Shown: piece after piece, positions 1-64,000 of the stretch
How the letters are laid out: every line of letters begins with the position of its first letter
How positions within the stretch are numbered: position 1 is the first letter of the stretch
NCBI GenBank assembly: GCA_039545335.1
Contig: BCIN01000005.1
Span: 896,641 to 960,640 of the forward strand
Direction of reading: 5' to 3'
DNA: 64,000 bases
From: Kondoa subrosea
Taxonomy: Eukaryota
Program-made: the position numbers and the translations under genes
Notes under the pieces: model-generated
What the model was told of the DNA's origin: nothing
Databases searched by the model: none
Seen by the model: only the letters and a program-made list of their open reading frames with translations

Positions 1-2132
1 GCTTGTATGATCTTCTCTAATACATCATCTAATCTGCTTCATAGATCTACATCGACTTCATCTTCAAGGATATTCCTTTCTTGAAAAGATGGACACAAGA
101 TATGGTAAGTCCAGATTGATTCAACCGCTATTTGCGGTTGACGCTTGCTCTGTATTTACAGGAATACGAAACAATGTACAAGCATGAATTCTCAGAAGAA
201 ACATCGCGGCAATGTGCCAACTACTACTTCTGCACTTACGCTGAAAATTGGGAGCGACCCGAAGTCAAGCGATCCCTTCAGACGTGCCCAGCTATCATGT
301 CTTGGGACGATCATGACAGTACGTTGCATGCTATCAATCGAAAGTGATAGCTGATTTGTTATTACCAGTGTTTGACGGTGCAGGCTCGTAAGACCGGGTG
401 TCTATCTAGCTAGTCCGCCTACTGACCTGAATCTATAGGTATCCTGATTACAACAGACTAAGTCCAGTTATGCTTGGCCTTACTCGAACAGCACAGAAGT
501 TCCGCTTGCTCTTCCAGCATCAAACTACACCGAAGCATTATCACGAGCATCGATTATTCGGAAAACTTGGACAGAACTCTGTGATCCAAATGGGTCCTCG
601 TTTAGCTTGCCTGGTTACCGATGGACGAACGGAAAGATGTGACAAGACTATTATCGAAGAAGAATCTTGGCATATGATGTTTGAGCGCTTGAGCCAATTA
701 CCACCTACGACCAAACATCTCATGGTTATCTTTGCTGTACCTTTCTCTTTCATTCGGGTCAAAGTTGCCGAAAAGGTCTTCGAGTTTCTCAAGAACCGCG
801 CACCCTGGATTAGGCATCTGCCTGGCTTGAAAGGGCAGCAATCGATCTTTGGTTTACCTGAGTTGTACGATGATTTATTGGATGAATGGACTCATGACGC
901 TCATATTGGTCAGTTTCCCTTGATTGCTTGCGTATCACCATTCTGATGAAATCGTATGCAGAGGAACGCGATCGCAATCTTGTACGGTTCCAAGAGCTAG
1001 CCAAAGCTCAACAATTACGAATCACCTTCATTTCGGGTGATGTTCACTGTGCAGCTGTATCTCGGTTCAGGACAGATGCGGCTACTCGAAAAGCTCAAAA
1101 CCTCAAGCCAGAAAACGATCATCGATTGATGTATCAAATGATCGCTTCTGCTATCGTCAATCAATCTCCCTCTCCGAATGCTTGTATTGCTTATCGTCAG
1201 TCATGCAAAGTCTTGCCTGTATACTTCGCTAAGCCCTCGATTGTAGACTACATTCGGAATAAATGGCATCCTGTTGCAAATACATCAGAAGGACTAGTCG
1301 AATGTTTTGAAAGACGACCCGAGCAGGGCAAACAAGTTCGACATCGCAAGGTGAGACGAAGTCTCTAGACATTCAGCTTACGCTGATTCTTCGGACTTCT
1401 TGAATCTCACAGGTCATGCCTAACAGAAATTGGATGATGTGGAACGAAGTTGGAGCGAAATCATCTTCCGGTGGCCAGGACACAGCCTACCAGTTTCATG
1501 ATCGAGAGGACACAGATGAAGTAGCTCATCCACCACGTGATCGAGCGGAAAGTACTTCTGGTCAAACAAACCGCTCCAAAGCTTCTTTACCTGAAGATCT
1601 CAAAGATCATCGTCATATCAACTGGCATTCTGAAAACTACCTCTTTGATAAAAAGAAAGGATACCCGTCTACTCTTGGTCCTACATCGAAAGCTGACGGA
1701 ACAGGCTATCAAGGACAGCCGTTACATGCGCATGGACATGGAAGTAAGTTCACAATATCCCAGTAACAGTATTATATAATTGATTCTCCTGTGAAGTGTT
1801 CTGTCATCATAAGGGCAAGAAAAGCCGGTCGGTGGCAGAATTAGATCCAGCTCATCGAGAAGACATGAAAGTTGATGATATGGGAGGTTTGTCTACTCGT
1901 CTTAACTCTTGAAAACCTCAGCCTGAACTTCTAATACCAGATGTACCTTTGGATGAACCTGTGCCAGGATTGAGATTGAGGATATGGCTCGAGTCAAGGG
2001 AATTGGAAGAAGCTGGTCGACAATTTGCTTCATAGTGAGTTCCCATTGCAGTTCTTTCACAATACATTGGCTGATTAAGACTGCTTTTTCAGTGAGGTAA
2101 TGGTCCCTGGGTTGTCTGAAGCCAAGTCATAA
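1..2132 (+). CDS. PhoD-like (alkaline phosphatase D family) metallophosphatase, 5' end outside the window, multi-exon
   Basis: Spliced motifs MSWDDHD-FDGAGSYP, LYDDLLDEW and ITFISGDVHCAAVSRF; GT-AG introns join the ORF pieces. Confidence 0.8.
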
Positions 2133-2694
2133 GAAAATGCAATGCAAGAAAACGACATCGCAGAGAGTGTTCATTCTGAGATTTGAAATTGTATAGGAAG
2201 AGTTGAGAATCGAGGTGGACTATTTCTCTGCGCGCGATTGTACAGATTTAAATTATCACATAGTGCTTACTTATGTAACCATTTTTTGTACTACTACCCG
2301 GGTAGAGTCATCGCGACTCGGTAAGCCTTGTTCGCGCTAGGCAAAGTTTCGAAAGTGTATTACCTCAGCTTCAGGGGCGGGCCAATGGTTGATAGAACGT
2401 GTACCGAGAGAGAGAGAGTGAGAGAGTGGCAGCATCGCGAGATGATAATCAACATGTACCTCTAAACATGGAAATTAATTTTGGCTGCTTTTGTCTTGAA
2501 CCGAGACCGTCACCTGTTCTGTCGGAGTCAGCGTCTCCTGAAGCGCAGTTACAGCCGACAATCTCTCTCCTCCTCCCTTTCTACTGAGCTGGCAGTGCTA
2601 CTTTCCTAATTCGCACTTCTTGCCCCGCATCCACTCACAAACGTTCAATAACCTATCTTGGCTGTACTCCTGACACAAGCACACTTCAATCAGC

Positions 2695-3884
2695 ATGTCT
2701 TCCTTTGAAGGTAGCCGTAGAGCCAGTGGTAGACTCGCTCAAGCTCAAGAACAGCAGGTCAGTGCACGCAATTTCATTGATTAATTTACACGTGCTTATA
2801 ACTTTTCTGTGGATGTAACAGCAGCAATCTACTGCACCTGTTCCTATTGGTAGACCAAAGAACCTGTCTCGGAAACAATCCACTACGACCAAAGCTTTCA
2901 GAGGTCGAAGTGCAAGTATAGTCAAGAATGAGTACTCGACTTCTATGCCCTCAGCGCGTTTGTCTGGCAACATGTTGGATGAGGATATGATGGGTGGGGA
3001 CGAGGAGGATCTGGCCGATGGCCCAGATGGTGAAGTCAGGAGCAAGATTAAGGGCAAGCGTACAAAGAAAGGCCAAGAGGTTTATCAGTGCGAGAAGTGC
3101 TCCAAGGTAGGCTGCAATGTGAGCATCAGTATGGAGCTGATGGATCGTTCACGTCACATGCAGTGGTACCGTCACCCTGCCTGTCTTATCAAGCACAGAT
3201 GGCAGCACAGTACGTTGTTTCGTTCAGCCAGCTACTTATGTAAAGCTAACTGACCGGCACAGCTGAATACTGGGCAACTACCTCTTCATACATGATGTCG
3301 AAACATCAGTCTGTCATGATGCTCGAGGTCCGCTTTCGCCATTCTAAAGTATTGAACACCGCCTAATGCTCTTTTTACAGGCTGCCGCTATCTTGACCAA
3401 CGGCTCGTCTTTGCCAGAAGAACGCTCACTATGGCCTGCAGCCGTTTCGCCTCCTTCATCCGGTCTACTCGGTTCGGAATATCTGAATATGCAAACCATG
3501 CGAAGCGGTTCTCTGACCCAACAACTACTTCAAGCTGAATCGCCCACTCCATCAGCTACCAAAGAACTTGAAGAGGAGGAAGAGCAAGAAGAAGATGTAT
3601 CTATGGAAGTCGATCAACAAGATGAAGGCATGTTTGCATTCGAAATGAGCAAAGAAGGAGACAACTCTTCCGGCGCAGAAGAAGCCGATTCTGGCTATGC
3701 AAGTACAGGAGAACATTCATCTTCAGCTGTCAAGTTCCTCACTTCTCAATCTCAGCATCATCATTCGCTTGCCTACAACAAACCAAATTATCCTTCTTAC
3801 CCTTTCACAAGACCTTACGGCGCCCTCGATATGCATACAGTTGGTTCCGCTCCTACACTTGGTTTCTTTACTGCAAGGCAATAA
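2695..3884 (+). CDS. C2H2 zinc-finger protein (putative transcription factor)
   Basis: Spliced YQCEKCSK-WYRHPACLIKHRWQH finger, then SKHQSVMMLE-AAAIL and an acidic tail. Confidence 0.8.
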
Positions 3885-4270
3885 ACACAAAGCATTCATT
3901 AAATACATGGAGGAAATATATTATGGCACTTTCATTTCAATTTAAATCAAATCATATGTCGGGGAAGCATTTCAAAGGAAAGTCAATTGGGGGGGCGGTC
4001 GCATTGAGTTGTTGTTGGAAGCTTAGTCAAGCAGGCGCATTTCATGAAGGTTGCATTTAGCACAAGCGGATGGACATTATCAAACAAAGGGCCTACAGTA
4101 GTATTTTGTGTTTCAGAGCATATACCACTGTGCATTAGCTATACAAAGCGTTCATATTAGCTAAACCTTTCGATGACTCTTCGTGTGAGCATCAGCCCCG
4201 CGTTTTTTTGAGAATGGTTAATGGTTCTTGTTCGAAATTGGCCATGGAAGCTGTGCTGTCTTGTCTAGGA

Positions 4271-5675
4271 ATGTCGTCGTCTAATACTCCAAGCTGTGTT
4301 GATGCGCTCGTATTGGGTGCGATTCCGCTGCTTCGAGATCGCAGCTCGAGTTGAATCTGAATCTGATCGCTTGTTCAACAGGCAAAGGATGGTGTTTGTT
4401 CTACTCCCTTATGTGCTCTATCTCCCTTTCTCTTATCTGTGCTACTGTAGCATACTTCTTCCTTGAACAACAGCTCAAAGAAGCTCATCTTTCTCATGCC
4501 GTCACTTCTCGCGATGGTCGAGAAGGCAGCATCAAAGTATATTCCTTCACTCCTTCCTAGTAATCTCATGTCTGAAAATTCTCTGGGTGCGATTACCTTA
4601 GTTTGTCTTCGATCCTAATCAATCAGAACAAGACGAATCCAATCTAGATCAATTCCGATCTTTACCAGAAGCGAAGACGGTTATTATCGTTTTCCCTATT
4701 TATGGAAAAGGAGGTTCGTCTCCTTGTTCAACGTTGCTCTTTGCGAGTTACATTGAACATATTGAGAACAGGCTCGAAGAAATTGGTTGAGCTTTATAAG
4801 ACTACTCATGAAGGTTGCGAGACCGGATTCATTCAACTAGGATGTGAGTAGCTACAATGGGCTGTTGAGTGCTGTTGATCTTATCATGTTGCAGCCGCTG
4901 GAATTTGGGCAAGTAGATTCTCTCGTCAAATGTCTTATCTGACTTGTTATTCTTCATTGCAGAGTCAAGGTCCAACACTCGCACCGACAGAGAAGAAGTC
5001 CTCAATCTGGATCGATAGACATTCGAAATACGACACATCAAACGCTCGTGCTATAGCAGAAGATGAATTGCTCGCTTTGTCAACTTATTCATGCCCGACC
5101 ACTGTACTCAATCTTGCTGGCTTATGGGGTAACGGAAGAAGCGTACGGAATTTCATGAGTCGTGTCATCAAGGATAAAGAAAGCTTGCGAAACAAGAACG
5201 CTTTGTACATGATTGCTGGTGTGTCTGCGTTCCAACAAGTCTCACGCGGTTTGACAGAGTGTCATTTAGGCGATGACGTGGCCCAGATCTGCTTAGCGGT
5301 TCATCGTCACTGGAAGTACGTTGTTTGCTCTGTCAGCCAATGTCGAAGCTAACAGTTGTCTTGCAGGAAAGCAGCGAGCGAACGCTGGCTGGTTTCTGAC
5401 TTACGAACCTATGATTGGTCAGTTTCCTATGTATGATTATAATCAAATTCTCACGCGAGAGCAGGTGGGAATTGGCATCGAGATATGGAAACAATGGTCT
5501 TGCGGGCAAGGAGAAGAATGTCTCTGGGCCTGAACCACAATGGGCACTCGAGCTGATGATTGAAAATGGAGTCAAAAGCCTACCTCGTAGCCCCGAGGAA
5601 TTGGGTCGCGGCTACGATTCGCGCGAACTTTGGAGCACCTTTGGTATTGTACCTTTGCGACCGGGACTAGACTAG
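4271..5675 (+). CDS. Conserved fungal NAD(P)-binding Rossmann-like protein
   Basis: N-terminal DALVLG-KGW, then TSRDGR, LPEAKTVIIVFP and LNLAGLWG; many short introns. Confidence 0.6.
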
Positions 5676-5796
5676 CATGCATGAATGTATATACATTGCG
5701 ATTATTGATATGCTTAAAACCGAATCCTCGAACACAGTTGTACAATGCTCATTCTAATGTCTGAAATGTCCTTGTTCTTGTCGAACCGTTGCCAGA

Positions 5797-8700
5797 TCAC
5801 GGGCCTGCTCTCTCAGTAGAACAACCACCAGTCATACGAGAGTTCCGCTGTGTTAAGAAGCACAGCCGTAAGCAGACGAAGAAAACGGATGGCGAAAGCT
5901 TGAAAACGTACAGGCCATTCGTAACCTGCCTGCTGCCATGTAGCTGTCGAAAATTCATTAGTGGACGGTCAAAGATAATCATAGAGCATTTACTGAAGTT
6001 TCTGCGCAAAGGAACACCTATTAGCTCGAAATGGACCAAATCAAAAAGGATGACAAACGGATTGAGATAAGCTGGCAAATGATCTTGAATGTATTTTGCA
6101 GTAGGATGACTGCTGGGATCACAGCCCACGTCTATCGCGTCTTCGCGCTGGAACACTCGAACTAAATAATGTAGATTTATTAGCAAACATAGTACCCAAA
6201 GCACGTTTGGACCTACCATAGTCGATAAACATTGTCGTCGCTGTGGGCAATCATCAGTTTCTCCTTGAATTTTAGGTGGCGTGAAAAGACCTACGGAAAG
6301 TCAACCTTCCGAAATCAGGATCGCTAAAATAACATCTTAGCAACCAGCCGATGATCAATGAGCAGCACACACCCCTGGAACTTAGAACTGATGAACAAAT
6401 TCATCATCTTGGAGAATGTTAGCTCGGTCGAATTTCCCCATAGAGGACATACCAAGTACATTGGTTCTTCTGAAATTAGTCGAGATCCAATTTCGGTATC
6501 AGCGTTGGGCGGAAAAGCATCTCCAGTTAGAGTCCATGCTTCAATGCCCATTAGCAATATGTAGCCGCATCGGAAAGGAAAATGACATACTTGGCTGACC
6601 ACCAACATACCAGGTGATATATGCATCGCTTCCAGTTCCGCCCCAATACCTAGTAGGAGTATCAGCATGTCCGATTGACACATGTGCTGCTTAGACTCAC
6701 TCGAAGCCAAAAGTCTGATACTGTCGACCACCATCTATTAAGCAAAATAGGACATCAGCTAAATGCCACTATACTGATGGCGAGCCGACTCACAAGAGAC
6801 GTTGTCCAATTTGTATACAGCGGAAGCAGATTCTTGGGTAATACTGCCCTTCCAGTCGTTCAAGGTAAGCATGTCGTCGCCAGCATGAGGAATATATCCA
6901 GTCGAGTCATTGTTCCATGCCCAAGCCGCATCAAAAGGAGCGATTTGCATAGATTGCGAAGCAGTTCCATAACCATGATAATCGACTTGAGCTTCAAGAA
7001 TATCGATTTCTGGTGCACCTCGACCTCTGCTGTTTTTGGGACCAGGATGATCGTCGCCTTTGCACGTGCAGGCAGACAGACGTTGACCAGGCAAATAACT
7101 GAGAGTTCCTCCATAATCGCTATCACCCGTCGTTCGAGCGGCACGTGGTGTCTCTCTGTCGTTATTCAGTTGGCCAGGCATGGTACCGACGTCACAGGTA
7201 TCGTAAGACTGTACGTTTCGCCAACGGAATTAGCCCAAGGCAAAACCAATAAATTGTAGCTCAGAACGCACGTAAGGCCAAAGACCGTCATTTGTAGCAC
7301 CGTAACCAGCTCTTCCCAGATTTCCCATAGTCCACAAACCAGGCCATAGTCCGATAACATCACCTCGTCCGGGTAAAGAAACGTTCATTTCGATGTAAGC
7401 ACCTCGATGAACGCAGAACTTGTTCCATGATTGAATGAAGCCTGTCAGATGCGAGCACCAAAGTCAGCTCGAAGAGAGCATTTCACGGCGCAGATCCTGA
7501 CCTGAACGGAAGTTGAGATCATGTATCGGTTGTCTATACAGACATCAATCAGCTCTAATCGACAAGGTTCACATGTGAAGACACGCACTCGGTCATAGTA
7601 ATTTGCATGCTGCCATCTTTCGTGATCACAGCATCAGGATCACACCACTGATCTAGACTTAGTGAAAACCGAGGCCAAATTTACAAAACATACCTCATAA
7701 TTGACAGTCTGTATGATTAAATTAGCTATGAACAACTTGACGCATATGCCAAGCTGACCTGCCAATAGTTCAAGTCTATGCAATCCAGGTTAGCCAATGC
7801 AGCGTGTCGTCTTGGAGTCTCATTGGAACTAACCTGCGCCCTCCCAGAATGGATCATCTCCAGGATGGAAAGTTCTTCCATCGGTATTGAATTCATCAGA
7901 GAAGACGAGCTTGTAATTCTTCCCATCGTATCCTATCCTTTTGCCTTTGACGATGGAATCAGGTGTATCGGAATCGATCAAAGCAGGGAACCCAGGAATT
8001 TCTGGAACTTGACCTGAAGAATTGGTGCCTCCAATGTTCCAGCCATACATTGGTTTCTTGTTGTTGATTTCCCTGATATAAGTCGCGATTGGCCTTTTTT
8101 CGCGACATCAGCATTTTTCCCTATAGGGGGAGAGAAGCAAAAAAAGGCTGACCAGAATGCAAAGATGCCTACTAGACCTCCAACGATGATAAAAAGTGCC
8201 AGAAAATTGATAAGCCCTCTTTTACTGTAACCAAAAGTTCCAGATTGCATTGCTGGAATCTTGTCTGATCGAAGGACAGGTAAAGCTATTCCGCCTGCTC
8301 CGTTCATTGAATTTCGATAATGCCGTTTGGGTTCGTCTGATGGATCAGGGTTGTGTAGATAATCGTCGCCTGTCAGAGATTTGATCAAAAACTATCACCA
8401 AAGTGAATTTCAACAGCAGACTGACCTTCCATATTCTTTTCGTCCCAAAGCAGCGCATCCGTCGTCGCTGCTCTGACCATATCACCTTGGGTAAAGGAAG
8501 CAACACTTGACCGATTTCCAGAACTATAACCTCCTAATCCATTTCTAGGTGTTCCATATTCCAAATCTTCACTTTCGTCGTCCCTGATCATTCCTGCCAG
8601 ACCGCTTACAGAATGCCTCGACGGAACAGAAGAGTAGCGAGAATAGTTTTGACCAATCACACCGGAGTGAGGCGAGGACAAGCCTAGGATTTCTGGAGTT

Positions 8701-9017
8701 AAGTCATCGAAATTGGAAGAAGCTCTTCGGTGGTTGTTTGGAATAAGAGGTCTCTCAGAAACTGGGTAACCAGAAGCTTGTGAAATAGAATGCGAAGAAT
8801 CTCTTGATGCGCCAAAAGGTCTTGATGAGCCTTCAGAATGATTGCCCTCCGAGGATGAAGAGTCACGATCGCCTGCTACTGCTTGATAGCGATCTGATAG
8901 CTGCTGGTGATTTTGATGAGGTGCTTGGCCTGCCATGGAAGAATTGGATTGCAAATTGACCAAGGAATGGCTTTCGGCAGGTCCTTGCGAATTCGAGTAA
9001 TGGTTTTGATGCGCCAT
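5797..9017 (-). CDS. KRE6: Beta-1,6-glucan synthesis-associated protein, KRE6/SKN1 family (GH16)
   Basis: DDYLHNPD, a TM segment, [23 protein letters not shown] and the catalytic [13 protein letters not shown] motif. Confidence 0.92.
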
Positions 9018-9580
9018 ACAAGGCAGGAGAAGACAAGTGAGCTACAGATACTAGTAGATCGCACCCAGAGGCAGTGTTTCGTTGCTCAGAGTCGTGTGTT
9101 TGCTGACTGTAAATTTAGCACGGCCCTTGTGAAACGACTCCTAAGGTGCTTGGGTATATGCCAGTAGCCTGCGAACGACGTCTGCAAGGTCTATCGAGGG
9201 AATCGAAGTTTGAGGAAAACAGCATCAGCTCATTTCAGCGTGGGCAGAATGGTCGGCGCCACGCCCAAGAGACAGAATTTTGATGCAGGATATGCGCTAT
9301 TGTACAGTAGCTAAACCATTATGTACAGACATCCGCGAAAACGAGCGCTTAGAGACTTGCCAAGGTTCATCAATAAACCAATAAACCTCAAGAACTTGAG
9401 TTGCAGCTTGACGGAAGAAGTGACGGCGCATCCGTAAGCAATACTGAGTAAACGAGAGCCGAGCGAGTGCTTTCCGATTGAGTTGAATACAATGCCCACC
9501 TAACGAGAGAAAGAATTAGATATAGTTTCAACGCGCGGTAAACACTTGAGCTCACCCTCGTGATTCTTTCAATACACCAC

Positions 9581-11627
9581 TCAGGTCATCGAATAGCCCG
9601 GACCTCCTCCTCCTTCAGGTACTCTCCATTCGATATCGCCTTTAGGTGCTTTAATACTGCAAGTCTATTTGCGAAAGTGCAATCAGTGCCTCATCTTTCC
9701 TCTTCAGTGTCAGGCTTACCTTGCAATGGATGCAATTCTGACTGTTGATCACAAACTTTCTTCCATCCGCATCCGCTACTCCTCCATCTTCTGCCACATC
9801 AATATATTCATACACTCCAGCAGGACAAGCTCGATTGAGGATTCCTCCTCCATAAGGAGCGAAACTCTCTCTGACGTGTCTTGCATGATCACCATCTTTG
9901 ACTACTAAGTGAACAGGTTGGTTTTCAGTGTGATTTGTTCCTGTTCGAGAGACGGAAGTGAGAATGTCGAAAGAGAGTTTGCCATCCGGTACTGGGTATT
10001 CAATAGGTTTGTAGCCCCTAGGCATGATCATCAGAATAATTTAAACCAATAACGATGGGTTCACTCACTCAGCAGTGGAAGTTTGCAGGTAATCTTCTCC
10101 AGGATGATGTAAAGTCCAAGGCATCTTTCCTCTAAAGATGTAGGCTTCAATACCAGAATACAAGATTCCACCAATGTTGCCCAAGAAGGTATGGAAAGAA
10201 GGTCTCATGTTTCTCACACTCCTCAATTCAGACCAAACCCAACTGTTTTCCATCGCGGTCTGATACTTTTCCATCGATAAAGGTTGAACAGGTGTCTCTT
10301 CTTCCATTGGCGTAATAGCTTCAAAAGCAGTTTTTGCAGCTACCATTCCACTTTGCATAGCTGTATGAATGCCTTTGATCTTCGGTACATTGAGAAAACC
10401 AGCTGAACAGCCAACTAGAGCACCACCTGGGAAATCAAGCTTTGGTATACTCTGGAAACCTCCTTCGTTCAACGCTCTGGCTCCATAAGCGATACATTCT
10501 CCACCTTCGAGTAGATTGGCAAAGAAGGGATGATGCTTCATTCGTTGGAATTCGCGATACGGAGAGAGGTATGGGTTCTTGTAGTCTAGTCCCACGACCA
10601 GACCAATAGAGACTAATGGATCGTTGTTCTCGTTCGTCAGGTGGTAGAGCCAAGAGCCACCATATTCTTGGAATAAGGGCCAACCTAGAGTATGTACGAC
10701 TTTGCCAGGTTGATGTTTAGCTGGATCGATCCTCCATACTTCTTTCACTCCTAATCCGTAAGTTTGAGGCTCGGAATCTTTGCGTAGATTGAATTTCGCC
10801 ATGGCTTGCTTTGATAGAGAACCAGCTGCGCCTTCTGCTAGCAATGTGACGCGAGCTTTGAAGTCCATACCAGGTTCGTAAGCTTCTTTAGGCTTGTACT
10901 GCTTATCTAGACCAATATCGTTTGTCCTGACTCCGATGACAGATTCTTCACCCTGTTCGTTCTTCCCGTATAACAGCTGAGCACCGGCGAAACCAGGATA
11001 GACCTCAACGCCAAGTTCTTCAGCTTGTTCGCCTAGCCATTTCGATAGCTGAGAAAGGGATAGGATATAGTTGCCCTTGTTGTTCATTTGAGGTGGATGA
11101 GGCATAGGATAGTCAGAAGTAGAAGTCAAGAAGCGCATCGTATCTGAGGTAGCTTCCGTAAATACTGGAGGACTCAGATCTTTCCAATTCGGCAGGAGTT
11201 CATCAAGCGAGCGAGGTTCTATAACTGCTCCGGATAGAATATGCGAGCCTACCCAGCAGTTGAGCAGCCGCTTGTATCCTCAGTCTGAAGACATACCGAT
11301 CTCTCCACCCTTTTCGAGCAATACGACCCTGATCTCCTTGCCTTGCTCTTGAGCCAATTGTTTCAATCGAATTGCAGCACTCAGTCCAGCTGGTCCTCCT
11401 CCAACAATGCACACATCCACTTCATCCTCTGCATTCTCGCCCATTGGCTGCTCTTCCAGCTGTTCACGTGCATCTACAACTTCTGCCAATCGGCGAACAA
11501 ACGATTGATGCAGTGATCGACGCGAAACCAAGGGGATATGCTGATGCACTGGGTATATTACAGTCTTCAATACATCTTTACGAACCCTCTTGACAGGCCG
11601 TAGAGCTCGCAAACCGTGGCGAATCAT
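9581..11627 (-). CDS. ETFDH: Electron transfer flavoprotein-ubiquinone oxidoreductase, mitochondrial
   Basis: [18 protein letters not shown] motif, [10 protein letters not shown], Fe-S cysteines CPAGVYE..NCIHCK and C-terminal [13 protein letters not shown]. Confidence 0.96.
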
Positions 11628-12086
11628 TGTTTCGAGTCGAGAGAGAAGCGTCCGGTTATGTAAGTTGTCCGGTCACCCACGATAATCAGTAGCTGGGTTT
11701 GGCATCTCGAGACAATACTTCACTCCAGGTCAGCTCTAATCTCAGGCATCAAAAATCTTGTAAGCTCAGAGTTCAGCCTTCGCAGCATCAAGCATGTATG
11801 GCAAGTCGAACCCCCTGAAAGTTCTTGGTCGTGCCGTGCATGTCTCTATGGTTCAGCGCGGTCTCTATTGCTCTCTTTCCAAAGCTGCTGGCATTGGCGT
11901 TGATCTTCCTTTGTCCTCGCCAAACGATGCTTAGGAATCCTTTGAGCCATTCTTTTCCGCGTTCGCATTTTCGTGTCGTATTTCGGTACTGTGTTAGTCG
12001 TATACAGTAAGTCATGTCTTCGCTACCTAGAGTCTGCAAGCTCAAAATTCGGATGATAGAGTATCATTACTACTCCAAACCAATCA

Positions 12087-13151
12087 ATGCAGTCATCCTG
12101 GGATAGAGCTCTACTCGCTCCGCGTCAACAAGAACGAGCTAAGAATCCTTTCATTAATCCAGCTTGCAACAATCCTGCCCATAAGTCTGCACTGCCTGTC
12201 TCCCGTGTCTCCCAAACTCGTCAACCTGATTCTCTTTCCGCTTCGAGCGCGGCCGTTCTTGGAGTCTTCACTGGCCTGGTCGTAGCATCTGGAATGGCAG
12301 CATTTGCGTTGACCAACAGAGAGCCGAAAGCCCACAGAGGCGGTAATGATCTATACAGAAGAGCATCGCTTGACTCTATGGCCCCTCTTCGCTTCGATGC
12401 CGCTCCGCAATCCTCTACTATCTCACATGACGATATGCTGCATCCTCCTGTCCATCGTCTGAACCCATTGGTTCAAGGATCATGGATTTCTGGCAATGGA
12501 AATTCTAATGAAAGCCGCGCTGGTCATCGTGATCCTCGTGGCGCTGAGCGAAGACCTGTATACCAGCCTCTGCCGTCTCCTCTCAATGTGATACCGACTC
12601 AAGTCAACCGTTCAAATCAGCCTCCGATGATTAATCGTCAAAACAATCTCGCTCATCGTTTGAGAGAAAGACGACATATTCTTGAGATAAAAACTTCCTG
12701 GCAGGATCTAGCTAATTACAGATATGATCTAATGCTCTCTGTCAATACGCTTGAACAATTAGAACCCGAAATTGCGGAAGAGTACATACGTGTCTGTTGT
12801 GAAATGGATCTTTGGCGCAATCCAAGCACTGCCAAAACATGGGAGAGCTATGCGAATTATCCATGGACTGCACGTAATCCTCGTTTCGCAGACATTCTCA
12901 CAAAGCATGGCGGTTGGGTCAAGGCCATTGTCAGCAATGCTCGGGTAATCATGTATAGAACTTATCGACCCATATCAGCCATCGGGTTCTTCGAATGGAG
13001 GACCAACGACCTAATTAGGGACGACAATTCTCCGGCTTGGTGTGGTCTCAGACCAGTGGAACGATCCATGAAGCGTGTTGGAATCGAATTGCCTTCTCTC
13101 AACGGGCCAGTACTGGAGTCAGCAACGGCACCTCTACGACCAAAGTTTTAG
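12087..13151 (+). CDS. Intronless 354-aa hypothetical protein with one hydrophobic segment
   Basis: Long single ORF; hydrophobic stretch AAVLGVFTGLVVASGMAAFAL; no recognised domain. Confidence 0.65.
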   Translation: MQSSWDRALLAPRQQERAKNPFINPACNNPAHKSALPVSRVSQTRQPDSLSASSAAVLGVFTGLVVASGMAAFALTNREPKAHRGGNDLYRRASLDSMAPLRFDAAPQSSTISHDDMLHPPVHRLNPLVQGSWISGNGNSNESRAGHRDPRGAERRPVYQPLPSPLNVIPTQVNRSNQPPMINRQNNLAHRLRERRHILEIKTSWQDLANYRYDLMLSVNTLEQLEPEIAEEYIRVCCEMDLWRNPSTAKTWESYANYPWTARNPRFADILTKHGGWVKAIVSNARVIMYRTYRPISAIGFFEWRTNDLIRDDNSPAWCGLRPVERSMKRVGIELPSLNGPVLESATAPLRPKF

Positions 13152-13609
13152 ATTTAATGCATATACAATATGACTTTCTCTACAAATTCAGCTTAATCTG
13201 TCTATTTTGATATTGCGCATCTTCTCTTTGGATTCTGTGCCTTCTTTTTCTATCTACTTTCTTTCGTCATCTAAATGCTTCTCTTGCTCTTCCTGTTTCC
13301 TACTTACCATCAGCGCCTGTCAATGATTGTTACTTCACTACTCCCCGAATGCTGTAATACGCTCGAGGCTTGTAAAGGTATGAGTTCAGTGTCACTGTTT
13401 CACCTAAACCAATGCTGACTGTTTGAAAGTCCGTTAGAACTTCTGCAATTGCGCTCAGTCAATTGAGCTTTCTCTGCAGATGTTTGGCAAGCGGAATTGC
13501 ACCACAATTCGTCGGAAGTGACCAGCGAAGAGAAGATGGAGAATATGATATGTCATACAGTATTATGTACATGAAGAAGGAGAGAACCGCGACCTAGACA
13601 ATTTCGATG

Positions 13610-15032
13610 CTAATTTGGCGATAGGTCTTGCCATACAGGCCGCGAACGGGGTACGTGATTCGCTGGCAGCTTGTATGCAGAACTGTTCGTAGAGTGGAGC
13701 TGCTTCAAATGAACAGCCTGCGCTCGGTGTTTGCTTTGTTCAAGTTTTCTTATCCTGGCCGGGATAACGTGACAGATCAGGCATACCTCGACAGTGTAGT
13801 GTATCTTCAAAGCGTAAGTATGAAACATCTACAGCCGAGAGTAAGATTGCAGGAAATAGTGTTTTCTCACGCACCCAATGAATTAAATTGTCCACATTGA
13901 TCTTCCAGATAGATGCTGGCATCTTCAATAGCTCAGCTTGACATTTCACCATCTGTGCCTTAAGTCATCAGAACCCGTCGTAGCTGATTTGTGACGGCCT
14001 ACGCTTTTCCCGAGATCATTCCAAGTCCCACAGGGATCTTCTTGAGGCTTTGCGAGATAAGCTACGGCACTGCCCAAAAGAAAAAGAGAACGTAATATGA
14101 CCTAAGAAGTTCAGCAGTGAGCAGCTCGATGTCCCTTGTGACTAAACAACAACTTACCAGTTCCCAATGTAGTTGTGGTGCTTAAGAGCTATACTTTCGC
14201 TTCCCATTCATTTCTACATCTGCCGTAATGATATCTACGAGTCGTGACTTCTCCTCTACGAGCTCATCGTGGATTTCGTTGCGCAAATTAGCGACTTCAC
14301 GAGGGGATCTTTCGGCGGCGTCAATCTGACGAACTGCTGCCAAGCGCTCTTCAACCTTCAATTTGACGTCGCCAACGGCATCTTGTAGATAATCCGAAAT
14401 ATTTGCGAATTGGGCTTCATATTCTGGCTACAAGTTAAATCATTCAGTATCAAGCTGCATCTATCTGGAAGAGTAGTACCTTGACACGAGTATAGACATC
14501 GGCTATATAAACGCAAGCGACCTGTGCCAGGGTAAATCAGTGTTCGGAAGCTTCATTTGTACAAGTAGAAGAAACTTTTTGAATGATGTCCAGAATCTTA
14601 GCTGTCAAAATTCGCACTGTCAAATGCGTCACAAAATCAGGCGATGTTAGGATAGTTCTGCAAGAATGCGCCTTGGATTGACGAATTTAGATCTCACCCT
14701 TTGTTACGATATTCACTTACTTCGGCAAGTAGATCCTTCCATAGTTGGTTCACTGGTTTCGAATCTGGTACCTTACGATCGCGGTAACAGTTCTTGATGT
14801 CGCGAAGAGTGGCCTTGAAGTTCAACTATTCTCTCGCGGCAAATATGAGGGCTCGTTTCTGCTCTACAATGGAGCTCACTAGATGCTCGTGAAGACGAGA
14901 TAGAACAGTCGCATCACTCGAGAGTAGCTGGAGTCTTGAGTTGTCTTCATATGCTAATTCCAGTTACACGTCCTCTTGGAGAAGAATCAGAATGCTAGAC
15001 TCTTGTAGGAAAAGGTTAGCGGGAGTAGACAT
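13610..15032 (-). pseudogene. Multi-exon gene of unknown function with two in-frame TAA stops
   Basis: About seven GT-AG introns keep one frame (MSTPANL...WQDLSPN*), interrupted by TAA at 14964-14966 and 14182-14184. Confidence 0.6.
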
Positions 15033-15338
15033 TGTGCGGCTGGCAGCGTGGTCTACAGAGGTTACCGAGAGCTTGTCAAATGAAGAGCAGAAGAAGAAGA
15101 GAATCGATATCGAGAAGACAGCATCCAAGTGGCTGTGATGGACTTTGCAGTGATAAGGGAAATTTAGCTATTTCATGAGGCAGCGAAGGAGACCTTGCCT
15201 GTCCACGCGAGAGTAAGAGCTAGTACAAGTTGAGAAGAAGAGGAACAAATGCCAATAGAGAGAAATCGAGAGGAGAAGATAATTAGGCTACTGTAGTGGC
15301 GATGTGTGCTAGCAGTCTGGCTGAAAGTGACCTCGAGA

Positions 15339-16560
15339 TCACTTGCCATGCAGCTTCATAGCAGACGTAAACATATTCCTCAGCCCGACGCGCGATAGTC
15401 TACTATCAATCAGCCGAAACTTTATGCTGGAAGGAAACTTCTCACCTCTCGTTAACTTCGCCCAACCCCTCTACTTCGACTATATGAGGCTTCTCTCCCT
15501 CTACTCTAAGCTTACATCTCCCTCGAGCCGCTGCTTGACGTTCTGAAAGTAAAGTAAGGGAAGGAGGTAGATCTATTTCTTCTATCTCTTCGCAGCGGAC
15601 TTGAAAAGCGTGCCATTGCATGTTCTTGAGTCGGGTGAGCAGTTCATCAGCGTCTTCCGATAAACCTTCAAAGACGATGACCCCTTGGTGTAATAACTTA
15701 GCAATGCTGATCTCCGATGTGATACTGACCTACCTGGAAAGCTGGAAAGACAGATCAGCTCTCATTGTTGAGGTCAGTCACATATTACTCACCCTGGTTT
15801 ACTAATACCACACAACTGCAGCTCAGAACCAAACGCGACAATATCCTGTCAAGCTAATAATCAATAAATGATGTGATCGATTGCGCTTAACATACCTTGC
15901 GTTTCGAAGTAGCAAGTAAATGATGAGTCCTATCTTCAAGGTAAGTATACCCTTGAAGATCGAGGAGAAGTAGCATACCAGATCAATATTCGCTTGATCT
16001 GCATTGCAGGTAAAGGAGCGGTCTCTACCGGATTTGCTATCTCAAGTGAATTGCGCTTGGAGGAGACTGATTGTAGAGGATTGTCTATGATCCATTCGCG
16101 TAAATAGAGGAATAGGTTGAATAGCGGTGTAGCGTCTGATTTCATCTTGAGCACTAATCCTTAGTGGGAAAGTGAAGCCATACCTTGATTCTCTAAGATG
16201 GTCTTTAGACAACCAGCGCAAAAATCATTCAATCTTCCTTGGTCCGCTCGATCTAGATCATGATCTGGTTCGAGAATTGATGCTTCCAGTACTCCATCTT
16301 CGCTATATCGCGCTCGCAATAGGATAAGAGGCGAAGAAGAACATTGTATATCGATAACAGGTAGTTGCACTTTCGTCTCAGCTTGAATTTCGCTTATCTA
16401 CAGGACAGCATCAGCCAGTAGCAGATTTGAGAAGAGTGCGACGGACAGAGGTCCAGAATTCCTTTGATCCAGCAGAAAAGGATAACTCGTCTTCGCTGAG
16501 CAGAGCAGATTGTACTAGAGCGATATCCGTCCGTAGACTTTCAACCATTCGAGAATCCAT
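15339..16560 (-). CDS. RWDD2-like / DUF1115 domain protein
   Basis: HHLLATSKRK and GVIVFEGLSEDADELLTRLKNMQW motifs typical of DUF1115 C-termini. Confidence 0.7.
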
Positions 16561-16598
16561 GACTTCACTGTTTTGTCCCTTGTCCAGCAATTGCCTAG

Positions 16599-17836
16599 AT
16601 GTCTAAACGCTCTCCTTCTCCTCTCTCAACCTCTGTAGAACCAGCGAAACGTGTGAAACTTGATACGGTTGCGGACCAAGCAGTCTTGGAGCCTCCGAAA
16701 GAGCTGCGTTTGTCTGGCTTGATTTTCACCGGGGAGCCACAGTGGTATACGGCAGATGGAGAAGCTCTAGAAGAATATGTAGGAGACTACAAAGCCGTGC
16801 TGTCCAATGTACCACTACATTACAAGGAAACAACATCCGAAGGGGTTTATATATATCGACCTCATTCTTCTCCTTCCTTTCTATACGATCGACGTACATG
16901 GACAGGAAGCGGCGGGTACGAATGGTCAGCCATATTGGGAAATGATATACATCCTAAGTTGCAAATTCACAAGATCGGTGGAGATCCTTGGCCTGATCAA
17001 TTCACGCGCGATGAAGATGATGAGGAGAAGTGGAGGGTAAGCCTCAAGATAAACATTGACTGCGATTGATCTCACTCTATTGAGCATTAAGGAATCGCAA
17101 GCGTTTGAACGCAAATTGCGGCTCAAGGCACGCGCGTGGGGGCGGACTAGAAGAGTACCACCGCCTGAACGATGTGGCAGACCTCTTTCTGGTCCTCCAT
17201 TCCAATTCTTTCAGGTGCCATCGATCTACCATTCTGCGAGACAAAACTGAGACAAGGATTTGGTATTTGCAGTGCGACTTCGATCCCAACTACGGATCAG
17301 ACTCAGGCTTTGATCCGAGTGACTTGGGCATCCTCGCTCTTGATATCACTCCACATCTTCCTAGCCAAGAGGGAGAAGAGCTATATGTCGATGAAGAGTA
17401 GGATCAGAACAACACCCTCAGCTTTGGATGGACAGGAGAATAGGCTCAGACTTTACTCCTCCAGCAAGATAGGGCTGCAAACGACCTGGGAAGTCGGGTA
17501 GAAACGAAATGGAGAAGATCGAGCAATTGGAATAACACAAGCGAGCACGTTTGGGGTGTCAAACTAAATCTCATTGTAAGTCAACAAGCTATATCATTAG
17601 CTTCAGACTGTATACTGATGTGGTGCCGCTTTCTGCAGGCCTGCAGGCTTGTGGAAGCCTTTGAAGAGCCATTAGACAATAGCGATTCGGAATCTTCACA
17701 AGAGAAAGCAGAGGAACGACCTCGAGCCGTCAAGAGCTACAAAGTCAATGCACAAATTCTGGAAGTATATGTGATGCAGGCCTGGTTCAGTGCTGAGAGG
17801 AGAAAACCATTTCCGCATCTCGCGGCGGAGTTGTAA
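16599..17836 (+). CDS. Hypothetical protein with N-terminal NLS-like PAKRVK, multi-exon
   Basis: ORF pieces at 16599, 17105 and 17618 joined by plausible introns. Confidence 0.55.
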
Positions 17837-18058
17837 ATCGCATGTCCTCGTTGTATCTTTTCGCCAATTATATACCAGCAAGGGCTTAGCTGCTTAAGCA
17901 GTCGCTCCTATCCAAATAGGAATAGGGAGGTCAAAGCGTCATGCTTCTCTCGTCGCGGACAAGTTTCGTTGTTTTGTTCGACGAAGTCTACTCTATATCC
18001 CAGTCTAGTCCAGACTATGCAAATATAGCACATATACAACCTTTCGAGCTTAGATACG

Positions 18059-18905
18059 ATGAAACAGCGACAAGCAAGCAGTGGATCTGGAATTCGACCG
18101 TCGCTTCGAAGGCATAGTTGGCAATCTAGCAGCTCTTCTATCTCATCATCTTGGAGCATTCAAGGTGACGGAGAAGACAGTGATACTCCGCATACTCCGC
18201 CGGACAAGACTATCGTGTCAAGAGCCAAACCTAGACGCTCCGATTTATCGATTGCATTCCCTTCTATGGGTGACAAGGAGAACACAGCTCTCACTATGGA
18301 TATCTCTTCCTACGTATGTCTTGCTCTATTCTACTTGCTTGCCCTGTCTTAGGTCTCGGCCTCCAGGTCAATAATGGCTCCCCGCTAAATTCCCCAACTT
18401 ACTCACCTGAAATCGTCTCTTCATACATATCCAAGCTCTCACTCTCTTCGCCTTCTTCTCCAGATAAACGCTCTCCTCTTTCGAACAACAATGGAGGATC
18501 AGATCAGCTTACTCCCATCAAGCGAGCTTCACCTTTTACAAAACGGGTCATTAGCGGTTTCATTCCTTCTCCGAGTCGTCAAGAACCAAACAAGGATGGA
18601 GCAGAGGAAGAAGGAGAAGGAAAAGAAACTGGGTCTGGGGCTTCTACACCTTTGAGACCTAGACAATTGGCTTTTGACCAATCGGTTAATCAAGAGAAGG
18701 ATGGGAATGTCAGTCCTACCAGACCAAAGAGAGGTCGAATGCCGTATGTACTCGCACGCTTTTGACGGATGCTGTTGATCGTGGCAGCAGTACTCCATGG
18801 CCATCTTCGTACAAAGCCGACATCACCGATTCCGAAGGAGATGACGAAGAGATAGTAACAGTTGACGAAGAAAGAGTAGTAGAAGAAGAGAAACAGCAGG
18901 TCTGA
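18059..18905 (+). CDS. Hypothetical Ser/Pro-rich disordered protein
   Basis: Three exons with GT-AG introns; low complexity with many SP/TP sites. Confidence 0.6.
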
Positions 18906-19087
18906 GCATATCCACTCACAGTATTTCCACCTCAAGCCTTTTTGTATAACTTGCAACCTTATATATTCGGTTTCTCATTAGTGTCTTGTAATAACTTCAT
19001 AGGGGCTATGATCAGTGCATTTGACATTTCCATTTTCCGCATATTGAATGTACTATCGACAAAGCATGCTGTGCACCAATGCAAGAA

Positions 19088-22000
19088 TCACCAGACCTGT
19101 ACAGCGCCGTAGATGAGTCATTGCTTGATCTAGTAGTAGAAACTAAATACTCACGTGACACTTCTTCGACTCTTTGGGATTGTACCTCGATCCAACAGGA
19201 CAATTGAAAGCTTTGGCAAACTCTCTTTCGTTCGATAGTGGACCAAGCACCCTGAATTGGGTAGGCGAATGCGGGTCAGTCCGGATGCGGCGGACCTAAG
19301 CAAGCTAATCAGTAACGTCAGACGAGCAGTGCATACAACAAACAGCTTCTTGCGGTTTGATTCCGCGAACCCATCCTCTTGCATATGCTGCGAATTGGTC
19401 AGTATAGATTATGAGGTTAGACAGAGCACCTACCAATGAAGAAGAGCTGTTCTCTGTATGAACGAAGTAATTATGAGCACAACTGTTGCAAAAGACCATC
19501 ATAATTTGCATACCTTGTGTAGTTCAAGCCTGGCAGGAGATAATTGTCGTACTTGCTTCCATCTACATCGCTATCAAAGCGACGTTGCCCTGACGAGTCC
19601 CATCAGAATTGATCGCAAATTGACAACAGTCGCCTACATGCATCGAAAGCTTGACTTATTCCTCCAGCATCAGCCAGATCTTCACCTCCAGTAAGCTTAG
19701 AGTTGATATGATACTTCTTTCCCTTGCTATCTTCGATATAGTACTCTGCATATTGATCCTCGATACATTGCTGTAGCTCATTGAACTTGACGACAGTTTC
19801 GTTCGCCCACCAATTGCTGAGCTTGCCAGTCTTGTCAAACAATCGACCGGATTTGTCGAAAGCATGGCTGAGTTCGTGTCCAGCAACACAGCCAAATGCT
19901 GAACATGAAGCGCAGACATGAGTCAACAAGTAAGAGACCAAGAGAGGCGCTAAAGACATACAACCAAATGCGATATATTCAGGCATAGAGCTCTTGAAGT
20001 AAGGAGGTTGTAAAATTCCAGCAGGGAAAACGATCTGCAGAGATGTCATGAGATCACGATATTGTCAATTACTGAGCCATCATACCTCATTAGCCTCAGG
20101 CGAATAGTATGCGTTGACTTCTGACGGAATCATCTCCCATTCGCCATCGTTTCTCTGAGCATCAACTTTATTCCAGAGTCTCCGTTCAGCGGCCATATTG
20201 CTTCGTAAAACGTTTCCAAAATGATCTTTATTGTCGAACGGTTCATTGGCAGCGTAGTAACGCAACAGACTGGTCGCATCAGTCGTGTTTGGAGAAGTAG
20301 GGTATCCGATTTTATGCTTGATAGCTTCAGCCTGTGTCAAAACAAAACAAGCCGATCAGTACGAATTCGATAGACTGCTTCTCGTTTGCACCTTTTCTTG
20401 AGCATACTGTCGAGTTTTGCTGTCTAGCCAATCCAATTGAGGCAGACGCTTGTAGAAAGCATCAATGACTGCTTCTATGATATCTTCCGCGTAGTCTTTC
20501 GAATCCCCTCCGAAAGCAGACATCTATGTTTCTCCATTATCATTTATATTCCACGTTGTAAGTAAAGGACGTACGACGTAGTATCGACCAATGAGGAAAC
20601 CCAAATTCTCCTGTACACTCTGCAAGCACGAGTCTTCCCTTCGAGGTCGAACACCTTCATCTATTCCCGCAAGGAAAGAATTCAAACGGGTAACTTCTTT
20701 GCGAACAGTTTGTCCAGGACCAAGTAAAAGGCCAAACTGCGTTCAGTGCGATGAATTGTGCGAATCACAGGTAACGACAAATCGAACTTACGTTCTGCGC
20801 TGTTCTCCACAAGAAATATGCCTCTAGTACCTCATCGCTCGTCTTGGCTACGATTCCAGTCATGTTTCCGAAATAGGAAGGAGTAGCTACAATGACAGGG
20901 TCGGGTAGTCCAGGTCTTGGAGAGAAACCCGAATAGTAGTCATGGAAATTGATGATATCGTTTGTAAGGTGGGTCAGATTGGCGATGGAAGCGGGATTGT
21001 AGGTCAAAGTAGGGTTTTCCACATCTTCTACAGTCCATGAAGCTTTGGCTAGCAGTTTCTCGAATGATACAACTTCTTCCGCCAGCTTGTCGAGAGGCCG
21101 TTTGCTGGATTTGAGCGAATTGACTTCTGCTTCTAAAACAGAATCGTCGAGGGATTTGTAGATATTGGCTAAAGAGCTTCGAATAGCTTCTTGATAAATC
21201 ACTAGAGTTTCATCATCCTTGTAATAAGATCGATCAGGTAAGCCAAGTTCAGCTTGATTGATCCAAATTCGTAGCAACGAAGGTTGATCTCCAACATCTC
21301 CAGCAGCCTGACATTAGAAAATTCAGCTGCATCCAATTTGTGCTCGATTCAACATTACATAGTTCTCCCAGAGCGACGGGATACCTGAAGTCTGGTCAGC
21401 ATTTGAAAGCCTGCTGCAATAAATGATCTTACCTCTCGAGTGAAGGAACAGCAGAGTATCGGTCAACCTTTTTCTGCGAGGGCTAACGGCAGGTTTCTTA
21501 TGATCATGTTTATGTTTAGGCTTCTTAGTCGGATTCTCTGGCAGGGTAGAAGGAACAGGAGGTGCAGGAATCCATCCACCAGGCCAAGCTGCTTGTATCT
21601 GAAAGGACGAAGACTCTTCTTCCTTTTGCATTGTAGAATCGCCTCTCCATAGATGCATAACAGGTCTCAATATATCAAGCAATGGTTCACTTCCTATTCT
21701 GTCTATGTTATCCTCATCCATGCAGGCAGCGTAGAATGATTTCAGATGAGCGATGTTGGTTTTATCTGCTTCTCCGAAGGAAGGATTGACAGGTTCGTTT
21801 AGAATAGAGCTTATAAGTCGTTTATTGGCTACATCTATCGCTTGACCAGCTGATTGATTCATATGAGCAAAGTTCGCCTTACTTTGACGGAGAGCTTTTA
21901 CTGACCTCCGTACAACGCCTTGTCCTCCGGGACTGGGTTTTTGGCTAACCAGCCATTATTTGCGAAGCCGTAGAAGTCTTCGCAAGGATCTACAGAAGTA

Positions 22001-22398
22001 TCGAGCGAGTTGAGGATATCTGAAGCATCCATAACACATTGAGGTGTGAGACAGACAGCATCGTTCTTGGATGGTGTCTTTGTTGGTGCAGGATGACTAG
22101 GAGAAGATAGAGTGCTTTCGTGTGCAGTAGAGGTAGGGAAAGTTCGAGTAATTGTATGCGCTGGACTACTGGCTCTATGATCGTTGATCTGTTTCTGACC
22201 AGCAAAGAGACCAATGAAAATTGATGCCAGGATCAAAAGACCTAGACAGATGCCCAATAGCAGCTGTTCCAGCGAAGAAAGTCCATCGCGTTTATGCAGC
22301 CAAGCGGGCCAGGAGGAAGTCTCTTCTTCATTCTCGCCTCCATTCTGCAGTAGAGGAGCATCTTCTAGATCCGTAGAGGCTCGAGGCTCGCCGGACAT
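19088..22398 (-). CDS. M13 family zinc metalloendopeptidase (neprilysin/ECE-like), type II membrane
   Basis: TM anchor, [28 protein letters not shown], zinc motif HELSH and GEDLADAGG. Confidence 0.93.
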
Positions 22399-22766
22399 GG
22401 CTCGAGATAGTCAAAGTTTGGAACAAGCGCTGCTTAGCTAATATATATGGGCTACTACACTTTCTCTTCGATGATACAAGCGGCTCTATGTTCATAACGC
22501 TGATACAGCGACAGTCAGTAGCACGTATCTTCATTATGCTCTTGAGTCGCATATTCCCCTACACTAGCCCGAGCGCCCACATTTGTGAAGGTACCGAGCT
22601 AGGGTATGCACCAAGGCACAGAGCGGAGAGAAGAAGAAGACTCTAGCAATAGAACGGACGCAGGGGCAGAGAGAGATCAATTAAGCGTGCATTTGCGTGT
22701 TACTACTATTACTTGAGCGTCGTGATGATATCTGACAGGGTTTTGGTGTTCATAGATTAGATACGT

Positions 22767-23199
22767 CTAGAGCTTCTTGGCAAGCTTCTCCTACAATGGC
22801 ACGTCAATATACTAAGCTGACGTGAAGTGAAAATGGAACGGACTCTTTCTTTCGCTTCTTCAAGGGCTTTCTCTAATGCCTTCACTTCCTCGTGTGCTTG
22901 ACGAACGGCAATCTTCTTGTCGTGCTCGTTCCTAGTGAAATCTGTTCAGCCAAACTACGCGAGAGGCATAAACAAAACCTTACTTCTCGTGTGCCAACTT
23001 GATTTGCTCCTCTCTAGCTAGGACTGCATCTATTGCTGTACGAGAACCTTGATCAGGACCAAGGACCTGTCATAACATATGAGGATAGCTCGGACTTTCG
23101 GAGTTGTCAAAAGCTGACGGCCACATTACCTGCCCCATCGACTTGAGCCGGCTGAGAGGGAAGTCTGTGTTCTGGTTCGTTCTTGCTGAAAAGTCCCAT
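22767..23199 (-). CDS. Small (~85 aa) coiled-coil protein, 4 exons, absent from the ORF track
   Basis: Spliced MGLFSKNEPEHRLPSQPAQVDGQ-VLGPDQGSRTAIDAVLAREEQIKLAHEK-NEHDKKIAVRQAHEEVKALEKALEEAKE...EKLAKKL*. Confidence 0.6.
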
Positions 23200-23767
23200 T
23201 GTGTGATTGGATAGGCAGAAAGTGTTGTGTAGCAGAAGAAGAGAGGGAGAGAAAAATTTATGAACACGCAGAAATTACATCATTATATTGGTAAAAATAC
23301 AAGAAGGGAAAAAAGGGAGGCCCGCATAGAGGCACAGTAACGGGAGACGTGGGCACACGAGCTCGCAGCTTCCCTGAGTCTGTCTGGCGGATTGAAAGGA
23401 ACAAGGCAGAGCAGCAGCCTGGTTTGGCCCGTTTGGAGCGGAAAGTATGAATGGCAGGAGTCCTTTCAAGCGCGGTTCATGCTGCAGAGAGCCATCCTAC
23501 GCGAACATATACGCGAAAGTCCTTGGAATACATTGTTTCTCAATCTCGATTCAGACAAGGCGAGCGCCTTTCCAAAACACTGACTCCCATTGCCAATCTT
23601 GGCTTGGAAACGAGTTGCAGAGAGGCCTAGGAATGCCAAAGAACGCTTTCATCTGGAAACAAAGCTTTTCGCATCGTTGTTTTGGACTGTCCGACTATTC
23701 AAATTGCCGCAAGTTTTAGGCATGCAATAGGCCAGCCCCGGTCTGTTCCTAATCTCGAAGCTTGACT

Positions 23768-23793
23768 CTTCTTCTTCTTCTTCTTCTTCTTCT
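23768..23793. repeat. (CTT)n microsatellite upstream of the GT32 gene
   Basis: About 8 tandem CTT units seen directly. Confidence 0.85.
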
Positions 23794-23847
23794 CACTTGT
23801 CTGTCAATTAGTCAGTTTTCCCCTTTGTATCAGTCAACTGAGTAAAA

Positions 23848-25237
23848 ATGGCATTCCGCGGTTTCTTGTTTGCTCTCATCTTCCTTTACAATGTTATAAC
23901 CCTCTTCGAATACTCCTCATCTACGGCTCTTGACTTTCATAAGTTTTGCTGCTACATTTTTGCTATATTTGAGGATCCATACGACCTGGGACCAGGTTTT
24001 GAAAACATCAATGTACGGTTTCACGACATCGTAAGACAGGTGGCTGACTTCGGTCTAGCCCTCTTTCTGTACAGGACCTAGATCCCAATACATTGGACTT
24101 CATCAGGCGATACGCTCTGGCCCAAGCCAACAGACGACCTTGGAAGGAAGCTTCTAAATCTACTGCTGTCTTAGATGTGGAGACTCGACTGAATGTAGGC
24201 TTTGATCATTGGGAGAAAATAAATCCTCCTTCAACTGGAGATTCGAGAAGAATTTGGCAAACAGGTGAAGGTGATGGGCGAGTTATAATTTGGCCTGTAT
24301 GGATCATAGCTAATAGACTTACAGATACGCTGAATGGCGTAAAACGTGGACAGATATGAATTCAGAGTACACTTATCATGTGAGTCTATCTATCGACGCG
24401 GCTGCAGCGGAACCTGATATCGCTGCTTTATAGCTACACCGCCATACAGACAGAGATGACTTCTTCCGGTCCCATTTTGGTCACTTACCGGATCTCAACC
24501 ACCTGTATTTCAGCCTCGAGAGCACACCAGTCATCCAGGCTGATTTATGGCGATATGCAATTCTTTACGTCTATGGTGGACTCTACATCGATGCCGACGT
24601 TATATGTCGGCAGCCTATTGACGATTGGCTCAGCGCGACACAATGGAAGACTTCAGAGGTTGTATGGCCCTTGAACTGGCCGGTTCCCGAAGGCCAGCTT
24701 TACTCCTTTCATCTGCTGTTGACCTTTTCTGAATCATGGCGCATTAGATAATCTTGATCCTAATTCAGGCTTCGGTTCGGGCTTCTTTCATCAATGGGGA
24801 TTCTATGCCAAACCTCGTGCAAGATCATGCGACAACTACACATCGATAGTCTGATAAACATTAAGCGCACTGGAGAAGCCCAGGACCAAGAAATCAGCGA
24901 GATCAAATGGGGCCTATATGATATACTCAGTGCTGCGTGAGTCCGAAAACAACTCTGCTTTTGCACACAAATACTTACGACTAGATAAAGAGGTCCCGAT
25001 ATGCTTCAAACGACGGTGGAAGACTCATTATTAGCAGACACTGGTCACGATCTGGAAAAAATCATGCGATTCTTATATGGAGCAAAGCAGCCGCTGTCCA
25101 TTGGATCAGTCACCTTTCTCAGTTCAATCACCGAAGGAGATATGGTCTGGAAAGGAAGAAGAGCACCGGGCAATACCAACAGTCCTGATGAATACCTGGT
25201 GCACTTTGGAATCGGCAGCTGGATTTATTGGGATTGA
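23848..25237 (+). CDS. Glycosyltransferase family 32 (OCH1-like, DxD motif)
   Basis: N-terminal signal anchor, RRIWQT, ADLWRYAILYVYGGLYIDADV and YLVHFGIGSW. Confidence 0.85.
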
Positions 25238-25395
25238 GATGCATCCGGTTGCTTGCAGATATCGTAAATGAAGTCCATATGTCTCATTACATTAATGTTG
25301 TTATTACTATTTACATTTATTAGTAGTAGCTATTACTCTCCCTCATTCCGTTCGCTTTATCAAACCCAATCTACTGATGGACCAGGTCAGACGTA

Positions 25396-26402
25396 TCACT
25401 GCATGTCTAGCTTAGTGTTATTCAACAACGGAAGCCAAGAACTCACAAAGGCATCCCCCAACCAGCTTGAGATAGACCAATTAAAGAATTGAGTTGTTTC
25501 AATTCTGATGCATGATCGTTCATAATACTGTTCGCATTGCTTCAGCACGACTTTCTTTGGCCAAATGCGAGACAGAAACTTACTGATCCACATTGCTTTC
25601 AGTACCGCTAAGCAATCCACCCAACAATCCTTTAACGTCATGCACTACAGGACCAAGAACAGGTGCCAAAGCCGGAACTTTAAAGATAAAGTAATTGACA
25701 TCACTGAGGGCATTCTTGTTAGAATCGACAATCTCCTTCAAGATGGTTTGCAATTGAGAATCTTTATCATAGTAGGCCAATCCTTTTGCTCGACCGAAAT
25801 CAGATAAAGAGCGTGAAAGTTCTGTAATGACTGGTGCGGCTTGACTGTATTGTGCTTGGTATTGACGAAGTTCTTTGGCGATTTTGGATCTGAAAGCCTT
25901 TGATGAACCAAGTTTCTTGTCCTTGTACAATTTGCCTTTGAAAGAGTCTATACGCATCTGGCAATCAGTACGAAATCAAACCAGTGGAATGAACGAGAAA
26001 CATACGCAAAGCCTTTTGTGAAGCCACGAGTCCATCATGCAAAGTAGAGAGCTGGTCCATCAATGAATTAACATCTTGAGCTCTTTGAATCAAAGCTTGA
26101 GCCGATCTTTCCCTCAACAACTGTCTTCGATGTTTGCGTTGTCGATGATGAGGCGAAGTCTTGGAATGTCCACCTCGACCATGATGAAGAGAGGAAGGAT
26201 GGTTCTTGTGTTTACGCGATCGAGCAGATGTGGTATTAGGTGAAGAAGAGCTAGATACTGGAGGTGCTTGAGAATGAGGTACAGCCGCTTTAGGAGATGC
26301 TGGCACTGCAGGAGCTTTAGGTGTTGCAGGACCAGAAGGAGGTTTGACTGCAGCGACTGAACAGATGGCAGAAATGATGAAGAGCAATGCTGAGACGCGC
26401 AT
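25396..26402 (-). CDS. Secreted protein: Pro/Ser-rich and basic His-rich linker, helical C-terminal domain
   Basis: Signal peptide MRVSALLFIISAICSVAA; C-terminal GLAYYDK..QLQTILKEIV..LGPVVHDVKGLL. Confidence 0.75.
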
Positions 26403-26869
26403 ATCGTGTTGGACTTAAAGGAGTGTGATGTATAAAAGGAGCGTGAAGGTATACTGACTGAGATGGAGAATACGAAAGAAACCAGACACAATACGGGAGC
26501 AACACAGCAGCCCACTTGTTGGAAACGTAAATAGAGGAAAGCAACAGGTTATAGGACTGGACAAGCTAGCAGGACTGAAATCGGTCGTCAAGGAAATTGG
26601 AATGTGCACAACTCATCAACGCGCTCGCGTGTTCGTAGAATCGCGATTAGAGCAAAATAGAGTAGCAATCTGCAGACGATGGAGTATAGCGAGAAGCAGC
26701 CGCATGACCAGCAACTTTCGTGGTTTCTCGACAACTTTCCCAAAGATCATGTTTTCTTCGCAAACGCTGACTTGTCACCGCACTGGCAGGCTACTTGAGC
26801 TTCATTCCGTTTCTGCTCCCTCAGATCTTTGCACCTCGCCTTATTGGTCCCATCATCTTTGGTCAGACA

Positions 26870-28012
26870 ATGACGGACTCGCGCGATCAAGCTCGAATCT
26901 TAGCTTCCATTCTCAATGATCACTTGCAGCATGATCTATCCCTACAGGATCGCGAAGCACTAAAGAAAGCTTCAAGACAATGCAAGCTCTCTTCTAATTT
27001 ATGCTACTCTCTTTACTTCATCTTATATATTTCTCCTTTGGGTGCAGTTCTGTTCACTGCTATTGGTGGACTATTGCTTGGATCAGCAGCAGCAGCTCGA
27101 TTTACATTCACAGGTGTACGTCTCCACTTCACTGTACGTTTTCCCTTCTAATGCGGTAAGCATAGAAATACGCTCCATCGAAATTAAGGCAACTCCCACC
27201 TCTGTACAACAAGACTACTCAATCTTGGGATCAAAATGTAATGAGGGATAGACTGGCTTTCTTTGGCCGTGGATTCTTATTGAGCAGTATTGGGTTGATT
27301 GCTGGTACTCAATTAGGTGTTAGCGCCGGTTTCTACCTGTCAAATCGGACAATAGAGAGGTGCATCTCATCTACAATCGGAAAAAGCACATAGTTGATTT
27401 CATGTGGTGTAATACAGGGAAGGAGATAGAGATAGGATAGCTAGAGCTATGATGGCTGCCCAGAAAGACTTGAAAGAGAAATTAGGACCTATGCAACCAG
27501 GTGGAAGGAAGATGAGGGATCTACCTTTCACTTCCAACAGCAGCAACAGCGGTCAACCGGGAGTAGAAGAGATTGATGGAGAAAACACATCGCTGTCTAC
27601 TGCTTGGGAGAAAGACCAGATTATTGAACCTCAACCTGCTAGTGAATTTGTTGAAGAAGGTCAAAGGCAGAGATATGTGCCGCCTCCGATCAGTACTGGT
27701 ATATCTTTCGTTGCCTAATGTTGTCAAGATGCTGATGAGACGTTAGACCCAAACAAACGATCGAGATGGCAAGATCTAAGGTCGAATGGTAAAGCAGAAG
27801 CTTCAACGTGGGAGAAGATCAGACAAGATAACGCCAAAGGCAACCTGAAGAAAGAAGAGGAAGCTCAGAAAGCTGCTTCGTTTGGTGGTGGGGAGATCAA
27901 GGCGAGAGACAGAGAAGCAGAACAGCGAGCATTCAACGAAATGATGGAAAAGGAACGCAGAGGGGGGTCCGATGGCGGTTTTATAGAGGAAGTCAGGCGA
28001 CCGAGAATGTAA
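26870..28012 (+). CDS. Conserved fungal membrane protein of unknown function
   Basis: Two Gly-rich TM segments; C-terminal SRWQDLRS/STWEKIRQ motifs; several introns, one GC-AG. Confidence 0.65.
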
Positions 28013-28103
28013 TTCCAAAATTTCCCCTTCACGATCGAAACGAAAATGCAAATTCCAAACCCTAATGTACACCTTGTAAACCCCTTCTAGATAAGCCTAG
28101 CAT

Positions 28104-28925
28104 CTATTCGGTCTGTTCGAATTGGAAGACGACGTTCTTGCCGGTCAGCTTGTTGTAGACTGAAGAAAAAGAGTCGAGCTTGTATTCGAGAGAAGTAGCA
28201 TCTTTTGCGTCGAGGAAGACCTTGATGAGCTTGCTTCCATCAACATTTTGGCGAATTCTCTTTCCAGTGATCTATTGAAAAGCTCAGCATGCATTAGTAA
28301 CGCGACACGAGTTAGACTAACCTCGGTGGGGAAGACAAGGTCTTCGAGAATGGCATCGTGAACAGCCTTGAGAGTACGAGATCGAGGTCTCTGTTGCTTA
28401 GCACGAGACTTGCGAGTTGGCTTTGGTACCATTCGGCGTTGAGCGACGAAGAGGATGTGAATACCAGAGAACTTCTTTTCAAGCTCACGAGTGAGTCTGT
28501 CAATGCAAAGGATGACTGTGTAAGCATACACTAGAAAGCTGTTCCAATCTCTCTGACTGACCTTATTTGGATTTTGTGGAAAGCCTTAAGCTGAGGAACA
28601 GGTACGAAGATGACAATGGCCTTTTTGCCTCCCTTGACTTCGACTTCACGAGCAGCAGAAATCTGAAGAGGACCCAATTCGCTCCTACACAAAGAGAGAA
28701 AAGCCCGACATCAGCCCAGAGCTAGCTCTGCTGGAAACGGGCCTACTTGAGGTCGTTGACGTTGTTTTGAAGATCGACTAGAGCCTGGCCAACGAGCAAT
28801 TCGGTCTCGTTGGGAGGTGTGCGAGCAGCATTGGCTGAGCGAACCTTTATGCGAAAAAAGTTTTGAGTCAGTATTCTGTAGATATCTGTATCCCTGCTGC
28901 TCACAATTTTTCCAGCAGCAGACAT
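28104..28925 (-). CDS. RPS7: 40S ribosomal protein S7 (eS7)
   Basis: [35 protein letters not shown] and [13 protein letters not shown]. Confidence 0.97.
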
Positions 28926-29346
28926 GGTGAGATGTGTCGTTGTTGAATCAGACTTCAACACATCTTTTTCTCAAAGGAGGTTCGGCTGCTAGAGCCGGTC
29001 CTTATGTAAGCACGCCAACGAGTGTCAGTCTTTCTCTCCTCTAGTAGTTCTTACCCCTCTTGTCCGTGCGCAGCAAACAAATCAAGCTCAAGAGTAGCCA
29101 CCATTGCAGTGCTTTGGCTTTCTAACTTCATATCTCCAAATTTCCGTTGCCTGGAAGTTCGATATGAGACTGATGCTGTGGCTCCCACCCAATCGCATGA
29201 GCCTCGCGTCTAGCAAGAATCGTACCAAATCGAGGCAATAATGATCTTCTCGGTCCCCTTTGTCCTAAAGCGATTGCTCGGATGTTATCTCCCTCTCGTT
29301 CTTTTCCCGTCAATCTCAATCCTGCCTCTTCTCTGGGTTTTGCGCA

Positions 29347-30010
29347 ATGACTACTGCTCCTCCTGCTCTAAGACACCAAGTTTCGCCCGTCAAGAACAGC
29401 TCGCCAGTCTATACCTATCTAGGAACCTGGATGACTGCCGCGGGAGTTGGGCAATTGGATGCTGTCAGATCTACGACCGCTCCTGGCTTCGATTACCGAA
29501 CGATGGTTGCCTATCATTATTGTGCGAAGCGCTCTCAACCCGCATTCACTAGCTATGTCGTTCTGATCTACGACAGCTCTGCGGGAACGGACCATCAAGC
29601 AAATTGGCCATATCTAGGCTTCTTGGAAAGTAAATTTACTTCAACATGTGGTATGTTCATTCTGGCTCGGTCGACATAAATCTGATATCGCTACGCCGTA
29701 GTTTTTTTTCCGAAGTCCAGTTCTCCAGGTCGCTTTGCACACTCAAATATCATACAATACTCTGAAAACAATGCATACAATGGCCTATAATGTTCACTTG
29801 AACGAATGGGACCGACCAATTTGGCCTCTTTTGACTCCTCCGCGCAAACTCGAGGCATGTATTCCGACTACAAAGGTCAACTATAGACATGTTGATTGGC
29901 AAGCGTTGCGGCAGGCGTACTCGTCGTTGGGCATGCAAAGCTTAGGCGTCAGAGATATTGCGGGCCATCTGGAGCACGGAGAACATTGGGCTCTGCAACT
30001 CCGGGGCTAA
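29347..30010 (+). CDS. Orphan hypothetical protein, two exons
   Basis: Two ORFs separated by an intron starting GTATGT at 29651; acceptor ambiguous. Confidence 0.5.
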
Positions 30011-30147
30011 ACACAGATTGCTCTGACTGCCATCCTTGACTGTTTTCATCGTGTAATAGATACTTCTTCGTGCCACTGCTTTTGATATCGCGCATGCTTC
30101 CGCTGCCTGAGTTGGGAAGATTTGTCATCTACTCTTGATCGAAGACC

Positions 30148-31097
30148 ATGAGCCAACCTATACCCAATTTGCCTGCAGCTCTCAATGCTCAAGCATTACC
30201 TGAAGAGCTGCTCGTATCGTTGCGAGGGAAGCTCGTTCAGCTGATCGAGTCTCTGTACATGTTTCAGCAAGGATTGCAGCAAGGCGGTCAAAACTATCTC
30301 TTGCCTTGGTTCGCTTGTCAATCTGTCTTCTAGTATCATTCTCATGCATATATACCAGGCCGGACATTGTAGCTCGCTACACGCTCTTACTCTCGCATAC
30401 ACATTCTATCGCATCTCAACTCATCCCTCCTCCTGCTTCTGGTGCAGCAGATGAAGAAGCTGCGTGGGACAAGACCTTGGCCAATGTGGTCATCCATCCG
30501 GTTGCTCAAATAGAAGAAACGCAAGATCATATAGTTGGAGCACTTTTACGAACTAAGCAGGTCAGCTTGAATTGCCGCTCTATCAGTGTTATACTGATAC
30601 AGAGTGATTTCGCTTGACAGTTTCCTGAAGTCGAAAACAAGCAAGCGGAACTGATGGCAGCTCTACCGGAAGCGCTGCAAGCACCTTTACCTGATTCTAT
30701 ACCTTCCATGCTAGAAGAACAACCTGATATTATGGCTCAAAGACAGAAACTCGCTTTCCTACATCGACAAGTAGCGGATCACGATCAATTATGTGAACAT
30801 GCGCTGAAAGTAGCTAATAAACTGCGGACGGGCGAAACGGATGAGGACGAAGAAGAGGACGATGAGGATTTGTTTGGCGATAGTCAGTTCTTCTCTTGAT
30901 TTCAGCTGTCTTCATGCGCTGAGTAATGTATAGATGCACCAGAAGCTTATGCCTGGAACATGAGATTAGTCAATGAGGAAGATGAAGAGCAAAAGAAGCA
31001 GGCGAAAGCAGGAATGGTCAATCTAGAGGCTCTTGACATTTTCGCTACCTTTATGAAGGATGGGCGGAAGCTAGGTAGCTTGTCGCATCTGACTTGA
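30148..31097 (+). CDS. MED8: Mediator subunit Med8
   Basis: LRGKLVQLIESL, LPWPDIVARYTLLLS and VVIHP...LLRTKQFPEVE. Confidence 0.8.
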
Positions 31098-31146
31098 ATA
31101 TATGCGATAATTATTAATTACATAAATTGTCAAACACGGTCTATTG

Positions 31147-32457
31147 TTAACCGCTCCTATTCTCTTCTGGATTTGATCCTAAGGCTTTCTTGACCTGCTC
31201 ATGTGTCAAATGGTAGATGGAAGGAGAGTGAAGAGACTTACTATCGAATTGTCGAGGAATTTTGCCATCTACAGACCTTGAGCCCCAGACTCAAAAGCAG
31301 AGCTGCCGCGAACGTACCTTTGGCTCTATGAATAGCGTTCTACGGAAGTAAGTCAGACTCAGAGTTCATATCTACTTCACCTTACGAGAACATACGTTGA
31401 TTTCGCTAGCAACTCTCCTTTAAGCGTCTCTATTGTTCCTTCCGTCCAAGCTTTCCTTCCATCTAATTTTGTCAGTCTAGTGTGTACGACAACGAATTGA
31501 CTGTCCGATATTATGTTAGCCGACTCCATAATATCGGGCGCACAATCACACTCACTCAGCGAAACAAGGTGATTTGTAATCTATTGTTAGGTTTGCAGTA
31601 ACGCCTATTTGTGACGGTAGGTTCAGAATAGCCTGAAGTATAGCATAATGATAATCAGCTAAGACGGACAGATAACTCGCAAGCACATACCACACGCCCT
31701 TGGGCTTCGTCCAGTATAGTAGCTAGCATGCCTCCATGTATTATACCACTGCAATCAGTCAGCTCGGCAGATCATTATGGACAAAAGCGCTTACTCGTGC
31801 CCGCATAAACTTCGCCCGAGATGGATAATACTGCGAAGAGTATCGGTACAGCGATTGAAACGAAGAGTGAAGACGTACATCTTGGCTTCTGATTCATCGT
31901 GTGTGCTGAAAACAAGCGGATAGAGGGTCAGTTTGCCTGGTCCTCGCAAAATGTATGCTGTAAGGTGATGCTGTAGCTTCCTTCAATGCCAATAATAATA
32001 AGCTCTATTATACTCATGATACATGATGAAGAGATAGAGCTCACGCAGTCGGGTAGTTTATGTATGGTCTGCTCTCTTTCCACTTCCTCCTTGTCTGTAA
32101 CTTAGTTGGAGTAGTTTCCGACAAAGATCCATTCGAAGCGGTTGATTGGGTAGGTTCCATCTCATTCCTCAATTGCTGAACTAATGGCAAGTTCTGGAGC
32201 TCTGCTTCTTTGGCTTTCATGATCGCTTGACCTTCCTCTGATTCAGCTGAAGGACTCGGAGCTGCGTAAGGTGGATTCAACATTCTGGCAATAGAAGAAG
32301 GATAGAAAGTAGCGAGTGCATAGCCAACGCTGAGGGAAGCCAGAGTAGCAACTATGAGAGGAGTATTGGACCGAGAAGGTGGAGACCTGCTTATTGTCCT
32401 GACATGGCTAGACACAGGCCTGGTGCTGCGCGATAGACATAGCTGTCGTGTGAGCAT
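31147..32457 (-). CDS. Mitochondrial hot-dog-fold thioesterase (THEM4/FMP10-like)
   Basis: Presequence-like N-terminus, HHLTAYILRGPGKL and HLGRSLCGH-GIIHGGMLATILDE. Confidence 0.85.
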
Positions 32458-32571
32458 GCGAGCAGCTGGTGTGGACTTCATCTCGTTGTCCAAGGTCACG
32501 AAAAATAACAGGCTTGTCCTGAGACGATCATCGAATATCAGAAGAGTTGCTATACCATTGCTGGCAGGAGA

Positions 32572-34616
32572 ATGTCTAGAAGAGGCCGAGGACGTCGATC
32601 CATGCAAAGCAGGCAATCATGGACACCGTCAGAAACGGTGCTGCCTGCATTTCAACGGTTGTCAGTACAGGTGGAAGCCTCTAGTCCTGCTCTTGGTCCA
32701 CCTCCGTTCCCTGCATTTGATCCTTCTCTACCACTTCCAACCTTTCCGTTTCCTTCTTCAGCAGGTCCATCGCTTGGGACGTTTCAGTCAAGGCCACAAA
32801 CTGGACTCCGCCTGTCCCTCTATTCGTTCCCGATGCCATTGCTCAAGATCAGATGTATCACAACGTCTCAGCGTTGAGGAAGCTACATCCTTTCTCTGAA
32901 CGACCTGTACATAAATGGTCTTCTTTCGGTCAGCCGTCTTGATTCTTGCCGTGGATGTATACTCAAACGGTATGAAGGCATCAATGCCTCTAAGTCTATT
33001 GTCCAGGGCTGCGATATATCTTTAGAGGACCAACGTTATGCGGAAACAATACTCAAGCAAGATTTGACATCCTTCGTAAGTGGCTTACGATGAGGCAGGA
33101 ACCTTCAGCTGAAAATCTCACCGGTCAGGGAAAAGCATTCGACAAACAGTGGCAAGCGTTGATGACTTTATATCCACCAGAAGTAGTCAATAATTCTGCC
33201 AGGCCTATAATGCGTGTACCAATCGAAATCTGGAATGATATCTTTGCTCTCCTAGCAACTTCCATCAAGCCCGTAGATGTAACTCAGAGTCTGGCTGGCC
33301 ACGATGTCGTTCGTTTTGCGTTGGTCTGCAAAAGGTTCGCAATGTTGGCGAAATTCGCGATCTATCGAAGCATTCAAGTAGAAGCTCATTCGACAGCCAA
33401 GAATCATCTGTTACAAAACACGCTATCTAGCGAATCTCGACCTGGTTCAGGCGATGTTCAGGCTATGGTCTCGCGCATCAGGTGGACTTGCGCGAAGACA
33501 GCTACGCCAATCGATCTCTCTATATCAAGATCTATTGTACAATGCTGTGGGGCTGTCAAGTCACTCGCAATGAATTTCAACGGAGCCGAGAATTACGACA
33601 AATTATTGGCTGTCTTCCCTTTTCCAGCATCTTTCAACACTCTCAAGTCTCTCGATATCACATACGGTATCGGAAACATTCCTCTTACTCTCGATATGTA
33701 CCCGAACAACTTTTCGTCCTTGTCCACTTTCATCCTTCGCAAGGACTACTTAAGCGACAGTCCGGCAAACAGCACGGACTCCCCCTGGCTAATAGGACCC
33801 ATGCCTGTAATATCTGCGCCGCTTACTCGCATTGAGGTCCATCTAAATCAGCTACCGTCAATTCAGTCGGTCAACGGTGCAAATCGATGGAGAAGTCAGA
33901 ATGAATTCTCTCCTTTTACTGGTATACATCGCTTTCTTGAACCATCATTGAAGACTTTGCAAGATTTGACACTAGACGCAACTTCTTTTGATCCCGCTCG
34001 CATACTGGCAGAAGTCAATCGTACACCTCAGCAGCGCAATCGATATCACAAGGTACAGCATTTGAATATTGGGTACGTCCAGGTGGAGAAAGAAGGTCTA
34101 TCTTGGATCAAACTACTCAATACCTTCCCTTCTTTACGCTATCTGACCGTCAACGTTCGTTCTAGTTCTACTACGGGTCAACCTGCTCCAATTGCGCATT
34201 TCTTCGAAGCTCTGCACGAATCAACCACTCTTTCCAGTATCGTTCGTCTCACTCTAAAGCTATCCGATACCTTCGTGAAAGAGGATTTTCTTCCGCATTT
34301 GTTAGGCTTAGAAAGGGGAAAACTCAATACTATCGTCTTTGAAAGCTCTTTACCTCGATTGTCGTCTTTCACTTTCCCTAGAGGCTTCATCCGCTGTCTA
34401 TCGGATTTCATGGATATCATCGAATTATCAGCAAAACAGATGAAGGACTTCTTGAAACAGTGTTCAGAGGGAAGAAAGGTCGTCTTAAGGTTGACGCGAG
34501 AAGAAGACGTGCTGTATGAGATGGCTCGGACCGAGCCATTCAGATGGGTGAACGAAGTGCCTAAGACTCAGTGGATAGCCAATCGAGAAAGAATGTATCT
34601 CTCCGGCGTTTTTTAA
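32572..34616 (+). CDS. F-box protein with LRR-like C-terminus; main exon 33090-34616, 5' exons uncertain
   Basis: F-box-like VPIEIWNDIFALL...FALVCKRFAMLA followed by repeated LxxLxL segments. Confidence 0.7.
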
Positions 34617-34873
34617 TTATAGCTGTCAGCATCACCATATTATATGAATAAGCTTCATCTCAATTGGTGCTGTGTTCTGCGAGGAGTGAGCTACCTCTTC
34701 TTCCTTTGGCGACATGACTAAGTAATCCGCTTGTTGCAATTATAGATAGTCTCAAAGTGGGCTGCTTACGTGCTGCCCTGACGACTTCTTCTTGGCTTCT
34801 TCTCCTTGCTCGACGTTCACCATTTCCAACAGCCATCTATTACTAAGCCAAACTTCAATCCTAAATTTGCAGC

Positions 34874-35342
34874 ATGTCCTCGCTAGCAACTTCTGCCTCG
34901 TTGATAACTGGTCAATTATCATGTGCTGCAATAATCGTTATTGGCATTCGCTTCTTACTTCAACCTGCTCGCTCGACAAAAGAATTCGGCGTGCAACCCA
35001 CTGATGTCAGGGCGCTCACCGCCATCAAAGGTGTACGGGACATTACCTCAGGACTGGTCCCAATGTTGATGTATGCTTCTTTGCAATGACTTGCTCAATC
35101 GTAACCGCTAACTATGTACTGTATTCATGTCCAGGTACTACAAATTCGGGCCTCAGGCATTAGGTTGGGCCTTGTTGGCTGCTTCTGCTACTCCTATTGG
35201 AGATGCTATGATTGTTATTGCAAGGGGAGGCAAGATGGCTCTTGCTCTAGGGATGCACGGAGCCACAGCGGCGGTATTGATGTTGGTTGGATCCACCCTC
35301 GTCAAAAGGTCTGGCCAGAATCTGTGTGACCAGATTGAATGA
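34874..35342 (+). CDS. DUF4267-type small membrane protein
   Basis: IKGVRDITSGL, PIGDAMIV and HGATA motifs; one intron. Confidence 0.8.
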
Positions 35343-35854
35343 CGCTTACCATTGTGTCACTAGCTGAAGAGATATAGTTGAGGCTGGGACTCTGGGAGTT
35401 GAAGTCATTCGTATTGTCTTTGCGCTAGTCTCTCCCAACTCATTGACTTGCGGACATCAGCTGAAGGTCTATGCTGTCCCTGGCCCTCAACTCAGTCTCT
35501 ACACTTCTTGCGATGATGATTTCTCGTGGTTAGCGCAAACAACAGCTTGAAGAAGTAGAAGAAAAGGAAAATCCAACCTTGTTCTCAGAAAAGTACAACT
35601 TGTGCCTCACAGGCATTGATCGTGCCATGAGCTAGCAACATGCCCTGTGCTACTGAGGCTGTACTGCGATGGATCTTTTGCTTGCTTGTGACCGAATCTT
35701 GCCGGTCTCATTTCAGCTTCGATTATGTCCCTATGTCCAATCAGAACGGGCGATACCCTTCCGAGAATGTTAATTTCTGGCTCTTCTCTCTTTCTCTCTC
35801 TTCCTCTTTTACTATACTCCATCGACCTCGCTTGATTGATTTCCTTGCTCTCTC

Positions 35855-36304
35855 ATGTCTGCTGCTCAATCTGTTCCGCCTTACGGTTCTGACCGTTCTT
35901 GGAATGGTCCTTGCCCGGAGAAGATCAATAAGAAGCATCACGACGGAAGCCAATACCCGTATTACAAGTTCAAAGTAAAAGAAGATAATAGAAGTACACT
36001 TCTGAAACTTTTCCGCTTTATCAATGATCTAATCAATTAGCTTTCAGAGTACAAGATCAGCTTGTTCCACGCGAAGCCTCCTGCCGGTGCTGTCATGGAC
36101 TCAGAGCCGGTAGATGATCATCGACTCGGAGGCAAAGTCACCAAGCTTTATGCATACCCTGCAATAGCAAGCGACGGGAATGTCGTCATGCATACTTTGC
36201 ATGATCATAAGCCCCTTCCAGGTTATTTTGAAGGGTTGCAAGAGGCGGCCAAGCTCGCACATGGTGGTCACATGGATTGGCCCAATTCTAAGCAGGTCAG
36301 ATGA
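35855..36304 (+). CDS. Small orphan protein, at least 2 exons, 3' end uncertain
   Basis: ORFs at 35855 and 36062 joined in frame by a GT-AG intron. Confidence 0.45.
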
Positions 36305-36581
36305 TATTGTATGTCCTCGCCTCAGTCTCTGCCGTCGACTTACCTGCACATACCACTAGAGCATACCCCCTGTATCTTATGCAAGCTTGTACATTTCAAA
36401 CAATCCGTGCGACATGTTGGGAGGCTAATATCATACTGCCGTCCATGTCTCCTGAGAATCGACGTCGGTATATCTGAAGTAATAAAGAGAGCTGAGAAAA
36501 TCAAATTGATATCAAGCTACATATTAGATTCATTTTCAGTATTTACAAGCATGCGTTATCTCATGAAGCTTCTCTCAACAT

Positions 36582-39031
36582 TTACAGCTTAGCTGGACGA
36601 GTAGGAGCAGCGTCAGGAGATAGATGAGGCATCATATCGCTCTGGATATCCTGCTCAGCTGATTGTAACATTCAGAACATGGTAAAACTCACAGTCAAGA
36701 ATTCCGAGACGACAGGCGCATGAATCTGTTCACTGAGGTAGCGGCGTGCCAAATCAACTTGCTTGCCGTCGATGGTCTTTTTGCACTTCTCAGCTTCCTC
36801 ATTGAGTATTTGATCGAACCATTCAGCTGAGCATTTCTTTCCAGTTTCGGTTGCAGCAGAGTGTCGTCTAAAATAGCATGAGCTAAGTACTTATGAGCGC
36901 GATCAGAGAGATCTACACCCAAGACCAAAGTTGTACACGAGCGATTTCGGCGGTAGCGGCCTAGTTTTGATGTCAGCATCATTTACATGCAAGTATCGTA
37001 TGCTGGACATACATCTTCCATCAACCACTGTCCAAAAGGTCAACTCTCCATCACAAAGATAAAAGTTGGAGAGACTCACGTTGATAGGTACACAACCTAA
37101 TCCACCGACCCAGTTCGCAACGTAAGACAAAGCAGCCGAGGCATTTTCTCTGATTCCCTTCTCAGTAATCTTGCCTGGTACATTTGTGTTGAGCAGGTCA
37201 AGAGCGGTAACATTGACTTCTTCTCTTCGAATGTGGTACTGTCCGCACTTTCTCTCAACACGAGTACCTGTGTTTACAGATGGAGAGAACTGACCTGGTT
37301 AGGACCTTTCATCTTATCATCGAAGATATCCATAGCGATCTTTACCAAAGCAGGATGCTTAAAAAAAAGAAAAGAAGACAAAAATGAGAAAGGGAGAAGA
37401 GAAAGAAGGGGAGAGGACGTACCGCGACCCAAGTTCCATCATGACCGGCTGTCACTTCGCGGAGCTTGTCTGCTCTTACTTTGGCCATTGCTGCATCATT
37501 GGCTTTGTCATCGCCCTTGATTGGAATCTGAGCAGACATGCCACCCATAGCTGCAACGCTTCGTCTATCATAGTTTGGTCGGTAAGCGTAAAAGAGAGGG
37601 AAGAGGGAAAGGAGCTTACCTGTGACAAGTCTTGATGAGAAGACGAACATAAGCGTCCATGAACGGTACAGTCATGGTGATATCTGATCGATCGGGCAGG
37701 ACAAAGTTGGGGTTGTGTCGGGTCTTTTTGATGAACGAGAAGATGTCTATGAAGCACGTCAGAGTGAAGTTCAAAAAGGGTTGCAATGAAGCTCACAATC
37801 CCCTGTGAGTATACAACGAACGATTTAGCTGTGCCGACAGCTACCGTGGGTCTGTACTCACATCGACCGCAGTTGAGACCTGAAGAATGTTCTTTCAACT
37901 CAAAGATGATTTCATCCATTTGGAAAGCAGCCATGATAGTCTCGATCAGAACTGTTCCTCTAATGGTTCCACGAGGCATGCCAATAATATCTTGCGAAAG
38001 CTTAAAGACATCGTTCCAAAGTCTAGCTTCAAGGTAATGCTCCATCTTGGGTAAGTAAAAGTATGGACCATGACCGTTTGCGACTAATTGTTTTGCATTG
38101 TGGAAGAAGTAGAGACCGAAATCGAAGAGAGAACCAGACATGCGTTGGCCATCAATCAAGATGTTTGGTTCTTCTAAATGCCATCCTCTTGGTCGAACAA
38201 GGAGAACAGCAATCTTATCGGCCAACTTGTATTCTTTACCTGATTTGGCATCCTTGAAAGCGATTTGCCTTTTGTTAGCATCGCGTAAGTTGACTTGTCC
38301 ATCAAGCGAGTTCAACCAAGTTGGTGCATTTGAATCTTCGAAATCAGCCATGTAGGTTTTAGCACCACTGCAGACACCATGAGATTTTAGCTCTTGGTAA
38401 GCAGCGAGGATATGGCAGCTCGCCTGTTCAAACTGCAGAGAAAGGTCGTATTAGGTAATGAAAACACAAAGGCACGTGAAATACTCACGCATTAATGACC
38501 ATCTTTCGATCAACAGGACCAGTGATTTCGACTCTTCGGTCAGTCATACCAGGTCCTATCATTCTATTTCAGCTGATAGTACGGAACATAAGAGAAAAGT
38601 AACAAACCTGGAGCAGCACCAGTCCAAGTTGGGTCATCACGAATGTTCTTGGTCTCAGGCAAGAAATCAGGTAGTGCTCCAGCATCCAACTGAACTTGGT
38701 ATAGAGCTCGACGTTGTAGCAGCTATAACACATTTGAGGTTTTGATCAGTATCACTTAAGCTTACAATACCTTCGAGACGGAGCGGACTCACGGATTTAC
38801 GAGTGTGATCAAAGTTTCTGTGCAAGACGGCTAAGAATTCCAGTGCTTCATTGGTAAGGATAGTCTTATGAGCTCCTGGTGTTTTAGAGGAGAGGTTTGA
38901 GATCTGGTGATATCATTTCAAAACGGAGAGCCGCAAACCTTCGACTTTAGCTACAGCGGACAGGGTTAGTAGCTGTCCATGTGATGAGACTAATATGTAC
39001 CTAAGATCTGTACTCCTTGAGGTAATGACAT
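36582..39031 (-). CDS. MLS1: Malate synthase, peroxisomal (C-terminal PTS1 -AKL)
   Basis: [47 protein letters not shown] and [12 protein letters not shown]; ends TRPAKL*. Confidence 0.97.
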
Positions 39032-39966
39032 TGTTGATTGATAAGGGAAAAGAAATATGGAGCAAGTTGGAGCAAAGTCGTGGAGAATAGCCGATCGTAG
39101 GAAATCTATTTCAAGTTGATCTATGCGTTATATGGAGTTGTATACAACGATAGATTCCAGCCTACACGCTGGAAACCTTGTTACTGAACGAATCAAAGTC
39201 CGCATGTGAAACTGCCTTGAACATAACTCCCCAGAAGACCGCAGACGCGATCAGTAAGTGCATGAGAGGTTTCACCTAGTAGACCATTGACTCTCTGGCT
39301 CAAAGAGGACATAGAGATCGCGCGATACACCTTCCTTGTGTTCGTTGCGTGCAACCCGTCGAAATGGTAGAAGAAACCTACAACAGCCTTGAAACTGGTT
39401 CACAAACACAGGAGTCAGCGCGTAGAATATATTCTTGATCCGAGCTGTGCCAATTGATGGTGGATTCGGTGTCAGACACGACGAAAGTAGCCTTTGGTTA
39501 TCTGGAAAAGCACTGCAGAAAGCGCATCAATCTCAATAGTGACTCGTTTCACTTTAGCTAGCGATCGTTGTGAAAGAAGAGACAATGCTCCTGCATCAGA
39601 CGAGAGCCCGAGATCTGAAATGGCACTCGTATTTCTGCTTGCCATCAGGATAGAATGGATTACCATGCACAAGAGTAATGACAGTGTCAGAGCGTATGTG
39701 CTGCACCTACGTAGCAGCACGATGCTAGGCATAAAAGGGAACATGCAATAGAACAGACAGCAGATAATCCGGAAAGCGCGAACGAAATTCGAGTAACCAA
39801 AGACCACGAGGCGATGCGACAGATAGACCGCCTTGAGGCATAGAAGCGAATGGCAGATGTTGTGCGATAGACATCCAGATTGAGACAAGATTGAGAAGGC
39901 ATTTCACGGTTTAGCTCCAACCTGAGCATATTGTTTTCCGCGAACAGTCAGAGCAGGCCAAGCTCA

Positions 39967-42900
39967 ATGCCTCCCACCGATATCAGACCTGGTAATGCTG
40001 GATACGTACCGCCTGCTTCAGAAGCGCAGCAAGTGCCGCTCAAGACCGTGGTCTTGGAAGGAATGGGTGAAGGTGAAGATGGACTTTCGTCGAGCCAGAC
40101 GGCGCAAGCAACTGCTCTTATAAATGCTGGAATAGACGATTTGTGCAAATTGGATGGTCTGTACAACCTGCCTTCTATCTGTTACTGAGCTGATTAAGGC
40201 TCAGACTTAAATCGTGAGTTGATGCACCAGAACGAGCCTCTGGATCCGGAGCCAGATCAGTCCATGCAACGCGAGTCTAATGGTCGCCCGGCATCCGAAT
40301 TACGCGACTCCAGCTACATGGAGATAGACGAGAGCTTAGCTGCTGTCACACCTGAACAGGCTGGTAGGTACATTGGTCCTTCAAGCACATGTTGGCTCAT
40401 ATTCTGCGGTAGGTAATCATAGGAAAGCATCGCCGGCGCGCATATCAATTGCAAAGTCAAATCAAGACCTTCATTCGCTTCCAGCTGTCTCGGCTTCTGC
40501 TCAGCAACCTCAAGTAACGGAACAGTCCTCGATACATGATACTATAGCACCGAATAATTTCTTAAAGCCATCCTCACCTGCTACAGATCCCCCTCCAGTC
40601 GTTTCTAATCTCATTTCTACCTTTGCTGAACCAGTGACTCAAGCACAACCTAGTCTACGAGTATCTGGCCGGACGCGGAAATCTGCTCCACGATTCGATG
40701 AAGAATCATATGAACAAGAAAAGGTCGAAAGACTACCCAAGAAGCGAAAGAGTGCCTCGCGTTCTAACCAAAAAGAAGAAGAAGAGGTTGATATTGGACA
40801 GGATCACGTTGAAGATACGCCTTCTGTTGTAAACTTTGAGGTCGAAATCCCCCAAGTACCCTTGATGCATAAAGCGCTCAAGAACAGTGCAGGGCGCAAG
40901 AAGAAATCTTCTGTTGTCTCCGAACCTGTCATTGCACCTGAACCTACTTCAGTAATGGCAGAAACATCCGTCGTTATCAATCCTCCAGCTCAAACAGAAT
41001 CCGCTCCACCTTCTTCTAGTACCGAATCGAGAAGGAAGAGCGCAAGAAATAGCTCTGCTAGAGCGGCATCTTTCGCAGAGCCTGAAAGTATGAAATCAGA
41101 CGAGGAAGACAAAATATCTACCAACAACTTACCCGGTGAAGCAAAAAAAGGCAGAGGCAAGAAACAAGTTATACCAGCAGACGATTTGGACGCAAGTGAT
41201 TCTACTCAAGAAGTGCCGGTCAAGAGAAGGCCGGGTAGACCACCTAAGAAGCAAGCTGAAAAGATGACAGAACAAGTAGAGGTAGAATCTGTTGAAGAGG
41301 AAGAAACTATCCCGATCCAGCAGAAGCAGAGGAATAAGAAGCAAAAGGCATCTCTCACTCAGGAAGCAACTTCTGATGGAGTGTCTGTTGAAATTGACAA
41401 TTATTCAAGTCGAGCCAGAGGTTCCTCGAAGAAGAAAGCGGGTCCAGCTAATGGATCGGGTCCAATATCAGAAGACGAACCTAGCAACTCATCTGTTCCT
41501 GAGAAAGCTCTTCGAGTTCGTCAAGCTGCAGTGGAAGAGCCTTTGCCTTCTTCTTCTCAATCAACCAACCGACCAAAACGGGCTACCGCTGTCAAGAAAT
41601 CCATGCAGGACGTTGCCACAGCTTCGGAAGACGAGGAAGAAGAAGTACCAATATCAGTAAAGCCAAAGAAAGCCAAAGCTGCAGCCACAAACGGAACTAA
41701 GGGCAGCAAGAAACGCAAGGCTGATTCTGCCAGCGAGAGTGAGACAACAAAATTGAAATCTAAACGAGCGAAAGCATCTCCTCCATCTGATAGTGACAGA
41801 GATGATTCTATGAATGCATCGCCTGATAGTGCAGAATTCAAAGCTATTCCGAAGAAAGGCAAGGCTCAAGCTAAACCTCCGTCGAAAGCTTCCGCAAAAG
41901 CAAAGGCGCCGGCAAAGCGCAGGGGCAAAGCAAAAGCTTCAACTCCTCCTTCTCAACCGGCTGCATCGCCAAAGAAGGAGCTGAAACCTGATCTTTGGCG
42001 TCTGCAAGCATTCGACGAAGGCTTGGTTTTTGTCTTCATTGCTAGTCCAGCTGCTTCCGAAGATCAGCAATCTAGTCAAACTTCAGACGGACCAGCTACT
42101 AGTCAGGTTCCAGCTAGTCAGACCTCTAGTCAAGAAATGCGTGATCCTGATGTCGAAGGTTTCTGGTGGTGTGCTCAAATTATTCCGGACGAGCATAGCA
42201 GTACTGTCCGAGAGCCCATCAAAGTTCGCTTAATTATGGATGGGCTGAACGATGAAATAACGGATCATACGTACGTTGCCCTCTATCTTGTTATGCTATG
42301 TCATTGAGAAAAGAATCGCAGAGATGAGGAGATAATAATCAAAAAAGCCTCGTCTACAAATATTAGGACTTTTCGATCAGCAGCAGTTGGTGGTGTCCGA
42401 TTTGGCCGCGACAGATCGTCATATCTCGTCTTCCCAAAACTCGAAATCTCTCTCGATGGTGTCGTTGCGGATCCTGATATGGTCGAACCTTCAGCACCTT
42501 CTGCTGCCGCTTTCGCATCGGCGTATGATACTGCTTTGCGGAAGGAAAGTGAAGCGGATGATGGTCTGGTGGACGCAGAATCGGCTGCAACTCTTCATTA
42601 TGCGCAACGGCACTCGCCTGTCAGGCCCAAAAAGCGCAGAGTTCAGCAGGATGAAAACGAATCTACTGGAGCTTTGCGAGTCAGTGCTCGACCCAATGAG
42701 AATCTGGAGCTGGAGGAAGTGGATGATCAGTCAGTGTTTCGAAACCTGATCAACTTCAGTTCCTCATTGGTCATTACAGGATATCACCGCCTGAAGGCGT
42801 CCTCTGCAAAAGTTCCTACGGCTTATACTTTCCTGCCGAGGTTAGACGAGCTGTACCTCCAGCTCCTCTTGATCCCACTTCTACCGAGAAGCGCGACAAG

Positions 42901-43743
42901 CGCTCTCTCAGGGTCAAATATCACATTATTTGGCCCTGGAATCCAGACAAGCCAACTTATGTGTATCGAGATCGATTCTTTGCCGCCTTTGATGACGGTT
43001 TTCACAAATGCAAGGTTCGTCCGCGTTTGACTGTCTTTGCACTTGCTCAATCTTTTCGTAACAGTTGGGCAAATTGCACACCCAGTATAGTTACACAGTT
43101 GAACAGGTGCTGTCCGATCTCAAAGAACATGTATCGACATTGCAAGAAGTTCTTTTGGGTACTTACCCTCCTGCTTACGAGCGTTTACACAAGCCTTTCT
43201 TTGCTGAGAATGCCACAAACAAGACTAGGGACTTTCTGGCCAGAGAAGTTTCGGCTTCCGGGGAATTCTCAGAGGATCAGAAAGTAGCGGTAGTCACTTT
43301 CTTACAAGACTGGTATAACCAGACTCTGTCAGACAATGATGTTGTAAGCATAATAGCTGCTTTGGGTTCGACTAGCGCTAATTGAAAGCTCATAGCCCAA
43401 GCGAGAAGGCCTACTGCCGGAATTAGCAGAACTGAACGATGGACAGGTCAAGCAATACATTGACGCTGTACTCACACCAATCGCCTTTGAACTTCTCACA
43501 CTCGACGATCTCGATAAATTATGGACGCTCGCCAATGAGAAGCATCCAGATGATGATGATGCAGCGTTAATGACTGCTCATTTGCTTGCGTCTGCGAATC
43601 TGAAACAGACTGGTTTTGTGGCTCAAGTGATGGCTATGCGGGCATCGTACCAAGCAGCTCAAGAAGGTCCAAAGAAGAAGAAGACGGCTCTGACTTTGGA
43701 AGCGGCAAAGAGGACCATTATAGATCTACCCAAGTCGGGATGA
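39967..43743 (+). CDS. Large Lys/Ser-rich nuclear protein with an AT-hook and PWWP/Tudor-like segments
   Basis: RRPGRPPK AT-hook, many NLS-like clusters, and aromatic motifs FWWCAQI and YYW...YHIIWPW. Confidence 0.6.
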
Positions 43744-44014
43744 TGTCTGCTGTTTCTAATATAAGCCGTTTAATTCATTATGTGAATTCGAATTGTACAC
43801 GCGCTTCTGTCTACAATCATTCTCGACAGATCTCAGATCTCTCTTCTCCTTTGCGATATTGCTCGCAACAACCCTTAATTTGTACAATAAGCTAATGCCA
43901 TAGTCTGACTCTTCCATCCTCTCTTGATTCCCTGCCCTCAGCTTACGCTACTCTCTTTTCTTCTACAAGACACCTTTCACCTGAGAATCTCGTAATGTCT
44001 CTTCACTCTGGGAG

Positions 44015-45196
44015 TCACAGATTCTTGTCAAACATGTTTGGAATATGAGAATCGTCCAAAGAAACTTCATAATGTTCACCACCAGTCATAGCTTGTAAAA
44101 CAGCTTGAGGAGAATTGGGATCCCCAGTTGAAAGGGAATGTAAATCCAAAGTTGTACTTCCTCCACCATTCAAATGAGTAGAAGAAGAAGGAGATTGACC
44201 TAATTGATCTAAAGAATTCGTGTGGTTGTTGTTGTTCGTCATCGTAATAGTAGTAGTAGAAGAAGAAGTATCGTATTGACCATTAGTCATTGCACCTGAT
44301 CCAGGTGGTGGTAAATTGCCTTGACCGTTTAGAGATAATAAAACTTGGTTGAGTAAATCTTCCATTGATGCAACTCGGGATTCGATTTTGGTTTGCCAAG
44401 CTCCATCTTCCGAGCTAGCATATTGTGTATTAGTTCTGTAGGAAGTTGGTCAGGGTTAAAGAGGCTTGAAGACTTACTTTAATACGGTAGCATCTGCTCG
44501 ACGATCAAATACGCATTCCACTTGAGCTTTTTCACATCGTCGACATGATCCTTTGTCTGCTCCTTCACACCGCATCTGTATTTCAAGAATGTTAAGAAAG
44601 AGATACTACTTCAGCTGCAGTGAAAGATGCACCTTCATTTTACGACATCTTACTGTTAAAACATCAGCTAGAGGAAAGTAAAGCAAAGGAATTCTAGACG
44701 CACAACAAGCTTGACTCGTTCTAGGAGCAGACTTGTTCTTTCTTTTCGGTCTAGAAGAAGCAGAAGATTCACTTGGACCAGCTTGAGAAGGTAATTGAGT
44801 TGGTTCGAGTAAGACAGGTAAATTTGTGGAACCACCAGCATGATGAGTAGAAGAAGAAGCAGAAGTTCCAGGTATTGAGCCATTCAAGAGATGATGAGTA
44901 GTGGAAGAAGAGGATTGATCATACTCTTCGTTTGAAGGTGCACCGAAATCATGCAGCGCTGAATCGTCCAAAGGTAAATCTTCAACTTCGTTAGAGAGAG
45001 AAGGGTCGATTTGATGTTCTGTTGCTATCAGAGCTTGCAAGGAAGGCATGACAATGTCCTGCTGCTGCTGATGCTGTAATGGGCCATTGGTGTTTGTATC
45101 TATATCTATTTGATACTCTTGTTGTTGCTGGCTGCTTGCTGTAGTCGAGTGTTGCTGCTGCTGTTGTGAGGCTGCAGCTCGTGTTCTTCTCATCAT
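44015..45196 (-). CDS. Zn(II)2Cys6 transcription factor
   Basis: Spliced RTSQACLRCRKMKMRCEGADKGSCRRCEKAQVECVF. Confidence 0.9.
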
Positions 45197-45381
45197 AACA
45201 ACCCGGGCGGTCAGGCAAGATCCGATTGATGTGGTCTCTCCTCCTTCCTCTTCCTGTTTCATTCTCATCAGCGACCGAGACTCAAAGTGAAGGTCACTCT
45301 CAAACCTACAAAGCGAAGGACGGATCAAGTCAACGGTTGAAGGAAAAGCGTTGAAAAATCCAGAAGAGTGTTATTCACAGA

Positions 45382-45878
45382 ATGGCAGCTTTACAACTTA
45401 GAGTAGCAGCTACTACTACTTGGGCTTCTACTACTTTCCTCATTCCACCTTTGTCTTCACTTTTGCCCGAATGGTTACTTCGAGCTGTGCCCAAAAAGAA
45501 GGTCTCTCATTGTGGGTCAAGCCATTCTCATATGCTGTCTATCAGCTGATGGGATATGGTGCATTCCACAGCCCGCAAATCCATGCGATCAGCCAATAAA
45601 GGTTTACATGAGAAAACCAGTCAGCTCATTACACTCTAATTACTTACATCTGGATCTAACAAGTGATTCTAAAAGATATCTCTACTTGCGCTTCATGCGG
45701 TCTAGCAAAACGAGCTCATCATTTCTGTCCAAACTGTTATTCCCAAATCACTCGTCGTTGGAAATCCGATGCCAAACCACGTCCTCCTCCTCCTCCTGCT
45801 CCTGAAGGAATACCGCAACAAGAACAAAAGGAAGAAGCATCTAGTATGTGGAATGTGATTTTCCCAAAGAAGAAGTAG
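45382..45878 (+). CDS. MRPL32: Mitochondrial ribosomal protein bL32m
   Basis: LRAVPKKKVSHSRKSMRSANKGL and a CASCG..HHFCPNC zinc ribbon. Confidence 0.92.
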
Positions 45879-45952
45879 TTTTTATCAAAAGGAAACTTGA
45901 AGAGGCATAAGTAGTTAGAGAAGGAGGGTGAAGCATCTTCTCTCGAGGCTAT

Positions 45953-47727
45953 TCAAAGAGGTAGAGCGAGTTCTACCATACCTATCAAATGGTCCGAAGC
46001 GGAAACACCTTTCCTCGGTTGACCAGGTTCAAGATCTGAAGCTTGAGGAAAAGAGAGAAGAGCGGTTATCTCGATTCCTTCTTCTTCTTTAGATGCTGCA
46101 GATGGAGGGAAGATGAAGATGTAGTCAAGAGTACATCGCCTAGATATCAATGGTCAATTCAGTCGGGAATAACATCTTGGGAAAGCAGGAACGAACCAGA
46201 GTGGTGTAAAATTAGAGTATCTTGGTTCTGTTCGAGTGTACTAAGAAGTGTAACAAGATATTGGGGAATGCAAAGGCGACTCACCATTATCTCCTGGTCT
46301 CCTTATATCGGGCAAAGAAGCAGTCTCACGTTCCATTCCTTTGAGTACTTCCATTCTTCTTTCTTTGAACAGCTCAACTCCTTCTATTTCCCCGTATCGC
46401 TCTTCATACACACTTCTGGCTTTCCCAATCTCTCTAAATAGATCAAGTGTCTCTTCGAAAGTCATCATTCCATCTTCTTCCGTAGGGTTTCGGAATGAGG
46501 TAATAACTTTATCAGGATCTTCACCTTCACCTTCTTCCTCTTCCTCTTCGTCATCTCCTTCTGGTGCGTCTTGTTCTTGAGTAGAAGATATAGCTGTTTT
46601 CAGTGCATCGAGGGATTTATGTATCGTCCTTGATGCTTCCCAATCTTGTTTCATATATTGCTGAGCCAGATCAGAAGGATCAAATTGACCTCCTGTACTC
46701 AAGAGATGATAACCAAGTTCAGTAGGTTGCATCTAAAGTCCAAAAACGCAATGAACCAAGATTTCTCGCCAATGTGGGAAGAAGGCAAAACTCACATTAT
46801 AATCTCCAGCTAAGATGATAGGCCAATCATCTAGTTTCTGCTCTTTCCTCCAACGTATTACTGATCGAATCCATAATCCAACTTGTCTGACCCTTTCATA
46901 GACTTGTCTAGGATGCCAAAACAGATGCGTTGTTCCAACAATACATCCTTTTTCTCCTTTCCTACTCTTTAAAGCGACACATAATCCTATATTCCTCGTT
47001 ATCCGACTTAAACCTTTCCTACCTTGAGTACAAAGTTCTTCATCCAGTTTAATCAGTTGTGAAGAATGTAGAGTGAACCGAGACTTTTTCCATAAGATTA
47101 ACAATCCATGTTTCTTTGCTGAATATCCTTTAGCATAAAAGGAATCATAGACGTTCGGTGCGATCTTTTCTAGATAATGTTGATGTTCCGTTTCGTGACC
47201 TTCCCATCGATCGACTAACAGAAAACAACATAAACGCTCAGCCAAATTGAACTAGAGAGTAGGAGTCTTATGAGGAGAGATACCTTCTTGTAAGCAATGC
47301 ACATCCGCATCTCTTGCGTGAACCTGCCAGAACAATTCATTCCGATCTTTGAACTTTAGGCAATCAGAACCCGGGAAGAGAGTCCTTCTTATGAGTCCTG
47401 AAGATGCAATAAGGATCTAGTGTACGGAAAGAGGTCAAGAAAAGGCAGGAAACCTTGAGCTAGGATATTCCATGTTAAGACTTTGAGACGAGGTAAAGAA
47501 GAAGATGAAGCAAAGTGACGCAGATTTCTTCCAGGAAGATAAGGAATAGAAGAAAATGCGTATCAGATGACATACCGCTCTATATAAGGCTGAGAGCTCG
47601 TGAGAGGTTTGACAGGCTGGGCTGCTTTCTTCAGTTGCCTTTCCGCTCGAAGTCTAGCTATTTCTTCATCGCTAGGTTTGCCTTTGCTAGTAGTCTGAGC
47701 ATCATTCTTCTTGCTTGAAGCTGTCAT
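45953..47727 (-). CDS. EEP-family nuclease/phosphatase (Ngl2/Angel-like)
   Basis: VLTWNILAQ, CLQEVD, THLFWHP, LAGDYN, TLDYIF and SDH. Confidence 0.88.
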
Positions 47728-47877
47728 CAAGGCTGTTTGACCGCAGAAAATAAATCCCGCTTTTGTTGAAGCAGCCATCTAATTGGTATCCTCTTGGTGT
47801 CTGATAGCTGTCAAGTGCTGTCTAGTCTGTCTATGACTGTCTATTGCGCGTAACAAGAGCGTGTTCATACTCTGAAA

Positions 47878-49546
47878 ATGGCTCCCAGAGGTGCTAGCCC
47901 TTCTCTAGCTTTACTTGGATTATCCATCGTCTTGCTTTGGCTGTACTTTCGTAATCCAGCTATCAAGTCCGTTGTCCTTTTGCAAACTGTGCTAGCTCTG
48001 ACATTATGACTTGTTTGTCAGGTTTGGGCGAGAAGATGATTCGTCGGTTGCTGAAACTCTATTGGCCAAACTTCAAGACGGACTCGTCTGCAACCCTTAT
48101 GATGAACCAGGTCATTTCATTTGGTCAGAAAAAGATTCTAGAACAGCATTATGGCAACCTTTCACTTCTTGTCCAGCTGCGCCCGATTACTTCTCTTTAA
48201 TCAAAACAGCTTTCGACGATTCAATTCCTTCAGATCCAGTTCAACAAAAAGGTGGTCATGCAGATTCATCACATCCTTCTTCAAAAACTTACGCTCTAAC
48301 GCAAACCAATTTCTTGCGAAACAAGACTTTACTGTTATTAGGAGACAGCGTGGATCGGAACGCACTCTTTCATTTGAGTAACCTTATGGGAGCTGGATTA
48401 TGGCCTTCGGATTACCATAATGCTAGTTTGGTTGGTGTTGCGGAAGGTTGGGATGCGAGAGGTGTACCGCATGTGTTGGATCAATGGCAGTTGCAATTCA
48501 GGGCTTATAATGGATTCTTTTATGGGATGGTCAGCTCTCATTCGGTTCGTTATTGGGAGAGTAAATGCCTGATCGGGTTTTGAAAATGTACAGGATGATG
48601 TGGATGAATTCAAATGGCAAGTAGATTGGAGAGCACCAGGGAAAGCGGAGAAGAGAATCGAGGAACTCTTTGCTCCTTTCATGGCCGGTACTGGTACACC
48701 ACCAGATCTTATCATGATACATGCTGGCAGTAAGCTTTCGCCCTTATCTTCACTCTTGAACTCTTTCCTTAGATATGTATCAGTGTGGGATCTTGCTCTA
48801 TGGGGAAGACAAGATACCAAAGCCAGCCTAAAGACGAGCGATCCTTTATCGCCTGAACGATTACTCTGGTGGACTTCAAGAATGAAATCCGTCATCAGAC
48901 TCGCGCAACAGAAATGGCCTCATACACCTATTTGGCTCAGAGCGAGTCATAGAGTAGGAATATTACCCGCTCTTTCAAGTGGTAAGTCCTAAATCAACAA
49001 AAGCTAGATTTTAGTTGCTGATTTCTCAAAACAGGAGACTATACTGTTGGAGTGGAAGATGATCCGCACAAAGTGCAGAACTTCTTCACTGATTTGTACG
49101 CTGCGCCCATGCTTCTTTGCGCATATGTAGAGAGCTAAAGGCTATGTACAGACGAACGCATCAATTACGGAATTTGCAAAAAGCTGTTGCGGCAGAAATG
49201 TGTATACCGCTGGTCTGTCTTTCCCAGGCAATTCAAAGAGGTTAGACTGATTCGATCTTGTGCAGTTCGATTTCGGGAATATATGGGAGGGTTGGCAAGA
49301 ACATCGTACGTGGTACAAACTATCTGGCTCATAGCTATTACTAATGTTTTTCTTCTCATACAGAGGACAAGGTCAATATTGATCTTCATCACGAAGATTC
49401 TGTATTGACATGTTGTACAGGTTCACCCAGATGCGCTGCCAGGAGGTTTGGCTTATGGATTACCGGTTCTTCATGCTATGTACATGGAGTCTATCGGTCG
49501 AAGCAGATGGCTGCACAAGCCTTGCTCGATAGACTATCAACCGTAA
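47878..49546 (+). CDS. SGNH-like membrane-anchored protein resembling the Cryptococcus CAP64/CAS3 family
   Basis: Signal anchor, LLLLGDSVDRN, PDLIMIHAG..WDL and C-terminal DKVHP (GDS...DxxH arrangement). Confidence 0.65.
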
Positions 49547-50061
49547 TGCAGTGTTTGGGTTTTAGAGGGCCTGAGTGCTTGTCTCGCTTTGAGTTTCCTT
49601 TCCTTTCTTCTCTATCTCCTTTCTCTATTGCCGTTTCCTCTTTCCTGATTGATATTTTCAACTGAAGATATGGGTCAAGGCGTTAAGGGAGCACGGACTT
49701 TCGAGTAGGGTCGAAGCAAGAGCGGAAGAGTCCAATGCATTTGGCTGCGATGCATTCGCTGATTGAGTGACCTGCTATACTGACCTCTAGACATGAGCTT
49801 CCCCTCGTCATGAATCATCACAACTTCCGCTCCTTGCCTTATCCGGTTCGAGACACTCGCCACCCAGAACCGACCCATGGTTTCGCGTTTTTTGAGTTTC
49901 GCATCTGACATTCCACTTCAGCTCAGGTTTGCCTTTGCCAACAGTAGCACCCACTCTTAGACATCACACTTTCCTTTCTGTCAGTCTCTCTAAGCATCAG
50001 CGGCTCCTTGAGTTTCGCTCATCGATGTTTCCAGCTTTCTTACACTTCAACAGCTCAAATC

Positions 50062-52235
<2,174 letters not shown>

Positions 52236-52605
52236 GTTCCTCCTTCTGTGTCCCTTTCATTTCGTCTCGGGACGAAGAGAGTTTTCGGTTTTTGCATTGG
52301 TTATCTAGATTTCATTGGGCAGAGACGGTGTTATAGAGTTTCCCTGCAATCATATCATTCATGCATTGCTACATCAATGATGTGCGTTGAGCTTGGCCTA
52401 ACTATAGGTCTTCCGATTGGTTGAGTTACTGTAGACTTCGAATTTGGAACACTTCGTAGCTAAGGCGGCTCCGTCTGTCCTGATGCGAGCGAATGTTCAG
52501 TGAAGCAGCTGAGGTGTTACCCTGCGACTGTTCAATGTGTAATTCAGATCGCTGCTTTGTGATCTGCCGTTATAAGGCGTACTGTCGGAACAGCCGACGA
52601 TTGTT

Positions 52606-54725
52606 TCATGCGACATCCTCCCACTCTCCCTCGCCATCCTTCTCCTCATCTTGCCCATTTAGTACCGAAAGACCAACTTTGACCGCAATTAAATCCTCAT
52701 CTTCTTCAGCTTGAGGCAAGTTTGGTGTACTAGTTCCAGCTTTGCTGTTCGCAACTGGCCTGTTCATAGTTTTCGCTCCTGATGCAGACAGTAATCTGAG
52801 ACTCTCGCTGCCGAGACCAGATTTAGGCGGTAGCAATTCAATAATACCTGCTTTTGCAGCAGCCTGCAAGATGATCTCTCATCAGCGCTACAGAATGACT
52901 CAACTTGGGTCAGACATACCTGAGTATATGCCTTAAAGTTGTCGTAGCCATACTGCTTGATTGCTCTTCTGATTTCTTTCTTTTCACCAATAGTACTCCT
53001 TAGGGGAGTTTTGTTGTTTCGAGAGGCAACCTTGATAGCTTCTATCAAAGATTGAAACTGTTCTTCTTTATTCTGTTGTTTCTTATTTCCTTTACTTTGA
53101 TATTCCGGTTTATACAGAATTTCTTCTTCTTCCTCTTCCCCTCTACTATCTTCTTTAGTAAGCACCACGCCTGGTATTTTCCCGGCCCAACGTCTGACCA
53201 GTTCAGCTCTCTGTTCTTCATTAATTGGATCATGAGAAAAGTTGCATCCCGTTGCACCGAATTTGCAACCACTCAACCCACCATACCCAGTTCCGAGATG
53301 ATGATTCGCGCAAGGAACGGTCTTGTATTTCGCTGCTGCCCATTTTGGTTTATGAGGTGATGATGAAGTAGGTGCGACATTACTAGTAGAAGTAGTATTA
53401 TTGACGGGTTTCTCTTTTTCTTTCACTTTGATAGGAGAAGCGAAAGGTCCGTTGGATGGTACTATCAGACTTGCAGGACCTGTTGGTATAGGGGCAGCAA
53501 CAGGTTGTTCTACTGATGTGCCTGATGTACTAGGAGCTGGTGTGGAAGTAATTGAAGGTGAAGCAAAAGGACCAAACGCGCCAGCGCGATGAGAGGTTCC
53601 GCTTAATGGTATACCTCGATTATCCACGAAAAGATCGGGGAAAGAAGTGGTGATTAGATTGAGTGCTTTGATCTCGCTTGGTACATTTGGATGAGCTGAG
53701 CAAGTAACATAAGTATACGTCGTAAGGGAATCTTGACCTCAGCTTACTTTGCAACAAGTGAACTTTGGAAGATAAGCCTTTATTCATTAATGCCGACAGC
53801 GCATGAGAGTAACCACTGTAGGATGGGATGATGTAGCTCAACCTTCGTGAGAGGATGACAACATCAAGACCTACGCATCATGAGCACTGAATATCACCAA
53901 TTTGGTTTGAGGCAAAGAGGCATAAAGCTTGAGATTTTCGCGGATCTTCGAGTCTGCACTTTCTTTACCTGATGGAAGACAATGGTTAGCCTCGAACCCA
54001 TGATAGATCTTGCCATTTACCCATTCCGCTGTCAATAATCGACCAAAGCGGAGTTGATCTGTGAACATGGAGGCCTCTATATCAGACTAAGCTGAACATC
54101 CGAAAGCCATTGCTCACTGGTTGAAGCCTGTATCGAGCATCAGTCGAGAGTATAGTCCAACGGCTATTTCACTAACCAGTAACGAAAGATCCAAACTGTT
54201 TATAATCCGCCCACTTCTCCTTCTCGTAGTAAAAACTTAATCCAGCTTTATTCATATAAATCTGAACGATGATCTCCGGTTGTTGCATACCACTAGGTAA
54301 TTGAGTAGCGACATAAGATTGTAAATGTTGCATCAGAAGCGTAGCGGCTTCTCTTCCACCATCTTTGCCTTTGGATAAGAAGGAAGGTTTGAAGTGACTG
54401 CCATCTCCGTCTAGTAGAACATAGACTAATGATTGAGCATTGTAAGCATCGAGTAGTCGTTTCTGTTCATCTACTTCGGTCTGTCAGATAAGAATCAGAA
54501 CCGTTAGCTACTTGAATACAGCTAAGATACCAGATACTACTGACCTGTAATCGCTGATTCAGTTCGGCAGTAACTTTCGATTCCTCGAGCTATGATGATA
54601 CGAGAAGAAGATGAGAAGATGAATCGAAAGACACGAGAAACGCAGCACACTCGCTTGCTTAGATTGAAGTTTTCTTGAACTAGAGCTAAAGAAGCTTGCA
54701 AGTAATTATCACGAATAGACGACAT
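52606..54725 (-). CDS. NYN/PIN-like domain plus CCCH zinc-finger protein
   Basis: VLLDGDG, GKESADSKIRE and HD-GY acidic motifs; KYKTVPC..C..C.FSH finger. Confidence 0.7.
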
Positions 54726-54971
54726 CCGTCTGCTATGCGATGATGCGATGCTGCCAGGAATCACAGAATCGCAGATGAAGTCAGGAAATCGAATGCTCTG
54801 GAATAAGAAAAGCGATCAAAAGAGGGGTATCTAGATGCAGTACTGGGCCATGAATAAGGTCTAGTTCGGTGTCAAAGCTGGAGAAAGGCAGAGACATCCG
54901 CGGGATGTCTACCGTTTCTGCACGGCAAAGTTCAAAAATTCCTTGATCTGCCTCCAGCACTCACTACAAAA

Positions 54972-55614
54972 ATGGTCAGCTCAAGCAGAAGGAAGTCAAG
55001 GCAGAGCCACTTTGCTGCTCCATCATCTGAGAAGAGGGTCATCATGTCTGCACCTTTGTCGAAAGAATTGAAGGAACAGCATAGCGTACGTGCATATCCT
55101 GGCAGTGTCAGACTGTAGCTGATTCTTCAGGTTATTCGCGAACAGTGCCGCAGCATCCCTATCAGGTAGCTTTTCCAGGCCAGACCTATACAACTTAGAA
55201 TGGATTACTGAGATTTCAATGCAAATTGGCAGGAAAGATGATGAAGTCTTAGTTGTTCGAGGTCATCAAAAGGGAAAAGAAGGCCGTGTCATTTCAGTTT
55301 ACCGCAAGCGATATGTTATCCACATTGAACGTCTTCACCGTGAAAAGGTTTCTGGTCAAACTGTTCAAATTGGTATCAGTCCTTCAAACGTTGTTATCAC
55401 CAAGCTCAAGTTGGACAAGGACCGGTGAGCTGAAATGTGCACATGGGAAGGTCAAAGAGCTGAAGGATTTGTCTCATGATGTAGCAAAAACATTCTAGCT
55501 CGCAAGGGAAAGAAGTCTACCTCTACTTCAGCTGGAGATGTTGAGATGTCATCGGTGAGTGCGAGATGATGATATGTTGAAATACAACTAACCTCTCCAT
55601 CTTACTCACAGTAA
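54972..55614 (+). CDS. RPL26: 60S ribosomal protein L26 (uL24)
   Basis: [28 protein letters not shown] and [10 protein letters not shown]. Confidence 0.97.
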
Positions 55615-56000
55615 TCGGATCATTAGGGCGATTTACGAGCATTGTACCAGGCTTTTCCTATTGAAGCACCTTATTCTCGACCAGATCGTATTTATAGTCC
55701 TCTGACCATTCGTGAATCTACGGACCCTGGATCCACACATCTTCTCGATGTACTCGAAGCGGAAGTTTACTTTCCTTCTGCGCAATGCGAGGTTTCTTCT
55801 TCTGTATGAGGTCCTTGGTTAAAAGGCTTCATTGTCATCAGTCACAGGCAGCCTTCCCTGCTGGCCGAGCTTGGCAAAATCGCAGACTATCGTCTTCTAA
55901 TTCTCTGCAGCGGGACTGAGTAGTCAACTCGCAAACGACAGGCCGACATAGTTCAGAAAGCGAGATGACTGTGCGGGGACGGAAGATACAGGTCATCCAT

Positions 56001-57553
56001 TCATTTGGATACATCTGGATACACATCGAACCGCCTTTGAATCAGCAGAGGAATGTTCTGCCTCGTCTTATTGATCAGATCAATATCTAATTCGGGCGTA
56101 AGCATAGTTCCACGAGAGAATTTGGGCGAGTCTCACCTATCAAAGCATGTACGATCGATTCCTTCTCATCTGTCGTAGCAACTACTTTCCCTCTACAACC
56201 ATTGTGAGAATAGTCCGAGAAGATGTAGCGTACGTACGTCGGATCTACGACCATTGAATGACCGTATGATGGGTAACCACTTTCCGGTCGAGCAGGCGAA
56301 GCAGTGACCACATAGATCTGGTTATCTACCGCTCTAATACTGACATTAGCGTATATCGAGGAGAAAGAAAGCAATCTTACCTCGCTCGCTGAAGCAGTTC
56401 CCAGTATATAGGTCCTTGACTTCACTTCAGCGAGACTTTGCTTTGCATGCTTTGTAATTTACCTGTTGTTGTGTTGAATGCGCCAGGATCTATAACAAAT
56501 CAGCGGACTTCATCGATGCAGGGACAGAGCGTACAGATCATAGCTATTGCGCCTTTCCTTGCTGCAATGGTAGCCATCTCCGCAAAGCGTAAATCATAGC
56601 AAATACCAAGCCCAAGCTTGCCGAATTCTGTTTAGATCCTATTGAGATCGCTCATGGATAGTAAGAAGGACCTGACCCACCTGTATCGAAAGTCGTGACT
56701 TTATTTCCGCCTGTAAGGGTAGTTGATTCTTTGAAAGTAATACCGCCAGGTATCTGCACAAAGAATCAGGTCTGGCCAGGATTGTCTCAAGCAACGAAAA
56801 CTAACATCGATATCGAATCTGTGGCCGTTCAACAAGAGTAAATCGTTTGGAACGTGAGAAACCCACAAATGCAGCTTCCGATGTATTTCGACCAGCTCTC
56901 CTGATCGATTGTAGACAGTAGCAGTATTGTAGATCTTATTCGCCTTGACGTCTTTCTGAGGTATTGATCCTTGTAAAGGGATTAGCTGTGTTATGTTTCC
57001 TTTGAAGAAAAGGCATTCACCTCCCACAAGCCAAACACCAGCGTCTTTGGCCAATGTGGAAAGTACTTTCACAGACTCGCTAGGAGATGCAGAAACATCA
57101 TACTTTGAGCCTGACTGAAAATTGATTTCTAACATCCGGATGAGCATTATGAGCTCTGACATCAAGCAAACAAAAGCCGCTCACCTTCGCAATAATTTGG
57201 AAAGTGCTCATGACCATAAGGAGAGTTAAAGCATTCCCTGATACAGAACAAAAGAGACTCAGAACAGACAAATACAGCTCCGAGATGGGATAAAGCGAAC
57301 GGAAGAACAACAAGATCAGGTTTCTCTTTAGCTTGCACAGCTTCCGAGAAGAGTTTCTTTGCTCGCTCGAGGTTCTCAGACTTGTTAGAGGTAGTACCGC
57401 CCAGCCTGAAATGATCACACATTCAGATGACACATTCGAAGGACCTGAGGGAAGACAGGAACGGAACTGAATAGCAGCGACTCTGAAAGACTTGCCAGTG
57501 GCTTTGGGAACAGATACAGATGTAGACATGCTTCTGCTCAGACTCCTTAACAT
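56001..57553 (-). CDS. Nitrilase-superfamily omega-amidase (NIT2/Nit3-like)
   Basis: [18 protein letters not shown] and [10 protein letters not shown] carry the E-K-C triad. Confidence 0.92.
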
Positions 57554-57812
57554 GGACGGGTTAGGTCAAGCGAGTCCCCTTCGATTATTGCAATTCTTCG
57601 ACCTTGCTCTTGCACAGTGACGCCCACTGCCTTGTGATATTCTGCTGCTGCTATATCCATCCAGCCTCATCACATAAGCGAGCGGCCAAGTGCTCTCGTG
57701 TCTCTCTACCCCAAGAATCAGATCAAATTCCGGAGAGTCGTTCTGAATCTAAGGACTCAGGCCATATTCACAAGATTAGCTATGCTTCGCTAAGCACAAC
57801 CAAAAGGCGCAA

Positions 57813-60227
57813 ATGAACTTTCTCAACATCCTGTCGCCTCGACCACATCTGGCTTCACCACCTCATTCACCTAAACGAGACAAGAAGCGCTACACCAATA
57901 CTTACTCTGATCCACGTCGACCCTCTCTCAGTCAATCAAAAGAGTCTTCTAAGCGATCAACAGAGAGCTCTGGCTTGCCTCTAGCAGACAAATTGCCCAT
58001 TGTCGAAGGGTCATCATCATCCGAACCTGAAGCGCAAAGCGAAGATGCTGCATCGCCTATACCTTCCGCTCCTTCTACACCAGAACGACAACCAGCGTTG
58101 TTGCCCGCAAACGATATCATGGAATTGCCTCCTTGGACTATTTCAGCGACGGATCCAAGTTTGTTCCCCTCTGTACCTTTTTGGGCCGAGGAACCTAGGC
58201 TGCTTGCAGCAAAGTATCAAGAGGAGCAAGTTCTTACACCTACTGCAGAACAGAAGCCTAATTTCACAACTGCCGAAGAACCTAATATAGAAAGTAAATC
58301 GGAACTAGCTTCAGAGGAGGACAAGGACGAAACAGATGATGAAAGAGAATCGCTATACGTAGCTGTTGGATCAACAAGATCTCGATCCAGTTCGATTATT
58401 ACTTCGCTAGAGAACGGGAAGTCACGTCAATATCATTCTGCTTTCCCCTTCGAACCTTCGGATACGGAACAAGACGGTCAATCGCAACCTCTGCTGAATA
58501 GAGAATGTCATCTACTACGCTCTTTCCTATCCTCCGGTAAGTTTGCATGTGTCAAAAGGAATTGTTTGTTTATAGATGCTCCCAGACGCTAGACTTTCAC
58601 TAGCAGTCGCTACACTAAACAGCTTACAAGATACAATAGAGGCAGAAGGGACGGCTGCGGATGCTCGTACTCGGCGATTGGCAGCTTTTCGTCGTTCAAG
58701 CTCTTTGCCTAGTCGCTATCCATCATCGAATGGTAATTCAGAACCTTTGGTTGTCACCAGTACAACGCCTCCTACTTCTCCGCCAACTCGTAGACAACGA
58801 ACAGCACCTTCTTCGCCCTCCCAAAGTCGCGCTCGATGGCTAGTCTCTATCATTCATATGTCACCTTCTTTACCAACTCCTTCACCAAACAATCTTGCTT
58901 CCGATGTTGAACAATACAACAACAATCAAAGACCTGCTCTTCGGCAAGCTTTGGCTGAAGTTCAATCCGCTCAATCTCATCTACTGCATTGTCTTTCTCG
59001 TTGGGCAAGTTGGATCATTCAATTGAGACAAAAGAGGAATCCTTCTTTGCCCAGTCAATCAAATGGCATCAGCTATAAAGAGAGAATCGTTTTCTTATCG
59101 CAAGCGATTGTTTGCGGTTACTTGACTGATAAATTAATGTGTCGATTATGTTTACGGGAAGGAGATATAGGATTGGAAAGACTGAAACAGACTGCATCAA
59201 GTATGGGAGAAGCTTTAGAAACGTTGAGGGATATAGTAAGGGATTGGGCAGCGATTGAAGCCAAGAAAGCAACACCGACTTCCTCACCTAAGAAATCTCG
59301 ATCTTCTTCTACCTTTTTACAGAAACGACCTTCTACTGGCGCAGCAGATCAACTGGATGTTTTCAGTCCTGATAGAGCTCGCAAATTGAGTGCTACCTCT
59401 TTGGTTTCGGTCAATCAAATCGAAGAGGTAGATGTTTTGAAAGCGTTTACGCAATTTGATGAGAGCTACCACTGTTTCGGTCAGCAATTGTAAGTCTTTT
59501 CTGTCATGTTAAGGTCAAAACCTAATTCTGGTTGGAAGGGTCTCTTCACATGTTTCTGCTTCGGAGAAGCGACGAGCAAGAAGAACAGCTCGTTTATACT
59601 CTCGTATGCAACAAGCTTGCGAGACACTCTCTTTGTCCAAAGAAGCACTACAAGTCCCGCCTTCGACTCATCTTCTGGTCGATTTCACACTTCGACAAGC
59701 TCTAGTCAGCAGTCTGTTAGAATCAGAAGACGATACTTCTGAACTCTCTCCTAAATTATTTGTCGTTATTCCTCGTTTATGCATTCTTTACGGTATTACA
59801 GAAGCAACTTTACCGACTGGTTGGGAAGAAGCATCCTCAACTTCGCCCGATTTGTTTATGGATCATTTCTTCCCTCGAATATGTAGAGTTATACCATTTT
59901 TTACCATCAAAACTATTCGCAATACATCTTTAAAGGATCGAACTACTTTGGAACAAATGTTAGCTGGTACTATTCCAGAAGAAGCGGATGAAGAACATTT
60001 AGCTGGTTTGTATAAAGCTATTTGTGCTGGTGCGGATCAAAGCTCTCAAGGTAGTGAAGCGAAAAGATGGGCTACAATCATGCAAGAAAGTTTGAGAGCT
60101 TTTGAAGATGGGTCGGAGGAAGCTTTGCCTAGTCCAGAAGAAGTAGTGAGTGTCTATTGTTTGTGATTGGAATGTGATTGATGTATATCAATAGGCGAGA
60201 GAGCTGTCTGCTAGCGTGATTGGCTGA
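57813..60227 (+). CDS. Large hypothetical protein (disordered N-terminus, helical C-terminus)
   Basis: Three long ORFs joined by GT-AG introns; no recognised domain. Confidence 0.65.
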
Positions 60228-60507
60228 GCATTGTAAGTACTTCTGAAGACTTGTCTGCGCTTACTGATATGTCATGGGCCAGATTGGAAGAGGATGATTG
60301 GTAGCGTAATGATTGTCGTCAGCAAGTGTACATCCATTGTGAAGTCGTGCTTCGTTCTTGTTATTGTATTGTCAGAGCATTTTGCATTTATTTTCATTCT
60401 CGCGTCTTTCGTTCACCGCCATGCAATACTGCTGACATCGCTTTATTCTCCCTGCACACTTTCTCAGACGCTCCTTTTGAATCAGCAACACACTCCCTTG
60501 TCGACAC

Positions 60508-61130
60508 ATGGCAGATCCCACAACCAATACATTGAAAGCTCTCAACGATGCGACTTTGACTGTGCGAGTCATCAAATCTTTCACTTATAGAACCGTCAAG
60601 CCTTTAGTGCTCCATCATTTGGATTTCACTACCCTTACAACGGGCGGATTGAAGGAATTGGTTATGCAGGGTGCGTCGAGGCAATCATAGGAAGTATGGT
60701 TCTCTTATATATCGTTTGCTTGCACAGAAGCAAAGACGAAGCCTGCATGGAAGGCATATAGAACTGTTGAGCTAGGTAAGTCATCCTGTCCTCAGCGTAC
60801 AGATTGGTGTTCTGATGTATAGCACAGATACCCTCAAATTATACACTGTAGCACATGGACATAAAGTGCATCTTTTCTGTCTCTTTTCGGCTTGCTCAAG
60901 AGCTGATGGGTTAAAGTAGACAACTAACCTAATCGTAAACTTGGAAGAAGATGCGAATTTATTCCCTGCGAACGAAGAACAAACGCTGGCGGATTGGGGA
61001 CTAGGTTAGCTCTTTGTACTCTCACAGAAATATGCTTACTGTGTGGACAGAAAATGAAGCGGAAATCTCATTCTTCAAGAAGGCGGATTATGAAGCTTTT
61101 CTGCTCAATCCGGAACAGAAGTGGATATGA
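60508..61130 (+). CDS. AIM29: UPF0538/C2orf76 (DUF2340) ubiquitin-like protein
   Basis: TLTVRVIKSFTYRTVK, DTLKLYTVAHGHKTTNLIVNLE and ENEAEISFF. Confidence 0.88.
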
Positions 61131-61915
61131 GGGGCTAGGCAGGGAGAGTCAGTAATAGTGAGCTGACTTAGTATCTTAAGTTTGCAACGAATGAATTGAT
61201 ATAATCGCATGCAGACATGTCAAATAGTTTGGTACTTGTCAAAACCGCGATGAACCCTCCGCTACCCTAGTCTACATCGTCTTGGTCAAATATCTCTTGA
61301 GCTTGCATCAACTAGCTCTCTACCGTGCAAGATCAGATAATTCCCTTACCGACTACTTTTTCATGCTTCTTCCGCTACATACTGTGGCTGCACCTGCAGT
61401 ACTTCTCAGATAACTTTTGATCTTGTGCTGTTCGTGCTCTCAGACTCTGTCTTTGCTCAGCCTCACGTGTATCATGACTTCTCACTCTACGCTTTATGTA
61501 TCTTCAAGCATCTTCCGGTCTGTAGTTTGCGTTTCTATTACCAGTTCGGACTCTTGAACGACTATCAACAGATGCTACAATTTCCGAGGATCATTGACAA
61601 ACAAAACTTGACTATTTGATGAAACGAGATTTTCAATTGGCTTCGTAGTCAGCTATAGCAGACACCTACGATACAAGAGTGGAACTTGCTGCCCGTCCTT
61701 CATCGCGTCCTGTTGTCGCATCCATCCCTACCCTATGTCGTGAACTGATTGTTGTCTCTACTGAATTTTTGCATATCACACCTAGTAAATATCTCATCTA
61801 GTAAATCCTACAAATTTTATTTTTAGCGTTGATAAATGTAAGACAGGTTCTCGCTTCCATCGAAATTTCATTCAATTTGGGGATGTAACTCAGTTGGTAG
61901 AGTGCCTGCTTAGCA

Positions 61916-61935
61916 TCCGGCTTAGGTCGCTTGTT
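61916..61935 (+). other. Canonical tRNA intron at position 37/38
   Basis: 20 nt starting one base 3' of the AGC anticodon; contains GCT complementary to the anticodon. Confidence 0.85.
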
Positions 61936-61955
61936 TGCATGAAGTCCACGTTTCG

Positions 61956-62007
61956 GTATGTCACAAACCTGTTGAGCATGGTCCTTTAACTCATGGATCC
62001 CTTGTAG
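61956..62007 (+). other. Spliceosomal-type (GT-AG) intron in the tRNA T-loop at position 57/58
   Basis: GTATGT donor, TTTAACTCAT branch-like region and CCCTTGTAG acceptor; 52 nt, like the mRNA introns here. Confidence 0.8.
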
Positions 62008-62033
62008 AATACGTGCTTCTCCACCATTATACC

Positions 62034-62038
62034 TTTTT
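62034..62038 (+). terminator. Pol III terminator (T5) of the tRNA gene
   Basis: First run of 4 or more T after the tRNA start, 10 nt past the discriminator base. Confidence 0.7.
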
Positions 62039-63402
62039 GCTCAGTTTACGCTTTCCTTTTGCTGCCATGCCTCACCAGGTTTCGAGAGGCCAGACGTTCT
62101 AAAGATTGGAAAAAAAGTGTAGATTTTTTTTCCCGCACATTCTTTGCCCAGTATGGCCTTTCCAACCACAGAATACGACAGAGCATCATCTAATACACCT
62201 CTCAACCAATTTCCAGCCTTATCGCATCACTAGATCTCTTACAGATCACTTTCATGCAAATCTCTGTGCCGAGAAATTTGACAGATTACGTAATCCGGGA
62301 AGTCAAGCCGCTCATTGTTCGAAACCATCTACATCTGCTTCAGCAAATGAGCTTGCATGAAATAAGCTGTCGGTTCAAGAAGCGATGTGGTGTATGACAA
62401 TTGCAATAACGAAATACAAGTAATCCCTGGCTCGCTTTCTTTCATTCATCGGCAGCAGCTCTTCGAGCCTAGACAAAGGCTCGGCAAACGCCGCACACCC
62501 GAGGAGAGAGAGAAACTGAACTCACCGACGCTTTCTTGATCAATTGAATTGCTCTCTGATTTTCCAACTTTTGGTCCATTCGCACAATTCTTCGAGCTAC
62601 ACCACGCCCCGTACAAAGGCGATCAAGCTGTGCATCTGCCATGTTCTTAGCACCTCGGATTGCCGAACCATCTGGAGCTCGCAAATGCTGGTCAAAATTT
62701 GCTCTGATCAGTTTAGTCAGCAACGCAAGGGAGATAGATCTGCAAGCCTTACAGAATTCTGTCCTTCCCTTTCAGCTTTGAAACATCGAAGACTGCCTCT
62801 GCGTCCCTTCCCACCAAGCGTCTTCTCAGCCTCTTACTCTCAGTATTGTGGCTTCTTGATGCTACTAGTTTGAAAATAGCTTTACAAGCGTATGAGAGGT
62901 GACCTTGAGATCCGACGAAATTGATGGCGAGAAGGAGGCAGTTGATTGTAAACCAGTGTCTCTAGTTTTGTAGGAAATCAAAAAGATGGAACATTTCAAG
63001 CAATCGCACGCCTGCCGGGATAAAGAACAAAGTCAAGCGACTCGAAGTGCAGGAAAGTAGATTGATGACACCGTGAAGAAGGGGCATGGATTAAGTTGGT
63101 CTAGCGATTCGCTAAAGTGCGATGCATGAAACCGCAGCGCAGTTAAGTAAAAGCAAGAGAAGCCTATGATAAATTGCATTCGCGAACCTTGGACATTTCT
63201 GGCTATTTAGAGACCGGAAGAGCTTCGAAATAGACAGAGCTTTGGCAATCTCTCGAAAAAGCGAAAGACAGATAGGAAACAGGGAAGATACGTCAAACAG
63301 CGCCCAGCCGTTGGAGTAATAAGCTGGCAGAAGATTCACCAGTACTGAATCCTTCATAGACATGCCGACGCGACATCAACCACCTTGCACTAGCCTCCCG
63401 CA

Positions 63403-64000
63403 TTAGAACAACCTGTTACGGAATTCTACCGATTTCAACTGAATCCAATCTTCCTTCTCGACTGGGTTTACCCAAACCAGCCCAGAACTCAGGTGCGAAA
63501 ACTCAAACAGCTTCTCTTCTTCCCTCATCACTTCTATAATCACTCGCCTAAACAAACAATGGTAGATTAAGAACCGCGCTATCTCCTCTTGCAACAAAGG
63601 CTCCACACAACGAAAGAAGAGTCTAAGATTTCCAACCCAATCCGCGGGGAAAGAGAAATCGACCAATTTCGGAAATGACAACGAATGACCAGCTTGCTGA
63701 TCTGATTGACATCAATAGCAGAGAAATAGCTATTCAATTGATTGCAGGAGAAGATACCAGGAAGATGAATGGTGAGCGTGACCAATTTGGAAATGCAAGG
63801 ACTTTCAAACAAAGCTTGAAAGAAGGTCTTCAAATAATCTGTTGATGCGTCGGATGACCCCTTTTCCACTTGTAGATGCAATAACTTTGGAAATACGTTG
63901 AAAAACTTTAGCCAGCTGAAAGCATCAAACTCTTCCTTAATAACCCCAATCTTTAATCCTACAACCTGCGGCAAGCGTGTCTTCTCGAGCTTGTCCAAGA
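63403..64000 (-). pseudogene. Frameshifted paralog of the F-box/LRR-like gene at 33090-34616; 5' part outside the window
   Basis: AFSWLKFFNVFPKLLHLQV..FFQALFES aligns with GLSWIKLLNTFPSLRYLTV..FFEALHES; similarity continues in another frame after about 63680. Confidence 0.65.

Follow-up and report, generated by a model that had tools for sequence, protein, structure and literature searches.

A spliceosomal-type intron in the T-loop of a tRNA-Ala(AGC) gene copy from a basidiomycete

Introns of the mRNA type are known from the U6 gene of Schizosaccharomyces pombe, from the U6, U2, U1 and U5 genes of Rhodotorula hasegawae and from the ribosomal DNA of ascomycetes (PMC5855946). The review records such introns for U6, U2, U5, U1 and rRNA genes only, and gives reverse splicing as their possible origin (PMC5855946). 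Spliceosome-mediated transposition of introns, including reverse splicing into the DNA of R-loops, is treated by Ares et al. (PMC11146597). A different class of interruption is described for Archaea, Cyanidioschyzon merolae and nucleomorphs, where non-canonical introns of the bulge-helix-bulge (BHB) type and permuted tRNA genes are reported (PMC3978253). Our search of the full-text literature, in which subscription journals are little covered so that an older report is possible, gave no account of a tRNA gene with a spliceosomal intron, in agreement with the preliminary description of the present locus, which knew of no earlier tRNA case. To our knowledge the three kinds of nuclear intron have been treated as separate worlds, and tRNA genes have been thought to hold only the kind removed by SEN.

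The locus analysed here lies in a 64-kb stretch of DNA, called the window below, from a fungus with ~19 Mb of assembled DNA. The ETF-QO protein encoded in the window places it in the Basidiomycota: the best named matches, 63-66% identical, come from Microbotryomycetes and Tremellomycetes, and the closest relatives of all have identities of 90% and 75%. A quick maximum-likelihood tree of ETF-QO puts the window and these two relatives on a long branch of their own, within a polytomy at the base of the basidiomycetes. The fungus is possibly linked to the 'red yeasts' with snRNA introns. The tRNA-Ala(AGC) gene is one of two detected nuclear copies; it has as neighbour a gene that ends at 60166 and is interrupted twice, as set out in Table 1. 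Every statement on the sequence made in the preliminary description was reproduced.

Table 1. Features of the interrupted tRNA-Ala(AGC) locus, in window coordinates
Feature	Position	Strand	Basis
5' flank	61831..61878	+	unitig comparison with paralog
Whole tRNA-Ala(AGC) gene, both interruptions included	61879-62023	+	sequence, ARAGORN, Rfam
Exon 1, tRNA nt 1-37	61879..61915	+	ARAGORN, Rfam, pair count
20-nt ordinary tRNA intron at 37/38, SEN type	61916..61935	+	ARAGORN, relaxed BHB geometry
Exon 2, tRNA nt 38-57	61936..61955	+	ARAGORN, Rfam, pair count
52-nt spliceosomal-type insert between T-loop nt 57 and 58, GTATGT...TGTAG	61956..62007	+	splice signals, intron comparison
Exon 3, tRNA nt 58-73	62008..62023	+	ARAGORN, Rfam, pair count
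Genomically encoded CCA, directly 3' of the discriminator	62024..62026	+	within the 76-base call of ARAGORN
T5 run, candidate Pol III terminator	62034..62038	+	first run of at least four T after gene start

The three exons together supply every part of a tRNA. Exon 1 holds the 5' strand of the acceptor stem (GGGGATG), a D-arm with A10:T25, the 5' strand of the anticodon stem (CCTGC) and the loop part TTAGCA with the anticodon AGC. T38, the 3' strand of the anticodon stem (GCATG), the variable loop (AAGTC), the 5' strand of the T-stem (CACGT) and the start of the T-loop (TTCG) make up exon 2, and exon 3 adds the end of the T-loop (AAT), the 3' strands of the T-stem (ACGTG) and of the acceptor stem (CTTCTCC) and the discriminator A. 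When both interruptions are taken out, 19 of the 21 stem pairs are standard, G3:U70 counted, and the conserved nucleotides U8, A14, G18G19, U33, T54, T55, C56 and A58 are in place. The alanine identity pair G3:U70 and the AGC anticodon in a 7-nt loop are both there. It had been claimed that removal of the insert restores a TTCGAAT loop of 7 nt, a full T-stem and G3:U70, and ARAGORN and our pair count both bear this out. The two non-standard pairs are U6.U67, an acceptor-stem mismatch that had already been pointed out, and C28.U42, which is an addition to the earlier account. The closing pair of the T-stem, near-universally G53:C61, is T53:A61 in the restored tRNA.

The presence of an ordinary intron at 37/38 was also confirmed, and its excision is required for the tRNA-Ala call. 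The start of this intron resembles the anticodon stem-loop, positions 61917-61925 matching 61905-61913 at 8 of 9 nucleotides. As had been stated, no run of four T precedes the T5 terminator candidate (61879-62033 is clear of such runs), which begins 11 nt past the gene end. The CCA after the discriminator would be expected by chance in 1 of 64 cases.

Standard software misses this gene, as the preliminary description predicted. ARAGORN reports 0 tRNAs in the raw window with its intron option on or off, makes no call when the 37/38 intron alone is excised and returns a malformed call when only the 52-nt insert is excised; with both segments excised it gives a clean tRNA-Ala(agc). In the untouched whole window, positions 1-71 of the Rfam model RF00005 span exactly the limits of the gene; the anticodon loop takes up an insert of 25 letters and the T loop one of 55, and the score of 27.3 bits (E = 0.18) is below the gathering score of 29. 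The Rfam heuristic is unstable here: a run on 501 nt gave a 15.2-bit alternative ending inside the insert, and a run on 14 kb at E<=1 listed no tRNA, and the full alignment was taken from the whole-window runs. The in-silico removal of GT-AG segments proposed earlier was carried out across the window on both strands. Each segment of the form GTNNG[TC]...[TCA]AG of 35-120 nt was excised in turn and checked for a tRNA call, and only one of the 3,592 removals produced a call, namely that at the present locus. A 'tRNA-Ser(gct)' at c[54902,55028], reported by ARAGORN under relaxed settings, overlaps a weak C/D-box snoRNA-like match and was for this reason counted as a false positive.

The 52-nt insert looks like an intron of the host's protein-coding genes. 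It lies in sense orientation relative to the tRNA, with a GTATGT donor and a TGTAG acceptor (YAG type, TAG), and the branch-like sequences TTAAC and CTCAT at 61986-61994 have their A 18 and 14 nt upstream of the 3' end, so that a GTRNGY 5' splice site, a YTNAY 8-25 nt before the end and a 3' YAG are all found. Three introns placed by protein homology in the ETF-QO gene of the window have 48 nt (GTATGT..CTCAAC..GGGTAG), 51 nt (GTGAGT..CTGAT..CCTAG) and 55 nt (GTAAGC..CTGAT..AATAG), and all three show the same signal forms as the insert. Lengths of 48-57 nt occur in 44 of 105 candidate introns that join open reading frames; this is a rough list with false positives, used for the length mode only, and it includes the tRNA locus itself, where the insert 'joins' two chance-open frames of at least 35 codons. 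The unfiltered list of GT..AG candidates between open reading frames was too noisy to interpret, and an unsupervised EM model of introns was discarded since it converged on coding-sequence artefacts. The composite signal, defined as GT[AG]NG[TC], a final YAG and, 8-25 nt before the end, YTNAY, is found in only 8 of the 127,896 52-mers of the window (6e-5), the real introns and the insert counted. The claim that the insert has the signals and the ~52-nt length of mRNA introns is thus borne out by the ETF-QO introns and by the rarity of the composite signal. The boundaries of the insert coincide with the break in the tRNA to the base, and this exactness together with the rarity of the signal makes a chance look-alike unlikely. 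We consider it well supported that a spliceosomal-type intron is located in a copy of a tRNA gene. A group I or group II intron was rejected, the insert being too short and matching no Rfam family, and so was a hidden pair of protein-coding exons around the insert, where there are only short chance open reading frames.

The preliminary description named removal by SEN as the outcome that would make the insert a non-canonical BHB intron, and we checked the geometry with a procedure of our own that looks for two 3-nt bulges holding the splice sites with a 4-bp central helix between them. The 37/38 intron, used as positive control, passes with a relaxed BHB in which 3 of the 4 central pairs form, all 3 outer ones and 2 of the 3 inner ones. 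The 52-nt insert fails: its central helix has 2 of 4 pairs, both wobble, its outer part 1 of 3 and its inner part 0 of 3, and shifting its boundaries by +-1 gives no better than 2 of 4 central pairs. That the tRNA splicing endonuclease removes the insert, as it does introns in Archaea, Cyanidioschyzon and nucleomorphs, or that another non-spliceosomal pair of nuclease and ligase does so, is therefore extremely improbable. Such removal would be in keeping with the many tRNA positions, the T-arm included, at which introns occur in those lineages (PMC3978253). It would leave the GTATGT, branch and TAG signals without explanation, and the minimum free energy of the precursor is no better than that of shuffled sequences (z = 0.82). 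We know of no non-canonical BHB tRNA introns in fungi. If RNA containing the insert is made, the spliceosome would be predicted to be the only machinery able to remove it.

A second interrupted tRNA-Ala gene was found when metagenome contigs were searched with the 25-nt start of the tRNA, which returned six loci. Two of them (L001 and L006) are tRNA clusters of bacterial or organellar type starting with a non-Ala tRNA, another two (L002 and L003) are tRNA-Ala(TGC) genes of bacterial or organellar type, and L005 is an ordinary eukaryote-type tRNA-Ala(UGC). The remaining locus, L004, is a tRNA-Ala(UGC) whose acceptor stem is that of the fungal gene, U6.U67 included, and carries in sense orientation, between nt 27 and 28, an insert of 82 nt that reads GTAAGT, a pyrimidine-rich part and CAG. 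Its excision gives a perfect cloverleaf. In this gene the A and B boxes and the T-arm are intact and a T8 terminator is present; the insert contains a T4 run, and the interrupted gene scores 35.3 bits with Rfam. The BHB geometry of the L004 insert is ambiguous (2 of the 4 central pairs form, with all 3 outer ones and 2 of the 3 inner ones). Like the fungal precursor, that of L004 is no more stable in minimum free energy than shuffled sequences, and neither fold has an informative structure. The neighbouring aminopeptidase gene has its best named relatives among diatoms, at 55-60% identity, which makes the host of L004 a protist unrelated to the fungus.

This second case bears on the possibility that unrelated filler DNA, left for example by the repair of a double-strand break, entered a tRNA gene or pseudogene and by luck reads GTATGT...TAG. 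Very many windows were scanned, so rare coincidences are to be expected, and no second copy of the insert is seen within the window, where nothing matches 61800-62100 elsewhere over more than 12 nt. We nevertheless regard such luck as quite improbable: besides the rare composite signal and the exact boundaries, it would have to account for the sense orientation, for a length at the intron mode and for the fact that, of only two nuclear tRNA-Ala loci of eukaryote type that were retrieved, one is an independent second case.

The DNA unitigs of two sequencing runs (X1 and X2) from one sample, which is possibly the source of the window and so not independent proof of its sequence, contain no sequence variants at the locus and reveal a paralog. 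Positions 61871-61915, that is 8 nt of flank and exon 1, form a separate unitig whose depth is roughly double that of the adjoining ones (302.7 against ~145 in X1, 95.3 against ~50 in X2). This unitig forks, leading upstream to another flank as well and, past nt 37, to another continuation, a unitig of 599 nt. The doubled depth and the fork show exactly one paralog with the same exon 1. The last 8 nt of the 5' flank and all 37 nt of exon 1 are identical in the two copies. The paralog has a different 37/38 intron of 23 nt, which by eye is unalignable with the one of 20 nt; after it, T38 and GCATG recur unchanged, and the next base is C in the paralog and A in this copy (position 44). Since C28.U42 is common to both copies, we take it as a feature of the species and not as a sign of decay. 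The flanks are homologous but diverged: in 30 letters compared by eye, 14 of 17 match upstream of the shared 8-mer, with one 1-nt indel. Both flanks have a TATA-like stretch, GATAA(A/C)TGT, and by eye a 14-nt indel further up puts that of this copy more distal than that of the paralog. At a divergence like that of the flanks, the identity of exon 1 would have a chance of ~0.1% by rough inference, suggesting that selection or gene conversion acted on this copy until recent times, or acts on it still. As its exon 1 is also present, unchanged, in the paralog, this copy is possibly dispensable.

The insertion has consequences for the promoter. It splits the B box in two, and the restored B box deviates at positions 53 and 61. 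A substitute B box with at most 3 mismatches to the consensus was sought in 61700-62300, and only a spurious one at 61908, in the anticodon loop, was found. The A box, at 61886, departs from its consensus at 2 positions. By the features of a type-2 Pol III gene the locus is irregular, with its B box interrupted, though an oligo-T terminator is there. The split B box could be bypassed by Pol III transcription driven by upstream elements or by Pol II read-through.

The reading that we put first, while holding it at somewhat less than an even chance, is that a true spliceosomal-type intron has transposed into a tRNA gene and left a young, probably crippled copy. The gene would have gained a U2-type GT-AG intron, in sense, at the T-loop site 57/58, most likely by spliceosome-mediated intron transposition. 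Along one route, the intron would have been reverse-spliced into the pre-tRNA, followed by recombination of the cDNA; along another, it would have been reverse-spliced into the displaced DNA strand of an R-loop. tRNA genes form R-loops. Because the insertion split the internal promoter at its B box, the copy would most likely be poorly transcribed by Pol III or not at all, with the paralog taking over its job. The split B box, T53:A61 and the existence of the paralog are what make us favour a crippled copy, and its youth is indicated by exons that have no decay, the nearly complete set of standard pairs and the intact splice signals.

Several observations speak against a crippled copy. Selection should act against fixing a null allele in a major tRNA gene of which only two copies were detected. 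An identical exon 1 and perfectly pairing exons 2 and 3 would be the pattern of a gene under selection, so that the copy can be read as dead only if the insertion is recent. A10:T25 and T53:A61 are Watson-Crick pairs in which both sides have changed from the usual G:C, and they would not be expected from random decay.

Such observations lend weight to a live gene, a possibility of some substance that we still find doubtful. The gene would be transcribed, either by Pol III, which would use upstream elements and the A box and stop at the T5 run, or within a Pol II transcript; the spliceosome would take out the 52 nt and SEN with tRNA ligase the 37/38 intron, giving tRNA-Ala(IGC). Removal of the 52 nt first would let the T-arm and the acceptor stem form, and the 37/38 excision would follow. 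Judging from the sequence, the pre-tRNA may then depend on both the spliceosome and SEN. The clean cloverleaf after exact excision, which keeps G3:U70 and the conserved nucleotides, agrees with this, as do the freedom from internal T4 runs before a T5 run close behind the gene, the splice signals in an insert of typical length and the exons without visible decay although the flank and the intron have diverged from those of the paralog; the loss of one of two detected copies would also be costly. There is a precedent for a Pol III transcript spliced by the spliceosome in the U6 RNA of S. pombe (PMC5855946), and L004 is a second and cleaner case, with its promoter boxes and terminator undamaged. 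Arguing the other way are the B box, which is split and has no substitute nearby, the T:A pair at 53:61, the imperfect A box and the more upstream position of the TATA-like stretch relative to that of the paralog. The 3' part of the insert is moreover able to pair with the 5' acceptor strand, in competition with the true stem.

The encoded CCA raises a question about origin which fits a live or a crippled state alike. An end-matured, CCA-tailed pre-tRNA still holding its 37/38 intron might have been the target of reverse splicing, and might then have been reverse-transcribed and recombined into the gene. In yeast, end processing and CCA addition come before tRNA splicing, and the retention of the 37/38 intron, like the CCA itself, fits this order. 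We hold this origin to be very improbable: the CCA has the chance expectation given above, and neither an A-tail nor direct repeats flanking the insert or the gene were found. The homology of the 5' flank to that of the paralog shows that the entire locus is no retrocopy. A processed tRNA retro-pseudogene was likewise rejected, for there is a CCA but the 37/38 intron is kept, the flank is homologous and direct repeats are missing.

These elements can also be combined into a joint reading, which we judge to be unlikely while giving it real weight. In it the gene would be live through the spliceosome and SEN with tRNA ligase, L004 would be a second instance of spliceosomal introns transposing into Pol III tRNA genes in distant eukaryotes, and the CCA with the kept 37/38 intron would be the trace of an event in which an intron was reverse-spliced into an end-matured pre-tRNA and the cDNA then recombined.

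The introns of U6, U1, U2, U5 and rRNA genes are the classic evidence for intron insertion by reverse splicing. A tRNA host would extend this evidence to an abundant Pol III transcript outside the spliceosome, and for the models of intron gain through R-loops and reverse splicing the locus would be an example that can be dated, with the paralog as control. If the copy is live, the supply of a tRNA would depend on the spliceosome. The tRNA complements of intron-rich fungi and protists may be under-counted, because standard finders miss such genes, as ARAGORN without a call and the sub-threshold Rfam score exemplify.

Compared with known systems, the two interruptions of this gene belong to different kinds. 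The 37/38 intron is one of the canonical eukaryotic tRNA introns handled by SEN and tRNA ligase, with a relaxed BHB and pairing to the anticodon loop. The insert differs from these introns by its place at 57/58, by the absence of a BHB and by its spliceosomal signals, which SEN introns do not need. The introns of Archaea, C. merolae and nucleomorphs share with the locus the presence of more than one intron per tRNA gene, sites in the T-arm and the failure of standard finders to see them (PMC3978253); they depend on a BHB and lack GT, branch and AG signals, unlike the insert.

The insert is closer to the mRNA-type introns of snRNA and rRNA genes, which are also short GT...AG introns in sense orientation in a conserved, structured region of a non-coding RNA, and U6, like tRNA-Ala, is a Pol III gene. 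The snRNA hosts differ in being parts of the spliceosome, whereas a tRNA is not one and is not expected near its active site. The insert splits an internal promoter, whereas the U6 intron of S. pombe carries the B box. The splicing of U6 is documented, that of the tRNA-Ala insert putative.

Introner-like elements form families, and no similar copy of the insert was seen within the window; they enter mRNA genes and not a Pol III target. With newly transposed introns and introner-like elements the insert shares a complete set of signals and a length usual for its host. The model of reverse splicing into R-loops predicts insertion in sense orientation (PMC11146597), and the inserts of both the fungal locus and L004 lie in sense.

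The tRNA-Ala(UGC) gene with an insert on contig L004, which comes from a protist unrelated to the fungus, folds into a perfect cloverleaf once its 82-nt insert (GTAAGT...CCCCCAG, separating nt 27 and 28) is taken out. Both the A box and the B box are intact in this gene, a T8 terminator lies 3' of it, and the insert itself contains a T4 run. An aminopeptidase gene is found 200 nt upstream on the same strand. Immediately 3' of the interrupted gene is the truncated second copy, which has a changed 3' acceptor strand and carries 2 additional bases at the place where the splice junction would fall. This second copy could have arisen either by partial duplication in tandem or by way of a cDNA.

Features on contig L004 and in the Kondoa subrosea window
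Feature	Location	Strand	Details
tRNA-Ala(UGC) gene with insert	L004:471-625	-	protist (diatom-like) metagenome contig
Second tRNA-Ala(UGC), 5'-truncated, without insert	L004:405-463	-	Rfam 20.9 bits, model positions 8-63
Weak C/D-box snoRNA-like match, snoZ103	window 55001-55051	-	23.9 bits vs gathering score 44
ETF-ubiquinone oxidoreductase gene	window 9584-11522	-	3 short introns (48, 51 and 55 nt)

The C and D' box letters of the snoZ103-like match in the window are distinct, and a doubtful tRNA-Ser call made by relaxed ARAGORN overlaps the same match. The nearest relatives of the ETF-ubiquinone oxidoreductase are at 90% and 75% identity, and its lineage forms a separate long branch within the basidiomycetes.

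At the interrupted tRNA-Ala(AGC) gene of the window, the 3' part of the 52-nt insert (the CATGGATCCCTT region, 61995-62003) shows complementarity with the 5' strand of the acceptor stem. This region may compete with the true acceptor stem because it forms an alternative 'acceptor stem' in both the MFE fold and the alternative Rfam alignment of 15.2 bits. The anticodon stem-loop CCTGCTTAG (61905-61913) is nearly repeated at the start of the 37/38 intron (61917-61925, with an 8/9 match), and judging by this near copy the intron looks as if it had arisen in part from a local duplication. A DNA-encoded CCA (62024-62026), expected by chance in 1 of 64 cases, adjoins the discriminator base of this gene; genomic CCA is uncommon in eukaryotic nuclear tRNA genes.
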